Shown one piece after another: positions 1 to 64,000 of a stretch of 64,000 nt of DNA (position 1 is the stretch's first letter; every line of letters begins with the position of its first letter). The position numbers and the translations under genes were made by a program. The stretch covers positions 103,581 to 167,580 of IMG/VR virus record IMGVR_UViG_3300002231_001563; one strand, written 5' to 3'. Origin of the DNA: a virus. The notes beneath the pieces are model-generated. The model ran no database searches, had not been told where the DNA came from, and saw only the letters and a list, made by a program, of their open reading frames with translations.

Positions 1-2
1 CA

Positions 3-404
3 AATATTAATCCGATCGCCTCATTTCCTTCGGAAGGAATTGTGGTCTTCGGACAAAAAACACTTCAAGTCACCCGGTCTGCTTTGGACCGAATTAACGT
101 GAGACGTTTGTTGATTTATATCAAGAAGCAAGTTTCACGCATTGCGTCTGGTATTCTTTTTGACCAGAACGTACAAGTTACATGGAATCGATTCTTGGGT
201 GAAGTCAGGCCATTCTTGGCCAGCGTCCAATCCAGACTTGGATTGAGCGAGTGGAAGGTTATCCTAGATGATACCACCACTACTCCGGATTTGATTGATC
301 AAAATATCATGTATGCGAAAATCTTCTTAAAGCCAGCGCGCTCCATTGAATTCATCGCAGTTGATTTTGTAATCACTCGAACGGGAGCATCTTTCGATGA
401 TTAA
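3..404 (+). CDS. tail sheath protein, C-terminal part (runs off window start)
   Basis: NINPIASFPSEGIVVFGQKTLQ...LDRINVRRLL...KPARSIEFIAVDF is the classic contractile sheath C-terminus; frame is open from nt 3. Confidence 0.93.
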   Translation, partial: NINPIASFPSEGIVVFGQKTLQVTRSALDRINVRRLLIYIKKQVSRIASGILFDQNVQVTWNRFLGEVRPFLASVQSRLGLSEWKVILDDTTTTPDLIDQNIMYAKIFLKPARSIEFIAVDFVITRTGASFDD

Positions 405-427
405 AGAGAATAAAAAGAATTTTAAAC

Positions 428-435
428 ACTACTTA
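428..435 (+). promoter_or_regulatory. putative late promoter motif CTAnTTA
   Basis: ACTACTTA upstream of tail tube; same motif at 1046, 2147, 21222, 22288, 33815, 36747, 42976, 46817, 63897. Confidence 0.55.
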
Positions 436-462
436 ATGATAGTAAAAGGGAGAAATAGTTAA

Positions 463-1050
463 ATGGCGTTTTGGACTGATGCACAATTTGAAGATCCCAA
501 AAGAGCGTATAGGTTCTTGGTGGACATAGGCAGAATGCCTAATGGAGCGACTTGGTACGCAAAGAGCGTCAAGAAGCCCGAAATTACTATAACAACGATT
601 GAACACAATTTCCTCAATCACAAATTTTATTATCCTGGCCGCGCAGAATGGGCCGAAGTAACAGTCACTCTTGTGGACCCTGTTTCTCCGGATGCAGCCA
701 TCAACACTGCCGCGATCTTACGAGCGGGCGGTTATAGCCCCCCTAAGAACGTCAACGATACAACTACCATTTCAAAGCAAGCTTCCGTAGCCGCTATGGG
801 ATCAGTAGTTATTTCTCAAATTAATTCTGTCGGCGACGCTGTAGAAACTTGGACTCTGTGGAATCCATTCATTACGGGTGTTACTTATGGAGACTTGGAT
901 TACAGTTCGGACGAAATGACCGAAATCACGTTGACCATCCGATACGATTGGGCTGTTATCGAGGCTCAGACTTCTTCTGAGACTGGAGCGAAAGGCCCCG
1001 ACGGCAAACCCGTGGACAGCAATACATTTTTTAATCCTGGAAGCAGCTAA
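463..1050 (+). CDS. tail tube protein (T4 gp19-like)
   Basis: Directly follows sheath; EPKRAYRF-like start, YYPGRAEWAEVTVTLVDP, WTLWNPFITGVTYGDLDYSSDE...ITLTIRYDWA tube motifs. Confidence 0.85.
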   Translation: MAFWTDAQFEDPKRAYRFLVDIGRMPNGATWYAKSVKKPEITITTIEHNFLNHKFYYPGRAEWAEVTVTLVDPVSPDAAINTAAILRAGGYSPPKNVNDTTTISKQASVAAMGSVVISQINSVGDAVETWTLWNPFITGVTYGDLDYSSDEMTEITLTIRYDWAVIEAQTSSETGAKGPDGKPVDSNTFFNPGSS

Positions 1051-1071
1051 TTATAAAACGCGAGGTGATAT

Positions 1072-1923
1072 TTGGCTAGGAACAACTCTCAACGCCTAGG
1101 AGGCGTTGATTCTAAGAAAGCAGAAGATAACTCTTCTCCTAATTTGGCGCCATTGGACTTCTCTACGCCTACTGAATTTGTGGAATTACCCACTCAAGGT
1201 AAATACTATGCAGAGGATCACCCTCTTCATAATCAAACCGTAGTAGAGATTCGTCATATGACAGCTAAAGACGAAGATATTCTAACCTCCAGGGCCCTCC
1301 TTAAAAAAGGCGTGGCTCTCGATAGGTTCTTGAAGAATATCGTTGTAGATAAGAGCATTGATTTGGATAGCTTATACGTGGGAGATAAGAACGCTATTCT
1401 GGTAGGAGCCAGGGTGACGGGCTATGGTCCTGAGTATGATACACAAGTAACGTGCCCAGTATGCACTACAACCGCGAAATTTTCTTTCAATTTAGAAGGG
1501 GGAGAAACTTATGCGGGCGGAGAGTACGGGGCCCTGGAAATCACCGAAAAAGGTGAAGACACTTTCGTCATTAAAACTCCAGTTACGCGGGTAGATGTAG
1601 AGGTTCGACTCTTTACAGGGCGTGATGAAAAATATCTTGCTAAATTGGCCGAATCAAAGAAAAAGCAAAAGCTCCCCGAGACTTCTCTCACTGATCAGTT
1701 ACATTTGATGATCGTCTCTATCAACGAGAGGACGGACAATGTAACCATCAAATCCTTTATCGACAATATGCCGGCCCGTGATGCTAGGTATATTCGAACA
1801 GCTTACGAAAAGATAGTACCTAACATTGATCTAGCACAGAGTTTTACCTGCGAGGTATGTGACTTTGAAACGGATCGAATGGAGGTTCCGTTCACAACGG
1901 ACTTTTTTTGGCCTAAGCGATAA
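1072..1923 (+). CDS. tail/baseplate hub assembly chaperone (T4 gp26-like)
   Basis: TTG start after GAGGTG; FVELPTQG..Y, IRHMTAKDEDIL, CPVC and CEVC motifs; position between tube and tape measure. Confidence 0.75.
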   Translation: MARNNSQRLGGVDSKKAEDNSSPNLAPLDFSTPTEFVELPTQGKYYAEDHPLHNQTVVEIRHMTAKDEDILTSRALLKKGVALDRFLKNIVVDKSIDLDSLYVGDKNAILVGARVTGYGPEYDTQVTCPVCTTTAKFSFNLEGGETYAGGEYGALEITEKGEDTFVIKTPVTRVDVEVRLFTGRDEKYLAKLAESKKKQKLPETSLTDQLHLMIVSINERTDNVTIKSFIDNMPARDARYIRTAYEKIVPNIDLAQSFTCEVCDFETDRMEVPFTTDFFWPKR

Positions 1924-2122
1924 ATACATCGAGAGTGTATACGAAGAGTTTTTTCTTTTGAAGTATTATGGAGGCTGGTCTTTCACTGAAGCCTATAATC
2001 TTCCGATTAAAATTAGAAGGTGGTTTTTGGAGAAATTAGTCCAACAAATGGAAAAAGAAAACAAAGCCGCAGAAAAAGCTTCAAAGGGTAATTCTGCAGG
2101 TAAAACACCAAGAAGCCGGTAA
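1859..2122 (+). CDS. chaperone extension ORF (gp51-like / lambda-GT-like), probably reached by frameshift at 1903-1909
   Basis: LLKYYGGWSFTEAYNLPIKIRRWFL resembles the second tail-chaperone segment; overlaps upstream ORF end at a T7 run; no well-spaced RBS/start. Confidence 0.6.
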   Translation: MTLKRIEWRFRSQRTFFGLSDKYIESVYEEFFLLKYYGGWSFTEAYNLPIKIRRWFLEKLVQQMEKENKAAEKASKGNSAGKTPRSR

Positions 2123-2138
2123 AGCCGGCTTCTTTTTT
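2111..2138 (+). terminator. intrinsic terminator
   Basis: AGAAGCCGG-taaag-CCGGCTTCT perfect 9-bp stem followed by T-run. Confidence 0.85.
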
Positions 2139-2172
2139 ATATGACTACTATTTAATGTATGAGGGTTTATAT

Positions 2173-2514
2173 ATGGAATCTCTAAACGAAGGTGAGATCG
2201 TCGAAATGATCGTAGATCTCGAAGAACTCAAAAAGAATGATCAACTTAATGAAAGTTTCCTCCGCATGATGGGCTTTTGGGTGGAAAATATCGTCAAACA
2301 TATGTTCGGTATCCCATTTGTTTCAGGTGGAGTCTCCGGAAAGCCGGCAGATATCAAGGCTTTTGCCCGTGCCGTCGGGAATGAGAAGAAATATATCGAA
2401 ACGGCCAAAAAGCATGGCCTAGATAACCCAGCTACTTATAAGCAAAAATCACGACTTCAGAAGGCCGTTAAGGCCTTCGAAGCACAGACCGGGATAAAGT
2501 GGCCTTTCAAATAA
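2173..2514 (+). CDS. hypothetical late/virion-associated protein
   Basis: ATG after GAGGG; preceded by ACTATTTA motif; lies in tail block. Confidence 0.6.
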   Translation: MESLNEGEIVEMIVDLEELKKNDQLNESFLRMMGFWVENIVKHMFGIPFVSGGVSGKPADIKAFARAVGNEKKYIETAKKHGLDNPATYKQKSRLQKAVKAFEAQTGIKWPFK

Positions 2515-2527
2515 GGAAAAACATTAG

Positions 2528-4777
2528 ATGGCAGATGATGAATCTACAAAAAATCTAACTCAAGCTGAGCAAGAACTCTTAGCCAGTCGCAAGCAGCAGG
2601 CCATCCTCCTTCGTGAGCTAACAAAATTAGAGAAGGAACTAGCCCAAAACGAAGCTTTAAGTGTTGACCAAAAGGCCGAATTATCGGGCCGAGTTGATGA
2701 TTTGACGGATAGATATGAGCTTTTGAAGGCAGCTGCCGATAAGATGAACGAGTCTCTTAAGCTCAGTCAGGAGCAGGGCAAGAATACCGCCCAAGCTCTT
2801 GGCGGCTTGGTGGGTATGACCAAGGATTACGAGACGTCTATGCTCGGATCTATAGAGGCCACCCTTACAAACGCTGATGCCCAAAAGAAGTTTGGAGAGC
2901 AAATGAAAAAAACATTTAGCATCCAAAACATGAGCCTCAACATATTAAATAAAATTACTCAAGCCACCACTAAACTCCTTTTTGAGCAAGACAAGGCTCT
3001 GGTTGCCTTTAACCTCCAAACTGGCGCTGCGCGCCTTTATGGTAGCGAAATAGTGGCGCTGGAAGAGCGGATGTACAGCCATGGCGTTACTATGGATGAT
3101 GCTAGTGAGTCGTGGGGCGCTTTAACAAAGAATGTATATGCGCTCAAACAGACGTCTGGCGCAACCCGCAAAGACCTTTCGGATACTACAGCTATCTTGA
3201 ATGAATTGGGGGTAAGTGCAGACGTAACGGCCGATAATGTGCAATTTATGACACGCAGTTTGGGAATGTCAGTTGAAGAATCAACAAAATTTCAACGAGA
3301 AATGTTTGTGTTGGCACAAGATATTGGTATGCCTCCTGCCCAAATGGCTGAAGATTTCAAATCGGCAGCCCCTAAGCTCGCAGCTTTTGGCAAGGAAGCG
3401 GGCCGTATGTTTACCAAATTAGCAACCAACGCCCGCGCTGCCGGGATGGAGGTGGAGCAGCTTCTCGGTATTGTGGAGCAGTTTGACACCTTCGAAGGTG
3501 CAGCACAGTCAGTTGGTAAGTTGAACGCACTATTGGGAGGCCCCTTCCTCAACTCTATGGAAATGGTAATGGCCACAGATCCCACGGAGAGAATGAGACT
3601 TCTCAGCGGTGCGCTCAATGATGCAGGAAAAAGTTTTGATCAGATGTCTTATTATGAGCGCAAAGCAATTGCTTCAGCCGCCGGATTTAAAGACGTCGAT
3701 GAATTGGCAAAAGTTATGGCCAATGATTTTGGAAAGGTCTCATCCTCTACCAATAAGACCAAGGCAGAAATAGAGGCCCTCGCTGCACAGACTAAGGAAT
3801 ATAACGAAATCGGTGAAAAACTGAATCAAATAATGCGCATGTTTGCCATAACAATGGCCCCCGTCGTGGGTTGGATCAAGGGTATCCTGCAAGGAATTTT
3901 GGATTTGAATGAGCAAATGGGTGGGTGGTTCATCCCTATCTTAGGGGGCATTGCAGTTGCGGCCTTAGTTTTGATTGGGGTGTTTAAAGTTTGGACCGCG
4001 ATAAACTCGGCCCTTGTCTTATCCGAAGTCGCAAAGGCCGTGGCTATAGGAAACACTACTGCAATTCAGGCTGCTTCTATACCTGTAATGGCGGCCTCTG
4101 GAACAGCTGCCGGCGCCGCCGCAACACCGATGTATGCTTTCGCTGGCGCCGCCTTGGCTGTCGGTGCCGCCTTTTTCTTGGTTGGCGCCGGCGTCGGACT
4201 TGCCGCCTACGGCATGTCCCTGTTCATGACATCGCTGGCAAAAATTTCTCCAGCCGACATGATGCTCTATGGGCTTGGCTTATATTCGATCGCCTCCGGA
4301 ATGATGGCCATCGCCGCTGCCCTCCTATTGGGAGGAGGCTGGTCCCTGGGAGTACTGACCGCCTCGGTATTTGCTCTAGGCCTAGCCCTTCGCAGCCTCA
4401 ATGATGTCAAGCTAAATAATTTATCCCTCTTATTTGAAGCGATCGCTAAAGTGATGAATTCTACATCCGCTAACTTGAAAGAGGTTAGAGATACCATTGG
4501 GGCAATTACGGATGATATCGCTACAATGCCAGCCCCTATTATGAGGGGCGCCAACTTGATCGACGCCACTGCAACACCTCGAACCACGATGGAATCTAAG
4601 TCTCCCGAAGGTTTGGCAAACAAATCCGCAGGAGCCAGTACTGGCGCTGCTGCAAAACCTGCAGTCCAAGATCACACTTTAAAAATACAATTTGATTATC
4701 GAGGCTTCGAAGAGGCAGTCATCAAGATTGTCGATAATCAATTGAAGACGAAAAATGTTATAGCGGGAGGTGCATAG
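2528..4777 (+). CDS. tape measure protein
   Basis: 749 aa Ala-rich helical protein with coiled-coil N-terminus and hydrophobic Gly/Ala stretches, canonical position after chaperones. Confidence 0.85.
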   Translation: MADDESTKNLTQAEQELLASRKQQAILLRELTKLEKELAQNEALSVDQKAELSGRVDDLTDRYELLKAAADKMNESLKLSQEQGKNTAQALGGLVGMTKDYETSMLGSIEATLTNADAQKKFGEQMKKTFSIQNMSLNILNKITQATTKLLFEQDKALVAFNLQTGAARLYGSEIVALEERMYSHGVTMDDASESWGALTKNVYALKQTSGATRKDLSDTTAILNELGVSADVTADNVQFMTRSLGMSVEESTKFQREMFVLAQDIGMPPAQMAEDFKSAAPKLAAFGKEAGRMFTKLATNARAAGMEVEQLLGIVEQFDTFEGAAQSVGKLNALLGGPFLNSMEMVMATDPTERMRLLSGALNDAGKSFDQMSYYERKAIASAAGFKDVDELAKVMANDFGKVSSSTNKTKAEIEALAAQTKEYNEIGEKLNQIMRMFAITMAPVVGWIKGILQGILDLNEQMGGWFIPILGGIAVAALVLIGVFKVWTAINSALVLSEVAKAVAIGNTTAIQAASIPVMAASGTAAGAAATPMYAFAGAALAVGAAFFLVGAGVGLAAYGMSLFMTSLAKISPADMMLYGLGLYSIASGMMAIAAALLLGGGWSLGVLTASVFALGLALRSLNDVKLNNLSLLFEAIAKVMNSTSANLKEVRDTIGAITDDIATMPAPIMRGANLIDATATPRTTMESKSPEGLANKSAGASTGAAAKPAVQDHTLKIQFDYRGFEEAVIKIVDNQLKTKNVIAGGA

Positions 4778-5845
4778 ATGGGAAAAAAGAAGAAGCAAGT
4801 TCAACAATTTGATAATACAAATCCTAATGCAGCCATTGACCCTAACATTGACCGTCCCGTGCGAGCCCTTCTGAATCGTGCTGATCAGATAGCGTTCAAT
4901 GACGCAACCGATGGCTACGCCAATAGTTTTAACAATTACATTGAATTCAAATCCACCATTAGCGGCGACGTTGTGCGATTCAAGGCCATGCTGACCACAT
5001 ATGAAGATCAATATCAGAGCGAATGGAATTCGGAACAAGTTTATGGTCGAAATGATCCTATTCAAACTTTTCGCAACACAACTCGAACTATCAATGTGGG
5101 TTGGGACGCCCCAGCAGCCTCTTCCACAGAGGGCGCTGCTAATATGATCCGCGCAGCAAAGCTCATTCGAATGCTATATCCTTCGTATGAATCGAGAGAT
5201 GGCTCCATAGGGAATGTTTCAACCATCAATAAGCCCCCCGTGCTCGAAGTTAAATTTAGAAACCTTATTCAAGGCATGGACCGCGAAGCACTATTAGTGA
5301 CTTTGGACGGGATTACATTTGCTCCTGACCTTGAGGCGGGATGGTTTGATAAGCTCACTTTTGTTGATCTGCCTCCCGAGCTTGAATATCTCCATGCCGA
5401 ATTCGGGAAAAATGAGTTAGTTCCCAAGTTGTTGAAATTCTCTTGCACTATGACAGTCCTTCATAAGCGAACTGTTGGCCACTTCGGGACATCGTGGAAT
5501 TCGAAGCTACTCGCGTTCCCTTTCCTGCCAGAAGCCCTGGCCAACCCAGAATCCGGCGAGGTCTTTGATAAATTTGATTCTACAAATGAAACTTTTGTAG
5601 AGCAAGATGAAGATTTCTCCTTCAACCAGCATGAGATGGAGGCTGCTCAAAAAACGCTAGATGCGGCCCGCCAAGTGCAGGCTGGTTTGGCAGCATCAGA
5701 AGAAGCTAAGAAGGGGCGAAAAACAGATTCAAAGCCAAAGAGCACTGTGGACAAAGTTAATCAAGGTTCATCTCCCGGCGGCTTTGGTGGCGGCAGGGAC
5801 CCCCGAGATATGGGAACATCTAAACAGTACCATGGGAAAAATTAA
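4778..5845 (+). CDS. baseplate/tube-initiator protein (gp48/gp54-like)
   Basis: WNSEQVYGRNDPIQTFRNTTRTINVGW motif; position after tape measure. Confidence 0.6.
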   Translation: MGKKKKQVQQFDNTNPNAAIDPNIDRPVRALLNRADQIAFNDATDGYANSFNNYIEFKSTISGDVVRFKAMLTTYEDQYQSEWNSEQVYGRNDPIQTFRNTTRTINVGWDAPAASSTEGAANMIRAAKLIRMLYPSYESRDGSIGNVSTINKPPVLEVKFRNLIQGMDREALLVTLDGITFAPDLEAGWFDKLTFVDLPPELEYLHAEFGKNELVPKLLKFSCTMTVLHKRTVGHFGTSWNSKLLAFPFLPEALANPESGEVFDKFDSTNETFVEQDEDFSFNQHEMEAAQKTLDAARQVQAGLAASEEAKKGRKTDSKPKSTVDKVNQGSSPGGFGGGRDPRDMGTSKQYHGKN

Positions 5846-5849
5846 CTAA

Positions 5850-6203
5850 ATGTCACGATACTCTAACAGACCCAAGCGATTAAATAATCCCCTATCCGGT
5901 GGACCCGAATCAATTTACACCGAGTTTATTGAGAATAGGAACGTGCGCCACATTGAGCAATATACCACTCCCGAATTCCCCCCCCTTACAGCAGCTAGAC
6001 GCGCTTCTATCCCTTATGACAGTCATGTTTGGACTACGGGAGATCGTTTTTACAAGTTGGCTCATGATTATTATGGCAATTCGGCATTGTGGTGGATTAT
6101 CGCATGGTTTAATCAGACTCCCACGGAACATCACTTGAACCTGGGAGACACCATTATGATCCCTCTCTCCAAGGAGAAAGTGTTGACATATTTCAATAAA
6201 TAG
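5850..6203 (+). CDS. LysM-like baseplate wedge/tail-X protein (gp53-like)
   Basis: GDRFYKLAHDYYGNSALWWIIAWFN...GDTIMIP. Confidence 0.8.
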   Translation: MSRYSNRPKRLNNPLSGGPESIYTEFIENRNVRHIEQYTTPEFPPLTAARRASIPYDSHVWTTGDRFYKLAHDYYGNSALWWIIAWFNQTPTEHHLNLGDTIMIPLSKEKVLTYFNK

Positions 6204-6211
6204 GACCTACC

Positions 6212-9200
6212 ATGAGCTACTGGAATGACGAAAATAAAGATAAGATACCCTCTGTTGTCCGCGAAGAAATTGTAGCCGCGATCTCTGACACCTCCGCACC
6301 TGTCTGGCCCAAATATGGTCCGGACAACGTTAATTTCCCTAACTATTTAAAGGTGGAGCCGTGGGAGCGAATTCATGCAGTTCCCCTTTCTTCCGCACTT
6401 ACGGTCGGCCGTCCTGGCACGGCGACGGTGAGCACAGACCCCTATGCCGACCCTGACGCGTACGCCTCATATAGCTGGAATATTGTCTCTTACGACAACT
6501 TCTTCGAAAAAGTAGTAAAAAATCCATCGGTCCTCTTCCAAGTTCCTAGTAAAGAAAAATTAGAAACGTGGGCCCCATGGACAGATAGTACGTCGCCCCA
6601 CCACCTAAGTACGTCTCAAATTGACGCCATAGTAAAAGAAAGAGATGACCTCCTCTCCGCAGCATCCGGCTTCGATTTTAATGCAGACCCACACTCGGAG
6701 TGGTTCAAGCGCCTTTATCAGTTATTTGAAAAACTGTTGGGAATCCCCTACAATCTGATACCTGTTCACGCCACGGGCTGGACTTCGGGCCCCCCAACGG
6801 CCCGGTATTCTTGGCACACAGATCCCGAGGGAAGCCTAATTGTCGACATGAAAGATGTCCTTCTGTATTTATACAATGAGGAATCTAATAGTCATAAGGC
6901 CTCAGTGCTGGAGACGTCGTCGGACTTGGACAAAATGGAAGGACTAAAATTTGACCACGATGACCCGGTAGACGCCCTGAAATCTCAAATTCGATCACGG
7001 GCCACTAAAGACTTAAAAGACTATCAATCCCTCGATGACAACGCCGCGATCATGCTCAATCGAGCCGCCGAGGATGACAGGGATTATCTTCAATCCCTCA
7101 TTCGTGAATCGGCCCAAAATGTCCTGCGCTTAAATCTAGGAAGCTTCTACAAGGCTAATTCTCAATGGAAAAAAGACAACCCAGATATGGCTCCCGCCCA
7201 AGCCGCTACCGTTCGCGAATCTGCGGCCTCGACATTGGCACCTCCCTATAGCAAACAAATCTATCTAGCATATGGCGAAAGTCAGAATTTAATAAATGTA
7301 CTAGCTAATGATCCAGAGTCGCATAATTTTTTAAATATTAGAACCCATGAAGCATCTCAAATAGTCCCGATGATCCGCCTTTATAAAAATTATTTTGACC
7401 AGAACAATAAAACTGAAGGAGAGGTAGAATTTTCCTTTCCAGGTGCCACCGACCCTCTGGATCCGAGGTCGGGTGTAGGGATAAAATCCTTTGAATGGAA
7501 ATATAATGCCACTAATCCGGCCACTATTAAAAATGATATAGAAGCTAAATTGGTTTTATACTTTCAGGACTTTAGTGACTTGACCAAGATAAGAAATGGA
7601 TATGACACCATTAATGCCAGGCCCCAAACGTTTCAATATCAAGATTTGTTGATCAGGCCACCGGGAGCCAAGGGCATCTCCATCCCCATATCGAGCGCCG
7701 CCGAAACGAAGGCTGGTTGCTCCGATAAAACCTTAGTTTACGACCCTCGATTTTATGAAATTAAGGCAGTGGTGGGCTGGGCCCCGGTTGATAAAATCAG
7801 CAGCCCCCAAACCGAGAATATTGTTGAGGCTATTGAAAATCAGCAAGTTCCCATGTTTTTGACTCTCATTGATCACACCTTTACTTTTACGCAAGAGGGT
7901 ACTTTTGAGTTAGAAATAACTTATCGCGCGCGCCTTGAAGCGCTCACCGAGGACCCTCGAATGGATGTACTATCCACCCCGGCTGTAAAAGAGGAGATAA
8001 ATAAAAAATTAAAAAGAATTGCGGACCTCCAACAAACTTGTGGCGCCGATAGTTTAATTGAGGCCGAGCGAGATAACATTACACGAATAAAGGAAAAGAG
8101 CAGGGATGATTTGGCCTCCAGTATTATCAACGGCCTTGAGGATAAGATATTTATTTCTACTGTAAACTATAGAAGTTTTTTGGAAGCTATTGTGGGGGAA
8201 GACGGCCGACGAGCCCCTGCCGCCACCGCCCCCACCGCCGGCAAAGGCGATTACCTAAAAAACTGGAAAAGCCTTTTTATTTCCCCTGGAGACGTCTCCA
8301 ACGCGGTTTTGGCCCGAGCAAAAACTCTGTCACCTGCCGCCGCCGCCTCCTTAGAAAACGCTCGTGCGCGCCTCGTGACTAGTTATGCCCCGTCACACCC
8401 TCAGTCGAAAAGCGAAGAGGAAGCCGAGGGCCCTGACGATGTCATGTCGACTGGAGGGATCTTGGAGGCTCGAACACCTGGAAGCAAGGCGCAACTTTTG
8501 AATATACCCTGGTTTTATTTTGGAGATTTAGCAAATTTAGTTATCTCCCGCACCCTCACAAACTCGACGCCCATAGATGCAGACTCTCCAGGAATTGTCC
8601 CGGGACTGGAATTGGAAAATTTAAATTTTCTTTTCTCCTCGATCCCCATTAATCGAGTACATATTGCCCAGAACGCCTACGGCCGCAGCGCCAATGAGAT
8701 CAACCAGGAGACGCTAAAAGCCGGCTTGGGCCAGACTCCCGACACCCAATACGCGTCAGCGCGTTCGACGAGCGCCCGAACATATCAATATGGTCAAGGG
8801 AGTATTATGGAAGAGTGTAACCTGGCGGATGTGCCAATCGCCTTGGAGACCTTTAACCAGTGGTATATCAAAAAGATAATAAATACCAACAGAGGCACCT
8901 ACCCCCTTCAGCAATTTTTGAAGGATTTCTTAGAAGATGTGGTGATAGCAATTATAAATAAGAAGGGATTTCAGGCCAACAGGTGGTTCATAATAAACTA
9001 TTCGAGATCGGTATTGAATGCACTAAATATTTCCGTACCCTTTTACGAAGGGACCCCCATAGCTTTAAAGACTGCTGCAATTTCTCTACCCAGCACCCAG
9101 TCCCCCTTTGTGGCCAAGTCAGCGCGCCGAACTACACTAGGGGAGAATCCTCTCGAAAAACTACGCTATTTTAATTATAACCAGGCTTCCGATGACAATT

Positions 9201-9868
9201 ATTATAGGTGCTGGATAAATGCTCAAAAGTTTAATCCTGGAGAAGTAGAGGTTTCCCGGAGAAAAAATAGTCACGAAAATACCGTGGAAAATAGCTATCA
9301 TTTATCGGTATTTTATTGCATTAATGATGATACTTATCGTGAGCTTGGCCCCCCTAGAGACCCCGCTGAAACCCGCGAGCAGCGGGACTACCGAAAAGGT
9401 ATTTATCATCTTTATTTGGGAGCCGACAGAGGAGTCGTTAAAGAGGTGGAATTTTCCAAAGTAGATGCACCCTTTTTGCGAGAAGCTCGAATGCAACAAG
9501 ACGCACTAAATCCCTTGGCTCAATTGGCCGCTACCTACAACGTAAGTTTGAATCTAATTGGAAACACGGTATTTTGGCCTGGTCAATATGTTTTCGTTAA
9601 TCCTATTGGTTTCGGAGACATAGGGCTTCCCTGGGTAACGGATAGTGTCTCTCATCAGCTTGGGCTTGGAGGCTATCATTTGGTTACTGAGGTGTCCAAT
9701 TTTATTGAAGATGGGAAATTCGAGACCAAAGTGAAGGCCCTTTTTGAAACCTCTGGTGATGGCTGCCCCTCAAACCCGAATATCCCACAGGGGTGCCCAA
9801 CGAGTTCTCCTGCCGCCGGCGGCACCACTACGCCGGCCCCTATCAGTTCAGGCCCAGGATCAAAATAA
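6212..9868 (+). CDS. large baseplate hub-like structural protein
   Basis: 1218 aa; C-terminal LNLIGNTVFWPGQYVFVNP...GGYHLVTEVSNFIEDGKFETKVKA resembles hub/late-control-D proteins; follows LysM gene. Confidence 0.6.
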   Translation: MSYWNDENKDKIPSVVREEIVAAISDTSAPVWPKYGPDNVNFPNYLKVEPWERIHAVPLSSALTVGRPGTATVSTDPYADPDAYASYSWNIVSYDNFFEKVVKNPSVLFQVPSKEKLETWAPWTDSTSPHHLSTSQIDAIVKERDDLLSAASGFDFNADPHSEWFKRLYQLFEKLLGIPYNLIPVHATGWTSGPPTARYSWHTDPEGSLIVDMKDVLLYLYNEESNSHKASVLETSSDLDKMEGLKFDHDDPVDALKSQIRSRATKDLKDYQSLDDNAAIMLNRAAEDDRDYLQSLIRESAQNVLRLNLGSFYKANSQWKKDNPDMAPAQAATVRESAASTLAPPYSKQIYLAYGESQNLINVLANDPESHNFLNIRTHEASQIVPMIRLYKNYFDQNNKTEGEVEFSFPGATDPLDPRSGVGIKSFEWKYNATNPATIKNDIEAKLVLYFQDFSDLTKIRNGYDTINARPQTFQYQDLLIRPPGAKGISIPISSAAETKAGCSDKTLVYDPRFYEIKAVVGWAPVDKISSPQTENIVEAIENQQVPMFLTLIDHTFTFTQEGTFELEITYRARLEALTEDPRMDVLSTPAVKEEINKKLKRIADLQQTCGADSLIEAERDNITRIKEKSRDDLASSIINGLEDKIFISTVNYRSFLEAIVGEDGRRAPAATAPTAGKGDYLKNWKSLFISPGDVSNAVLARAKTLSPAAAASLENARARLVTSYAPSHPQSKSEEEAEGPDDVMSTGGILEARTPGSKAQLLNIPWFYFGDLANLVISRTLTNSTPIDADSPGIVPGLELENLNFLFSSIPINRVHIAQNAYGRSANEINQETLKAGLGQTPDTQYASARSTSARTYQYGQGSIMEECNLADVPIALETFNQWYIKKIINTNRGTYPLQQFLKDFLEDVVIAIINKKGFQANRWFIINYSRSVLNALNISVPFYEGTPIALKTAAISLPSTQSPFVAKSARRTTLGENPLEKLRYFNYNQASDDNYYRCWINAQKFNPGEVEVSRRKNSHENTVENSYHLSVFYCINDDTYRELGPPRDPAETREQRDYRKGIYHLYLGADRGVVKEVEFSKVDAPFLREARMQQDALNPLAQLAATYNVSLNLIGNTVFWPGQYVFVNPIGFGDIGLPWVTDSVSHQLGLGGYHLVTEVSNFIEDGKFETKVKALFETSGDGCPSNPNIPQGCPTSSPAAGGTTTPAPISSGPGSK

Positions 9869-9877
9869 GGAATAAGT

Positions 9878-11188
9878 GTGATGCCCTTCAATATCAAGAA
9901 AGCAATAAATTTATTGGACAGAAAGAGAGACCTTACGGCAGAAAACGGAGATCGCAGCAAGGATCTATTTTATGGTCGAATTTTATATGACAATTATGCT
10001 TATTCATCTATTTCCTCGTTAAAAATTTATGAATCTCTGCTGCCCATCCGCAATTTCAGAATAGCCGAAAATTGTTTTTATGGACGCATTTCCCCAGATT
10101 ATCATGCCATTGTGCCGTTGCCTCACACACTAGTATTTGTCAAAGAAGGCGTGGCAGCTTCTCGCTATGCCTTGACGGCTTTTGAGGCCCTGCAGTCCGC
10201 CGCCACAAGAGATGTGGCCTCGGGTAAATTACCAGCAGACATTCCCTATATTTCAGACATACAGGCCCACTCGGGCTATGACGATATTAATACAAAGTAT
10301 AATTCATGGGCTAAAGATGCCTTGATGGGCACTTTTAGTTCGTATGTCGCTCAAACGGGACAGGATGAAAAGGTAGTCACCTTTGATAGTTTTATGAAAA
10401 TCTTCGAAGAACACTTGACAGCCATCATAGAGCAAGTCGGCGCCGCAACCTTCTCTTCTTATTGTCTCTCTACCAGGAGTAGTGTCAAATCAAGCGGCTT
10501 GGCTCTAGATATAGCGGATCTTGATTTGTCTAAAGATTCGGATAAGATAGAATTTTCAAGTAGTCCTTATTTTTCTTATTACGTTCAACTCGCCCACTCC
10601 TTTGGATTTTTTGTAGACTATAACGCGCCCTGGAGGCTAATATTGGATATCACCTCTCCTGTCACTATGAGGAGGTATGATTATGATAATCTCTTTTCTT
10701 TCTTTGATCTTACTTCGCGCAATGCCTATAATGATGATTTGGCCGTCTTAAAGCACATGGCGTTCAAGACGTACACAAATTACGTTACACAATCTCCCTC
10801 TTTTCGAAAAAGCCGAGTAACGCGCGCCGGGTGTCCCGATGACACATATATAATTCGCCAGCGGTTATCCTTGGAGGAATTCGAAGCTAATTACACCGAT
10901 GAGTATTGGCTATCCTTCTATATCTCCCTCAAAAACAAAGAAAAGAATTTGAATTTTTCGCAGCACCAAGTGGCACAAATCCAAAAAAATGCAAAAGAAT
11001 ATAAAAAACATGTTGACATCCAGACCGCAATGCGTTATATTAATAATATCTTTCAAGACCTTCCGGCACAGGAAGGGTCTTACTATTCATTACTCACCAG
11101 GGCACAATATAAGGGAATAGGGTCCCCGCCATTTGAAGATTTCGATAGGTATATCGAAAATGTGGTGAGATCTTATAAGCAAATTTAG
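9878..11188 (+). CDS. hypothetical protein (436 aa)
   Basis: Long ORF at end of tail block; no motif recognised. Confidence 0.6.
   Translation: MMPFNIKKAINLLDRKRDLTAENGDRSKDLFYGRILYDNYAYSSISSLKIYESLLPIRNFRIAENCFYGRISPDYHAIVPLPHTLVFVKEGVAASRYALTAFEALQSAATRDVASGKLPADIPYISDIQAHSGYDDINTKYNSWAKDALMGTFSSYVAQTGQDEKVVTFDSFMKIFEEHLTAIIEQVGAATFSSYCLSTRSSVKSSGLALDIADLDLSKDSDKIEFSSSPYFSYYVQLAHSFGFFVDYNAPWRLILDITSPVTMRRYDYDNLFSFFDLTSRNAYNDDLAVLKHMAFKTYTNYVTQSPSFRKSRVTRAGCPDDTYIIRQRLSLEEFEANYTDEYWLSFYISLKNKEKNLNFSQHQVAQIQKNAKEYKKHVDIQTAMRYINNIFQDLPAQEGSYYSLLTRAQYKGIGSPPFEDFDRYIENVVRSYKQI
11013..11041 (+). promoter_or_regulatory. sigma70-type promoter inside upstream CDS, feeding polA-like gene
   Basis: TTGACA-17-TATATT. 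Confidence 0.6.
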
Positions 11189-11196
11189 GGGTTTAA

Positions 11197-12381
11197 TTGC
11201 TTTTTCAAACACTCGATGACAAAAAAGAGTGCACAGGGCTGTATATAAATCGAGAGCTGGACTTCAGCGGAACGCTCCCATTGGGCCTCTCGCGCACTTG
11301 GTCATATTCAGCCTTTCTAGAAGATTTAGAGGTGGAATATGCCAAGATTTATTGTGGAGGAATTACACTCGATAAGGCATGCCCAGAGGCGCTTAGAGAC
11401 CGCTGGACGTCCACTAGCGAGCAATTGCAAGCATTCATCCGATCTTTTCATACGGCTCGTGTATCGCTCCATGAGAACTGTTTTTTTGATTTAGTGCCTG
11501 AAAAGTTTCTTTTGGAGTTTTGCGATATCAAAAACCAGATTTGTGAGTATGTTTTTGCTACTCACCAAAAGCCCGCTAATTATGATTATCTTCTCGAACT
11601 GACAAAACTAATCGAACAAATAAAATATCAACCCCTCAATATCAATGCAGGTAATCTGTCACTCTTTAAATCATCTCATAGAAAATTTGCACAAAAATTA
11701 AAAACCCTTTCCCCTTTTTGTAGCTTTAATATATATGGAACCAAGACCGGCCGCCTAACAAGTTTCAAGCATAGCTTCCCGATACTCACTCTTGATAAAA
11801 CTCTGAGAGGAGTCTTGGAGCCCCATAATGATTATTTTATAGAAATTGATTTCAATGCAGCAGAATTGAGAACCCTTCTTTCGTTGCAGGGAAAACCTCA
11901 ACCTGACGAAGACATGCATGCTTGGAATATTAAAAACGTTTTCCGAGGCTTGGGAACCAGAGAGGAGGCCAAGAAGAGAATTTTTGCTTGGTTATACAAC
12001 CCGGAGAGTGAAGACTATCTCTGTGAGCGAGCCTACGACAGAGGCTCTGTGGTACAAAAGCACTTCACTGGGGGCCAAGTGACAACCTTTTTTAACAAGG
12101 CCATTCCATCAGCCGAGAGGACGGCCTTAAATTATATTATTCAGAGTACATGCGCAGAGAATGTTTTGAGACAAATGATAAAGGTGTCTAATTATTTAAA
12201 AGATAAAAAGTCTTTCGTTGCTTTTCCTATTCATGATTCAATTGTTATTGATTTCTCCTTAGAGGACAGGGAATTATTGCCTGAAATTATAGAAACTTTC
12301 TCTGCCACGGAGTTGGGAAAATTCATGACAAATATCAGTGTAGGGAAAAACTTTGGCTCTATGGAAAAAATGAGGATTTAA
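11197..12381 (+). CDS. minimal family A DNA polymerase (polymerase domain only)
   Basis: GTKTGRL, motif A IDFNAAELRTL, motif B REEAKKRIFAWLY, motif C IHDSIVID; only 394 aa, no recognisable exonuclease domain. Confidence 0.8.
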   Translation: MLFQTLDDKKECTGLYINRELDFSGTLPLGLSRTWSYSAFLEDLEVEYAKIYCGGITLDKACPEALRDRWTSTSEQLQAFIRSFHTARVSLHENCFFDLVPEKFLLEFCDIKNQICEYVFATHQKPANYDYLLELTKLIEQIKYQPLNINAGNLSLFKSSHRKFAQKLKTLSPFCSFNIYGTKTGRLTSFKHSFPILTLDKTLRGVLEPHNDYFIEIDFNAAELRTLLSLQGKPQPDEDMHAWNIKNVFRGLGTREEAKKRIFAWLYNPESEDYLCERAYDRGSVVQKHFTGGQVTTFFNKAIPSAERTALNYIIQSTCAENVLRQMIKVSNYLKDKKSFVAFPIHDSIVIDFSLEDRELLPEIIETFSATELGKFMTNISVGKNFGSMEKMRI

Positions 12382-12385
12382 GAGA

Positions 12386-13234
12386 ATGAACATCATAGGT
12401 TTGGGTAAAGCAGGGTGTGCCATTGCAGATAGCCTGGGAGAATACCCCCAATATAAAAAAATAAAAATAGATGTTGACATTAGTGGAAAAGGATGCTATA
12501 CTTTACCTACGTTTGAAAATGCAGAGGATTATGAAAACTATGACTATCCTAAATTAAAATCTTTTCTTAAGGATCTCAAGGGACAGACTGTATTTGTACT
12601 TGCTGGGTCTGGCACATCGTCGTGTGCCTCTTTGAGAATCCTGGAACACCTCAGGCGCTTACCAATTTCAATTTTATATATTCAGCCAGATCTAGAGTTG
12701 CTCACTGAGAAACAAAACCTACAAGAAAGGGTGGTGTTTCATGTTTTACAGGAATATGCCAGATCCGGCGTTTTTGAGGAAATGTGTATTATATCCAATA
12801 CGAGCCTTGACACCGCCCTCGGGGGCGCCCCAATTTTGGGATACTACGAGAAGTTAAACGAGATTTTGATAAATACGATTCATATGATAAATATTTTTAG
12901 AAATTCAGAGCCAGTGCTCGGAAACATAGGAGATTCCAAACAAACTCACAGAATATTCACCGTTGGGATCTTTGATCCGAAAAAAGATTCAGAAAAAATG
13001 CTTTTTTCCCTTGACAATGCCCGCGAAAGATGTTATATTTATGGTATCAATGAAGATAAGTTAAAGACCGATACGCATTTATTATCTAAATTGAAAAAAC
13101 AAATAAACTCGAAGTCGAAGGAGAATTTAGCCATATCGTATGCAGTTTATTCTACGGAATACGATAATGACATAGGGTATATTATAGAAAAAACACCACA
13201 CCCACAACAAAGAAAAAAAACTAACATAAATTAA
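12386..13234 (+). CDS. tubulin/FtsZ-like protein (PhuZ/TubZ-like)
   Basis: MNIIGLGKAGCAIADSL N-terminal GTPase strand; LAGSGTSS variant of the GGGTGSG loop; ILYIQPD. Confidence 0.75.
   Translation: MNIIGLGKAGCAIADSLGEYPQYKKIKIDVDISGKGCYTLPTFENAEDYENYDYPKLKSFLKDLKGQTVFVLAGSGTSSCASLRILEHLRRLPISILYIQPDLELLTEKQNLQERVVFHVLQEYARSGVFEEMCIISNTSLDTALGGAPILGYYEKLNEILINTIHMINIFRNSEPVLGNIGDSKQTHRIFTVGIFDPKKDSEKMLFSLDNARERCYIYGINEDKLKTDTHLLSKLKKQINSKSKENLAISYAVYSTEYDNDIGYIIEKTPHPQQRKKTNIN
12474..12502 (+). promoter_or_regulatory. sigma70-type promoter inside tubulin-like gene
   Basis: TTGACA-17-TATACT with TGn extended -10. Confidence 0.5.
13011..13039 (+). promoter_or_regulatory. sigma70-type promoter inside tubulin-like gene, upstream of SSB
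   Basis: TTGACA-17-TATATT with TGn extended -10. Confidence 0.65.
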
Positions 13235-13305
13235 ACTCAGTAGGGCGAGAGATTTGTCGCCCTAACTTTAGCTACTAGCACAATTTCATCAAAGGAGAAA
13301 ATAAC

Positions 13306-14085
13306 ATGGCTTTAGATATTACAAAAATTCGAGCACGTCTCGAAAACGTTAAGAACAATGGCAAGGCGGGAGGAAGCTTCTGGCGGCCAAAAGATGGAAC
13401 GCAAGTAATCCGAATTGTCCCCACTTCAGATGGCGACCCTTTTAAAGATTACTGGTTTCATTACAACCTAGGTCCGGATCAAAGAGGCGGCCTTCTTTGT
13501 CCCAATAAAAATCATGGTGAGGATTGTCCTATCTGCAACTTCAAAGATCAGCTTTGGAAGGACTTTAACGCAACACAGGACCCGGATACGATGAAATTGG
13601 CAAAAGATTTGTCACCTCGTCAGCGGTTCTTCTCTCCCGTTATGGTTCGCACCGAGGAAGGCGAAGGTATCCGTATCTGGGGCTATGGTAAAGAGGCCTA
13701 CACCTCTCTTCTCAACTTAGTATTAAATCCTGAATATGGTGATATTACCGACGTTGATGACGGAACCGATCTCACTCTTACCTATGGAAAACCTCCTGGG
13801 GCTAATTTCCCCAAAACTACCCTCACACCTCGGCGACGTACAAGTCCCCTTTGTGATGATATGGTCGGCGGAGATGAGGAGTGCACACGGCTGCTAGACA
13901 ATATTCCTAGTTTTGATAACCTCTTTCCGGTTAAAACCAAGGAAGAGGTTCAGGCGGCCCTTGATGGTTTCATCAATTCTCTAGCAGGAGATGAAGAAGC
14001 GTCAGATATTAGTGTTTCTCAATTGAGCGACACCTCCACTACTCCAGATGTTGTAGCGGCTTTCAACGAGCTTACAGGCAATTAA
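13306..14085 (+). CDS. single-stranded DNA-binding protein (T4 gp32-like)
   Basis: FWRPKDGTQVIRIVP, YWFHY, LCPNKNHGEDCPIC Zn site, IRIWGYGK, DITDVDDGTDLTL. Confidence 0.85.
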   Translation: MALDITKIRARLENVKNNGKAGGSFWRPKDGTQVIRIVPTSDGDPFKDYWFHYNLGPDQRGGLLCPNKNHGEDCPICNFKDQLWKDFNATQDPDTMKLAKDLSPRQRFFSPVMVRTEEGEGIRIWGYGKEAYTSLLNLVLNPEYGDITDVDDGTDLTLTYGKPPGANFPKTTLTPRRRTSPLCDDMVGGDEECTRLLDNIPSFDNLFPVKTKEEVQAALDGFINSLAGDEEASDISVSQLSDTSTTPDVVAAFNELTGN

Positions 14086-14090
14086 CCCCC

Positions 14091-14123
14091 ACCGCAGGGA
14101 GGCACGGGTTTAGAGGTGCCTCA
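14091..14123 (+). repeat. 33-nt repeated hairpin element, copy 1
   Basis: ACCGCAGGGAGGCACGGGTTTAGAGGTGCCTCA; stem GAGGCAC/GTGCCTC. Confidence 0.85.
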
Positions 14124-14146
14124 ACATTTCTAAAAAAGGAAGAAAA

Positions 14147-14581
14147 ATGACAGTAGCAGCAAAAGGAAGTCAAGTTAGTGTTCACTATCGCGGAACCTTA
14201 ACTGATGGAACCGAATTTGATAATTCATATTCCCGAAATACCCCCATTACATTTCAGCTTGGATCGGGCCAGATGATTGCAGGATTTGATAGCGCCGTAG
14301 TCGGAATGACAATTGGCGAAACCAAAACCATCACCATCTCTCCTGAAGATGCCTATGGAGCACCAGATCCAGAGAGGAAAACAGAGCTTTCACGAGACTT
14401 ATTTCCCACTGAATTGGAATTGGAAGAAGGCATGCCCGTCCCTTTGGGTACTCCTGATGGTCGCCACCTAGTGGGAAAGATTACGCAGTTAAGCGAGCAA
14501 ACTGTAACGGTCGACCTGAACCACCCTCTTGCGGGTGAAGAACTGAGCTTTGATATTGAGCTAGTTGAAATTGAAGAATAG
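14147..14581 (+). CDS. FKBP-type peptidyl-prolyl isomerase (SlyD/FkpB-like)
   Basis: VSVHYRGTLTDGTEFDNS, GSGQMIAGFD, PEDAYG, VDLNHPLAGEELSFDIELV. Confidence 0.95.
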   Translation: MTVAAKGSQVSVHYRGTLTDGTEFDNSYSRNTPITFQLGSGQMIAGFDSAVVGMTIGETKTITISPEDAYGAPDPERKTELSRDLFPTELELEEGMPVPLGTPDGRHLVGKITQLSEQTVTVDLNHPLAGEELSFDIELVEIEE

Positions 14582-14598
14582 GCAGGTATAGGGAAAAG

Positions 14599-14631
14599 AC
14601 CGCAGGGAGGCACGGGTTTACAGGTGTCTTA
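14599..14631 (+). repeat. 33-nt repeated hairpin element, copy 2 (followed by T8)
   Basis: ACCGCAGGGAGGCACGGGTTTACAGGTGTCTTA; 30/33 identical to copy 1. Confidence 0.85.
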
Positions 14632-14656
14632 TTTTTTTTAAGGGAGTTAATTAAGA

Positions 14657-15760
14657 ATGGCAAAACGAACTTCAACTGGCAAGCTTTCTATGTCCGAAAT
14701 GAGAAAGCTCATCAACAAGAAGGCGGGCATGAATGTGGCCCACAACCTAAAAGAAGAGAATCCTACAGAGGTTATCCAATGGATTCCGACTGGCTCACGC
14801 TGGCTGGACTCAATTATTTGCAGAGGAAAATTAGCGGGCATTCCTGTAGGGAAGATTTCGGAGATCGCTGGTTTAGAGGCTACGGGAAAATCCTATATGG
14901 CCGCCCAGATTGCGGCCAATGCTCAAAAAATGGGTATGGATGTTGTATATTTTGACTCCGAGTCAGCCATTGACCCTTACTTCTTGGAGAATACTGGCTG
15001 CGATTTAGAAAAATTACTCTATATTCAAGCCACTTCGGTAGAATTTGTTCTCGAAACCATGGAAGAATTGCTAGGTTCTGACAACCAAATACTTTTTATT
15101 TGGGATTCCCTCGCTCTCACTCCGGCTATCTCTGATGTAGAGGGGGATTTCAACCCTCAATCATCGATGGCCATGAAGGCTCGGATCCTCTCTAAGGGTA
15201 TGTCGAAACTGACGGTACCAATCGCTAACACCAAGTCGACTTTCCTTGTCTTAAATCAACTGAAGACCAATATTACGCGCTCACCCAGTGAGGCGATGAC
15301 AACTCCTTATGTCACGCCGGGCGGCAAGGCCATAATATACGCATACTCTCTACGCATTTGGTTAACTGGGAGAAAAGCAAAAGCCAGTTTTGTCCTGGAT
15401 GATAATGGCTTTCGAATTGGTTCCGAGGTGAAGGTAAAGCTGGAGAAGTCCCGTTTTGGCACTCAGGGGCGCCGCTGTAACTTTCGTATTTTATGGGGAG
15501 GCGACAAGGTAGCCATTCAGGATGATGAATCGCTGTTCGAGGCCGTGAAGGGCTCAGACAATATTATTCAATCCGGCGCGTGGTTCACTATGGTATTTGA
15601 AGACGGCTCCACTGAAAAATTCCAGGCATCCAAATGGGCCGACAAGATGCAGAGCGACGCCTTTCGAAACAGGGTTTATCAAATTATTGATGAGGAAGTC
15701 ATTATGAAATTCGACAATCGACAGGGTAAAGCCGAAGACTTTTATGACTCTGAGGAGTAA
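14657..15760 (+). CDS. recA: RecA/UvsX-family recombinase
   Basis: IPTGSRWLD, Walker A GLEATGKS, FDSESAID, IWDSLA, LNQLK, TPGGKA, KLEKSRF. Confidence 0.92.
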   Translation: MAKRTSTGKLSMSEMRKLINKKAGMNVAHNLKEENPTEVIQWIPTGSRWLDSIICRGKLAGIPVGKISEIAGLEATGKSYMAAQIAANAQKMGMDVVYFDSESAIDPYFLENTGCDLEKLLYIQATSVEFVLETMEELLGSDNQILFIWDSLALTPAISDVEGDFNPQSSMAMKARILSKGMSKLTVPIANTKSTFLVLNQLKTNITRSPSEAMTTPYVTPGGKAIIYAYSLRIWLTGRKAKASFVLDDNGFRIGSEVKVKLEKSRFGTQGRRCNFRILWGGDKVAIQDDESLFEAVKGSDNIIQSGAWFTMVFEDGSTEKFQASKWADKMQSDAFRNRVYQIIDEEVIMKFDNRQGKAEDFYDSEE

Positions 15761-15777
15761 GGCGCACTATATAGATC

Positions 15778-16401
15778 ATGAGCGACGATCTATTGAAAAT
15801 GCGACATCACAAACTCTTGTTTGAGCTTAAATTTTTGTACGCTGATTTGAATTATCATCAAACGATTGCCGACGATGCAGCCAGAGATTTTCAGGCTACA
15901 TTTTTAAATTTTTGCGAAGAAAAAGATACCCTCGATACCCTATTTCCCAAGCGACCATCGCCAGTAGAAATCAGCCCACCCGCATCAGCTGATTCGGAAA
16001 AAATTTATGATCCTCCAAAATCCACCATCGATAAGGAAGTTAAAAATTTGCACAAAAAGATTGCCTCCCTTACTCATCCGGACAAGGTACTGAAACTGTC
16101 CCAAGCCGAAAAGACATATCGCGAAGGCATCTTCCTCAAAGCTTCTGCCTTTGCAAGTGCAAATGACTTGTTCGCTCTGCAACAACTAGCTTTAGAGTTG
16201 GGAATAGAATTAGCCGAACCTACAGCTCCCCAATTAGAATTATTCGAGGAAGAGGCTCAAAAAATTAAAAAACAAATTCACCAAATGCAAAACACATATG
16301 CTTGGCACTGGCACCATAATTCCGATCCTCAAGAAAAGGACAAAATCATGACTCGCTACCATTCAGCCATGCTAAACTCACTATCAAAGAAGGAAGAATG
16401 A
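15778..16401 (+). CDS. J-domain-like (HPD motif) protein
   Basis: VKNLHKKIASLTHPDKV resembles DnaJ helix II-HPD. Confidence 0.65.
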   Translation: MSDDLLKMRHHKLLFELKFLYADLNYHQTIADDAARDFQATFLNFCEEKDTLDTLFPKRPSPVEISPPASADSEKIYDPPKSTIDKEVKNLHKKIASLTHPDKVLKLSQAEKTYREGIFLKASAFASANDLFALQQLALELGIELAEPTAPQLELFEEEAQKIKKQIHQMQNTYAWHWHHNSDPQEKDKIMTRYHSAMLNSLSKKEE

Positions 16402-17354
16402 AGCGATTATTAGTTATCGATGCCCTTAACGCATACTTTCGCGCGTACATTGTTAATCCCAGCTTGTCTCTAAACGGCCAGCCAATTGGCGGGTATAAAG
16501 GATTCTTAGGAATTCTCCAGAAATTATGCCGAGAGATGCGCCCCGATGAAATTATTATAGCCTGGGACGGCGCCGGCGGCTCCGCACGACGCAAGGCCGT
16601 TAATAAGAATTATAAAGAGGGACGCAAGCCCATTCGCCTCAACCGCGATGTCCGTCATCTCACTGAAGATGAGGAAATGAAAAATAAGGTTTGGCAACAA
16701 TATCGCTTAATGGACACAATGAATCACATGCCTGTCATTCAATTGATGCTGGAAAGCGTAGAGGCCGATGATATCATCTCTTATGTAACTCAGTCGCCCA
16801 TCTATCAGGGGTGGCAAAAGGTGATTGTCTCAAGCGATAAAGATTTTTTTCAATTATGTGACAATGAAACTGTTTTGTACCGGCCGATTCAGAAGGTTTT
16901 CGTAAATGAACCCCGAATTCTAGCCGAGCATGGAATTCATCCTACCAATTTTGCATTAGCGCGCGCCCTAGCCGGAGATAAATCCGACAACCTCCCCGGC
17001 ATTAAAGGGGTGGGCCTGGCCACCATCTCAAAGCGCTTTCCCTTCTTCTCGGGGGAGGAGTCAGTTACTATTGAGGAGTTGTTAGAATTTTGCGAAAATG
17101 ACAACACAGGCCTTAAGGTGTTCTCCTCTATTTTGGAGGGGTCGTCTGTTATCGAGGAAAATTATAAAATCATGCAGCTTTATTCTCCCTCTATTTCTAT
17201 TGATGGGAAAAATAGGATTAAGCACACGCTCGAAAATTTCGAGCCACAATTTAATAAAACAGAGATTATTAAAAGAATGACAGAAGATGGCTTCGGAAAT
17301 TGGGATTCGTCCGCCCTATTCGCCACCTTTAAAAGAATTACAAGTAAGGCTTGA
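16398..17354 (+). CDS. 5'-3' exonuclease / flap endonuclease (PolI N-domain, T4 RNase H-like)
   Basis: LLVIDALN, AWDG, YKEGR, VEADDII, SSDKDFFQL, LAGDKSDNLPGIKGVGLAT. Confidence 0.93.
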   Translation: MKRLLVIDALNAYFRAYIVNPSLSLNGQPIGGYKGFLGILQKLCREMRPDEIIIAWDGAGGSARRKAVNKNYKEGRKPIRLNRDVRHLTEDEEMKNKVWQQYRLMDTMNHMPVIQLMLESVEADDIISYVTQSPIYQGWQKVIVSSDKDFFQLCDNETVLYRPIQKVFVNEPRILAEHGIHPTNFALARALAGDKSDNLPGIKGVGLATISKRFPFFSGEESVTIEELLEFCENDNTGLKVFSSILEGSSVIEENYKIMQLYSPSISIDGKNRIKHTLENFEPQFNKTEIIKRMTEDGFGNWDSSALFATFKRITSKA

Positions 17355-17379
17355 CAAAGAATGATCGGTATGTTATATT
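17351..17379 (+). promoter_or_regulatory. sigma70-type promoter
   Basis: TTGACA-17-TATATT with TGn; the ORF-track 'start' at 17351 is this -35 box. Confidence 0.7.
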
Positions 17380-17398
17380 AAAAAGGTCAGGGGGTATT

Positions 17399-18772
17399 TT
17401 GGCAAAAGAAAATTTCAGTCAATATGGTAAAGACTTTCAAGAATCTTTGTGCCATCTCATATTAGTGGACCGTCCATTCGCCGATCAAATGCTGGAAGTC
17501 CTAAATATCAATTTTCTGGAACTTAGGTATCTCCAGGTATTTGTTGAGCTAGTAAAGAATTACAGGGAAAAATTCACCGTCCACCCCACTGAAAAGATTA
17601 TGACCTCTATTTTAAGGACGGAATTGGAGGGGTATAATGAGTCGGTGCAACAGCAAATTAGAAACTATTTTGCACGGATTTCACGCGCCGAGCCTCAAGA
17701 TGTAGAATACATCACCCACACCTCTTTGGATTTCTGCCGGAAACAGAAATTAAAAGAAGCTATGCTTAAATCAGTTAAGCTCCTTAAAGATTCATCTTTT
17801 GACGAGATCTCTAATTTGATAAACGAGGCTTTGAAGCTCGGCGCCGACTCAAATTTTGGTCATGATTACGTGAAGGATTTTGAACAGAGATTTTTATTTA
17901 AATCGCGAAATCCAATTCCAACTGGCTGGAGCGAACTGGACGCCATCACTCATCAAGGTTTGGGCCAGGGAGAGTTGGGTGTGGTCATCGCTCCCACTGG
18001 CGCCGGAAAATCCATGGCCCTAGTTCATATCGGATCCGAGGCTCTCAAAGCTGGAAAAAATGTAATATACTATACCCTAGAATTGTCTGATACCGTCGTT
18101 GGTTCTCGTTTTGACAGCTGCATTACCAATGTTCCTTTGAATGATCTCCACTCCTTTAAGGAAGAAATATATGAAAAGGTGCAACTCCTTTCGGGCCAAT
18201 TAATTGTAAAAGAATATCCTACAAAATCCGCCAGCGCGAATACTTTAAAAGCCCATTTAGAAAAAGTTATTAGTCGGGGTTTCGAGCCCGATATGATTAT
18301 CGTTGATTATGGAGATTTATTGCGCCCTATTTCAACTTTAAGAGAGAAAAGGCACGAGTTAGAGACTATTTATGAACAGCTTCGCGCCTTGGCCCAAACA
18401 CACAATTGTTGTGTTTGGACGGCTTCTCAAACAAACCGCTCTGGACTTAATGCCGAAGTAATCACTATGGAATCTATATCGGAGGCATTTAATAAGTGTT
18501 TTGTAGCAGACTTTATTTTTTCAATATCCCGAACGGCGGAAGACAAGTTGAGTAATTCTGGACGTATTTTTGTTGCCAAAAACCGAAATGGAATTGATGG
18601 AGTAATCCACCCTATCTATATGGATACTCGCAATATTACGATTAATGTATTGCCGTCTTCCGGAGAGACTATTGGTGATGTTAAAAAAGAGGCCAAAAAG
18701 AGGCAAGAGAAGAAGCTCGTAACTTTATATAAAAAAGCAAAAAATACCGGAGGAAAAAATAATGTCAATTAG
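17399..18772 (+). CDS. DnaB/gp41-like replicative helicase
   Basis: Walker A APTGAGKS, YYTLEL, IVDYGDLL, WTASQTNRSG, AKNRNG; TTG start at 17399 after GGGGG. Confidence 0.92.
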   Translation: MAKENFSQYGKDFQESLCHLILVDRPFADQMLEVLNINFLELRYLQVFVELVKNYREKFTVHPTEKIMTSILRTELEGYNESVQQQIRNYFARISRAEPQDVEYITHTSLDFCRKQKLKEAMLKSVKLLKDSSFDEISNLINEALKLGADSNFGHDYVKDFEQRFLFKSRNPIPTGWSELDAITHQGLGQGELGVVIAPTGAGKSMALVHIGSEALKAGKNVIYYTLELSDTVVGSRFDSCITNVPLNDLHSFKEEIYEKVQLLSGQLIVKEYPTKSASANTLKAHLEKVISRGFEPDMIIVDYGDLLRPISTLREKRHELETIYEQLRALAQTHNCCVWTASQTNRSGLNAEVITMESISEAFNKCFVADFIFSISRTAEDKLSNSGRIFVAKNRNGIDGVIHPIYMDTRNITINVLPSSGETIGDVKKEAKKRQEKKLVTLYKKAKNTGGKNNVN

Positions 18773-20999
18773 CGCTTTACAAGAATATACTAGAATTGCA
18801 AAATATGCAAAATATCTGCCCGAAAAGGAACGTCGAGAGACGTGGAGAGAACAAATTACTCGCGTATTTGATATGCATAGGGAATATTTTGCGGACTATT
18901 CCGAAGTGATGCCCTATATTGACGAAGCCGAGCAGGCAGTCTTAAAGAAGGAAGTTTTGGGATCTCAAAGAATCCTTCAGTTTGGAGGCGCCCCTATCTT
19001 CAAGCATAACGCGCGCGTTTATAACTGTGCTTTTGGGCACATTAATCGCCCTGAGGCTTTCTCGGAGTTGATTTATTTGTTGCTGTGTGGCTGTGGGGTG
19101 GGGTTTTCGGTCCAAAGGCATCATGTTGCGGAATTACCACCCATTGCCCGGCCAAGCCACCTTCTGGAAAAAGAATTTACAGTGCCTGACTCCATCGAGG
19201 GATGGGCAGATGCGGTGGGAGTTCTCATTTCCAGTTATATGAGCTTCGATTCCCGCTTCGAAATTTTTTTTGGTTCTAGGGTAAATTTTGATTATTCTCA
19301 GATTCGACCCCAGGGCGCGCCCTTGTCGTCTGGCTCGAAAGCTCCAGGCCCCCAAGGCCTAAAGCGCTCCATTGAAAAAATACGAGAGGTCCTTGATTCT
19401 CGCTTGGTGAATTCCCGAAAAGCCAACTTACGCCCCATAGATGTTTATGATATAATTATGCATAGCGCTGATGCTGTCATTTCTGGCGGGGTCCGTCGTT
19501 CAGCAACGATTGCTCTTTTTTCTCCTGATGATGAAGAGATGGCGAAGGCCAAAACGGGGAATTGGTTTATGGAAAACCCACAACGTGGCCGTTCCAACAA
19601 TAGCGCCCTTTTAGTTCGCGATGAAACCACAAAAGATCAGTTCAATAAATTAATGGAATGGGTACAAGAATTTGGTGAACCAGGTTTTGTCTGGGCAGAT
19701 TCTCGCGAGGTGGGCTTCAATCCTTGCGTTGAGATCGGCCTTTACCCAATTGATGAAGAGACCGGTCGCAGCGGGTGGCAATTTTGTAATTTGACAGAAA
19801 TCAATGGAAAAAAAGCATCTGACGCTCAGTCATTCTACAGGGCATGCCGCGCTGCAGCCATCATTGGCACTCTGCAAGCGGCCTACACTTCTTTTCCTTA
19901 TTTGGGAAAGGAGAGTGAAAGGATCACCGAAAGAGAAGCTCTTCTCGGAGTATCCGTTACAGGTATGATGGATAATCCGGAAGTTCTATTCGACCCACAG
20001 ATTCAGCGCAATGGAGCAAAAATAGTTAAAGATTTGAATAAGGCTATAGCCAGCATCATCAACATTAATCAAGCGGCTCGAACAACTTGCGTCAAACCTG
20101 CAGGCTCTACAAGCTGTATATTGGGGACAGCCAGCGGAATTCACCCTCACCACGCGAAGCGTTATTTCAGGAGAGTACAAGCCAACAAGCAAGAAAATCC
20201 TGTTCAATATTTCAAGACAATTAATCCCCGTGCAGTGGAAGCTTCGGTCTGGGATCCTAATGGGGTTACTGAAGTTATTACATTTTTGTGTGAAGTTCCG
20301 GTGGGGGCTAAAACAAAGAATCAAATCGATGCATCAAAACTATTGGAGAGTGTAAAGCTGACACAACAGAATTGGGTACGCTATGGTACGAATAAAGAAT
20401 TGTGTACGCAACCTTATCTCTCTCACAATGTATCTAATACTATCCATGTACGCGAGGACGAGTGGGCCCACATCGCCGATTATATTTTTAAAAATCGAAA
20501 ATATTTTGCAGGAATCTCACTTATTCCCAGTTCCGGTGACAAAGACTATCCTCAAGCCCCGTTTTGTGCGGTTCCTTACCCGGCCGATATTTTGAGGACT
20601 TATGGTCCAGGATCTTTTTTTGCTTCTGGAATTATAGAGGCCGCCCTCACCTCCTTTAAAGGAGACCTTTGGAGCGCCAGCGATTGCCTGTTGGGCATCG
20701 GCGCCCCCCTCCATACTGTGGATTATGTGCAACAAAGGTGGCTCACCGCCGCAATTAAATTCGCTGATTCTCATTTTGAGGGAAACGTTCGTAAAATGAC
20801 CTATTGCTTGAAGGATATCTATAATCTTCATCTATGGGAAAAATTATCGAAAGAATATCAAGAGGTTGATTGGACCACCATGGTGGAGGACCGAGATTAT
20901 ATTGATTTTCAACAAGATTCAGCGTGCGCCGGAGGCGCATGCGAGATGCCAGTAGAATATTTAGAAGCACTTAGAGCAATAAATTTGGAGGAACAATAA
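18762..20999 (+). CDS. nrdJ: class II (adenosylcobalamin-dependent) ribonucleotide reductase
   Basis: YNCAF, GFNPCVEIGL (NPCxE), FCNLTEIN, TCVKPAGSTS; no NrdB small subunit in window. Confidence 0.88.
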   Translation: MSISALQEYTRIAKYAKYLPEKERRETWREQITRVFDMHREYFADYSEVMPYIDEAEQAVLKKEVLGSQRILQFGGAPIFKHNARVYNCAFGHINRPEAFSELIYLLLCGCGVGFSVQRHHVAELPPIARPSHLLEKEFTVPDSIEGWADAVGVLISSYMSFDSRFEIFFGSRVNFDYSQIRPQGAPLSSGSKAPGPQGLKRSIEKIREVLDSRLVNSRKANLRPIDVYDIIMHSADAVISGGVRRSATIALFSPDDEEMAKAKTGNWFMENPQRGRSNNSALLVRDETTKDQFNKLMEWVQEFGEPGFVWADSREVGFNPCVEIGLYPIDEETGRSGWQFCNLTEINGKKASDAQSFYRACRAAAIIGTLQAAYTSFPYLGKESERITEREALLGVSVTGMMDNPEVLFDPQIQRNGAKIVKDLNKAIASIININQAARTTCVKPAGSTSCILGTASGIHPHHAKRYFRRVQANKQENPVQYFKTINPRAVEASVWDPNGVTEVITFLCEVPVGAKTKNQIDASKLLESVKLTQQNWVRYGTNKELCTQPYLSHNVSNTIHVREDEWAHIADYIFKNRKYFAGISLIPSSGDKDYPQAPFCAVPYPADILRTYGPGSFFASGIIEAALTSFKGDLWSASDCLLGIGAPLHTVDYVQQRWLTAAIKFADSHFEGNVRKMTYCLKDIYNLHLWEKLSKEYQEVDWTTMVEDRDYIDFQQDSACAGGACEMPVEYLEALRAINLEEQ

Positions 21000-21283
21000 T
21001 GTTTAAACCCTGTAATAGATACCTTTTAATTGAGAGAAATATGAAGTCCGAGGAGGAGTCGCTCATCGCCCTCCCTGAAGGAGCCTTCAATACGGAGAGC
21101 AGATATGAGAAAGTTACGATTTCTGGTGTGGCGCCCGATGTCCGTCCCCCCATCGCCGTAGGGCAAGATGTGGTAGTTTTAACCCATATGATTGAAGAAG
21201 TGGAATTTGATAATGTAACTGTCTATTTAGTACTAGAAAACCATGTGTTGGGTATTGTAGGAGATGAGTATGGAAACGAATAA
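20999..21283 (+). CDS. groES: co-chaperonin GroES-like
   Basis: MFKPCNRYLLIE...LIALPE...VGQDVV...VLENHVLGIV. Confidence 0.75.
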   Translation: MFKPCNRYLLIERNMKSEEESLIALPEGAFNTESRYEKVTISGVAPDVRPPIAVGQDVVVLTHMIEEVEFDNVTVYLVLENHVLGIVGDEYGNE

Positions 21284-21422
21284 TGAGACTTTTTTAAAGT
21301 GGGTTAAGGCAGTCATAGAGGAGCAGTTAGCTAAACGCGATCCGCTTCTAGAGGCGCCCAAGAACAAGCAGCGCGCCATTATTTTAGAAAATAAAATAAA
21401 GAAACTTTTGGGGAGTTCTTAA
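21270..21422 (+). CDS. 50-aa hypothetical late protein (not in ORF track)
   Basis: METNNETFLKWVKAVIEEQLAKRDPLLEAPKNKQRAIILENKIKKLLGSS; GGAG RBS; TCTATTTA motif at 21222. Confidence 0.55.
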   Translation: METNNETFLKWVKAVIEEQLAKRDPLLEAPKNKQRAIILENKIKKLLGSS

Positions 21423-22285
21423 TTCGCCCATCGCGTCTAGATAAGCACGAATATGATTATGATACTATAGTGGTGGGCGCCAATCTTAGTGCACTCCTCT
21501 ATGCATACCTAGCAGACGCGCCTTGCATCTATGTCGATCCTCTTCCACCCTTCCGTTTTGAGGACTCGGCAAAAATCTGGGACATGCCCCCTCTTGAGTT
21601 ATGGGAAAGGCTTATGTTCTGCCTCTCCTTATCAGGCCAGCTGCCCATGGGGCCCACTGCGGCCTCAATCAAATTAACTGACCATCACATGAGAGTGGTC
21701 ACTCAACGGTCACGATTGGGGCGCTTTAATTTTAAGAAACTAATTATTTTTGATGATACTTCGATCCAAGGCCTAAGTGAATCGACAGGGCAGCGCATTG
21801 GCAAAACTAAGGTTATTGATTGGTTCGCGGTTCGATCGGGAATGGAGCATTCACATGATAGTCTTGCGACAAATGATGATTTTATTAAAAAAGTTATTTT
21901 TTACCCCTCCGATAGATTTGGAAGCCAGTCGACAGATAGAATTAGAAAAGATCTTGTGGCGATATCATATCTGGACTCTGATGAGGTAGATAATTTTGAT
22001 TATTCGAGCACGATGGCGCGTTTTAAAATCACCCAAATGATGAAAGAGGCGGGAATCAAAGGTGCAAGGAATGGAAAAGATACAAACAATCCGTCTCTAT
22101 ATCGTTATTACTCGGTAAAAGTGGAATCGATGGAGCGTGAGGTGTTTCGGTCAATTCAAACTTTTTATGCAGAGGATCCACGATTTGAGTTTCGCTATGA
22201 TTCTCCTGTAGAAGTTATTGATCAATTTGACGCCCCTATGGTTCTGGGGCCCCTATTGGAAAATATAGAAACTATCTCAAAGTAG
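21422..22285 (+). CDS. hypothetical protein with degenerate Rossmann-like N-terminus; probable ATT start
   Basis: Frame open upstream of GTG 21470 giving YDYDTIVVGANLSALLYA; GGGGAG 6 nt before ATT, which overlaps the upstream TAA. Confidence 0.55.
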   Translation: MRPSRLDKHEYDYDTIVVGANLSALLYAYLADAPCIYVDPLPPFRFEDSAKIWDMPPLELWERLMFCLSLSGQLPMGPTAASIKLTDHHMRVVTQRSRLGRFNFKKLIIFDDTSIQGLSESTGQRIGKTKVIDWFAVRSGMEHSHDSLATNDDFIKKVIFYPSDRFGSQSTDRIRKDLVAISYLDSDEVDNFDYSSTMARFKITQMMKEAGIKGARNGKDTNNPSLYRYYSVKVESMEREVFRSIQTFYAEDPRFEFRYDSPVEVIDQFDAPMVLGPLLENIETISK

Positions 22286-22302
22286 GAACTAATTATAAGG
22301 TA

Positions 22303-22500
22303 ATGGGTCATCTGCGCGATATTGAAGAAGGCTATTTTGAGCACTTCCGTCATGCCTTTGAAATAGGTTCAATCTTATTCTTGGCTTCCTTCGGTCAGTT
22401 CTTACACTCTGTGTTTCCCGATATCTGCCCGCCTCTCGGGTCTGACGTTAGATCCTTGATTAAATTTTTAGAATCAAAGCTACCGGAGAATAGAAAATGA
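22303..22500 (+). CDS. small hypothetical protein (HL..IEEGYFEHF type)
   Basis: 65-aa ORF after ACTAATTA motif. Confidence 0.6.
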   Translation: MGHLRDIEEGYFEHFRHAFEIGSILFLASFGQFLHSVFPDICPPLGSDVRSLIKFLESKLPENRK

Positions 22501-24650
22501 AGCAATTCTTTGAAGGAATTCGACGTTGGACTGCCCTTAATGAGGAACAGCTTCTCGCGGAAGGAAGAGTCAAGGATGCCAAAAAGAAGTATCCAGATAT
22601 TGCGAACTTTGTTCCCGGCCTCACTGCTCGGGACCCGTCCGGAAACAATAAGTACTTAATGTGGTCAATGAAGCAGCTACAGAAGTTCGTGGATGCACAA
22701 TCCAAAGAGCGCGAGATCCCTATTGAAAATCTACCCGACTCTTTAACCGTACCCTATATGTCAAAAATTTCATCAGCTGTGGAAGAATTTCACGCTAATC
22801 ATCAGCGACTCAAAGACAAAGATATTAATTCTTATAAATCTCTAGACCAAATTAAGGACGCGGTCCATAATCTTGGATTGAGTCAAAAGAAAAAAAGAGG
22901 AAAACAACGCGTCGCCGCACAAGCCGGCTCCACCACTATTTACGAAAATGACGACTTTTGGATGATAAGGCCCGACACCACAGAGGCCTCGTGTTATTAC
23001 GGTAAAGGCACCAAGTGGTGTATCTCGGCCACTCAAAGTCAAAATTATTTTAAGTCCTATACCTCGGACGGGAAGAGCTTCTATATGATTATGATGAAAA
23101 ATCTTGACCAAGATTCCGATGGTAAAAAGATAGCCTTGGTTTATGGCAGGGACGCAATGTATGATTCGGAACCCGAGGAGATTTATGATGCCGTCGACAA
23201 TTCGATCGATCAGGACGAATTCTTAGAATATGTCACTCAGAATATTATCGCCTCCCATGTGCCTGACTATGAAGAGGCCTATCAGGAGTGGCAACTCTTC
23301 CAAGCCTCACCAAGGAAGTATAGATTCACCAATAGGTTGAAAAAGTTGGTTAACAGGATGCTCGCGAGCGGCGAGTACGATACTTCCATAGAAGAAAATG
23401 ATATAACTGGCGGCGAATATAAAGTGCTCTCTGAAGCCATGGCCGAAACCTTCCATAATGCTTCCTACGCCCTACAGCACGACGCCGCTTATTATAATGA
23501 AGAAAATCCTGCAGGACCAAATGAGGAAGATTATCAGGAAGTTATAGATGCTGCCGGTTTAGATCATGTCAATGTGCAGTTTGAGGATGACGGATCCAGC
23601 TGGGGATTTTGGTACGAGGGAACCATGGGTTGGGATCTCGCCTCCGACTTGGAGTACTCTCCGCATCCAGATACCGGAGAAGAGGCCGATTTTGACGACT
23701 GGGAAGACGAAATTTCGGACATCTTTCGCGACACCGCCGACGATTTTTATGTATATCCTGATGAAGTGCAGGCCTCCGGGTACGGTCACCCCGCCGTCAA
23801 CTTCAGCTTCCGTCCGGACGCCGAAGAGAGCGGCAGCCTCCAGGCTTTTCAGGTGTTCGTGGAGCGTATGGCGGAGCATGACTCGCACTATAAAGAGATT
23901 CTTGAAGCATCTCTAGAAAGAATGGCTGAAGAAGGAATTATACACTCTCCTGGCTATGAAGAAAAGAAGGCCAAATTTGAAAAACTTCCCAAACTTAAAA
24001 ACTTTGATGCAACTTTTTCGAAAGGAAAGATCAATTTTGTGCAAAAATCTCCCACCGAAGTAATCATTCCTCTAGCGCAAGCGCTGGGGATGCGAGATTT
24101 AAAGCCATTGACTCCCCGTAGCTCGGGCGACGTTTACAATTCCGCCGCCAACCAGTGGAAAGAATACTTGGAACAAAAGCTGCGCATATTGCGCAATACC
24201 ATGCAGCATGTCTTTCGCGCCGCTTACAACGAGACATGGCCCCTAGCCTATGACGCCAGCCAGCAAAAAAAGAAGCAGGGAGAGATGTTTGTTAACGAAA
24301 TTATCCTCTATGGAGAAAGGAACGATCCAGTGCAAGGGGATTGGGAAATGTTCGATGTGGACCTGATAGATGGCGGTACGCTGACGGGGCAAGCCATATT
24401 CAGCAGATTTGAACTTGATGACGAGCGAGGTTTACAATACATGACCTGGCTCGATGACAATTTAAATATTTTTTACGACGCGGCCGCCCAATCTATTCTT
24501 GCTTATGCCCAAGAGAACGCGCAGGTTTCCCGCCAACATTGGCCCGAAAAGTTTAAATCTACATCCCAAGAGGCGGACTCTCAGCCTACCATGGAGGGAG
24601 TCTCTTATGGGACTCTCTGTGAGAGCTGGAAAAGTTGGGCCACCAAATGA
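22497..24650 (+). CDS. 717-aa hypothetical protein with CYYGxGTKWCI domain and acidic central region
   Basis: Long ORF; ASCYYGKGTKWCISAT motif seen in large-phage proteins; N-terminal LNE/LAE sites. Confidence 0.65.
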   Translation: MKQFFEGIRRWTALNEEQLLAEGRVKDAKKKYPDIANFVPGLTARDPSGNNKYLMWSMKQLQKFVDAQSKEREIPIENLPDSLTVPYMSKISSAVEEFHANHQRLKDKDINSYKSLDQIKDAVHNLGLSQKKKRGKQRVAAQAGSTTIYENDDFWMIRPDTTEASCYYGKGTKWCISATQSQNYFKSYTSDGKSFYMIMMKNLDQDSDGKKIALVYGRDAMYDSEPEEIYDAVDNSIDQDEFLEYVTQNIIASHVPDYEEAYQEWQLFQASPRKYRFTNRLKKLVNRMLASGEYDTSIEENDITGGEYKVLSEAMAETFHNASYALQHDAAYYNEENPAGPNEEDYQEVIDAAGLDHVNVQFEDDGSSWGFWYEGTMGWDLASDLEYSPHPDTGEEADFDDWEDEISDIFRDTADDFYVYPDEVQASGYGHPAVNFSFRPDAEESGSLQAFQVFVERMAEHDSHYKEILEASLERMAEEGIIHSPGYEEKKAKFEKLPKLKNFDATFSKGKINFVQKSPTEVIIPLAQALGMRDLKPLTPRSSGDVYNSAANQWKEYLEQKLRILRNTMQHVFRAAYNETWPLAYDASQQKKKQGEMFVNEIILYGERNDPVQGDWEMFDVDLIDGGTLTGQAIFSRFELDDERGLQYMTWLDDNLNIFYDAAAQSILAYAQENAQVSRQHWPEKFKSTSQEADSQPTMEGVSYGTLCESWKSWATK

Positions 24651-25702
24651 AACTCCTACTTGAAAATTGGCGTAAGTTTGTTTCTGAATCTGAGAAAAAA
24701 GACGATGATCCATGCCGGGATGGCTATGAGCAAATAGGCATGAAGAAGAAGGATGGCAAAGAGGTTCCTAACTGTGTGCCGAGACAAGACGAGGCCATGG
24801 ATTCCGAAGAAGAATACTATGAAGTTGACGCTCTTAGCGAAGACGAAGAATACTGTCCGGTATGTTCGCACCTCGAAGAGGCCAAAAAGAAAAAGCCATG
24901 CAAGCCTTCCAAGGGAAAGAGGTTTGCCAAAAGAGTAGACGGAAAATGCCGATCTTACGGCCAGGCAGGGAAGGCAAAAGGAGGCGGAGATCGCATCCGC
25001 CCCGGAACAAAAAAGGGAGATGCTTATTGTGCAAGATCAGCCGGCATCAAAAAGTGTAAAAATCCTCCATGTGCCAACACCCTGTCTAGGAAGAAATGGA
25101 AATGTCGAGGAAAGAAATCTATGAAAGAGAGCTTTTTTGACTTTTTCAAAAGTGACTCTACTGCCCCCTCAAATACAGACATGTCTCCAGAAGAGAGGGA
25201 ATTTCACAGACAACAGGCTTTATTTAAGTCTTCCGACTGGCACGCGACATTTGATGTATACAACCACTATAAAATTTTAATGTACGGCGGAGCATATAAT
25301 CGTAGCAAACGTGTAGATCCACACAGGATGAGATTGTCAAGAAAGGCTTGGACTAAGCTGACACCAATGGGTAAAAGAAAGCGGCTGCGAGAACTAGCAG
25401 CGTTTCACGACAACGTTCTTCGCCCAACGGCAGATAAGATATTTGGCTTCGCTGCCGAGCTAGAGTCGGGTGATTTTGAAGATGCCACCAGTAGATATAA
25501 AGTCTGGTCAGGCGACATCGACCCTGCAAGAATCCGCAAACAACTACCAAACTGGGCTAAATCGTTCAGGTCAGCACTTAAGGTACTCAAAAGATTTTAT
25601 GAAAACGAAGCTCCCAAGCTCGGCCTCGACGAGTGGGAGCCACAACCCGGGCTAGAAGACATCAAAGATTTTATGGATTTAGCAAGCATACAAGAGGAAT
25701 AG
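24647..25702 (+). CDS. mosaic protein of small Cys/Lys-rich modules
   Basis: MKLLLENWRKF start; CRDGYEQIGMKKKDGKEVPNCVP and GDAYCARSAG...SRKKWKC modules. Confidence 0.65.
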   Translation: MKLLLENWRKFVSESEKKDDDPCRDGYEQIGMKKKDGKEVPNCVPRQDEAMDSEEEYYEVDALSEDEEYCPVCSHLEEAKKKKPCKPSKGKRFAKRVDGKCRSYGQAGKAKGGGDRIRPGTKKGDAYCARSAGIKKCKNPPCANTLSRKKWKCRGKKSMKESFFDFFKSDSTAPSNTDMSPEEREFHRQQALFKSSDWHATFDVYNHYKILMYGGAYNRSKRVDPHRMRLSRKAWTKLTPMGKRKRLRELAAFHDNVLRPTADKIFGFAAELESGDFEDATSRYKVWSGDIDPARIRKQLPNWAKSFRSALKVLKRFYENEAPKLGLDEWEPQPGLEDIKDFMDLASIQEE

Positions 25703-26587
25703 TTGAGTTCATTTCACTTAGCAGGAATTATTCCTGTAGCGGGACAGCCCCTTGATTTTAAAATGGATTGGCATGATTCACTAATGCCTATCGCACCCGA
25801 CTACCTGGCAGTTGAGCGTGCAGTGTTTGAGTGTGCTTGGGCAGGATGCGAAACTATCTGGATTGTAGCCAATGACGACATGACTCCGTTGATCAGGCAT
25901 AGACTAGGAGAGTGGGTTCAAGATCCTGTTTGGATTGGGCGAAGGCTTGATCCCTATCCCTCACAAACAAGAAAGCAAATACCAATTTACTATGTCCCTG
26001 TACGCGCAAAGGATGTGGGCAAAAGAGACTGTTTGGCTTGGAGTGTCCTTCACGGCGCTGTAACTGCTTTCGAGATTTCTGCGCGCCTAAGCAAGTGGGT
26101 AGTCCCAAAAAGAAACTATGTGGCCTTCCCTTACGGGGTCTATGACCCTGAAATCTTGCGAGAACATAGGAAGACCATCTCCAGCGAAAAGCCATTTATG
26201 CTAAGTCATAATGGAAAGACGGTTCAAGACGGAGAATACCTCGGATTCACCTTTGACAAAAATGATTTTGTCCTCTCGCGCCGAGTAATTCGCGAAGGTA
26301 CGGGGAAATATAATTCCGAAGTATTGGAGGAAGGGCTATTTCCTAGGGCAAAGCTTCCGAAAGAGGAAAGGTGGTCGGCTCGTTATTTTTCCCTTGACAA
26401 AGTCTTCAAACCTGTTATAATATATAAAGAAAGTACAGTTGAAGTCCCTTGGTATCACAACATAGATTCTTGGGACCGTTATTGCAATTATTTGGGGTCC
26501 GACGAGAGGAAACTGGTTGAAAGACCCCACCCAATATTTATGAAATATCACGAATGGAATGAGATAGGAGTTGATGATGAAGAGTGA
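25703..26587 (+). CDS. degenerate nucleotidyltransferase (NTP_transferase)-like protein
   Basis: LAGIIPVAG...SLMPI...AVFECAWAGCETIWIV mirrors the sugar-1-P nucleotidyltransferase N-terminus but lacks GxGTR and the conserved Lys. Confidence 0.55.
   Translation: MSSFHLAGIIPVAGQPLDFKMDWHDSLMPIAPDYLAVERAVFECAWAGCETIWIVANDDMTPLIRHRLGEWVQDPVWIGRRLDPYPSQTRKQIPIYYVPVRAKDVGKRDCLAWSVLHGAVTAFEISARLSKWVVPKRNYVAFPYGVYDPEILREHRKTISSEKPFMLSHNGKTVQDGEYLGFTFDKNDFVLSRRVIREGTGKYNSEVLEEGLFPRAKLPKEERWSARYFSLDKVFKPVIIYKESTVEVPWYHNIDSWDRYCNYLGSDERKLVERPHPIFMKYHEWNEIGVDDEE
26394..26421 (+). promoter_or_regulatory. sigma70-type promoter inside upstream CDS, feeding dnaE
   Basis: TTGACA-16-TATAAT with TGn. Confidence 0.7.
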
Positions 26588-29500
26588 GATCCCTTTTGTT
26601 GGATTACATGCACACAGTGTAGCTGGGAGCATCTTCGATGCTATTGGTTATCCTCAAGAGCATATGGACTTTGCCTTTGAGAATGGCATGGATGCCCTTG
26701 CTTTGACCGACCACGGAAATATGAACGGCTTGCCCCATCAAGTCATGCATGCCAAAAAAATGAGGGAGGAGGGGAGGAATTTCAAGCCCATCTTCGGTAT
26801 CGAGGCGTACTTCCTCCCCTCCCTTGATGACTGGCGCAATGACTACGAAGCGGCCAAAGAAGACAAGAAGAAGCGCAAGACTCTAAGCAAGGACGTGACT
26901 GCGACAACGGTTGAAGACGAAGATGCATCCAAAAAGCAAACCCGGAATATCCTCAATCGCCGCCGCCACCTGATCCTGTTAGCACAGGACCAAGAAGGCT
27001 TGAACAATCTCTTTGCAATGATCTCCGAATCCTTCGGTCCTGACAACTATTATCGATATCCGCGAGTTGACTATGCAACGCTCAAGAAGTACTGCAAGGG
27101 GGTCATAGGCGCCTCAGCTTGTCTTGGCGGTGTCTACGCTGGCAATTACTGGGAGAACCGCGAGGAAGGCGAATTAGCAGTCCTCAATGCTATGCGCGAA
27201 ACCACGAAACAGATGATTGATATCTTTGGGGATCGTTGGTATGGCGAACTTCAATGGAATAATATTCCCGAACAGCACAAACTCAATAAATACATCATCA
27301 AAATGCATGAGGAGTTTGGAATTGAGCTTATTTCAACATCAGACTCGCATTATCCAACGCCCGACTCTTGGAAGGACCGAGAGCTTTACAAGAAGCTTGG
27401 GTGGCTAGGTAAGCCACGGCCGGGCTACGAAAGCGCTGAACTTCCTGAGGGTGTAGAAGAGATTGGCTACGAGCTTTACCCGCGCAACGGCAATCAGATG
27501 TGGGAAGCATACAAGAAATATTCAGAATCTTGTGGTGTAGACTATGACGACGATCTGGTGATGAGGTCCATTACAAATACTTATCACATCGCTCATGAAC
27601 GAATCGCAGATTTCCTCCCGGATAACACTGTCCGTCTCCCTGATTTCGTTATTCCAGCCGGCGAGACAGCGGATTCGGCATTGGAGAAGTTTTGCATTGA
27701 GGGCCTGAGGCGCCTAGGCCTCCACGCTGATGAGAAATACACGGAACGCCTTCGCCAGGAACTTGGAGTAATTTCGGATCGAGGTTTTTCTAAGTATTTT
27801 TTGACCATGAATCAGGTTAGCCAAAAGGCAAACGAGGTGATGTTGGCCGGCCCTGGCCGAGGCTCGGCAGCTGGGTCTCTGGTGGCATATGCCCTAAACA
27901 TCACACAGGTCGACCCTCTAAAGTACGGTCTTCAGTTTTCTCGCTTTATGCGCGCCGACGCCACTGATTATCCGGATATTGATTACGATGTGTCGGACAG
28001 TATGGGACTCAAAGAGATGTTAATTAAATCATGGGGAGAGGACAAGGTAGCCCCTATCTCAAATTGGAACACACTGCAATTGAAAAGTCTAATCAAAGAT
28101 ATTTCTAAATTTTATGGTATTGAATTTAGGGAAGTCAATGATGTGACGTCTGTTATGTTATACGAAGCCATGGGCCCCGCCAAGATGCGCCATGGCATCA
28201 AGACGGGAATTTACTCTCCTACCTTCGAGGAAGTGATGGAATTCAGTGACACTCTGAAGAAATTCTTGGCCCGATATCCTCACGTCAAGACTCATGTTGA
28301 AGCTTTATATGGTCAAGTGAGATCCTGTTCTCGTCACGCCGGAGGCGTCGTCATCGGCGAAGACCTCAACAGTAGAATGCCCCTTATTAATTCCGGAGGA
28401 GTTCGCCAGACTCCTTGGTCAGAGGGTCAAAACGTACGCCACCTGGAGCCAATGGGCTTTATTAAATTTGATGTACTGGGCCTCTCTACTCTAAAGATGA
28501 TCGAGGGTGCAATCTATCACATTTTGCGCCGCCATCATGGCATTGAGAATCCCTCCTTCACTGACATTAAAGAATTTTACGACAAAAATCTTCATCCGGA
28601 TGTGATGGACTTCGGAGATCAAAATGTTTATGAGAATATTTTTCACAAAGGAAAGTGGGCGGGAGTCTTCCAGTTTACTGAAACGGGCGCGCAGAACTTC
28701 TGTAGGCTCGCAAAGCCCACTAATTTGATTGACCTTGCTGCTATTACCTCCATTTATCGCCCTGGACCCTTGGGCGCGAATGTGCACAATGATTATGTGG
28801 AAGCTAAACGTCGACCCCACCTGCTTAAATTTATTAATGAGGAGCATCGCTCTGTGACGGAGGAGACCTTCGGCTTCTTAATCTTTCAGGAGCAAATCGC
28901 CGAACTGGCCCATAGACTAGGGAAAGACCTTTCTCTGGATGAAGGAAATGCTCTTCGCAAAGTCTTGACCAAAAAGGGCACAGGGAAGGAGGCAAAGGTT
29001 AAGCGCGCCCTCCATAAGAAGTTTGTTGAGGGGTGTATCGAAAAAGGTTTACAGCAACGTACAGGCGAGAGGTTATGGGAGACATTTGAATACTTCTCAG
29101 GATATGGCTTTAATAAATCTCACGCTGTCTCCTACTGCATCATTTCTTTTCAGTGTGCGTGGCTGTTGAACTATTATCAGGTTGAGTGGCTCGCGGCTTT
29201 CTTAGATAAAGAGCCTGAAACGAGAAAAGAGAAGGCAATCAATATTGCTAAATCTTTCGGCCTTGGAATCAAGAGTCTTGATGTCAATTCTTCCGGACGT
29301 GTTTGGGAAATTTCAAAAGACGGGTCCATGCTCATTCAGCCCCTTTCTTCTATCAAGGGCTTGGGCGACGCCGCCATTGATCAAATACTCGCTCATCGAC
29401 CTTTCGCCAACGTAGAAGAGTTTATTTTTAATGAAAAAATAACTTATTCTAAACTTAATAAGAAGAGTTTGGATGTATTGTGCCGCTCGGGTACCCTGAA

Positions 29501-29999
29501 TGGTCTTATCGATACGCGCTTTACTGGAGGTAAGCATTTTTGGTCTGCAATTTGTGTTGATCGCCCTAGAAAAGAAAAACATCTTTTAGAAAATATAGAA
29601 GCATACGCACCAGAGGGAGATTTTTCTGACGAAGAGAAGATTGGATACTTGGTTGAGTTAACAGGAGTTTTCCCATTCAACCGAGTCATGAAACCCGAGA
29701 TATACGAACAATTAAACGCGGCTTTAATACCCCCCATTGCCAACTATGACCCAGAGCTTTGTGAGGTTGTGTGGTTTATTCCGCGCAAGGTGGTTCCCAA
29801 GAAGACAAAAAATGGGAAACCTTACTGGATTCTGGAGGTCATCGATGACACCAATAGCTTGACAAAGATTCGCTGTTGGGGAGTGAGAGACCATGATCGC
29901 ATCCACGTCAACAAGCCATACATGGCCAAGCTAGAGCACAATGAGAAGTGGGGCTTTTCCACTAGAAGTTTAAGAAGAAATTTTAGAATTTTAGCTTGA
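26571..29999 (+). CDS. dnaE: DNA polymerase III alpha subunit (family C)
   Basis: PHP LHAHS...ALTDHG, GRGSAAGSLVAY, YPDIDYD, SRHAGGVVI, IKFDVLGL, FQEQI, YGFNKSHAVSY, C-terminal OB (KTKNGKPYW). Confidence 0.96.
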   Translation: MMMKSEIPFVGLHAHSVAGSIFDAIGYPQEHMDFAFENGMDALALTDHGNMNGLPHQVMHAKKMREEGRNFKPIFGIEAYFLPSLDDWRNDYEAAKEDKKKRKTLSKDVTATTVEDEDASKKQTRNILNRRRHLILLAQDQEGLNNLFAMISESFGPDNYYRYPRVDYATLKKYCKGVIGASACLGGVYAGNYWENREEGELAVLNAMRETTKQMIDIFGDRWYGELQWNNIPEQHKLNKYIIKMHEEFGIELISTSDSHYPTPDSWKDRELYKKLGWLGKPRPGYESAELPEGVEEIGYELYPRNGNQMWEAYKKYSESCGVDYDDDLVMRSITNTYHIAHERIADFLPDNTVRLPDFVIPAGETADSALEKFCIEGLRRLGLHADEKYTERLRQELGVISDRGFSKYFLTMNQVSQKANEVMLAGPGRGSAAGSLVAYALNITQVDPLKYGLQFSRFMRADATDYPDIDYDVSDSMGLKEMLIKSWGEDKVAPISNWNTLQLKSLIKDISKFYGIEFREVNDVTSVMLYEAMGPAKMRHGIKTGIYSPTFEEVMEFSDTLKKFLARYPHVKTHVEALYGQVRSCSRHAGGVVIGEDLNSRMPLINSGGVRQTPWSEGQNVRHLEPMGFIKFDVLGLSTLKMIEGAIYHILRRHHGIENPSFTDIKEFYDKNLHPDVMDFGDQNVYENIFHKGKWAGVFQFTETGAQNFCRLAKPTNLIDLAAITSIYRPGPLGANVHNDYVEAKRRPHLLKFINEEHRSVTEETFGFLIFQEQIAELAHRLGKDLSLDEGNALRKVLTKKGTGKEAKVKRALHKKFVEGCIEKGLQQRTGERLWETFEYFSGYGFNKSHAVSYCIISFQCAWLLNYYQVEWLAAFLDKEPETRKEKAINIAKSFGLGIKSLDVNSSGRVWEISKDGSMLIQPLSSIKGLGDAAIDQILAHRPFANVEEFIFNEKITYSKLNKKSLDVLCRSGTLNGLIDTRFTGGKHFWSAICVDRPRKEKHLLENIEAYAPEGDFSDEEKIGYLVELTGVFPFNRVMKPEIYEQLNAALIPPIANYDPELCEVVWFIPRKVVPKKTKNGKPYWILEVIDDTNSLTKIRCWGVRDHDRIHVNKPYMAKLEHNEKWGFSTRSLRRNFRILA

Positions 30000-30024
30000 C
30001 AAATGAATTCAGAAAGGCTATAAT
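29996..30024 (+). promoter_or_regulatory. sigma70 consensus promoter
   Basis: TTGACA-17-TATAAT. Confidence 0.8.
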
Positions 30025-30057
30025 AAAGTATAGTAAAACAAACCATGAGGAGGTTGT

Positions 30058-30246
30058 GTGAAATTCACAAATGTAATTACTAAAATCGATTTTGAACAAG
30101 ATGATATCCGCCAAGCACTTGCTGATTATATAGATTTTTATCATCATAAGCCGGATTTAGCAGCCAGCATCCGCAAAAACTCGTTCAAGGTCACCAGTTC
30201 TCCTACGGGAAAATTCAGTATTAAAGTGAAAACAGAGGTGGGCTGA
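30058..30246 (+). CDS. small hypothetical protein
   Basis: GTG start after GAGGAGG; stop overlaps purA start. Confidence 0.55.
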   Translation: MKFTNVITKIDFEQDDIRQALADYIDFYHHKPDLAASIRKNSFKVTSSPTGKFSIKVKTEVG

Positions 30247-31247
30247 TGCTAAGAGTGGATGTTATCGTGGGCGCCCAATATGGTGATGAGGGAAAGGGAA
30301 AAGTAACTCATCACTTGTTGAGGGAGGGGGACTATACTCATTGTGTAAGATATAATGGCGGCTGCAATGCCGGCCATACCATCTATCATCAGGGAGAGAA
30401 ATTTGTTACCCACCATATTCCCGCTGGGGTCTTTTTTGGAAAGCGGTGCATTATAGGCCCGGGCTGTGTAGTCGATATCCACAAATTTTTTACAGAGCTT
30501 CAAATGCTCAATGCGGCAGGCATTAATACTGACGGCAAGGTGTATATCGCCAAGAACGCCCACATTATTCAAGAGGATCATTTCGAACAGGACTCTACCG
30601 AAACCCGTATTGGTACTACGCGCACTGGAAACGGCCCTTGCTATGCAGCTAAGTATGGAAGAAATGGTGCTCAAGCTAAAGACTTCGCCATTCTACAGCC
30701 CTTCTTGATAGATATGTACGAGGAGTTCTTTTATCGCAGCCCCAATGCTACGGTCCTGTGTGAAGGCGCTCAAGGCTTCGGCCTCGATATTGACTGGGGA
30801 GATTATCCCTATGTAACAAGTAGTCATTGCACTACAGCTGGGGCGCTCTTGAATGGCTTCCCACCGCGCTCATTGCGCCATGTTTATGGGGTAGCAAAAG
30901 CCTATGAGACTTATGTAGGCGCTAAAGACTTCCAACCTGAAGATGAAATCTTTGAAGCGTTGCAGGTCGCTGGAGATGAGTTTGGTGCCACCACGGGCCG
31001 CAAGCGTCAGTGTAACTGGCTTGATTTAAGCAAGATTCATCAGGCCGTCAATTTAAATGGAGTCACGCATTTAGTGATTAATAAGATGGATATATTGGAA
31101 AAGCTCGACAAATGGGTGGTATATGTGGGGGCCAAAGGCGACAATGCAATCTTCACTTTCCCTAATCGCACTCAATTTTGTGATTATATTTCTCATTATT
31201 TCCAGGACATCTACGTCACATTTTCGGACTCTCCTGAAAAAATTTAA
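30246..31247 (+). CDS. purA: adenylosuccinate synthetase (short form)
   Basis: GAQYGDEGKGK, GGCNAGHT, IGTTRTGNGP, EGAQG, YPYVTSS, GATTGRKR, NKMD. Confidence 0.93.
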   Translation: MLRVDVIVGAQYGDEGKGKVTHHLLREGDYTHCVRYNGGCNAGHTIYHQGEKFVTHHIPAGVFFGKRCIIGPGCVVDIHKFFTELQMLNAAGINTDGKVYIAKNAHIIQEDHFEQDSTETRIGTTRTGNGPCYAAKYGRNGAQAKDFAILQPFLIDMYEEFFYRSPNATVLCEGAQGFGLDIDWGDYPYVTSSHCTTAGALLNGFPPRSLRHVYGVAKAYETYVGAKDFQPEDEIFEALQVAGDEFGATTGRKRQCNWLDLSKIHQAVNLNGVTHLVINKMDILEKLDKWVVYVGAKGDNAIFTFPNRTQFCDYISHYFQDIYVTFSDSPEKI

Positions 31248-31255
31248 ATTAAAGC

Positions 31256-31284
31256 TTGACATGGCATAGCAAACATGTTATATT
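31256..31284 (+). promoter_or_regulatory. sigma70-type promoter
   Basis: TTGACA-17-TATATT with TGn. Confidence 0.7.
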
Positions 31285-31309
31285 ATTAAAACAAACAAAA
31301 GGAATAAGC

Positions 31310-31624
31310 ATGACTAGTGGTTTTGAAATTTTTGAAAACGTCGTAGAGATTCACCAACAGGAGTTGGATGTGGAAGAGAACAGTAGGGAGGCCCGAATGG
31401 TAGAATATGTTCGCTCCCTCGCCACCCTAGAAGAGGCCATGGAGCCATACAAGGAACAAAAGCGAGAACTTAAAAAAGAATACAAAGAACAGGGCTGGCT
31501 TACTGGAGACGAAATTTCAACTACAGTAAAGGCTTATCGCATGATGAAGTCAAAATCTTTCGATATTGATGAATTCAACAAAATATTCACCACTTTAACA
31601 CAACTTTCAGGAGAAAATACATGA
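31310..31624 (+). CDS. possible dsDNA-binding protein (T4 DsbA/GapR-like)
   Basis: VEYVRSLATLEEAMEPYKEQKRELKKEYKEQG helical pattern. Confidence 0.45.
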   Translation: MTSGFEIFENVVEIHQQELDVEENSREARMVEYVRSLATLEEAMEPYKEQKRELKKEYKEQGWLTGDEISTTVKAYRMMKSKSFDIDEFNKIFTTLTQLSGENT

Positions 31625-31899
31625 AACGAAAACCTCTAACCACCATCGACGATATCACAGTTTATAATGTAGATTTTGTCAAGGCATGGCAGACCTCATC
31701 ATCTGCTCGCGAAGTTTGCAAAAAGCTTCACATTGTTGAGTCTACCGACGCATGCCGCAAAGTGTCAAATTTAGCCTCTCGCCTTCGCATCAAGGGAGTG
31801 CCGATGCGCAAGTTCAAGGGGGGCTCTTCATCCATACATTCCCCTCAAGATTATTCCGATTTGGCCGACTTGGCCCGCGAATTTAAGGAGAATCGCTAA
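31621..31899 (+). CDS. hypothetical protein, possible HTH
   Basis: FVKAWQTSSSAREVCKKL...ASRLRIKGVPMRKF. Confidence 0.55.
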   Translation: MKRKPLTTIDDITVYNVDFVKAWQTSSSAREVCKKLHIVESTDACRKVSNLASRLRIKGVPMRKFKGGSSSIHSPQDYSDLADLAREFKENR

Positions 31900-31900
31900 G

Positions 31901-32434
31901 ATGATTTTAGAATATCACCGTACGAGGCCAGATGCCATCCCTCCCACTCGGGCTAATCCGTCCGATGCGGGCCTAGACGTCCACTTCAATCCCGATGATG
32001 TGGCCCTCCAGGGTCTCTACCTGGATCCGGGGGAAAGCAAGCTGTTCTCTACAGGATTAAAATTCGGGGTACCACACGGCTACATGCTCGAAGTAAAGAA
32101 CCGGAGCGGCAACGCATCAAAGCGCAGTCTCTTGGTGGGCGCCTGCGTAATCGACTCGGGATATGACGGTGAAGTCTTTGTTAATCTACATAATGTGGGA
32201 AAAGAAAGACAATTTATCAACCGGGGAATGAAAATTGCACAAATTGTAATGGTTCCTGTCGTCCACTTCAGGGCCTTGGAGAGTGCAACTGATAATCTGT
32301 ACAGCTGGTACCCCATCACTATGAGTGACCGAGGGCAAGGAGCACTGGGCTCAACAGACCAGAAGCTCCCCGCCTCGGCCATCAACCCCTTTGACCTGCC
32401 CAAAAATTGGGAATTGGGAGATCCACAAAAATGA
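31901..32434 (+). CDS. dut: trimeric dUTPase
   Basis: SDAGLD, NRSG, GACVIDSGYDGE, KIAQ, RGQGALGST. Confidence 0.93.
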   Translation: MILEYHRTRPDAIPPTRANPSDAGLDVHFNPDDVALQGLYLDPGESKLFSTGLKFGVPHGYMLEVKNRSGNASKRSLLVGACVIDSGYDGEVFVNLHNVGKERQFINRGMKIAQIVMVPVVHFRALESATDNLYSWYPITMSDRGQGALGSTDQKLPASAINPFDLPKNWELGDPQK

Positions 32435-33465
32435 TTCTTCGCGAAGGTCTATCCTATGATGACGTCCTTTTGGTACCACAATATTCCGATATTGTGAGCC
32501 GCCGCGAAGTCGAGATTGGGAATTCCCTAGGTGAAGATTTATATTTTAGGCTTCCTGTATTTTCTTCGCCGATGGATACCGTCACCGGCCAGCAGATGGC
32601 GGTGTCTATGAGTGACTCAGGCGGCCTAGGAGTCATCCACCGCTATAATTCCATAGAAGAGCAAGTGGCTCTCTGTAGTCACATCCATTCCAAAGGGGCC
32701 ATAGCGGCAGCTGCCATCGGGGTGAGCGGAGATAGTTTCGAGCGCGCACATGAACTGGCTCTTGCCGGTGCACAAATACTATGTGTGGACGTAGCTCATG
32801 GCCATCACACACTTATGCGCAAGGCTATCCCTAAGATAAGGGAGATAGTCGGCCCGGCGATTCACATCATGGCGGGCAATGTGGCCACTAAGCATGGCTT
32901 TGAAGACTTGGCTCATTGGGGCGCTGATTCTGTGCGATGTAATATTGGCGGAGGATCTATCTGCTCTACGCGGATTGAGACTGGTCACGGCGTCCCCGGT
33001 CTACAGACTATTTTTGATTGCTTCAGGGCAGATATTTCACGCGATGTGAAAATTATTGCAGATGGAGGTATAAGAAATAGCGGAGATATTGTCAAGGCCC
33101 TAGCGGCAGGAGCAGATTTTGTTATGGTAGGGTCGTTGCTCGCTGGCACAAACGAGGCTCCCGGTTCCATTATCCAGACTTTAGAGGGACGTCTCTATAA
33201 AGCCTATCGTGGGATGGCCAGCAAGGAGGCCCAACATGACTGGCGCGGTAAGCATAGTTCTAATGAGGGCATTTCTACCAGCGTACCATGCACTGGCCCT
33301 GTGGCCGACATTCTTGAGGACCTTGCAAGCGGCATCCGCAGCGGCTTCTCGTATTCAGGCGCCCGCAATATACTAGAACTGCAAAGCAACGCTGAGTTTA
33401 TTCGCCAAACTAGTTCTGGCCAACGCGAAAGTGCAACTCATATTCTTGGTAGAGCCAATGAGTGA
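32431..33465 (+). CDS. IMPDH/GMP reductase family enzyme without CBS domains (GMP reductase favoured)
   Basis: LSYDDVLLVP, SSPMDTVT, VDVAHGH, AGNVAT, GGGSICSTR catalytic loop, IIADGGI, YRGMAS...NEGIS. Confidence 0.88.
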   Translation: MILREGLSYDDVLLVPQYSDIVSRREVEIGNSLGEDLYFRLPVFSSPMDTVTGQQMAVSMSDSGGLGVIHRYNSIEEQVALCSHIHSKGAIAAAAIGVSGDSFERAHELALAGAQILCVDVAHGHHTLMRKAIPKIREIVGPAIHIMAGNVATKHGFEDLAHWGADSVRCNIGGGSICSTRIETGHGVPGLQTIFDCFRADISRDVKIIADGGIRNSGDIVKALAAGADFVMVGSLLAGTNEAPGSIIQTLEGRLYKAYRGMASKEAQHDWRGKHSSNEGISTSVPCTGPVADILEDLASGIRSGFSYSGARNILELQSNAEFIRQTSSGQRESATHILGRANE

Positions 33466-33787
33466 GTATGGCAAAAATCAAAAACGCATCTCTTTCATGG
33501 ATACCGATAAGAGAAATGCCGATTTTCTAATCAAACTGAAACACGATGGACTCACCAAGACTAAATTCTTCAGAGCTATTTTAAGCGGGTATCTGGAGGA
33601 AGATGGGTTAATGGGGGAATTTATTTCTACTTATAAAAAGAAAAGTGGCTCTCAAAGTAAAAATAAAATTAAAATAGTAGAGAAATCAAGAGAGGAGGCC
33701 ACCCAGGTGGAGAAGAAATTCGGCCTAGCCGAAGGAGAAATTGAAAGTATATTTGATATTTTAGAAAAAGAACATCCAGATTTATAA
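33458..33787 (+). CDS. hypothetical protein
   Basis: ORF coupled to upstream stop. Confidence 0.6.
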   Translation: MSEYGKNQKRISFMDTDKRNADFLIKLKHDGLTKTKFFRAILSGYLEEDGLMGEFISTYKKKSGSQSKNKIKIVEKSREEATQVEKKFGLAEGEIESIFDILEKEHPDL

Positions 33788-33814
33788 ACTTTCTGGATTT
33801 TTAAAAAATCAAAT

Positions 33815-33822
33815 ACTATTTA
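33815..33822 (+). promoter_or_regulatory. putative late promoter motif CTAnTTA
   Basis: ACTATTTA in intergenic gap before the acidic late protein. Confidence 0.55.
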
Positions 33823-33871
33823 TTAATAACAAGAGTAAAACCCCGCCAGGTGGTATTTAGGAGATTTTAAA

Positions 33872-34699
33872 ATGAGCAAGAAGAACCTTTTGAATGAAGG
33901 AACTATTAAACAATTTGGCAAATTAGCCAACATTAATGCGACCTTGACGTCTAACTTTATCGAAGAGAATTTCGCACAAACAGGCCTTCAAGAGGATGAA
34001 GTAGATGTGCTCGATGATATTGCAGCGGAAGAGGACGCCGAAGAGGCCATGGCCGATGCAGACGCTCTAGAAGATGAGGCAGACGCGATGGAAGATGAGG
34101 CGCAAGACGATCTTGCCGCCGCAGAAATAGGCGCCGCAGACGATGCTGAGTCGCTAGTTATGTCCATCGTTGGCGATATTCAACAATTGGCGCAGCTGGC
34201 TGGAGTTGAGGTGGATGTGGAATCCGAAGAAGAGATTGAAATTGACGATGAGATTGATATCGATGGTGACATCGAAGATATGGACGTTGATATGGACGTT
34301 GAAGAGACCCTTGAAGAAATGATTGGAGGAATCTTAGGCGAAGAAACCCATGACGAGAAAGAGCGGAGAAACATTCGGAATAACGAAAAGCACATCGCCC
34401 GCCTTCGACACGACGACGAGGAAGATGCTGGAGATATGCGCAATGAAGGTGACAAGAAGGGCGACCCATCAAAGACGCGCCCTGGTGACGAAGATTACGA
34501 AGCTCATGAGGGTAGCAAATCCAAGACACATCCCGGCGAAAAAGACTTCACTACTAAAAAAGGCGACAAACTAAAAGTTGGCTCTGGTAAGTGGGGTTCT
34601 AAGCCCGGTGATAAAGCTTATGTTAATGAAAGGCTAGTCCAAGAAGTACTCCAAAGAGTCAAGACGCGCCTAGCTTCACTTTCAAAGTCAAGAAAATAA
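33872..34699 (+). CDS. highly acidic late protein (scaffold/internal-head candidate)
   Basis: D/E/A-rich helical N-half; three SKxxPG-type repeats; ACTATTTA upstream. Confidence 0.55.
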   Translation: MSKKNLLNEGTIKQFGKLANINATLTSNFIEENFAQTGLQEDEVDVLDDIAAEEDAEEAMADADALEDEADAMEDEAQDDLAAAEIGAADDAESLVMSIVGDIQQLAQLAGVEVDVESEEEIEIDDEIDIDGDIEDMDVDMDVEETLEEMIGGILGEETHDEKERRNIRNNEKHIARLRHDDEEDAGDMRNEGDKKGDPSKTRPGDEDYEAHEGSKSKTHPGEKDFTTKKGDKLKVGSGKWGSKPGDKAYVNERLVQEVLQRVKTRLASLSKSRK

Positions 34700-34763
34700 T
34701 TTATCAAACACCTGATTGCCTCGATGATGTTTACGTCGGGGCCTTCGTGCATTTGGAGTAGGC

Positions 34764-35165
34764 ATGAATACTGCATTGATTTTCGTGGCCGGTATTTTGT
34801 GCGGCGCTTTTAGTTACCGAGCATATATGGTTCTCACGGGCGCCTCTCTGAATATTCGGATGTTTCGTATGGCCGAACTCTATTGTCTCCGCATGCTGGT
34901 GATGTGTGTCGAGGACGCCATATTCATCAAAGAAAGTAAACACAAAGTAATGAAAGGATTACACGTTTTCAGCGACGAACAGCGCGAACACATGAGGAAA
35001 GACGATGAATACAATCTCAAGAGATGGCAGGATGCGGCCATCAAAATGTTGATTCAGATTTATCCTCCCCTCTATCGTCATCTTATCCAATATGATGATT
35101 GGGATTCGGCTATGGTGTGGCTCAATGCCAATATGAAAAAAATACTTGACAAATCTTCTGGATAA
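34764..35165 (+). CDS. hypothetical protein with N-terminal hydrophobic segment
   Basis: GGAG RBS; MNTALIFVAGILCGAF. Confidence 0.6.
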   Translation: MNTALIFVAGILCGAFSYRAYMVLTGASLNIRMFRMAELYCLRMLVMCVEDAIFIKESKHKVMKGLHVFSDEQREHMRKDDEYNLKRWQDAAIKMLIQIYPPLYRHLIQYDDWDSAMVWLNANMKKILDKSSG

Positions 35166-35174
35166 GGTTATACT
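35146..35174 (+). promoter_or_regulatory. sigma70-type promoter
   Basis: TTGACA-17-TATACT. Confidence 0.7.
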
Positions 35175-35193
35175 TATATAGTGGAGAAAATTT

Positions 35194-35526
35194 ATGAAAG
35201 CTATAGCGTGGAAGTTGTATATAAAAAATGAAAAGGTACTCTACGTCCTTCAGGTTGAGGGTATCGATGGAAAACGCAAAGAAAACAAATTGCTTCGCGA
35301 ATTAAAAAACTGGAAGAATTATGGGGAAGGGTATGACGTTAAGGGAAAATCTAAAATGCTGATGTTTAAGAATTACTTTGAGAGCGACGACGCCTGGAAA
35401 GACTGGGCGCGCCAATTTCCCTATGAGTTAGCGGAGGTCGGAAAGAGCGGCAAATTAAAGCCATATAAGCTGGGCCTCGCATATATTGAGTTACAAGAGA
35501 AACGCCGCCAGAGAGGTACAAAATGA
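35194..35526 (+). CDS. hypothetical protein
   Basis: GGAG RBS, coupled to clpP-like gene. Confidence 0.6.
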   Translation: MKAIAWKLYIKNEKVLYVLQVEGIDGKRKENKLLRELKNWKNYGEGYDVKGKSKMLMFKNYFESDDAWKDWARQFPYELAEVGKSGKLKPYKLGLAYIELQEKRRQRGTK

Positions 35527-36098
35527 CGGATGTAGATTTGGATAATGAGATGGAACATGAAGCAGAGGCGCCACCGCCGCCCCCTCCCACTGAGCCACGC
35601 GCCTTGGGATTATTTCATGATATCGACGAGAAGAAGGCCGAAGAGCTTATTTATGCCCTGCGCCTCTATAGTGCCGATTCTTCAGAGGATATCGAGATGT
35701 ATGTCTCTACCAACGGAGGTAGCGCCTGTGATATGTTTGCGATTTATGATTTCATGCGCGAGATACAGCAGGAGGTGGATATCTCTACCTATGGCTTGGG
35801 AAAAGTCATGTCTGCGGGGGTACTATTACTAGCCGCTGGAACCAAGGGAAAAAGAAAAATCGGCCGTTTCTGTCGCGTCATGATTCATTCGGTTATCGGC
35901 GGCAACGCGGGCGCACTTAATGATTTAAAAAACGAAATGAAAGAAATTCAAGAAATTCAGGATCTCTACATCGAAGCACTATGTCAAGAGACAAATTTTA
36001 CTCGCCACAGGTTAAAGAAGTTGTTTGAGAAAAACGTCAATGTCTATTTGTCAGCCGAAGACGCAGTGGAGTATGGTATTGCTGATATTATTGTTTAA
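35523..36098 (+). CDS. clpP: ClpP-like protease
   Basis: IEMYVSTNGG, GLGKVMSAGVLLLAAGTKGKR, RVMIH, YLSAEDAVEYGIAD. Confidence 0.88.
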   Translation: MTDVDLDNEMEHEAEAPPPPPPTEPRALGLFHDIDEKKAEELIYALRLYSADSSEDIEMYVSTNGGSACDMFAIYDFMREIQQEVDISTYGLGKVMSAGVLLLAAGTKGKRKIGRFCRVMIHSVIGGNAGALNDLKNEMKEIQEIQDLYIEALCQETNFTRHRLKKLFEKNVNVYLSAEDAVEYGIADIIV

Positions 36099-36109
36099 GG
36101 GAGAAAAAC

Positions 36110-36751
36110 ATGCCAGTTTTAAAGGGCTTGCATGCACGACTTATTACCGAACAGGTTAAGAGAGTCTTAAAAGCCAAAAATTATGTATATTTTGATGGAA
36201 ATATTCCATGGAATGTGAATATTATTGGAGTCAGGGCCAGCGACCGATTGGCAGATTCCTTTGATGATACCATTCTCGTGTTATACCGTAACAAGAAGGG
36301 GGAGAACGAGGTGTTTTCCACCCGCATCACCACTGATCCCTCGACCTACTACCTTATTGATCATCCGGTGAACCCTAGCGGGACAGCTATATTGGTCCCA
36401 GCCCAATATCGGGGAGTATATAAGGTGGATATCCATGCAAAAAACAACCCCAGTTTCGCGCACGAAGCGCTGTGTCAGCGCAATGGTCCGGTCCAAGTAT
36501 ATCGAGATAATAATAGGGATCATATCCTAGACCATGATCCTGACTCGGTAGAACAGGGGTGGTTTGGAATAAATATTCATCAAGCCAAGTCGGGCGAGAC
36601 GAGATATGTAGGCTCCTACTCCGCTGGTTGTCAAGTTTTTAAGAACAGCACTGAATTTAAAAAATTCCTAGAAATTATTAAACGAAGCAGGGACTCTCTT
36701 GGTAACAGTTTTACCTATACTCTCTTGGAAGAAAGTGATTTTGAGGACTAA
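36110..36751 (+). CDS. YkuD/L,D-transpeptidase-like peptidoglycan enzyme
   Basis: FGINIHQA...YSAGCQVF (His...SxGC catalytic motif). Confidence 0.7.
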   Translation: MPVLKGLHARLITEQVKRVLKAKNYVYFDGNIPWNVNIIGVRASDRLADSFDDTILVLYRNKKGENEVFSTRITTDPSTYYLIDHPVNPSGTAILVPAQYRGVYKVDIHAKNNPSFAHEALCQRNGPVQVYRDNNRDHILDHDPDSVEQGWFGINIHQAKSGETRYVGSYSAGCQVFKNSTEFKKFLEIIKRSRDSLGNSFTYTLLEESDFED

Positions 36752-36759
36752 TTAGTAAT

Positions 36760-38535
36760 ATGAAAGAACTAGATACATTAATCGAAAAGCAGTACAAACA
36801 GAGGCGCCCCTCGTCACAGCCCCACCTTGGTGTCGAGGAATTAATCAAGTTAGTGGAATCTGTCTATACTACTTTGCCGGCTATTCTGTCGGAAGAAGCG
36901 GCACCCCAAGCCACCAAGACCGATTCTCGCTCGTATACTCTGAGCCTCATTCCTATGCCCCAATTTTCCGAAATTGCGTGGGGTACCCTCACCACACCGG
37001 AAAAGGGTGGCGAGCCCATGGTTGGCGCCTCGGATTTCCGCAAAGAACTTAGCCAGTACATGGGTAATATTGGAGGTGGAAAAGACTTGCGTGGCAAGAT
37101 CGAGGAATTAAACGCATTTTATCGCGGTGAACTCGCGCCTACTAATTTTACAAGCCAGAGCGACAAGATCAGTAAGTATTTATCGTATCTCGTATTTTAT
37201 AAAACTTTAACATCCATCTTTACGGGCTTCAACGCTTCATCAGCTGGCTTTTTATTCGAGCCTTTTCTGGCTATTCTGTTGGATGCGCAGACGGGAGAGC
37301 AGATTCCCGCATCTGGAGCGAGCACCATTGCTGACTTTCGGATTTATGATGGCAGCCGCCCCATCTCTCTTAAAGCCTATACCCACGATCAACTCAAGGT
37401 GGGCGGCTCCTTTCGAATGCTGATTGATGATTTAGTGGGGAAATACCCGGTAATGGAATATATTTGTGTCACCAAGGAAATGGAAAAGGGAAGTAACAAC
37501 CCTTTGTCTGTTCAGGGGAAGCTGCATTTTATGGCATTTAATTTCACCCTAGAAAATGTGGCAGACATCATTTATTATGTGAGTGGCGGAAAGCATCGTT
37601 CAATACTTCAGCTACCCAAGGCCTTTTGGGACGCTGATATTGCAGAGAAAGCTACGAGCGAAGACTTCGCGTCATTCTTAAAGATGCCTTCTAAGTCTGA
37701 AATTAACGTCCCTTTTCTTATTGAAGAGTTCGATAAGATGCTTAAAAGCTCCCTCGCCTCCGCTGGATTATCTTCAGCCGATTCCGAAAAAGTTCTTAAT
37801 CATTTCTATAATTATGCAGTCGACCGGACTACCGGAACTTACCACGCTAATGGTAAACTCTTCGTCAAGGGGCAGACGAAGGCGGCTCCGCCCATGACGG
37901 GCAGCGGACGCTATCCCGGCGTCTATAAAACTCTCTATGATGCGATCGCCAACCAACAAGATATGGACGATACAGTCACCCTGGAGGTGGTTGTCGCTGC
38001 CCTCGATAAGGCGCTATCGCGTTATCGTAAATTTATTGATGGTGGGTCGAGTAAGAAAAAAGAAAAAGCATCCCCCCAAAGTCTAAAGGTCAAAGAGTTA
38101 AATTATCAATCGCCGGAAAAGAGCTACCAGCGCTTGGTGGAATTACGCCAAACCTCCATAGATGCTTACAAGGTCGCGCTGCAAAGTTTGCGCGGAGTAA
38201 TTCACAATGACCAATTTGAATTAAGTGAAAAATCCTTACTCAAAAACCTTCCTACAATTCCAACGCAGGATAATTTGTTTCCTTATGGGAGATACCAAGT
38301 GGGCGACATTGAGATAGGGCGGGAGAATATACAGCAGGTGCTTAATAGGTGTATCGTCGAATTAAACAATTCCATTTTAGATATTTTTGCCAGCCTCAAG
38401 GGCCTGACTGATAATCTAAACGAATATGTGGCCGGAGGCCTCGAAGACGACGCCCTAGTTACCAATCCCGAAACCGGAGCCCGCGCCGAGGCTCAAAATA
38501 TTGACAAGAAAACAACAGATTTAGTTTCAGAATAG
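36760..38535 (+). CDS. 591-aa hypothetical late protein
   Basis: Long ORF after ACTAATTA; FNASSAGFLFEPFLA...ISLK segment. Confidence 0.6.
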   Translation: MKELDTLIEKQYKQRRPSSQPHLGVEELIKLVESVYTTLPAILSEEAAPQATKTDSRSYTLSLIPMPQFSEIAWGTLTTPEKGGEPMVGASDFRKELSQYMGNIGGGKDLRGKIEELNAFYRGELAPTNFTSQSDKISKYLSYLVFYKTLTSIFTGFNASSAGFLFEPFLAILLDAQTGEQIPASGASTIADFRIYDGSRPISLKAYTHDQLKVGGSFRMLIDDLVGKYPVMEYICVTKEMEKGSNNPLSVQGKLHFMAFNFTLENVADIIYYVSGGKHRSILQLPKAFWDADIAEKATSEDFASFLKMPSKSEINVPFLIEEFDKMLKSSLASAGLSSADSEKVLNHFYNYAVDRTTGTYHANGKLFVKGQTKAAPPMTGSGRYPGVYKTLYDAIANQQDMDDTVTLEVVVAALDKALSRYRKFIDGGSSKKKEKASPQSLKVKELNYQSPEKSYQRLVELRQTSIDAYKVALQSLRGVIHNDQFELSEKSLLKNLPTIPTQDNLFPYGRYQVGDIEIGRENIQQVLNRCIVELNNSILDIFASLKGLTDNLNEYVAGGLEDDALVTNPETGARAEAQNIDKKTTDLVSE

Positions 38536-38546
38536 AAAAATAACCC

Positions 38547-38575
38547 TTGACTTTTACATAAAAAGTGTTTATAAT
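38547..38575 (+). promoter_or_regulatory. sigma70-type promoter of groEL
   Basis: TTGACT-17-TATAAT. Confidence 0.75.
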
Positions 38576-38604
38576 TATAATAGATAAACTTATAGAGGTG
38601 TCAA

Positions 38605-40185
38605 TTGACAAAACATTATAGTGACGGCTCAGCCCTGAGCCAAAAGATTCTGTGTGGAGTAAATAAACTGGCAGACAACGTAGCAGCTACTCTTGGCCCA
38701 CGCGGAAGAAATGTTATTTTACAAGAGAAGGGTAAGCGCCCCATCATTACCAAAGACGGAGTAACAGTCGCTGGCTTCGTAGACCTAGAGGATCCCATCG
38801 AGAACGCAGGGGCACAAATTATAAAGCAGGCAGCCGCTCAAACTAATCTGGATGCAGGTGACGGCACGACTACTGCCACAGTCTTATCTCGCTCCCTACT
38901 GGTGAATGCCCAGAAGTATATTTCAGCCGGAGTTCCTCCTGTGGAATTGCAACGCGGCATGGAGAAGGCCACTGCTGCCCTTATTGAGGCCCTCCAAGCT
39001 TCTGCCTCACCCATCTCCGATGAAGATTCAATCGCCCATGTGGCCACAATTTCAGCCAATAACGATAGGCAAATTGGAAATTTGATTGCCAAAGCTGTTG
39101 CAGCCGCCGGCAAAGATGGGGCGATCACTGTGGAGGAGGCCCGATCTTTTCAGACCTCCCTTGATTTAGTGGAAGGCTTTCGTATGGACGCGGGCTTCGC
39201 AGCGACAGCTTTTATAACCGATGACCGCCGTGGCGCCACAGTATATGATGAGCCCCTGATCCTGGTCACTGATGAGAAGATAGATCAAGTGCAAGATATT
39301 ATGGGAGTCATGGAGTTAGCTGCCAGGGAATCCAGGCCCCTCGTAATCGTTTGTGCCGATATTGAGGGGCAGCCCTTGAGTACCCTTATTATTAATCAAA
39401 TCAAGGGCAAGTTGCGTTCTATCCCCATTAAAGCTCCTCGGTATGGAGAAGAGAGGCAGAACACGTTGAGGGATCTAGCTATATCCACGGGCGCGACTTT
39501 GATTAGTCGGGCCAATGGAAAAAAACTTCAAGAGGTGAAGCTGGTCGATTTTGGAACAGCCAGTCGAATCGACGTTACGAAATATCAAACCACTATTATC
39601 GGAGGCAAAGGGGATCCAGACCATATTGGCTCCCAACTCGCTGCTTTAAAGCAGGATTTAATCGATGAAGATAGCCTCCCTGAATGTGAAAAAATCCAAA
39701 ATCGCATAGCGCGTCTGGCCAGTGGTATTTCCGTTATTAGAGTTGGGGGATCGACTGAAATCGAGATGATTGAAAAGAAGCATCGTATTGAAGACGCCCT
39801 GGAAGCTGTCACAGCCGCCCAGGAGGAGGGCATTATCGCGGGAGGGGGCGCCGCCCTTATCCATGCCGCTGCGTCTCTTCACGTAGCCGTAGAGAGCGAG
39901 AATGAGCAGTTGGGGGTGGATTTAGTCAAGGCAGCTGTGGAAGCCCCATTGCGCCAAATGGCCCAGAATGCCGGAGAATCTCCAGATATTATTTGCCGTG
40001 AGGTAGTGACCCACGGCCCCGGCACGGGCTATAATTTTGTGACACGCCAGTTCGTTAATATGGTGGAGGCTGGTGTAATTGACCCCGTTAAGGTCACTAC
40101 GGCGGCCCTTCAGAATGCCACTTCGGTTGCGGGTACCCTTATTACGACGAATAACGCCATTATTCAGGGAGGGGGCACTACTTAA
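38605..40185 (+). CDS. groEL: chaperonin GroEL
   Basis: TLGPRGRNV, ITKDGVTVA, AGDGTTTATVL, IEDALEA, GIIAGGG, GVIDPVKV; no GGM tail. Confidence 0.96.
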   Translation: MTKHYSDGSALSQKILCGVNKLADNVAATLGPRGRNVILQEKGKRPIITKDGVTVAGFVDLEDPIENAGAQIIKQAAAQTNLDAGDGTTTATVLSRSLLVNAQKYISAGVPPVELQRGMEKATAALIEALQASASPISDEDSIAHVATISANNDRQIGNLIAKAVAAAGKDGAITVEEARSFQTSLDLVEGFRMDAGFAATAFITDDRRGATVYDEPLILVTDEKIDQVQDIMGVMELAARESRPLVIVCADIEGQPLSTLIINQIKGKLRSIPIKAPRYGEERQNTLRDLAISTGATLISRANGKKLQEVKLVDFGTASRIDVTKYQTTIIGGKGDPDHIGSQLAALKQDLIDEDSLPECEKIQNRIARLASGISVIRVGGSTEIEMIEKKHRIEDALEAVTAAQEEGIIAGGGAALIHAAASLHVAVESENEQLGVDLVKAAVEAPLRQMAQNAGESPDIICREVVTHGPGTGYNFVTRQFVNMVEAGVIDPVKVTTAALQNATSVAGTLITTNNAIIQGGGTT

Positions 40186-40207
40186 ACGGGAAGTAGGAGG
40201 AACTTTC

Positions 40208-40486
40208 ATGGGCGAAAACGAAGAAATTAAAATTGATATTGTTGAACTAAACGGAAAGCTGGATCGCATGACGGATAGTTTAGACACCCTTAAAGAAAAA
40301 TGTGATGATATTGCAATCTGTGTCAATAAAGTCAAGAAGGCAGTCTATGAGCCCGACCAGGGCCTTTATGCGCGCCTCCGAGAACTAGAGCAATGGAAAG
40401 ATACCACAGCACGCGTGCTTTGGATTATTAGTACCAGCATTATTGGCTTGATGACAGCGACAATCTGGCACACATTCTTTAAATAA
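40208..40486 (+). CDS. holin-like / coiled-coil protein with C-terminal TM helix
   Basis: Coiled-coil followed by VLWIISTSIIGLMTATIW. Confidence 0.45.
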   Translation: MGENEEIKIDIVELNGKLDRMTDSLDTLKEKCDDIAICVNKVKKAVYEPDQGLYARLRELEQWKDTTARVLWIISTSIIGLMTATIWHTFFK

Positions 40487-40498
40487 AGCGAGGTAGGG

Positions 40499-40792
40499 GT
40501 GAGGGTGAATATTACTTACTCTGTAGAACTTGAGAAAGTACAAAGTGAAATTAGAAAATTTATTTTAGAATGTATGGAAAGCACGATGGATCTCCGAGCT
40601 ACCCTAGAGGAAGCATCCGAAGCAACGCCCCTGGAGGCCATTGAGGGCCTCAGTGAGGCACGGACTCGTCTTTATGGACTAGATGTGCGCCTGGAGGAGT
40701 GTATCCGTGTGCTGGGGGGTTATATTGATGTTAAAGCACAACTGATGGCCCAAGCCAACTCGACACCGGAGGAGGGAGATGGTGAGCTTTAA
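40499..40792 (+). CDS. hypothetical protein
   Basis: GTG start after GAGGT. Confidence 0.6.
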   Translation: MRVNITYSVELEKVQSEIRKFILECMESTMDLRATLEEASEATPLEAIEGLSEARTRLYGLDVRLEECIRVLGGYIDVKAQLMAQANSTPEEGDGEL

Positions 40793-41015
40793 ATTCCAAA
40801 AAGGAGAATACCTACACGTACCTTCGGGCGCCCGCCTACTTAAGCTTAATGGTCGCGGAGAGTTGTTGACCTTTGTGATGGCAGAAAGGCCTCTGGCCTT
40901 GATGTGCCTGGGGCATGAGAGTGAATATTGTGAGGTATTCTATGGAGGGGAGAAGTATATGATTGAAGAAAGAGCAGCCTATAAAATGGAGAAAGAAGAT
41001 GATCGAGCACGTTAA
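40779..41015 (+). CDS. small beta-barrel-like hypothetical protein
   Basis: FKFQKGEYLHV...CEVFYGGEKYMIE. Confidence 0.5.
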   Translation: MVSFKFQKGEYLHVPSGARLLKLNGRGELLTFVMAERPLALMCLGHESEYCEVFYGGEKYMIEERAAYKMEKEDDRAR

Positions 41016-41298
41016 GTTGGTAGAAGTTTACAACAGATCCGGGAACGGCACAATCCGTGACTACACCGTTCGATCGGTGTACATAAACCCAGTACATGTG
41101 GTATGTTTGCGCGAAGATCCGGGAGCCGAAAGACTCTTAGCTGAGGGTAAGTTGCCCGATGATTTAGACCCTCGTCAAGAGTTTACTAAAGTGACGCTCA
41201 ATAAAGGGGCAACTGGCCAAGACATTACGGTTGTTGGCCGCATTCATGATATTCATGAGAAGCTATACGGCACGAATCGTACATTGCTAAAGGGGTAG
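40999..41298 (+). CDS. hypothetical protein (FlbD-like YINP motif)
   Basis: VYINPVHVVCLRED. Confidence 0.5.
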   Translation: MIEHVKLVEVYNRSGNGTIRDYTVRSVYINPVHVVCLREDPGAERLLAEGKLPDDLDPRQEFTKVTLNKGATGQDITVVGRIHDIHEKLYGTNRTLLKG

Positions 41299-41300
41299 GT

Positions 41301-41729
41301 ATGGAGATTATATGCTCCTTTAAAGAAGTGGATGAGTATAATGGCCTGTTTGATGTCGAAGACGCTAAGAAGAAATATGGCCGCTACGATGCAGGGAATT
41401 TGAATGTCAAGGGCCTCGGCCATGATAAGTGGGCTGTGGTGGCCACCCTCTTGCCCGAACGGCAAGTGGCATCTTATATGGAGGAGGGGTTAACCCTCCA
41501 GGAAGTAGTCGATGGTTGCTTCGAACACCTCAATCAGCCACCCACGCGAAGGTCTCGCAAGCCGAAATACGGCCTTTTGTCCCCTCGTTACTATGTTTAC
41601 TTAGAGAAGGAGGGGACTATTAGTGTCTCGTTTACGACCACGGATCGGAATAATAAATATTTCTGGGGTCGTGGTCGCAAGCAATCAGGCCGCAAGCTCT
41701 CTAAGCGAGGCCGGCCCCGGAAGAAATAA
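41301..41729 (+). CDS. hypothetical protein with basic C-terminal tail
   Basis: Ends GRGRKQSGRKLSKRGRPRKK. Confidence 0.6.
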   Translation: MEIICSFKEVDEYNGLFDVEDAKKKYGRYDAGNLNVKGLGHDKWAVVATLLPERQVASYMEEGLTLQEVVDGCFEHLNQPPTRRSRKPKYGLLSPRYYVYLEKEGTISVSFTTTDRNNKYFWGRGRKQSGRKLSKRGRPRKK

Positions 41730-41730
41730 A

Positions 41731-42228
41731 ATGACCAGAGATGAAAAATTACTTCAAGATATCCAATGTGTTGAGTTTTATTTAGCCGACCAGTTTGGGG
41801 TGATGGTTGATTTTGATGAAGGTGGCCAAAATGAGTATTGGTTTGACCCCGGAGATGATGAGGATGCCGGAGTGATTTCCATTGATTCCTCCATGGATTT
41901 ATTGGAACAGCTATATGTTCTGTTGCACGAGGCGGGGCATGTGAAAATCCGGACCCAACCAGATTTTATGGCACGGTTCCCCGATAGCAACCGTCACAGT
42001 CTCTCGGGCCGCATCGAGATTTTGCGCGAAGAGGTGGCGGCGTGGAATGAGGCAGCTCTTTTAATTGATAAATTTGGAATAGCCAGAAGTACGCATTTTG
42101 ACGAGATAAGTTGGCGTAACAATTACCGCGATGCCCTGAGTAAGTACGCCCAGTGGGTGGCCACCGGCGACACCGACACCACGAATTTTAAGATAGCGCT
42201 ACGAGGCCCATGGTCCAGGGCCATCTAG
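41731..42228 (+). CDS. HExxH metallopeptidase-like protein (ImmA/IrrE-like)
   Basis: LYVLLHEAGH...REEVAAWNEA. Confidence 0.6.
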   Translation: MTRDEKLLQDIQCVEFYLADQFGVMVDFDEGGQNEYWFDPGDDEDAGVISIDSSMDLLEQLYVLLHEAGHVKIRTQPDFMARFPDSNRHSLSGRIEILREEVAAWNEAALLIDKFGIARSTHFDEISWRNNYRDALSKYAQWVATGDTDTTNFKIALRGPWSRAI

Positions 42229-42276
42229 GGCTACAATAAAAGAGTTTTCAACAAACCATTTCAGGAGGACGTTACG

Positions 42277-42621
42277 ATGAACGACCAGCACATTAAGATC
42301 GACAAGCCTTGGGGGCATGAGATAATTTGGGCTCACACGGATACTTATGTAGGGAAGCTGCTGCACATAACCAATGGGTGCCGCCTTTCTCGACAGTACC
42401 ACCGACAGAAGGAAGAGACTGTGTATGTCTTGAAAGGGATATTATACAATTATGATGCCGATGGACACGTCCAGCGCATCCTTCCCGGCCAGTCTCTTCA
42501 CATTAAGCCGCGACAAATTCACCGGTTTGCGGCAATGGAAGGGAATGTGGAAGTTATAGAGGTCAGCACTAACCACTTACATGATGTTGTACGCATGGAA
42601 GATGACTACCGGAGAGAATAA
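42277..42621 (+). CDS. cupin, mannose-6-phosphate isomerase type II-like
   Basis: KPWGHE, LSRQYHRQKEETVYVLKG, IHRF, IEVST. Confidence 0.75.
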   Translation: MNDQHIKIDKPWGHEIIWAHTDTYVGKLLHITNGCRLSRQYHRQKEETVYVLKGILYNYDADGHVQRILPGQSLHIKPRQIHRFAAMEGNVEVIEVSTNHLHDVVRMEDDYRRE

Positions 42622-42622
42622 T

Positions 42623-42970
42623 ATGACGCCCAAGTTGTATCTGGCATGTGCGTTGATCTTGTGCGGACATATCGTAGCCTGGTATGCGACCTACTCCCAG
42701 TTTATTTGGGCATGGTGCAAGGACAATATTATATACCTTCCCCTCATTTTTGCGCTCCCAACGAGTTATCTTTTTATATTTGGGATGAAATTTGCTGTCG
42801 AAGAGATGGGGGAAGCATGGGGTCCTCGGCTTCTTGGGTTTGGTCTGTCGTATTTAGTGTTTCCTTTTCTGACGTATTGGTATTTCAACGAAAGTATGTT
42901 TGAGCCCAAAACTTTAATTTGCGTCGTTTTATCTTTTGCTATCGTAGCAATTCAGGTATTTTGGAAATAA
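42623..42970 (+). CDS. small multi-pass membrane protein (SMR/DMT-like)
   Basis: Four hydrophobic segments in 115 aa. Confidence 0.6.
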   Translation: MTPKLYLACALILCGHIVAWYATYSQFIWAWCKDNIIYLPLIFALPTSYLFIFGMKFAVEEMGEAWGPRLLGFGLSYLVFPFLTYWYFNESMFEPKTLICVVLSFAIVAIQVFWK

Positions 42971-42975
42971 AATAA

Positions 42976-42983
42976 ACTATTTA
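42976..42983 (+). promoter_or_regulatory. putative late promoter motif CTAnTTA
   Basis: ACTATTTA 18 nt before ATG 43001. Confidence 0.55.
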
Positions 42984-43000
42984 TAGGGTGGAGAAAAGAT

Positions 43001-43360
43001 ATGGAAATCTTAGATAAAGTGATAGACAACGCCCTGGAAGCCCTACAAGAAGAAAAATATAAATTAAGAACCTATCAGATTGAAATGTTATTGAGGATTG
43101 AGTCTGAATTCGGAGTAGAGGAAACCCTCCAGGATATCCGCTCAATTGGCGGCGTCACCGTAGTTACAGCTATAGATTCTATTTTTCGCGATAATAGTTC
43201 GAGCTACTTGAGTCGAGTGCGTGTAAAATTTCACCCTGCGCAGGACTCCACTACTGCCAAAACTTTCATTAAAGATCACTTATTGCCCGTTATTCGAAGC
43301 ACTGAAGTACCTGGATGCCGTGTCATCCGAGTTATCAATCAGCCCGAGAGGATATCATGA
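43001..43360 (+). CDS. hypothetical late protein
   Basis: ACTATTTA upstream; ETLQDIRSIGGVTVV. Confidence 0.6.
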   Translation: MEILDKVIDNALEALQEEKYKLRTYQIEMLLRIESEFGVEETLQDIRSIGGVTVVTAIDSIFRDNSSSYLSRVRVKFHPAQDSTTAKTFIKDHLLPVIRSTEVPGCRVIRVINQPERIS

Positions 43361-43512
43361 TGAGATTTATTTTTCTCTTAGCGGTGGTGTGCGGTGTTTC
43401 GTGTATGGGAAAGAAAAAAGCCACCAACGCCGTGCCTACTCCTGTCGATCGCGATACCGGTCTCTTCGATGAGGGTGATTTGGATGATTTACCTGAAGCA
43501 GACATTAAATAG
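43357..43512 (+). CDS. small putative lipoprotein
   Basis: MMRFIFLLAVVCGVSC signal/lipobox then acidic tail. Confidence 0.5.
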   Translation: MMRFIFLLAVVCGVSCMGKKKATNAVPTPVDRDTGLFDEGDLDDLPEADIK

Positions 43513-43590
43513 TTAAACTTTTGATTCTTTTCATGATACTTACTTATGGGGGATAATTGAGTTCCCCTGTTTTTAAGGGGTGACTATGAG

Positions 43591-44394
43591 ATGATTATTA
43601 AAAGTTTTTTGTATAGTGTGTTGAATGCAGTGTTAATGTTAGGGTGTGTGGTCTTAATGGGGTGTCAACAGAATGACGCGATGCTCCAAGGCTTGGTGAA
43701 AGCCTCTGAACATGCAATTGAATATGAGGAATCATTTACCTTAACGCAGTATGACGTAACTCAATATGAGTCGTATGCAACGAGAATCTCGCGCGATTCC
43801 GCAGTCAAGGTCGAAATTGATTATGGACATGCGACTATTAGAGGTACGGGCACCTACTTTAAATACAAGGGACACTATATGGTAGTCACCGCAGCCCATC
43901 TTTTTGCAATGGGTGGCGGCCAAACCTTAGTTGACGAGGCAGTTATTACCACCCCGAATGAAAAGGTGATGGGTAAATTGCTTTATATTGATAAATATGT
44001 GGACATAGCTATTTTTGCAGCCCCCAAGTTACAAAGTCGAAAGGCAGCTAAATTCAGCCGCGCCAAGAGTTATCCCATCGGCGCTCCTGTTTATTATTCG
44101 GGATTCCCAGGGGCTAACAATCTCCTTACCTTTACGGGCACCCTTTCGGGCGAAGGATATGGGACCGATATCGCCATGCACTCGTTCGCGTGGGGAGGCT
44201 CTTCTGGCTCGGGAGTTTTCGATGAACAGGGGCAATTTGTTGGCGTTCTCGTCTCTATCATGGTTGGACCCGGCTATATGGGTCCCCAATTAGTGGGCTC
44301 TGTGGTCTATATTGCTCCAGCCGACCTAATCGATAGTGCTTATTTGCGCCAGCAATTAGATAAAGTGGGGAGGATGAAAAATGACGGTTTTTAA
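43591..44394 (+). CDS. trypsin-like serine protease, putative lipoprotein
   Basis: VVTAAH, VDIAIF, GGSSGSGVF triad motifs; VLMGC lipobox. Confidence 0.85.
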   Translation: MIIKSFLYSVLNAVLMLGCVVLMGCQQNDAMLQGLVKASEHAIEYEESFTLTQYDVTQYESYATRISRDSAVKVEIDYGHATIRGTGTYFKYKGHYMVVTAAHLFAMGGGQTLVDEAVITTPNEKVMGKLLYIDKYVDIAIFAAPKLQSRKAAKFSRAKSYPIGAPVYYSGFPGANNLLTFTGTLSGEGYGTDIAMHSFAWGGSSGSGVFDEQGQFVGVLVSIMVGPGYMGPQLVGSVVYIAPADLIDSAYLRQQLDKVGRMKNDGF

Positions 44395-45391
44395 ATATAT
44401 ATTTTTGTGCGCCAGTTTACTTTTAATTGCGTCGTGCACTGACACGGATTATTCTTTAGTGACGGGGAAAACCGAGACTATTACTGAATATGTGGAAGTG
44501 GAGGTAGAACCAGAAATAGAAATCTGGATAGAATCATTCACTCAAGTGGGAGCCTTCGATGAGATGGATATCCTTTGGGTCATCGATGGCTCATGCTCCA
44601 TGAATGCTCATCACGCGGAATTGGTGGCGGGGGTTGAAGCAATGATGAACAGCTTGCCTACTGATGTAAATTGGCGTTTAAAAATGATTACGGCGGGGGA
44701 CAACTCTTATCCCGTTCAATCTACTTTGTTTCCCCTAACAAGAGGGGATGATATTGATGATGCCATTGATATGTTGAACGACCTTCCGTATGACGGCGGC
44801 GAGGCTGGCTTTGGAGCCGTAGAAAATTATATCAAAACAGATTCATATGCGCAAACGTGGATGAGAAATGACGCCGCCCTCCTGACAATCTTTGTATCTG
44901 ATGAGCCCGAGCAAAGTGGGATCGACGTTAAAGATTTTACGTGGTGGTATGAGGGGCAGAGAAATAGTGTATATATGGCGTCTATCGTCAACGTCCCAGA
45001 CGCTGAATCAGTGTGTACTTACACTACGAATGTCATGACCATAGGTCAAAAGTATATTGATGCTACCAATTATTTTGGCGGTGTTGTAGTGGACATCTGC
45101 GAGACCGATTGGGCCACCGCAGTGACGGATGCTACGCAAGAAATTGAACCAGTCGAGGACTATAAATTAGCTCATGTGCCCTATGAAAATACTATCGTCG
45201 TGTTTATTGAGGGAGCCCCCAATAGTGACTGGCACTACAGTGCACAGGAAAATCGCATCTATTTTGATGTGATGCCTCTTGAGGGCGAGCGCGTGGAAAT
45301 GGCGTACGCAGTTAAAGAGTATAATTGGCTTTCGGACCACTCAATCGAAGTAGACGCCCAATCGCTTCAAAATAATAATATATCTCCTTGA
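44381..45391 (+). CDS. vWA-domain lipoprotein
   Basis: LLLIASC lipobox; DILWVIDGSCSM MIDAS; IFVSDEPEQS. Confidence 0.8.
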   Translation: MTVFKYIFLCASLLLIASCTDTDYSLVTGKTETITEYVEVEVEPEIEIWIESFTQVGAFDEMDILWVIDGSCSMNAHHAELVAGVEAMMNSLPTDVNWRLKMITAGDNSYPVQSTLFPLTRGDDIDDAIDMLNDLPYDGGEAGFGAVENYIKTDSYAQTWMRNDAALLTIFVSDEPEQSGIDVKDFTWWYEGQRNSVYMASIVNVPDAESVCTYTTNVMTIGQKYIDATNYFGGVVVDICETDWATAVTDATQEIEPVEDYKLAHVPYENTIVVFIEGAPNSDWHYSAQENRIYFDVMPLEGERVEMAYAVKEYNWLSDHSIEVDAQSLQNNNISP

Positions 45392-45416
45392 CAAGAAGAG
45401 AATATTAAGTTATACT
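45388..45416 (+). promoter_or_regulatory. sigma70-type promoter
   Basis: TTGACA-17-TATACT. Confidence 0.7.
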
Positions 45417-45453
45417 ATATAAGTGAACTAATTATATTACTAGGAGTAGTGTT

Positions 45454-45753
45454 ATGTTTAAAACTTTGTATAGAGCAGTGCTGGTACCCGCGTTGCGCCT
45501 TTTTGGGTTAGCGCCCGCCCTAGAGAGCCGTCAGTTAATAAGAGAAATTATCCAGTTGGAGCAACAACTTGAAGCCTTTCAGCGCGAATTAGAAGAATTG
45601 CGCATGGAAAATAAATCCTTGTGGGATATGTTAGACGAACTCAATAGCGCCAGCACCGTGGGGAAGGGAACTGTAACCGATTTCCTTGAAGAATTGCAAG
45701 ATACTGTCATGGAAGAAATGCTGAAAGATTTTAAACCAGCGGGCGAAGCCTAA
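45454..45753 (+). CDS. coiled-coil hypothetical protein
   Basis: GGAG RBS; heptad pattern. Confidence 0.6.
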   Translation: MFKTLYRAVLVPALRLFGLAPALESRQLIREIIQLEQQLEAFQRELEELRMENKSLWDMLDELNSASTVGKGTVTDFLEELQDTVMEEMLKDFKPAGEA

Positions 45754-46490
45754 TGGCTGCCCTGGCAGACATTTTCCTGTTTGATGTGGACGGAACTTTG
45801 ACCCCTCCTCGTTGTCATATCGACCCTTCTCTGGAAAGTGTCTTTATGAAGTTGGGGAAATTGTGTACGGTCTACTTGGTATCTGGCAGTGATATCTCTA
45901 AAATTAAAGAACAAATGCCCCCCGAAACCCGGGAGGTATGTGCGGGAATATTCGGAAGCTCGGGAAACGAATTGTGGATAGACGACGAATTGGTGTATGC
46001 TAATAATTTTGAACCTACGGAACGACTCACCGCCTCCCTGGAAGACGCCCTCCATAACTCTCCTTACCCTTTACGCACTGGCACCCACATTGAAAAGCGA
46101 CCGGGCATGATAAATTATAGTATCGTAGGTCGCGAGGCCACTCCAGAGCAGCGACTTGAATATTATAGGTGGGATCAGAAAACCCACGAACGCAAGAGGT
46201 TAGCCATTTCACTCATGGCGCGCCACCCAGAAGTAGAAGTGAGTATTGGAGGGGAGATTTCTATTGATATTTATCCCCGGGGCAACGATAAGAGTCAGGC
46301 AGTGCGATATATCCAGGAGGCTCATTCCCATAAACGCATCTGTTTTTTTGGCGATAAGACCCAGCCGCCTGGAAATGATTATAGTGCTGTGGCTGCATTA
46401 GGGGAGACAGACCGTATATATGCAGTGAGGAGTTGGCACCATACCTATGATATTTTAAAATCATATCTTGAGGATAATTATAATGAATGA
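45753..46490 (+). CDS. phosphomannomutase (HAD-IIB, eukaryote-PMM-like)
   Basis: FLFDVDGTLT, VSGSD, IEKRPGMIN, IGGEISIDIYPRGNDK, FFGDKTQPPGNDY. Confidence 0.9.
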   Translation: MAALADIFLFDVDGTLTPPRCHIDPSLESVFMKLGKLCTVYLVSGSDISKIKEQMPPETREVCAGIFGSSGNELWIDDELVYANNFEPTERLTASLEDALHNSPYPLRTGTHIEKRPGMINYSIVGREATPEQRLEYYRWDQKTHERKRLAISLMARHPEVEVSIGGEISIDIYPRGNDKSQAVRYIQEAHSHKRICFFGDKTQPPGNDYSAVAALGETDRIYAVRSWHHTYDILKSYLEDNYNE

Positions 46491-46821
46491 TGAAATAGAA
46501 AATATAGATGATATAACGGAAGAGGGCACTGATGACCTCAAGCCCAAGCCTCCTTCTAAATTGGCTCCAAGGGGCATCCAGACTTTCACCGTGTGTCGCC
46601 AACACGATGAGACTGGCGTTTCGGGTGAAGGCATCATCATTGAGGGTGTCGTTCTTGGGACTGGGCAGTGCATTATTCACTGGCTCTATCCGCCTCCACG
46701 CGGAGGTATAGCCATTTTCGACTCGATGACCGACTTTATTAAGGTCCACATAGAACCCCACCCAGCCAATAAAACCATTATTACTTATCAAGATGGGGAG
46801 CAAGAGTTGTATGGTGACTAA
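46483..46821 (+). CDS. hypothetical protein
   Basis: RQHDETGVSGEGIIIEGV motif recurrent in phage hypotheticals. Confidence 0.6.
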   Translation: MNDEIENIDDITEEGTDDLKPKPPSKLAPRGIQTFTVCRQHDETGVSGEGIIIEGVVLGTGQCIIHWLYPPPRGGIAIFDSMTDFIKVHIEPHPANKTIITYQDGEQELYGD

Positions 46822-46845
46822 TTATTGTAAAGCAGGAGAGATAAA

Positions 46846-47205
46846 ATGAAAATCGAACGCGCACGATTGATAGAAATTATTGCCGAAGAATTGCGAGAAG
46901 CCAATGATCGCGAGCAGGGCATCGCACCTGTTCCCCGAAGTATTAAAACGCCGCAGCAATATCAAGATTGGGTCCGTTCGGGAGAGGTACCCGACCCCGC
47001 CACCCAAACAGTGCCGGACAAAGCAAAAAAAGCCCCCTCACGCGCCGCTGACGCTGGCACGTTTAAGGATCTAGTTCAGATCATTGAAACTAGTTTTGGG
47101 AAGCTAGAGAGGCGCATTCGCGCCCTTGAGGAAGCTGTTGGTGTTGGTTCATCTGCCCCTGACGAACGTGCCTACGATACCGAATACGCGGATCTGGAGA
47201 AATAA
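46846..47205 (+). CDS. hypothetical late protein
   Basis: ACTAATTA upstream; MKIERARLIEIIAEELREA. Confidence 0.6.
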   Translation: MKIERARLIEIIAEELREANDREQGIAPVPRSIKTPQQYQDWVRSGEVPDPATQTVPDKAKKAPSRAADAGTFKDLVQIIETSFGKLERRIRALEEAVGVGSSAPDERAYDTEYADLEK

Positions 47206-47209
47206 TAAT

Positions 47210-48118
47210 ATGCTTGAAGAATGGGAAGAATATAAATCTATTTTAAATGAGGTCGAACCTTATCAAAAGTGGGCCAAAAAGCAAAACAGCAAGTTTAAAA
47301 AATGGGCAGCATCAGGACCCAAAAGGTATGCATCCCCTTATACTTCTGCTGCGCCGACCACAGCCACCAGCGGCCTGGGGCCTCTGGAGGAAGAAGCTTA
47401 CGTGCCCCAGATTAAAGACCACTTGAATTCCGACATATGGAGCAGCGACGGAGAGCTAAATCCCGAGATTTCTGAAAAATTGCTACAGATAGCTACTCAG
47501 TTTTATAATAAATTAGATTTACCGGCCGAAATCCTCAATATAACTCTGACGGGCTCGCTGGCAAATTATAATTGGACAAGTCATTCGGATATAGACTTGC
47601 ACATTCTCATTGATTATGCAGCCATAGATGAAAATATTGAGTTGGTGAGAAAATATCTCTCGGAAGTTAAGACAAATTGGAACCGGAGCCACGAAATTTA
47701 TATCAAAGGCCATGAAATAGAAATTTATGTGCAAAATATCAACGAACCCCACCATTCGACTGGGGTTTACTCCATTATGGATGGGGAGTGGATTCTGACA
47801 CCGAGCCCGCAGGAGTTTGAAGTGAGCGAGAGAGAGGTGGCCCAAAAGACCGAAGCTCTGCGCGCCACCATCGCGATGATCCAGAAGTTGGATAAAGAAG
47901 ATAAATTTGAAGAAGCATACGGAGATGCAGACAGACTCCGGCAGAAATTGAGTAATTACCGAAAGGGTGGATTGGAATCCGGCGGTGAATATTCAGTAGA
48001 AAATTTAGTTTTCAAAGCCCTCAGAAATGGTGGCGACCTGGAGATTTTGGCCGACTTAAAGCGTTCCGCTTATGATAAGATGATGTCAATCTCTGAACGG
48101 TCGAAGGTCACCCGATGA
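47210..48118 (+). CDS. Pol-beta-superfamily nucleotidyltransferase
   Basis: ITLTGSLANYNW...SDIDLHIL...HEIEIYVQ. Confidence 0.8.
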   Translation: MLEEWEEYKSILNEVEPYQKWAKKQNSKFKKWAASGPKRYASPYTSAAPTTATSGLGPLEEEAYVPQIKDHLNSDIWSSDGELNPEISEKLLQIATQFYNKLDLPAEILNITLTGSLANYNWTSHSDIDLHILIDYAAIDENIELVRKYLSEVKTNWNRSHEIYIKGHEIEIYVQNINEPHHSTGVYSIMDGEWILTPSPQEFEVSEREVAQKTEALRATIAMIQKLDKEDKFEEAYGDADRLRQKLSNYRKGGLESGGEYSVENLVFKALRNGGDLEILADLKRSAYDKMMSISERSKVTR

Positions 48119-48119
48119 C

Positions 48120-48416
48120 GTGTCTCCACCCCCTTACCAAGTAGGCGATATTATCAGATGGCACACTAATGAGCCGGGGGGCAAGTCTTATTATGGCCTT
48201 GTGTTAGAAAAAAGTCAGAATATTCGTTACGGAGAATACATATATCTTCATAATGTAGAAAGTGAAGATTTTTCCAATTTAGAATTAGCACCGGTGCCCC
48301 TCCATGCAGTGCGGGTGTATTCCTTCGGAGAGCAGCGCGTCATTTATTTGTATCAGAATCCCGAGGATGTACCTGTGTTTATAGAAAAAGTAGATTTTGT
48401 TCCAGAAAATGCTTGA
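48120..48416 (+). CDS. small beta-barrel family paralogue
   Basis: YQVGDIIRW...YGLVLEK...VRVYSF. Confidence 0.55.
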   Translation: MSPPPYQVGDIIRWHTNEPGGKSYYGLVLEKSQNIRYGEYIYLHNVESEDFSNLELAPVPLHAVRVYSFGEQRVIYLYQNPEDVPVFIEKVDFVPENA

Positions 48417-48441
48417 CAAATCAGGCGCGAGACACTATAAT
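48413..48441 (+). promoter_or_regulatory. sigma70 consensus promoter
   Basis: TTGACA-17-TATAAT. Confidence 0.8.
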
Positions 48442-48464
48442 ATAATATAAGCCCAGGATAACTT

Positions 48465-48860
48465 ATGTCAGAATTGAATTTTGAGCCTAGCGAATTAGAG
48501 ATTGAACATTGTCTGGAGATGTTGCTACCCAGGCTCCAACAGAAGGTCGATGAGTGGTATCACCGTCACTGTGCTACGCCCCAAGTCGTTGGCAAATCGT
48601 TTTTATCCGAGATTAAGCCTCCTCTCCTTCGCAAAGAGAAGGGGCGCATTTACTGGAAATTGATTTTAGAAAGTAGAACGGAGTTCGGCGGAAATTCAAG
48701 CACTGTCTACGGATTCATCCGGCGCGAGGATGGAGCTATCTTTAGGGCGGCAACGTGGCGTTCTCCCGAAACGCGCACCCAAACCGCTATTCGGGGATAT
48801 ATAACTGACGAGTATCCCGAAGATTATTTTACTAGCACTGGAGTTATTTATGCAAACTGA
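48465..48860 (+). CDS. hypothetical early protein
   Basis: YWKLI...SSTVYGFIRREDGAIFRAATWRSP. Confidence 0.6.
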   Translation: MSELNFEPSELEIEHCLEMLLPRLQQKVDEWYHRHCATPQVVGKSFLSEIKPPLLRKEKGRIYWKLILESRTEFGGNSSTVYGFIRREDGAIFRAATWRSPETRTQTAIRGYITDEYPEDYFTSTGVIYAN

Positions 48861-49008
48861 CACTCGTAAACTCATTATTGAACTGCTGAATGCCGAATTA
48901 AAGCGAGCAAATCGCCTAGCCACTTTACTTTATCATCGTGAAATAAAGGAAGCGAAGGATGATTTTGTGAGACACATCAAGGCACTCGACGCCAGGGGTG
49001 TCCAATGA
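48850..49008 (+). CDS. 52-aa hypothetical protein (not in ORF track)
   Basis: GGAG RBS; MQTDTRKLIIELLNAELKRANR...; ATGA overlap with next gene. Confidence 0.55.
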   Translation: MQTDTRKLIIELLNAELKRANRLATLLYHREIKEAKDDFVRHIKALDARGVQ

Positions 49009-49211
49009 GGCGAGGCATGGATAGGCTCGGGGAAGGAAATATGGTGTGGACTGTTATATATCGAGCCGCCAATGGTGACACTTGTTATGAGATTGTAACC
49101 GGCCCTCACGATATGGAAGAATTCCGTAGTCACGCTAAGAAAAGATACAAACGACTCATCGCCTCTATTAAGGGAAATAATGACGTTGTTACCGAAACTA
49201 TTTATCCTTGA
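49005..49211 (+). CDS. hypothetical early protein
   Basis: Translationally coupled ORF. Confidence 0.55.
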   Translation: MRRGMDRLGEGNMVWTVIYRAANGDTCYEIVTGPHDMEEFRSHAKKRYKRLIASIKGNNDVVTETIYP

Positions 49212-49262
49212 CATTTTTTTGACAATTTATTACTAGACAAAGCCTCGCCGAGGGTGTATAAT
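49208..49262 (+). promoter_or_regulatory. triple -35 early promoter, copy 1
   Basis: TTGACA(49208) TTGACA(49219) TAGACA(49234)-17-TATAAT. Confidence 0.85.
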
Positions 49263-49290
49263 GTATGTATACTTTAACCCGGAGTCCCAA

Positions 49291-49518
49291 ATGTCAAATC
49301 TAGTTGTTAATATATCCGAATTCATCTCGGTGGATGTCTCGCTATTGCGCGCCCAGCGCGATACTTTGGTAGATACACTCGATGCAATCGAGGGGTCCAA
49401 ACCAGATATGGTGGATGATTTCTTCGGACTCGAACGAGATACAGTCGTTGACAAATTGATTGGTATCGTCAATTTGCTCGATGGCTTGCTAGACGAGGCA
49501 GAAGGATTTACCCCTTAA
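49291..49518 (+). CDS. acidic hypothetical early protein
   Basis: First ORF after promoter copy 1; GGAG RBS. Confidence 0.6.
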   Translation: MSNLVVNISEFISVDVSLLRAQRDTLVDTLDAIEGSKPDMVDDFFGLERDTVVDKLIGIVNLLDGLLDEAEGFTP

Positions 49519-49554
49519 TTATTACCACCAATCATTTTACTATAGGAAGAACAA

Positions 49555-49809
49555 ATGCTCAAAACATGCAAACATTGTGATATTGAATTCAGTGTTCACT
49601 CGCGCCGCAAGCGTCAAGTGGGCGGCTACATTAACGAATGCCCGGATTGTGTCGAGGAACGCGGGGGCGACCAATCGGCCCCTAAGCACTTCGGTGTGAC
49701 AGGCTCTTTCGGGGAGGATGTGGCCGTCCTTCGGTTTGAGAATCAGCAATCCCGTGAGAAGTTTAAGAAAGAATATGGCGAGATTAAAACTTTAAAAGAT
49801 TACTTTTAG
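49555..49809 (+). CDS. small zinc-ribbon protein
   Basis: CKHC...CPDC. Confidence 0.6.
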   Translation: MLKTCKHCDIEFSVHSRRKRQVGGYINECPDCVEERGGDQSAPKHFGVTGSFGEDVAVLRFENQQSREKFKKEYGEIKTLKDYF

Positions 49810-49816
49810 GAGAAAC

Positions 49817-50053
49817 ATGGAAGCAATAGAATCATATCATTCATACCCATTACCCGACCCGTCTTTTCAGTGGCGGCACGAGGCTCAACTCTATGTGCTG
49901 GAAGCCGCCGACTCATCGTGGGTCCTATATTGCGACGGTATGTCGGTGCGCGATACTTTTGGGTATCCCATTCGATTCGAGACGAGTTGGGATGCTAAAC
50001 GCTATGCGAAGGAAGCGTTAGGTCATGACGAATTAGTCTTGACATTTACTTGA
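49817..50053 (+). CDS. hypothetical early protein
   Basis: GGAG RBS. Confidence 0.55.
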   Translation: MEAIESYHSYPLPDPSFQWRHEAQLYVLEAADSSWVLYCDGMSVRDTFGYPIRFETSWDAKRYAKEALGHDELVLTFT

Positions 50054-50093
50054 CAACTTTTCTCTTGACCAAACCCTCTCCATGGTGTATAAT
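50039..50093 (+). promoter_or_regulatory. triple -35 early promoter, copy 2
   Basis: TTGACA(50039) TTGACA(50050) TTGACC(50065)-17-TATAAT. Confidence 0.85.
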
Positions 50094-50121
50094 ATATCAT
50101 AACTTAAACAAAGGAGCTTAA

Positions 50122-50280
50122 ATGCTATTCGACCCCACCCTCAAAGACCTCTATTCTGAAACCTCTGAAGAACATTATGGAGATATGTACGGCTACGCCG
50201 ATGATTACGACGAATTAGATTTAGATGAAGAATGCCCTGACTGGGTGATGGAACAGATAGATGAAGAACTCCCATTTTAA
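50122..50280 (+). CDS. 52-aa hyper-acidic peptide ending DEELPF (not in ORF track)
   Basis: AAGGAG RBS; MLFDPTLKDLYSETSEEHYGDMYGYADDYDELDLDEECPDWVMEQIDEELPF; 19 D/E, 1 K. Confidence 0.75.
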   Translation: MLFDPTLKDLYSETSEEHYGDMYGYADDYDELDLDEECPDWVMEQIDEELPF

Positions 50281-50494
50281 CAAGGGCGACGAGGTAACTA
50301 TTACCTTCAATAAGAAAGCATCATCGCGCACAAAGGGGCGCATTCGGGAACACGGCCCCGAGTTTGTAGTTTTCCAGTCCATTCCAGGCTTTCGAGGGCC
50401 AGGGGCACTCCAAGACCGCCCCTGCGCCCTGGTCGGCTCTTTGTCTACGGGCTGGTCAGGCTGGCTACCCTTTGAGGAAATTGAGATAGCGTAA
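50261..50494 (+). CDS. small beta-barrel family paralogue
   Basis: FNKGDEVTI. Confidence 0.55.
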   Translation: MKNSHFNKGDEVTITFNKKASSRTKGRIREHGPEFVVFQSIPGFRGPGALQDRPCALVGSLSTGWSGWLPFEEIEIA

Positions 50495-50721
50495 TGTATG
50501 GGTGGACGCGGGGAATGAGCGCGGGAAATCTAGCTTCCCTTAGCGACTGGGACGGCGAGATTGAATTTGCTCGCTTTATAGTCCTCACTGGGAAAACAGA
50601 TGCCATCCAAACCCGCGTTCTCGCGTATTGCATTTATTCTACGGACGCACACAAAGTGGGCCGAGTCTATTCCCTTCAGACCTATCGATTGAGGATACTT
50701 TATGATATTGCAAAAGGGTGA
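50494..50721 (+). CDS. small beta-barrel family paralogue
   Basis: AGNLAS...ARFIVLT...VLAYCIY. Confidence 0.55.
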   Translation: MYGWTRGMSAGNLASLSDWDGEIEFARFIVLTGKTDAIQTRVLAYCIYSTDAHKVGRVYSLQTYRLRILYDIAKG

Positions 50722-50974
50722 CATTGTTTCTTACTGTATCCGCAGACGAGTCTGTGGAGAGGATGTAGACGACATTCGGAGCACCTACGTCGTCTTAGAC
50801 GTGGATAGGGTCTGTTCGGGAAAAGCCGAACTTTATTGTATTTATGACGAAACCTATTCGCTCGACCCCCGATTAAGTAAGTTTAGTTATGGCTCGATTG
50901 AGAATGGTTGGAATGCCGCCTCACAGGCGAGTTTGGAGAAGCATGGACAATCAGCTTATTGGAGAATAAATTGA
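50702..50974 (+). CDS. small beta-barrel family paralogue
   Basis: LQKGDIVSY...TYVVLD...ELYCIY...YWRIN. Confidence 0.6.
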   Translation: MILQKGDIVSYCIRRRVCGEDVDDIRSTYVVLDVDRVCSGKAELYCIYDETYSLDPRLSKFSYGSIENGWNAASQASLEKHGQSAYWRIN

Positions 50975-51180
50975 GCTTAAAAGCAGGAAATATGATGACA
51001 GTCCAGCGCGGAGGATTGGAAGGTTCGAAGGTCATTCTCCTGAATCCGGTGATGAGCACGGGTGACTTAAATCCCAAAAGTCAAAGGTGGTCGTGCTTTA
51101 TGTTCTTCTCAAGCTGTACCTTTTGGCGAGTAAACGATATCTGTGTAATACGAGGAATAGATTTACTTTCTTTCTCTTGA
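50971..51180 (+). CDS. small beta-barrel family paralogue
   Basis: TTG start after GGAG; LKAGNMMTV...VILLN...WSCFMF. Confidence 0.5.
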   Translation: MSLKAGNMMTVQRGGLEGSKVILLNPVMSTGDLNPKSQRWSCFMFFSSCTFWRVNDICVIRGIDLLSFS

Positions 51181-51231
51181 CATTCTCTTGACAATTTAGT
51201 TCTTGACGCATGATTAGTCGGAGTGTATAAT
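51177..51231 (+). promoter_or_regulatory. triple -35 early promoter, copy 3
   Basis: TTGACA(51177) TTGACA(51188) TTGACG(51203)-17-TATAAT. Confidence 0.85.
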
Positions 51232-51252
51232 GTAAATATCAATGGAGCGGTC

Positions 51253-51462
51253 TTGCCCAAATACAACTTAGGACAAATTGTTAAATATGAGCTAGAAAAA
51301 GATAGTTGGTATTTCATTATAACGGAGATATTGTCTCCCCCTAAACACAAAGCCGCCCCTTATTATCGGTGCTATTGCTTCAAGGCTCCTGATAACCATG
51401 TGCAGATAAGAGATTTGCACTGTAACATTCAAATGTCGGAGATACTTTTAGATGCAGTTTAA
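51253..51462 (+). CDS. small beta-barrel family paralogue
   Basis: TTG start after GGAG; YNLGQIVKY...YFIITE...YRCYCF. Confidence 0.55.
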   Translation: MPKYNLGQIVKYELEKDSWYFIITEILSPPKHKAAPYYRCYCFKAPDNHVQIRDLHCNIQMSEILLDAV

Positions 51463-51703
51463 AGCAGGGCAAGTCCTCGATGAGTTTGACAATGGGTCGA
51501 ACGAGTGGTTAGCAAGATACATTCTTCTCGAAGTGTGCCCAGACCGTTCAGTCCGAGCCCTATGTATGTATGATAAACTCAATCGTGATTATGTGGGGGA
51601 AACCGCCGAAATCAATATGAGTTGCATATTGAGGAGTAATACTTTCTTTTGGCGTATCGATGGAGAGCGCGTACCGAGTCGCAAGTGGAGCGAAGAACTA
51701 TGA
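51452..51703 (+). CDS. small beta-barrel family paralogue
   Basis: FKAGQVLDE...ARYILLE...RALCMY...FWRID. Confidence 0.6.
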   Translation: MQFKAGQVLDEFDNGSNEWLARYILLEVCPDRSVRALCMYDKLNRDYVGETAEINMSCILRSNTFFWRIDGERVPSRKWSEEL

Positions 51704-51915
51704 AGTTCAAGCTAAAGCCAGGAATGCTTGTGAAAAATCATGGTAATGGTGCCTTGTGTATTGTATTGAGTGTCGGTAAAAATGATTCAAATCTCTCCTA
51801 CAAGACACAAATGTACGTCTTACAATCTGACCTATTGGTTGATAAGAATAAGAAAATATATTGGATCAATTCCGTCATGGCTGACCAATTATTTGAGATA
51901 GTAAATGAAGGTTGA
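51700..51915 (+). CDS. small beta-barrel family paralogue
   Basis: LKPGMLVKN...CIVLS...QMYVLQ. Confidence 0.6.
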   Translation: MKFKLKPGMLVKNHGNGALCIVLSVGKNDSNLSYKTQMYVLQSDLLVDKNKKIYWINSVMADQLFEIVNEG

Positions 51916-52204
51916 AATAGGACAAATCATTGACCAGTACGCCGACTTCCCTGGAAAAGATTTATATTTGATGGCACGATATATTGTATTGGCCCACCAC
52001 CCTCCGTCGAATGACATGCCGGGGCATCTGGAATTATATACTTTAAAGGGGTACATTTGGGAAGTGGAGGACGACTCGGCCCCGTCTGGGTCGGCATTGG
52101 TAATGCAAACCCCTGGAGATATTGAGCTAATTAACTCTTATTGTATTGTTTCAAAGGAAGAAACTACAAATAACTTTTATTGGGAGATTGTAGATGGAAT
52201 TTGA
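51905..52204 (+). CDS. small beta-barrel family paralogue
   Basis: VEIGQIIDQ...ARYIVLA...ELYTLK...YWEIV. Confidence 0.6.
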   Translation: MKVEIGQIIDQYADFPGKDLYLMARYIVLAHHPPSNDMPGHLELYTLKGYIWEVEDDSAPSGSALVMQTPGDIELINSYCIVSKEETTNNFYWEIVDGI

Positions 52205-52463
52205 TAAATTTAGGAAAACAGTTTCACCCGGTGATATAATTGAGTGTATCGGAGGTACGGAGCACCTTTCTTATCATATTGTTGTCGATACCTATACTAC
52301 CGAATCAGGCTGCTACGCACTAGCTGCCCATACTTTGTATGCGCACCCTACTGAATACATGAAGCCGGGAGAATTGCACCACTTGTATCTCGAAGAATTC
52401 GAGGAGAGAAATGATGAGAACGCAGTAGGAATCTTATATAAGCATGGTAACATTTGTCATTAG
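52194..52463 (+). CDS. small beta-barrel family paralogue
   Basis: VSPGDIIEC...YHIVVD...AHTLY. Confidence 0.6.
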   Translation: MEFDKFRKTVSPGDIIECIGGTEHLSYHIVVDTYTTESGCYALAAHTLYAHPTEYMKPGELHHLYLEEFEERNDENAVGILYKHGNICH

Positions 52464-52761
52464 ACCCAAACCAGGGGAGTATATTGAGTGGGTAGAACGC
52501 GACGGGCACTTTAACGAGGTCATCGCCCGCTATTTGGTAATTGACCCCCACTGTCCAGTCACAGGTAGTCCACGTGGTCGCTCCCCGAGAAGAGACTTAA
52601 TAAGGGTATTTTGCCTCTTTCATGATTGGCCCCATGGCAGCATGCTGAATCATAAGGGGGGAAGAAACTGCTTTTTGCATGTAAGCGACCTTCATGACTA
52701 CGGGGAGGCAGTGCATAATAACTTCTCTCATTTCTGGAGAATCTCCGAAGAAGGCCGATAA
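52444..52761 (+). CDS. small beta-barrel family paralogue
   Basis: PKPGEYIEW...ARYLVID...RVFCLF...FWRIS. Confidence 0.6.
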   Translation: MVTFVIRPKPGEYIEWVERDGHFNEVIARYLVIDPHCPVTGSPRGRSPRRDLIRVFCLFHDWPHGSMLNHKGGRNCFLHVSDLHDYGEAVHNNFSHFWRISEEGR

Positions 52762-52768
52762 ATCACTC

Positions 52769-52823
52769 TTGACATTTTCTTGACAATTTAGTTCTTGACC
52801 GGACTCTCTCCAGGGTGTATAAT
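52769..52823 (+). promoter_or_regulatory. triple -35 early promoter, copy 4
   Basis: TTGACA(52769) TTGACA(52780) TTGACC(52795)-17-TATAAT. Confidence 0.85.
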
Positions 52824-52853
52824 GTATGTATAATTCACACAGGAGTCTATCAC

Positions 52854-53216
52854 ATGGGAATCAGAAGCGACGTTGCGCTGGGTATGAAAGTCGAATTTTA
52901 TCTTGCTTTGAGCGAAGAAAGCCGAAAAACCATTAACGAGTGGTTCGGCAGTCCCACCCAGAGGTCTGATAGGGGTATCCTCTTTTATGCCGAGAGTGTC
53001 AAGTGGTATAGTCATAGCTTCGATGATTTAATCGAACTCTACTCCGAAATTCATGAAGTGGCCGCCGAACAGTTTAATCAGGATGAGTGTGTGGTGTTAC
53101 TGGTAGCAAATCCAGAATACCCGGCCTCCACTGATGGTGATATCGAATTGTGGTATGAGAACCCGTGGGAGTTATATAAGAGCGTTAGCGTTTGTGTGGA
53201 GTTTAACACCGAATGA
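52854..53216 (+). CDS. acidic hypothetical early protein
   Basis: GGAGTCTATCAC-ATG leader; MGIRSDVALG. Confidence 0.65.
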   Translation: MGIRSDVALGMKVEFYLALSEESRKTINEWFGSPTQRSDRGILFYAESVKWYSHSFDDLIELYSEIHEVAAEQFNQDECVVLLVANPEYPASTDGDIELWYENPWELYKSVSVCVEFNTE

Positions 53217-53464
53217 AGTTCCCACATCAAATAGGAGAAATCATTTCAACTCCTGATTTAATCGGGGGAGTAACGGGAATATTAGTCGAAGTCGAGGAAT
53301 TAAAAGTTCGTGAAAAGCACTTGCATGAATTTCGCGGCGAGTTGTCGAATATCCGCACACATCGCATTAAATTGGCTATCCTACACACAGAGGATAATTC
53401 CTGGCAAGCGGGGGAAATAGCTGACTTTTGGCCGCCTTTAGGAGCATCGTGGAAGAAATTATAA
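53213..53464 (+). CDS. small beta-barrel family paralogue
   Basis: HQIGEIIST...GILVEV...KLAILH...SWKKL. Confidence 0.6.
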   Translation: MKFPHQIGEIISTPDLIGGVTGILVEVEELKVREKHLHEFRGELSNIRTHRIKLAILHTEDNSWQAGEIADFWPPLGASWKKL

Positions 53465-53826
53465 CTTCAGGCGATATACAAGTAGGTGATATTATTTCGG
53501 AGCGAGGTATAATATCGGAGCGTTGGAATCCAGAGTATAGAGATATGGGTGCGCACATGAATGAATTTACTCGCGTCGTGGTATTGTCTAAGACTAGAGT
53601 GGAAGATGAGCCTATGGTCTGCACAATGGCATCGCGTTTTTATTTCACCGTTGCTGTTCTGTACGCTATCCCCGAAATACGTGAGGTAATGAACAACGCC
53701 CACACTTATAAACTTTCGGACTATGAAATAGACCTAGAAGATTACAGCGATGAGGCAACTTATTGGTGCATAGAAACCGGCGAAGAAGCTCCAGTAACGC
53801 CGAGAGAGTGGGTAAGGCTAGGATGA
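53449..53826 (+). CDS. small beta-barrel family paralogue
   Basis: GTG after AGGAG; IQVGDIISE...VVVLS...TVAVLY...YWCIE. Confidence 0.6.
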   Translation: MEEIITSGDIQVGDIISERGIISERWNPEYRDMGAHMNEFTRVVVLSKTRVEDEPMVCTMASRFYFTVAVLYAIPEIREVMNNAHTYKLSDYEIDLEDYSDEATYWCIETGEEAPVTPREWVRLG

Positions 53827-54065
53827 AACTTGAAGATTTAGCAGTAGGTCGCCTCTATCGATGGCAATATGACTATCACGGCGCACCCGTCGGGCATTGG
53901 ATAATATTGGAGGAACTTCCTACCGACTCGCGCAGTGTGCATAGTAGGGAAGGCGCACCCCATCGAAGGTTCCGCTGGTTTTGCATGCACGGGTCGCCAC
54001 TAAATACCACTCTCATTTTTGATATGGCCGAAGATAAAGTTCAGAACCTCACTTTAATCTCTTGA
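53823..54065 (+). CDS. small beta-barrel family paralogue
   Basis: LAVGRLYRW...HWIILE...RWFCMH. Confidence 0.6.
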   Translation: MKLEDLAVGRLYRWQYDYHGAPVGHWIILEELPTDSRSVHSREGAPHRRFRWFCMHGSPLNTTLIFDMAEDKVQNLTLIS

Positions 54066-54116
54066 CATTTTCTTTACAACTTTTATCTTGACCACACCTT
54101 CTCCAAGGTGTATAAT
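54062..54116 (+). promoter_or_regulatory. triple -35 early promoter, copy 5
   Basis: TTGACA(54062) TTTACA(54073) TTGACC(54088)-17-TATAAT. Confidence 0.85.
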
Positions 54117-54146
54117 GTATATGTAATTCAGACAGGAGTCTATCAC

Positions 54147-54743
54147 ATGACCGAGCAAGCCAAACGCCTCGAAACTCTTCTCACCCGCACAGATATCACC
54201 CCTTCAGAGCGTTCTTTCGGGGAGTCCTTACGCGGGGGCATTAAGAAATACGGTCGCTTGACAAATAATCAGTGGAGCGCATTCCAAAGGATGGAAGCGC
54301 GATATGACCCCAAGGTGATTGCCCAGCGGCAGGCTTGGTATGATGCCTGGACCGAAGAGAAGGCTAAAAATATTAAGGTCGCCGCCGAATATTACCTTGC
54401 CAACCCGCCTTATTTTGGTGACCTTGCTCGCAAGATTATGGAAGATGATTCATATATCCCTTCCGAAAAGTCTTATCGAAAGATGGTAGAGAATAAATAT
54501 GTTCAAAAGGTACTGACTACCGTAAATTCTACCCCCGCTTTCGACGTGGGTGCTCTGGTTCAAGTGCGCAAGACTGCCAAAAAAGCCGCTTGGAACCTGC
54601 GGGACCGAGTAGCGATGGTTGTATCAAACACCGGACCCGTTCGCAGTTCCGCAAAAGGAGGTAGAACCTACACTATCCTTCCTTTTGGAGAGTCTCAAAC
54701 AGTCCAGATTGAGGAACGATACCTCAAGCGCAAGCGAGGGTAG
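54147..54743 (+). CDS. early protein, helical N-domain plus C-terminal KOW/SH3-like domain
   Basis: GGAGTCTATCAC-ATG leader; AFDVGALVQVR...AMVVS...YTILPFG. Confidence 0.65.
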   Translation: MTEQAKRLETLLTRTDITPSERSFGESLRGGIKKYGRLTNNQWSAFQRMEARYDPKVIAQRQAWYDAWTEEKAKNIKVAAEYYLANPPYFGDLARKIMEDDSYIPSEKSYRKMVENKYVQKVLTTVNSTPAFDVGALVQVRKTAKKAAWNLRDRVAMVVSNTGPVRSSAKGGRTYTILPFGESQTVQIEERYLKRKRG

Positions 54744-54892
54744 TGGAGGTTCCAAGTAGTATTTCGAGGTTAAAACCAGAATAGAACATTCCAGCCCGTT
54801 GCTGTATAGGGCTGGCTCCCGATTCTAAGGATTGAAAGTCCTGGCTGGCGAGCCCCAGCAGCCTTTCTATCTCCATTATCGCGGGGGGCGAC

Positions 54893-55270
54893 ATGAACAA
54901 GGGCGCAATCAACAAATTTATGCAGATAGAAAGCCAGCAATTCGAGCAAACTGGATGGGCCGCCTCCTTTCAGGGCGCGGAACTCTTGAAATACTACTTG
55001 GAAACATTATTATTGGAGAACAGAAAAATGAAAGAAGTGTATTTAATAACGTATGAACATAAGCATGGAACCGACCATACCGTAGTTACAACCCAGGCTT
55101 TGGCCGAAGCTGCCATGCTCGAATGGGTCAGGGAATGGAGAACCGTTTTCCAAATTCCAGAGGATATAACTGACGAACAAGCATTACAAGATTGGTATGA
55201 CCTCACAGGATGTACCGAATCGGTCACTTATGAAATTATGCCAGTTATCACCGAAATTAAAACCTCTTGA
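54893..55270 (+). CDS. hypothetical early protein
   Basis: GGGGGG RBS-like; YLITYEHKHG. Confidence 0.55.
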   Translation: MNKGAINKFMQIESQQFEQTGWAASFQGAELLKYYLETLLLENRKMKEVYLITYEHKHGTDHTVVTTQALAEAAMLEWVREWRTVFQIPEDITDEQALQDWYDLTGCTESVTYEIMPVITEIKTS

Positions 55271-55321
55271 CATTCTCTTGACAACTTTTCTCTTGACTCA
55301 CCCCTCTCCAGGGTGTATAAT
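55267..55321 (+). promoter_or_regulatory. triple -35 early promoter, copy 6
   Basis: TTGACA(55267) TTGACA(55278) TTGACT(55293)-17-TATAAT. Confidence 0.85.
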
Positions 55322-55371
55322 GTATATAGAAATTAAGCCACTCACCAACCTAAAATTCTGGAGTCTATCAC

Positions 55372-56172
55372 ATGGCATATTCACGCTCACATCACAAAAG
55401 AACAGTTAGATGCTCGTATTGTTACGAATCTGGCCACAATCGCTCATCTTGTCCGAAGCACGCGGCCAAAATCGAAGAAATCCGCGCTACCGACCCTAAT
55501 AGTTGGCAAGTTGCCCGCTATGATGAGAAGAAAGCCAAGCGAGCCCGAAAAGGGAAGGACCGCAAGTGTTCTTATTGTGATACGAAAGGTCACAATCGCG
55601 CCACTTGCCCCGAACTCAAAGCGCATATGGCAATTACGAAGGAGCAAAACGCGGAGTACCGCAAAATGGTCTATGGCCGCCTCCAGCACCACGGGCTATT
55701 CGCAGGTGCGCTCGTTAATAGTGATAGGAATCGTCAACCCGTAAATCCGCAGGATTATGATTGTAATGCGTATTATCGCCAGCCAATGGTCATTAAGGCG
55801 GTGAACTGGATGGGTATCAATTTCTGGAATCACACCTACCAATATTTCGATAACGATGATATCTCCCGCCAATCTCCCTTTATGGCAGTACCTTTGAATA
55901 ACCTTTCAAAGCCTTGGTTTGATAATCTCGGTTGGCCAATTGATAAGGACCTTTTAACGCATATTTTGGGCGAATCTACTGCTAATGAGTGGCTCGATGG
56001 TACTCATTGGCGTGCGGAAGAAGCCAGCTATTACTTTATCGAGGTTCAAAGCCCCGTTCCGACCCAGCAGCCACCAAAAGGCTGGTTGGAAGCGGAAGAT
56101 AAGGCGATGAAGCTGGCCTATAAGAAACGTAGCTCCTACATGGGACCAATTCGCCGCCATGACCCGGCATAA
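55372..56172 (+). CDS. double CCHC zinc-knuckle protein
   Basis: CSYCYESGHNRSSC and CSYCDTKGHNRATC. Confidence 0.75.
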   Translation: MAYSRSHHKRTVRCSYCYESGHNRSSCPKHAAKIEEIRATDPNSWQVARYDEKKAKRARKGKDRKCSYCDTKGHNRATCPELKAHMAITKEQNAEYRKMVYGRLQHHGLFAGALVNSDRNRQPVNPQDYDCNAYYRQPMVIKAVNWMGINFWNHTYQYFDNDDISRQSPFMAVPLNNLSKPWFDNLGWPIDKDLLTHILGESTANEWLDGTHWRAEEASYYFIEVQSPVPTQQPPKGWLEAEDKAMKLAYKKRSSYMGPIRRHDPA

Positions 56173-56179
56173 TCGAGAC

Positions 56180-56234
56180 TTGACATTCTCTTGACAACTT
56201 TTCTCTTGACCTACGCTCAAATAACGTGTATAAT
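56180..56234 (+). promoter_or_regulatory. triple -35 early promoter, copy 7
   Basis: TTGACA(56180) TTGACA(56191) TTGACC(56206)-17-TATAAT. Confidence 0.85.
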
Positions 56235-56303
56235 GTATATAGAAATTGAGCGATTCCCCTTACACCCTACTACCTAAATCACAGACCTAGCTGGAGCTAT
56301 CAC

Positions 56304-57458
56304 ATGTCAGTTGCTATCACATTCGCTAACCTTCATTCCATGATTCCCACCCTTCTTTCGGGTGACGAATCCGACCTTTATTCCGTCCTTATCCGAGGTC
56401 GTCACGGTATCGGTAAATCATGGATTGCCTATCAAACTGCACGCGGCCTTGCATGGGACGCGACCACCAACAAGACGCGCCCGCTAAAGGGCGACGAAAC
56501 GTCATTACCGGTTGTGGAGATTCGTGCATCTCAAATGACTGAAGGCGACTTGCTCGGTCTGCCATCACCGCACGATGTAAACGTGAACGGCGAACAAGCC
56601 GCTTCCTTACGTCCTTTTGCTTGGCTCGTCAAAGCCTGTACTGAACCCGTTGTTTTGTTCCTCGATGAAGTTGACCGAGCGACCACCGAGGTTCGACAGG
56701 GATTTTTCCAACTTGGAGACTCCCGCCAGATTAACGGGTGGAAACTCCACCCCGGCACCGTTGTATTCGGCGCGGTCAATGGCGGCGTTCATGCTGCACA
56801 ATACCAAGTGGCAGACATGGACCCGGCAGAATTAGACCGCTGGGTCACTTTTGACGTTGAACCGTCTGTTGAGGATTGGCTAACTTGGGGTAAATCCGAG
56901 GTTCACGCTATCATTTGGGACTTTATCAATCAGAATAAAGACCACTTGGAACACAAGGGCGAATTTGAGCCCGGTACGGTTTATCCTTCGCGCCGCTCAT
57001 GGCATCGCCTTAGTAACACACTTGCTAAGGTCGATATGCTCGATAACGAGTCTGCCGACATGGGCCTTCTCTTTAACCTATCTCACGGCTTTGTCGGCTT
57101 TGAAGCTGCCGTTGCTCTTCGCGACTTTGTTGAGAACTACGAACGCCAAGTAACCGTCGAGGATATCTTAGACGATGGTAAGATAGATAAAACCAAAGAT
57201 TTCGGCCTTGTTGACCACGTTGCTCTCATTGAGAAGATGGACGCAAGCGATGTATTCACCGCTTCCATCCCCGAATCTCGCTTGATTAACTTGGTTAATT
57301 ACTTCGATACCCTTCCGTCAGAAGCCAGGATGAAACTGTTTACTACGCTAACCGCTGCCAATAGTCAGGTATCTGCTGAAAATGGCTCGAACTTCCATAA
57401 AGAGCTTGCTAAGCAGGGTAAGGTCGAGGCGTTCATTAAGCTGCTCGGCGGCAAATAA
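56304..57458 (+). CDS. MoxR-like AAA+ ATPase
   Basis: Walker A GRHGIGKS, IRASQMTEGDLLGLP, Walker B VLFLDEVDRA, MDPAELDRW, PSRRSW. Confidence 0.85.
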   Translation: MSVAITFANLHSMIPTLLSGDESDLYSVLIRGRHGIGKSWIAYQTARGLAWDATTNKTRPLKGDETSLPVVEIRASQMTEGDLLGLPSPHDVNVNGEQAASLRPFAWLVKACTEPVVLFLDEVDRATTEVRQGFFQLGDSRQINGWKLHPGTVVFGAVNGGVHAAQYQVADMDPAELDRWVTFDVEPSVEDWLTWGKSEVHAIIWDFINQNKDHLEHKGEFEPGTVYPSRRSWHRLSNTLAKVDMLDNESADMGLLFNLSHGFVGFEAAVALRDFVENYERQVTVEDILDDGKIDKTKDFGLVDHVALIEKMDASDVFTASIPESRLINLVNYFDTLPSEARMKLFTTLTAANSQVSAENGSNFHKELAKQGKVEAFIKLLGGK

Positions 57459-57485
57459 TTTAGAGGTGTGATAGCCCCGGTTGAA

Positions 57486-57524
57486 CGGGGCATATGCGCC
57501 TCACCGTGTATATGTCCCGTTTTT
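57486..57524 (+). terminator. intrinsic terminator with competing upstream hairpin
   Basis: CGGGGCATATGCGC-ctcacc-GTGTATATGTCCCG (14 bp incl. G-U) + TTTTT. Confidence 0.7.
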
Positions 57525-57540
57525 ACCTCCCTTATTCCTC

Positions 57541-57595
57541 TTGACATTTTCTTTACAATTTTTATGTAGACTTTTACATCTTTAGGGTGTATAAT
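57541..57595 (+). promoter_or_regulatory. triple -35 early promoter, copy 8
   Basis: TTGACA(57541) TTTACA(57552) TAGACT(57567)-17-TATAAT. Confidence 0.85.
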
Positions 57596-57620
57596 GTATA
57601 TATAGATTGGAGCTTCCCTT

Positions 57621-58931
57621 ATGACTACTACCGACCCAAAGCCCTTTGACCTTGACCAGCATATTGTTGGCCTTCTAAGGGATGAACCCTTCTTCGCTGC
57701 CTTATCTCGACGACTCGAAAAGGTAGCTACAAAGGCGGTTCCTACCGCTGGCGTACGCTTCAACGATGACCGCTGCCGGTTTGAACTGTTCTATAATCCT
57801 GATTTTATGGGCGAAATCCACGAACAGGATGAAAAGTATGTTAAAGGCGTGCTTTTGCATGAGTTTTACCATATTATACTTTTACACGTCACTTCGCGCA
57901 TGCCTGAAGGAAAAATGACGAAGAAATGGAACTATGCCACCGACCTCGCTATTAACAGCGAACTAACTGTGTTTGCGCGTGATATGGATGCGCCGACGGG
58001 CTATGTGGTTGAAAGTTCACTTTTACCCTTAGATAAAGCCCTTATTCCGACTGTGGGTCCATTCGCTGAAATGGCCCCCCACCTCTCGGCTGAGGAATAT
58101 ATGACTTTGTTACCTGACAATGGAGAAGAGCCCGACCAAGGCTCTCCAGGGGGCCAAGGTGACGGTGAACCCACCGATGGCGATGGCGACGGGCAAGGCG
58201 ACGGTGAAGGACAAGGTAAAAAGCCGGGAACGGGGAGCGGTAACGGTTTTGATGACCATTCCGATTGGGGCTCGTCTGATAGTGCTGATGAGAAGCGCAA
58301 AATCGCCGAGGAACGCTTAAAAGAGAGCATCAAAGAGGCATATGTCGAGGCTCAATCCAAGGGCTTCGGGTCTGTTTCATCGGCTATGAAACGAACGATT
58401 AAAGAGGTTATAACTCCTAAAGTTAATTGGCGTTCGGTCTTGCGCTCCTTTGTTAAAGCCAGTCAGCGTGCCGACCGTACCTCGACAATCAAGAGGTTAA
58501 ACCGGCGTTATGCTTATATCCACCCAGGCAAAAAAGCCAAGCGTCAGGCGAAAATCGCCGTTTCAATTGACCAATCGGGCAGTGTCTCCGATAGCATGCT
58601 TGTTGCCTTCTATTCCGAGCTTGAGAAGTTGGCACAACTGGCAGAATTTACGATTGTCCCCTTCGATACTGTTGTATCCGAAGAGCACATCCACGTCTGG
58701 AAGAAAGGCGAGCGACATGAGAAAAAGCGTTATATGTGCGGTGGAACCTGCTTTAACGCCCCGACGAAGTGGGTCAATGAGAATAAATTTGATGGTCACA
58801 TCGTTTTGACCGATATGGAGGCCCCTAAGCCGGTTCCTAGCAAATGCCAGCGCATGTGGATGACAACTAAGGAATGCGCAGAACGCCCCTACTTCCAGAC
58901 TAAAGAGCGAGTGATTGCAATCAATGACTAG
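57621..58931 (+). CDS. metallopeptidase-like (HExxH) + vWA domain protein, MoxR partner (DUF2201-like)
   Basis: VPTAGV, LLHEFYH, WNYATDLAIN, Gly/Asp linker, VSIDQSGSV MIDAS, GGTCF, LTDME. Confidence 0.85.
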   Translation: MTTTDPKPFDLDQHIVGLLRDEPFFAALSRRLEKVATKAVPTAGVRFNDDRCRFELFYNPDFMGEIHEQDEKYVKGVLLHEFYHIILLHVTSRMPEGKMTKKWNYATDLAINSELTVFARDMDAPTGYVVESSLLPLDKALIPTVGPFAEMAPHLSAEEYMTLLPDNGEEPDQGSPGGQGDGEPTDGDGDGQGDGEGQGKKPGTGSGNGFDDHSDWGSSDSADEKRKIAEERLKESIKEAYVEAQSKGFGSVSSAMKRTIKEVITPKVNWRSVLRSFVKASQRADRTSTIKRLNRRYAYIHPGKKAKRQAKIAVSIDQSGSVSDSMLVAFYSELEKLAQLAEFTIVPFDTVVSEEHIHVWKKGERHEKKRYMCGGTCFNAPTKWVNENKFDGHIVLTDMEAPKPVPSKCQRMWMTTKECAERPYFQTKERVIAIND

Positions 58932-59160
58932 AACTACCTTCAAAATTGAAGAATTGAAAGCGGGCGATGTCATTACAATGCCCCGACTTGACAGTGAAGA
59001 CGAGGTTCAAAGGTGGTTAATCGTTGACGAGCCAATGACAAACCTTTTAACCGTTCTCGTATTACTTGACTCTGGCAACCGATACGGTTGGCTTGGCAAC
59101 CTCATCACCGTCGCCAAAAGCGAGATAATTATTGATAAATGGAGGCTCTTGTGTCAGTAA
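58924..59160 (+). CDS. small beta-barrel family paralogue
   Basis: LKAGDVITM...RWLIVD...TVLVLL...KWRLL. Confidence 0.6.
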   Translation: MTRTTFKIEELKAGDVITMPRLDSEDEVQRWLIVDEPMTNLLTVLVLLDSGNRYGWLGNLITVAKSEIIIDKWRLLCQ

Positions 59161-59435
59161 CACACATGGGCGAAGTCCATCACCCGGTGTCGGCAGACTA
59201 TCCCCGCACCTTCATGCTATCCCAGGTTAAAATCGGTGATATGATGGTAGCTTATCGCAAGGGGCAAGTTAGCCAACAATGGATAATCACTAGCATATCG
59301 CCTGACGTGGTAAAGGTGTATGTTTCTTTTTCACACAGTAAGTCATATCTACATGCTGGCCGAGATTTTGAATTCTACAAAAGCAGCTTTCTTAGCTGGC
59401 AAACAAAGAATAAGTGGGAGCTTCGGGTAGCCTAA
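59139..59435 (+). CDS. small beta-barrel family paralogue
   Basis: VKIGDMMVA...QWIITS...KVYVSF...KWELR. Confidence 0.55.
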   Translation: MEALVSVTHMGEVHHPVSADYPRTFMLSQVKIGDMMVAYRKGQVSQQWIITSISPDVVKVYVSFSHSKSYLHAGRDFEFYKSSFLSWQTKNKWELRVA

Positions 59436-59653
59436 TGGGACTTAGAGAGGGCGATATGATTAGGAGCAAAATAAACGGCATTGAAGGTATAATAACCGGC
59501 TTCGATACCTCCAAAGGTACTGGCCTATATCATACTATCCTCATATTTTGCACTTACTCCCCTCATAATTCCCGGTACATCAATTGCACGATTCCACTCC
59601 GCGCATCTTCCGCGATGATAGAGAGGATATGGCCCCCAAGGTTTGAACGATGA
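59435..59653 (+). CDS. small beta-barrel family paralogue
   Basis: LREGDMIRS...GIITG...LIFCTY. Confidence 0.55.
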   Translation: MGLREGDMIRSKINGIEGIITGFDTSKGTGLYHTILIFCTYSPHNSRYINCTIPLRASSAMIERIWPPRFER

Positions 59654-59892
59654 AGAAAAGCGAGCTTCAAAGGGGCGATATAAAGAGGGGCCAAATTATT
59701 AAGTCGGCTCACGCCACGTTGTTGGTGCTTCAAGTTTTGGGATTGTCCAGGGTCAACCCCCTAGATGAGCGACTGCGGGTGTACGTGCTTCAGGATATGA
59801 TAAGTAGAACGCCGAATACTATTGAAGTCTATGTGGTCGACCCTGGACAATGGCGCATTGTAAGTGATATATCGCCCGAGGCCACATTATGA
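59650..59892 (+). CDS. small beta-barrel family paralogue
   Basis: IKRGQIIKS...LLVLQ...RVYVLQ...QWRIV. Confidence 0.6.
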   Translation: MKKSELQRGDIKRGQIIKSAHATLLVLQVLGLSRVNPLDERLRVYVLQDMISRTPNTIEVYVVDPGQWRIVSDISPEATL

Positions 59893-59904
59893 ACTATCTA
59901 CTAT

Positions 59905-60135
59905 GTGACCAAAAGATACCTTCCAGGCCAGTTAATCCGATATATACGCACGGGGGCTATCTATCTGCTAATCGAGGAAGCGAGCATGCCTCGACTAAAT
60001 CCCGCTTGGAAGGCCGAAAATGGCTACGCCTTCAAAGCCTACGTGGTCTTCACGGGTCGGAGTTGGTCAAATGTGGGCGATGAAATTGAAGTATTCATCT
60101 TAAAGAAATCCCAATACTACGAGGTTTTGAGTTAA
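59905..60135 (+). CDS. small beta-barrel family paralogue
   Basis: YLPGQLIRY...YLLIE...KAYVVF...YEVLS. Confidence 0.55.
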   Translation: MTKRYLPGQLIRYIRTGAIYLLIEEASMPRLNPAWKAENGYAFKAYVVFTGRSWSNVGDEIEVFILKKSQYYEVLS

Positions 60136-60136
60136 A

Positions 60137-60409
60137 ATGCAGTTAAAAAGAGGACAATTGGTAAAGAACACTGGCCCCACCACTCTGCGTCTGGCGATTA
60201 TCACCCGCGTATGGCAGAGTAAACCTGCCTTTTGCCCACAAGTGGAGGTGATGTGGATGTATTATCCAGCCCGCCCTGAAATGGTAGGAACAACCACCCA
60301 AATTGACAGTCGCCGCTTTGGTAGTGAGCGTGCATGGACTCTGCATTCGAGTGGTTACGTGATTGTGCAGGATGAAACGGGCGAACCGCCGCCCCCTTGC
60401 ATGGTGTGA
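60137..60409 (+). CDS. small beta-barrel family paralogue
   Basis: LKRGQLVKN...AIITRV...EVMWMY. Confidence 0.6.
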   Translation: MQLKRGQLVKNTGPTTLRLAIITRVWQSKPAFCPQVEVMWMYYPARPEMVGTTTQIDSRRFGSERAWTLHSSGYVIVQDETGEPPPPCMV

Positions 60410-60414
60410 GCGTG

Positions 60415-60444
60415 ATTCGCGAAATTTTTATTCGCCAAATTTTT
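60415..60444. repeat. 15-bp tandem direct repeat with A/T tracts
   Basis: ATTCGCGAAATTTTT ATTCGCCAAATTTTT. Confidence 0.7.
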
Positions 60445-60469
60445 TCATAAAGGACTTACAAAGTGATAT

Positions 60470-60754
60470 ATGGCAGAGCCATTTAATATTAAAGATTATA
60501 ACGTCGGGGATTTAGTGGGGTTGAAATTCAACTATTTCCTCAAACAGCATCATAAAGACAAGACAAGGGAAATCCACGGCATCCTCTTAGAGTCTGACGT
60601 TTCCGAGGGTTGGAAGGTGCTTATCACCTATGACTCGCATGGCCGTGCCCTTGGGACACATGGTCATTATTCGAGTTCATGGCTTTCAAACGCCTCTAAG
60701 AGCGACAAGGTGTGGAAGATATCCGAGGCCCTAGAACATGAAAGTAAACTTTAA
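60470..60754 (+). CDS. small beta-barrel family paralogue
   Basis: YNVGDLVGL...GILLE...KVLITY...VWKIS. Confidence 0.6.
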   Translation: MAEPFNIKDYNVGDLVGLKFNYFLKQHHKDKTREIHGILLESDVSEGWKVLITYDSHGRALGTHGHYSSSWLSNASKSDKVWKISEALEHESKL

Positions 60755-61016
60755 ACCAGGGGATATCGTGACAGACTCTTGGGCAAGAGATTATCCGCCG
60801 GAGTCGACGCCTCGCATGATAGTGTTGGAAGTAAGCCATCACACGAGATATGCCAGGGTGTATACCATCTATGAGCCAGCAAAACTTACAAGGGTTACAA
60901 GGGCTCTAGGTGGTGAAATGCTAATACCAAACTCCAAAATCGAGAATCCTTATACCGTACGCAGTTGTAACAAATTGATTCGCGTATGTGAGATAAATAA
61001 GGTTCGAGGCCAATAA
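60738..61016 (+). CDS. small beta-barrel family paralogue
   Basis: FKPGDIVTD...MIVLEV...RVYTIY. Confidence 0.6.
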   Translation: MKVNFKPGDIVTDSWARDYPPESTPRMIVLEVSHHTRYARVYTIYEPAKLTRVTRALGGEMLIPNSKIENPYTVRSCNKLIRVCEINKVRGQ

Positions 61017-61056
61017 AATTAAAATGGTATAATTACAGTATAAGGAAGGCTATAAT

Positions 61057-61431
61057 GTGAAGGAGCAAATAATAAAGGGTATAACTACTATATCTCCAGG
61101 GGATATTATAGCCGAGACTCCTGACAAATCGTCATGCGAGGAATATATCGCTGTATACTTGATTGTGGGCAAATTGATTGAACGTGAAGAATTAGATTTG
61201 CACAAGTACCAGCGAACCGTAACGTACTTTAAAACTTATTTATTATACGTTGGGAAGGAATATGATAGTACATGGGCTAAGCACAATAACCCAGGAGATT
61301 ACTACCTTTTGAGTGAACACGAAGTTTCAAACTATCACGACTGGATAATCCTGTTTAAATCTGATATACCCTGGAAAAAGGGGGTAAATGTGGAAGAAAG
61401 TGGATTATCGTGGGATAAGCCCGATTTTTAA
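61057..61431 (+). CDS. small beta-barrel family paralogue
   Basis: ISPGDIIAE...YLIVG...KTYLLY...DWIIL. Confidence 0.6.
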   Translation: MKEQIIKGITTISPGDIIAETPDKSSCEEYIAVYLIVGKLIEREELDLHKYQRTVTYFKTYLLYVGKEYDSTWAKHNNPGDYYLLSEHEVSNYHDWIILFKSDIPWKKGVNVEESGLSWDKPDF

Positions 61432-61826
61432 AAAAGGTAGATTTAAATTACTGAATAAATGATTTTTAATATGGGAGGGAGAAACGTAGCAATTTGATGG
61501 TGGATATAGTACATTCTAACTAGACAATCAAGTAATGTATTGTAATAAATAATTGACAATTAAATGCTTGACAAGCATATAGGAGTTTGAAACAGAATAA
61601 TATGGAATCACTATTAAAGAATATCTTGCTGCTCTTTGGCGTGTTGTTCATTATCGACTTTGTAAGGGAATATCCAAAGACCTTCGAGAACATAGATACA
61701 ACCGTCGATATGGTGAAGGATAAAGTAGGTGCAAAATAAACCTAGCATAATCGAGGTTGTAATACTACTATCGCTTAGTGTTGTTATAGCTATTGGATTA
61801 TTTACTTACAATGCGGGATATTAAAG

Positions 61827-61945
61827 ACATGCCCCTGGAAGGATTTTAAAGGGCCTCTGACGCTTTTCACGCTATAGCATCCGGTTAGTCGTCGCGAACG
61901 CTCTGCGAGCGTGTGAGGCCCTTTAAGAGCGTTACAGGGGTATGT
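61827..61945. repeat. long imperfect inverted repeat / stem-loop in intergenic DNA
   Basis: ACATGCCCCTG(61827)/CAGGGGTATGT(61935) and TTAAAGGGCCTC(61846)/GAGGCCCTTTAA(61915). Confidence 0.8.
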
Positions 61946-62083
61946 AGCGGCCCGTCGTCAGGTTAAGTCGGGTCAGTCGATGCACCGTCATGCGCACCGC
62001 CGGTACCCAACGCGCTGGAATTTCTGGCAGAAATATATAATATAGTGTCGGCGATAAAGCCGGTTATAACTTATTAATAAGTC

Positions 62084-62138
62084 TTGACATTTAGTTGACA
62101 AGATATATATGGACAAGGGCGGAAAAAACGAGTATAAT
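62084..62138 (+). promoter_or_regulatory. triple -35 early promoter, copy 9
   Basis: TTGACA(62084) TTGACA(62095) TGGACA(62110)-17-TATAAT. Confidence 0.8.
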
Positions 62139-62221
62139 ATATATATGAAAAGCCGCTCCCCCTCACAATTTCCCCTTACCCGTCGCGTCGCTCCTGTGCT
62201 CGCGATATTGGAGTTTGTTCT

Positions 62222-62452
62222 ATGTATATTCTTATCACCGAAAATGGGCCTACAACGCCCCTTAACGCTTGGCAGGTTCGCTGCTGGGCGTGTGCCATGC
62301 AGTCGAATGCGCGCCTTAGACCTGACCATCCGGACGACGTCGATTTGGTGCTTGCAATCCAGCTTTTGCAGGAGCACGGCGTCGACGTTAAGCCGTCTGG
62401 CCTCACGGTACCGCATCCCGGGGACGTGGCCGAAGGCATGCCTACTCGATAA
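62222..62452 (+). CDS. hypothetical early protein
   Basis: GGAG RBS; first ORF after promoter copy 9. Confidence 0.55.
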   Translation: MYILITENGPTTPLNAWQVRCWACAMQSNARLRPDHPDDVDLVLAIQLLQEHGVDVKPSGLTVPHPGDVAEGMPTR

Positions 62453-62592
62453 CCCCCTTTCTAACTCTCATATGGAGGATATTCCTTTGCTGACATTCAA
62501 TTGAGCGCGTTATGACTGGAAGTCGCGCCCCAGCTGATTCCTTACTTTAAACCTTAATTATTCCTTACCCCCTAACAAATCGAGCTATCACA

Positions 62593-62838
62593 ATGTCATC
62601 CAATAACTTACCAGGCGATTCTTCCCTTCCAACCGTCATTACCCGCGCTGACGCCATAATTATGTGGCGCAATACGGTATTACCCTATATACGCCGCGAA
62701 TTCGAGGCCGATGGTGTCCCCGATTATCCCGCTCGTTCCGAGTCTTTCAACAACTGGACTGATATGCTATGTAAAGACGGCGATATCAGCGAGTGGCAAT
62801 ATAATAACTGGACACATCCAGTCGAGTGTGGGAGCTAA
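62593..62838 (+). CDS. hypothetical early protein
   Basis: GAGCTATCAC leader shared with other early genes; FNNWTDMLCKDG.I.EWQYNNW. Confidence 0.6.
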   Translation: MSSNNLPGDSSLPTVITRADAIIMWRNTVLPYIRREFEADGVPDYPARSESFNNWTDMLCKDGDISEWQYNNWTHPVECGS

Positions 62839-62840
62839 TT

Positions 62841-63116
62841 ATGTCGGTTGAATCTACCAAATCACTAACCCCTTTCGAACAATCCCAATTGCGCGCAATT
62901 CAATTTGCGACGTCATTCCTCTATAATGCAGCTTTAACCGAGACTTTAAAGGCTCTCGATAGTATGCGCGGAGAAAGCTTTGAATTGCTTAAGCAAATGA
63001 AGGCTTCCGATGCCGATAATAAGTCGACTTATAGAGAGGCTATTAAGCTTAATATCCAGGACCGAAAATTCCTCTTAGAAACTATATTTACCCAACCCAT
63101 TGAAAAGGACGTTTAA
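62841..63116 (+). CDS. hypothetical protein
   Basis: GGGAG RBS. Confidence 0.55.
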   Translation: MSVESTKSLTPFEQSQLRAIQFATSFLYNAALTETLKALDSMRGESFELLKQMKASDADNKSTYREAIKLNIQDRKFLLETIFTQPIEKDV

Positions 63117-63119
63117 ACC

Positions 63120-63392
63120 ATGCATATCATTAATTACAAAGCAAATCAAACTATAGTTGAAGCCCGTGACGACGCGGGAAAACCCAGTTTCACCGCCCTT
63201 TTATCGTATGGCGTCCCACAGTGCGTTATTCTCCATAAGGAAGGTTTAAACTTAGTTACCACTAAGCGTTACTCAAACACTACTAACAAACACCGCAATG
63301 CCTATGTGCGCGATATGATGCCTTCGCAGTTCACAACCATCGAGGCCACACCCGCCGAGATTCAGGAAATTACTGGCTTAGAAACTGCATAA
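63120..63392 (+). CDS. hypothetical protein
   Basis: LLSYG...YSNTTNKHRN motif common in phage early proteins. Confidence 0.55.
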   Translation: MHIINYKANQTIVEARDDAGKPSFTALLSYGVPQCVILHKEGLNLVTTKRYSNTTNKHRNAYVRDMMPSQFTTIEATPAEIQEITGLETA

Positions 63393-63411
63393 TCGAGGTT
63401 ATAAAAATAAA

Positions 63412-63699
63412 ATGTCTATAGACTTATTCTTCACATCCAAAGGTGCCTTTCAGGCATTCGTTAAAAAGCAGCGTAGAACCAAGTTTTTCATGCCCATCGC
63501 CCAACGATATACACCTACCACTGATTGTAGGCATTCAAACTGCCTTGTCAGCAAGACACATATCCTGCATTGGTCCGACACTAATTTCTTTAATAGTGAC
63601 GTTATAAAGGTATCTTTGGACAGGGGCGTATATACCAGTTTTGCCTTCTGTTATCCTATGACTAAGGAGTATGCACAAAACGTAGGTTTAAAGGAGTAA
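63412..63699 (+). CDS. hypothetical protein
   Basis: ORF with GAGGT upstream. Confidence 0.5.
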   Translation: MSIDLFFTSKGAFQAFVKKQRRTKFFMPIAQRYTPTTDCRHSNCLVSKTHILHWSDTNFFNSDVIKVSLDRGVYTSFAFCYPMTKEYAQNVGLKE

Positions 63700-63896
63700 A
63701 TCATGCGAACGATTTGTCACACACGCGAAAACGATTTGTCAGGATAAAGGCCCACAATGGGGGGGTCCCCCCTCCCCTCCCGCTCGCCGGAAAGTCCCTT
63801 CCTAACTGGGTTATCGGCCAGGCCGGCCAGGTCGCCACGCGCTACACACCCAGAAAAATTCCCAGAATAAAAACGCAGCTTTTGCTTTTTGATGCG

Positions 63897-63904
63897 ACTA
63901 TTTA
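63897..63904 (+). promoter_or_regulatory. putative late promoter motif CTAnTTA
   Basis: ACTATTTA before ATG 63928. Confidence 0.55.
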
Positions 63905-63927
63905 TATACGAAAAGAGGATCCAAACC

Positions 63928-64000
63928 ATGAGAATAACGAAAAGCCAATTGCAAAGAATCATCAAGGAAGAAATCGAGAGAACTTTATTCGAAGATGATT
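63928..64000 (+). CDS. late-class protein N-terminus (runs off window end)
   Basis: ACTATTTA at 63897, GAGG RBS; MRITKSQLQRIIKEEIERTLFED. Confidence 0.6.
   Translation, partial: MRITKSQLQRIIKEEIERTLFEDD

Follow-up and report, generated by a model that had tools for sequence, protein, structure and literature searches.

The first reading frame behind copy 2 of a repeated early promoter, in the genome of an uncultured phage from marine and other aquatic metagenomes, encodes a 52-residue acidic peptide with the C-terminus I-D-E-E-L-P-F. As judged from sequence comparison, this terminus precisely resembles that of bacterial SSB (the C-terminal tail, SSB-Ct) over seven positions, and the resemblance is both conserved and modular. 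The tail is proposed to dock in the pockets that receive SSB-Ct, the likely consequence being a competitive uncoupling of host enzymes from host SSB early in infection, a reading that sequence comparison leaves at about even chances. The window, by which is meant the whole stretch of 64,000 nucleotides that was analysed, covers the final 64 kb of an IMG/VR record of 167.6 kb, estimated to be about 92% complete, and relatives are 172-193 kb in length. Features of the window and of related contigs are collected in Table 1.

Table 1. Positions of the features discussed, in the window and in related contigs (L numbers)
Feature	Location	Strand	Basis or remark
52-aa hyper-acidic peptide CDS	50122..50280, stop codon included	+	ATG start, TAA stop; 52 codons, homologues, selection
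Shine-Dalgarno AAGGAG	50111..50116	+	Sequence; 5 nt before ATG
Early sigma-70-type promoter, copy 2 of nine 'triple -35' repeats	50038..50100	+	Repeat family D2
Promoter core, TTGACC (50065-50070), 17-nt spacer, TATAAT (50088-50093)	50065-50093	+	11/12 positions match in consensus scan
Conserved C-terminal module, residues 37-52 (ECPDWVMEQIDEELPF)	50230..50277	+	Amphipathic helix 40-46 (predicted) and extended tail
SSB-Ct-like heptad I-D-E-E-L-P-F, free C-terminus, residues 46-52	50257..50277	+	Tail tally, insertion variants, second family
Next gene, 77 aa, small beta-rich paralogue	50261..50494	+	ATG inside codons D47-E48 of the peptide; 20-nt overlap
gp32-type SSB of the phage	13306..14085	+	phrog_1192, E 3e-27; ends in DVxxAFNELTGN motif
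DnaE Pol III alpha region	26571-29999
DnaB-like helicase region	17351-18772
Second-family peptide	L101:12803-12976 (G002)	-	Ends LDPEIPF; same triple promoter and AAAGGAG
Second-family peptides	L144:601-777; L146:601-777		Two complete relatives, other metagenomes, same promoter
Structured leader	L006:5945-6030; L007:5946-6028; L013:3887-3972; L015:3863-3948		Upstream TATAAT in L006, L007 and L013; variant in L015
tRNA-Ile (TAT)	L006:4244-4319; L009:5523-5598; L013:3463-3538; L015:3435-3510		Relatives
PF26761 (Acb5) gene	L006:1434-1793; L007:1351-1677; L009:2287-2637		Relatives

A short acidic early gene under purifying selection

The reading frame, its length, the 19 acidic residues against one Lys and the terminal IDEELPF were all found as the original prediction had described them. 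The peptide contains 10 Asp and 9 Glu with a single Lys, no Arg and one His, and has a net charge of approximately -18. Aromatic residues occupy positions 3, 11, 19, 23, 25, 29, 41 and 52. The regular spacing claimed for them is borne out in part: Y19, W41 and F52 are invariant in an alignment of 47 rows (A2), while the spacing itself is loose, and two members end in Leu when all homologues are considered. The ribosome-binding site and the position behind promoter copy 2 that had been claimed were likewise present. The peptide gene lies about 30 nt downstream of the promoter copy, and a pattern search for the promoter returned four matches against none expected. The same promoter is found upstream of homologues in L002-L005, where the peptide gene is the first reading frame behind it in the loci read, and in part in L012 and L017, for which a matching -10 is present in the partly read upstream DNA; in L009 the peptide gene is preceded by another gene. 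In most of the loci that were read, (A/C)AGGAG is kept at a fixed spacing from the start codon; L012 has TGGAG. The sigma-70-type promoters and strong Shine-Dalgarno sequence point to a bacterial host. One homologue lies on a 5-kb contig binned as Planctomycetota, an assignment that is unreliable for identifying the host.

Relatives of the phage carry a conserved structured leader of ~85 nt between the -10 element of the early promoter and the ribosome-binding site of the peptide gene; the window copy is without the leader. The leader RNA includes a tRNA-like T-arm (GGTTCAAATCC) and a multi-helix junction fold with four compensatory pairs among four sequences. Comparison with Rfam returned a weak match to YrlA (Y RNA-like) of 16.8 bits (E 0.59), and the leader was not called as a tRNA by ARAGORN. 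A tRNA-Ile with anticodon TAT is encoded 0.4-1.8 kb upstream of the peptide gene in relatives, and no tRNA was found in the 64-kb window.

Three kinds of search (word-indexed, exhaustive with HMMER, and by profile) together yielded homologues in 69 clusters at 90% identity, nearly all of 50-56 residues and all from metagenomic or viral contigs. Several longer database forms are start miscalls in which the conserved ribosome-binding site is translated as ...NKGAEM; a separate subgroup of 67-75 residues has a genuine conserved N-terminal extension. In a codon alignment of five loci, the pN/pS ratio was 0.19-0.30 for the whole gene between diverged lineages and ~0-0.06 over the last 18 codons, with two near-identical pairs showing too few changes to judge. 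The last 18 codons of the window gene and that of L002 differ by eight synonymous and no non-synonymous changes. These sequence comparisons identify the peptide gene as a genuine gene under strong purifying selection, and since it evolves as a protein its translation is likely.

The start codon of the next gene lies within the end of the peptide gene, and translational coupling of the two genes is possible. The product of the next gene shows protein-level conservation in L002-L004 and L006. The overlap was considered as the cause of tail conservation and was rejected, since changes in the codons for Leu50 and Pro51 are silent in the peptide frame and residue-changing in the overlapping frame, and since the tail is still kept in lineages where the next gene does not overlap. 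In some lineages the start codon of the next gene places part of the constraint on D47 and E48; the overlap may contribute at D47-E48, not at L-P-F.

Resemblance of the peptide terminus to the SSB tail

The C-terminal tail of SSB is a hub that couples at least 12 replication, recombination and repair enzymes to ssDNA. Acidic C-terminal tails with an essential terminal aromatic residue also mediate contacts between replisome proteins in phage T7, where they are found on gp2.5 and gp4, the latter tail imitating that of SSB. Those tails differ from the peptide in being parts of large proteins with functions of their own and in serving the polymerase of T7 itself, and their motif (…D-F) is without the I/L-P-F signature. 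SSB-Ct has been defined as the six residues DDDIPF; in the proteins that recognize it, a hydrophobic pocket is accompanied by a basic residue that receives the alpha-carboxylate and by a basic ridge that receives the Asp residues (PMC3159472). Both the terminal Phe and the Pro before it are critical: replacement of the Phe by Cys is lethal, and ssb113, in which that Pro is changed, counts among the highly detrimental mutations of SSB-Ct (PMC3159472).

Whether homologues keep the acidic Pro-Phe terminus, a question raised with the original prediction, is answered by the 63 of the 69 clusters that end in [I/L/M/T/A/V]-P-F-stop after two or three acidic residues and by a second family in distant relatives described below. 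Position -2 is I or L in 54 of these 63 clusters and T, A, M or V in nine. The most frequent termini are DEELPF (20 clusters) and DEEIPF (16), followed by DEDIPF (7), DEDLPF (4), DEEMPF (3), DDEIPF (3), DDDIPF (2) and DAEIPF (2), with DEDTPF, DEDAPF, DDDTPF and DEDVPF, in which T, A or V is at -2, accounting for six. Two further clusters end in IPL and one in NFF; the tail is lost in three, one loss being explained by an apparent 5-nt deletion. The family consensus is thus hydrophobic-D-E-(E/D)-(I/L)-P-F-COOH, to be compared with F-D-D-D-I-P-F-COOH of E. coli SSB. As in E. coli SSB (...M-D-F-D-D-D-I-P-F), the heptad stands at the extreme C-terminus with a free carboxylate, directly before the stop codon in the window peptide (DEELPF-TAA), places (I/L)-P-F after three acidic residues and has a hydrophobic residue at -6 (residue 46, which is I or L across the family and occasionally M), the position of Phe171 in E. 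coli SSB. Insertion variants and the second family, both described below, likewise have L or I at -6. The segment that ends in the heptad may be flexible. Unlike the SSB tail, Glu is preferred over Asp in the peptide family. All 31 bacterial SSBs sampled, from one bacterial phylum, end in xDDIPF.

Three members with an insertion after E-Q-I-D-E end in A-I-L-D-D-E-I-P-F, D-I-I-D-D-E-I-P-F and E-S-L-D-D-E-I-P-F. These variants rebuild the heptad at the new C-terminus, which singles out the tail. Across all six frames of the 167.6-kb genome, no other stop-to-stop frame with 30 codons or more ends in acidic residues followed by (I/L/V/M/F)-P-F; this uniqueness, together with the purifying selection in homologues, indicates that the tail is more than a chance occurrence.

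The terminal D-E-(E/D)-(I/L)-P-F is one of four conserved islands, the others being (D/E)-P-(S/T)-L-x-D-L, S-E-E-(Y/F)-Y and E-C-P-x-W-(I/V)-x-E-Q-(I/L); the linker between the islands is acidic and aromatic and varies in both length and sequence. Residues C38, P39, W41, D47, P51 and F52 are invariant in the C-terminal module. With the three additional islands, as read from the alignment, the peptide has more to it than a tail; the ECP.W helix, SEEYY and DP[ST]L.DL are without counterpart in SSB. The peptide also differs from SSB in that it is without an OB-fold domain for DNA binding and tetramerisation, the whole protein comprising 52 residues, and it gave no Pfam match at E 0.01 that would place it in PF00436.

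AlphaFold predictions made with 14 or 47 aligned sequences gave a mean pLDDT of 65-73 and a pTM of 0.23-0.26, with short helices at approximately residues 7-10, 15-20, 22-31 and 40-46 and no tertiary fold. Tail residues 47-52 were predicted to be non-helical with a block pLDDT of 63, a value that is a prediction and not a measurement of disorder. The models fit a peptide that would fold on binding, not one presenting a rigid DNA-like surface. The description of the peptide as unannotated holds, in that no Pfam (E 0.01) or PHROGs family was matched and most gene calls are nameless; neither did the PDB sequence profile search, Foldseek against the PDB (0 matches) or the ESM Atlas return an informative match.

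A second family of early peptides was found in distant relatives of ~172 kb. One of these relatives (G002, 172 kb, 95% complete, with an SSB 60% identical to that of the window) is without the first family by HMM. Behind the same triple -35 promoter it encodes an acidic peptide of 58 residues that ends in LDPEIPF, the pattern of the family being MPYMHEKP...DYDP.P...IPF. Two complete relatives of this peptide, from other metagenomes and 55-59% identical to it, end in LDPEIPF and IDTDIPF. The second family is without the C-P-x-W helix; the promoter position, the acidity and the IPF-COOH terminus are kept. Position -4 is Pro or Thr where SSB has Asp. Similarity between the two families is marginal (BLASTP E 6e-4 over 13 residues; hhalign probability 4.8%), and the second family is regarded as a positional analogue, and possibly a divergent homologue, of the first.

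The tail was also found on another protein. In P0092, a predicted protein of 107 residues, the last 14 residues (P-D-W-I-Q-E-Q-L-D-E-D-T-P-F) are identical and follow a different N-terminal domain. The reading frame, ending PDWIQEQLDEDTPF, lies within the phage-like first ~540 nt (41-48% GC) of a 3.27-kb contig (L016:1-3270), a part that also carries the start of an MKFKP gene. The remainder is 30% GC and encodes Pelagibacter trpF and trpB, the TrpB being identical to a Candidatus Pelagibacter protein. The contig is probably a chimeric assembly, the alternative being a phage-host junction, and the Pelagibacter DNA was therefore set aside as a clue to the host. An apparent 128-residue fusion (P0091) that would bury the terminal Phe proved to be a gene-call artefact of reading TAG as Q; with translation table 11 the peptide ends in MPF-TAG.

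The SSB and replication genes of the phage

The phage's own SSB is of the gp32 type and ends in AFNELTGN without an acidic Pro-Phe tail, as originally claimed, and the PF00436 OB-fold SSB is absent from the whole phage record in Pfam searches. The motif (P/S)-D-V-x-x-A-F-N-E-L-T-G-N is strongly conserved in this SSB lineage (the window gene and L018-L097) and is probably a docking site for replisome partners of the phage. Among the 32 complete C-termini of phage SSB homologues that were read, the AFNEL-type motif was present in 29 and the IPF tail in none. A complementary distribution, in which relatives lacking the peptide would carry an IPF-tailed SSB, was rejected on these counts, which likewise give no indication that the peptide arose as the detached tail of an SSB. 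The SSB of this lineage occurs on more than 590 contigs of IMG/VR, which indicates that the lineage is abundant. Isolates nearest to it in SSB sequence share only 25-36% identity, led by Microcystis phage Mel-JY01 and followed by Lysinibacillus, Flavobacterium and Bacillus phages. Megablast and tblastn searches with the region and the peptide gave no match among 50,697 GenBank phages. A scan of 185,579 species genomes returned no member of the peptide family; its one match (L011), a chance one of 17 residues inside a 278-residue reading frame, is unlike the 50-56-residue family and was judged unrelated.

Replication and nucleotide-metabolism genes of the phage include those for a DnaE-type Pol III alpha, a DnaB-like helicase, RecA, a 5'-3' exonuclease and a class II RNR, and GroEL and ClpP are also encoded. 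Pfam scans of the whole record, which is ~92% complete and in which divergent genes could escape, detected no domain of a beta clamp, clamp loader or Toprim primase. Since its SSB is tail-less and no clamp, clamp loader or primase was detectable, the phage may need host SSB-dependent factors at its forks. The peptide gene lies in an early cluster of small genes, 36 kb from the replication module. In the same block of relatives, ~3.5-4.5 kb upstream of the peptide gene, is a gene with a precomputed Pfam assignment to PF26761 (Acb5); the window's equivalent by position (46468-46821) had no match to Pfam at E 0.01.

Proposed function of the peptide

The peptide gene would be transcribed early from a host-type sigma-70 promoter and translated from its strong Shine-Dalgarno site, giving a largely disordered acidic product in which the free C-terminal heptad would be the most persistent functional element. 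The terminal Phe and its carboxylate would dock in the hydrophobic pocket and basic lip of SSB-interacting proteins, with the acidic residues of the peptide lying on the basic ridge of the partner. Candidate partners are ExoI, RecQ, RecO, RecJ, PriA, DnaG, Pol III chi, RNase HI, Ung and phage SSAPs. Further affinity or target specificity could come from the upstream amphipathic helix (PDW[IV].EQ[IL]) and from the N-terminal motifs, and the outcome would be that one or more host genome-maintenance enzymes are uncoupled from host SSB early in infection. Competition with host SSB is the simplest consequence of docking since the peptide is without a DNA-binding domain. The analysis shows that the gene is real and has early-type expression signals, that the tail is conserved, modular and identical in pattern to SSB-Ct, and that an OB fold is absent; the binding partner and the role as decoy or recruiter are inferred. 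Conservation beyond what a bare SSB-Ct would need (C38, P39, W41 and Y19) may mean that the true target surface is other than the SSB-Ct pocket.

An SSB-tail decoy would be an effective tool for host takeover, given that blocking of SSB-protein interactions rapidly halts replication and recombination in B. subtilis and that synthetic blockers of the SSB-tail hub are bactericidal (PMC3594151). Reuse of the motif by mobile elements is indicated by prophage DUF669 ssDNA-binding proteins that carry DDDIPF tails (PMC13687109) and by lambda Red-beta, which binds the last seven residues of SSB (PMC13490951). The peptide is like these non-canonical phage or prophage DUF669 proteins, and like plasmid and phage SSBs of the PF00436 family, in being a mobile-element protein that shows a host-type SSB tail and presumably engages host partners. 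Those proteins bind ssDNA, whereas the peptide has no recognisable DNA-binding domain and would present its tail off DNA, which predicts competition and not recruitment to ssDNA.

A serious rival, an adaptor being as open a role as a decoy, is that the peptide acts in trans by binding a phage replication protein, for example the gp32-type SSB, DnaE or DnaB, through its N-terminal and helical motifs. The tail would then recruit host SSB-dependent factors (the clamp loader via chi, DnaG primase, PriA) to phage forks, factors that the phage SSB itself cannot recruit. The phage has DnaE, DnaB-like helicase, RecA, exonuclease and an SSB without an IPF tail, it shows no detectable clamp, clamp-loader or primase domain, and the extra conserved islands of the peptide imply a second binding surface, all of which are as expected of an adaptor. 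The distance of the gene from the replication module and its place among early small genes argue against this role, and the negative Pfam scans of an incomplete record leave room for divergent clamp and primase genes of the phage's own. On balance such an adaptor is considered unlikely, at perhaps one reading in a handful.

Small, strongly acidic, early proteins that occupy the binding site of a host protein are familiar from T7 Ocr and gp5.9, T4 Arn, phi29 p56 and Ugi, some of them about as small as the present peptide (gp5.9, 52 residues; p56, 56 residues). A distinctly less probable explanation is that the peptide is an acidic DNA mimic of the type of Ocr, ArdA, Arn, gp5.9 or p56, blocking restriction, RecBCD or UDG, with the Pro-Phe terminus incidental or part of the interface. 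The peptide resembles these takeover proteins in its size, its charge of ~ -18 over 52 residues and its early-type expression as the first product of its promoter, and the Acb5-annotated gene of relatives lies about 4.5 kb upstream. It differs from Ocr, gp5.9, Arn, p56 and Ugi in having neither sequence nor fold similarity to them and no stable fold predicted, the low pTM indicating no tertiary packing and Foldseek, PDB, Pfam and PHROG searches returning no similarity. Conservation resides in discrete linear motifs and the exact C-terminus, not in a charge array, the acidic linker varying in length and sequence, and in the second family the tail is kept without the helix. Of the properties that mark a DNA mimic only the high negative charge was found, with neither a fold or array nor homology, and the possible DNA-mimic role in the original prediction is thus not supported, there being no predicted fold, a variable acidic linker and no similarity to known mimics.

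It is more improbable still that the C-terminal motif targets another pocket, either that of the beta sliding clamp, which takes QL.L.F-type motifs, or the ClpP pockets that take (I/L)GF loops. Q45 is nearly invariant, Q-(I/L)-D-E-E-(I/L)-P-F loosely recalls clamp-binding motifs and the phage encodes a ClpP; yet the spacing of the clamp consensus (Q-L-x-L-x-F/L; Q-L-(S/D)-L-F) is absent, insertion variants move the Gln away and keep hydrophobic-DDE-IPF, and the second family has no such Gln. IGF loops are internal and need Gly, whereas in the peptide a Pro is found in every row of alignment A2 and the motif is confined to the C-terminus. That the peptide is a chance reading frame or the untranslated leader of the downstream gene, as its shortness (52 residues), the 20-nt overlap with the next reading frame and the lack of database annotation might suggest, is scarcely credible against 69 homologue clusters with conserved length and stop position, a pN/pS that is about 0.2 overall between diverged lineages and falls to about 0 in the last third of the gene, and a ribosome-binding site conserved at a fixed distance.

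With docking in SSB-Ct pockets as the preferred reading, it is tentatively suggested, at well under even chances and from sequence comparison, that these would be the first SSB-tail decoys of natural origin that stand alone, a class of early proteins widespread in an abundant uncultured lineage of aquatic phages and disconnecting the host SSB interactome; a search of the literature found no description of a stand-alone SSB-tail mimic or decoy. Such a class, carrying the heptad on a disordered acidic carrier, would shut down host replication or repair, or blind SSB-coupled nucleases. If true, a phage-encoded blocker or hijacker of the SSB hub would represent a new mechanism of host takeover, a natural lead for inhibitors of SSB interactions and a small probe with which the SSB-tail-binding proteins of uncultured hosts could be found, with the peptide family a case of phage mimicry of a host docking motif.
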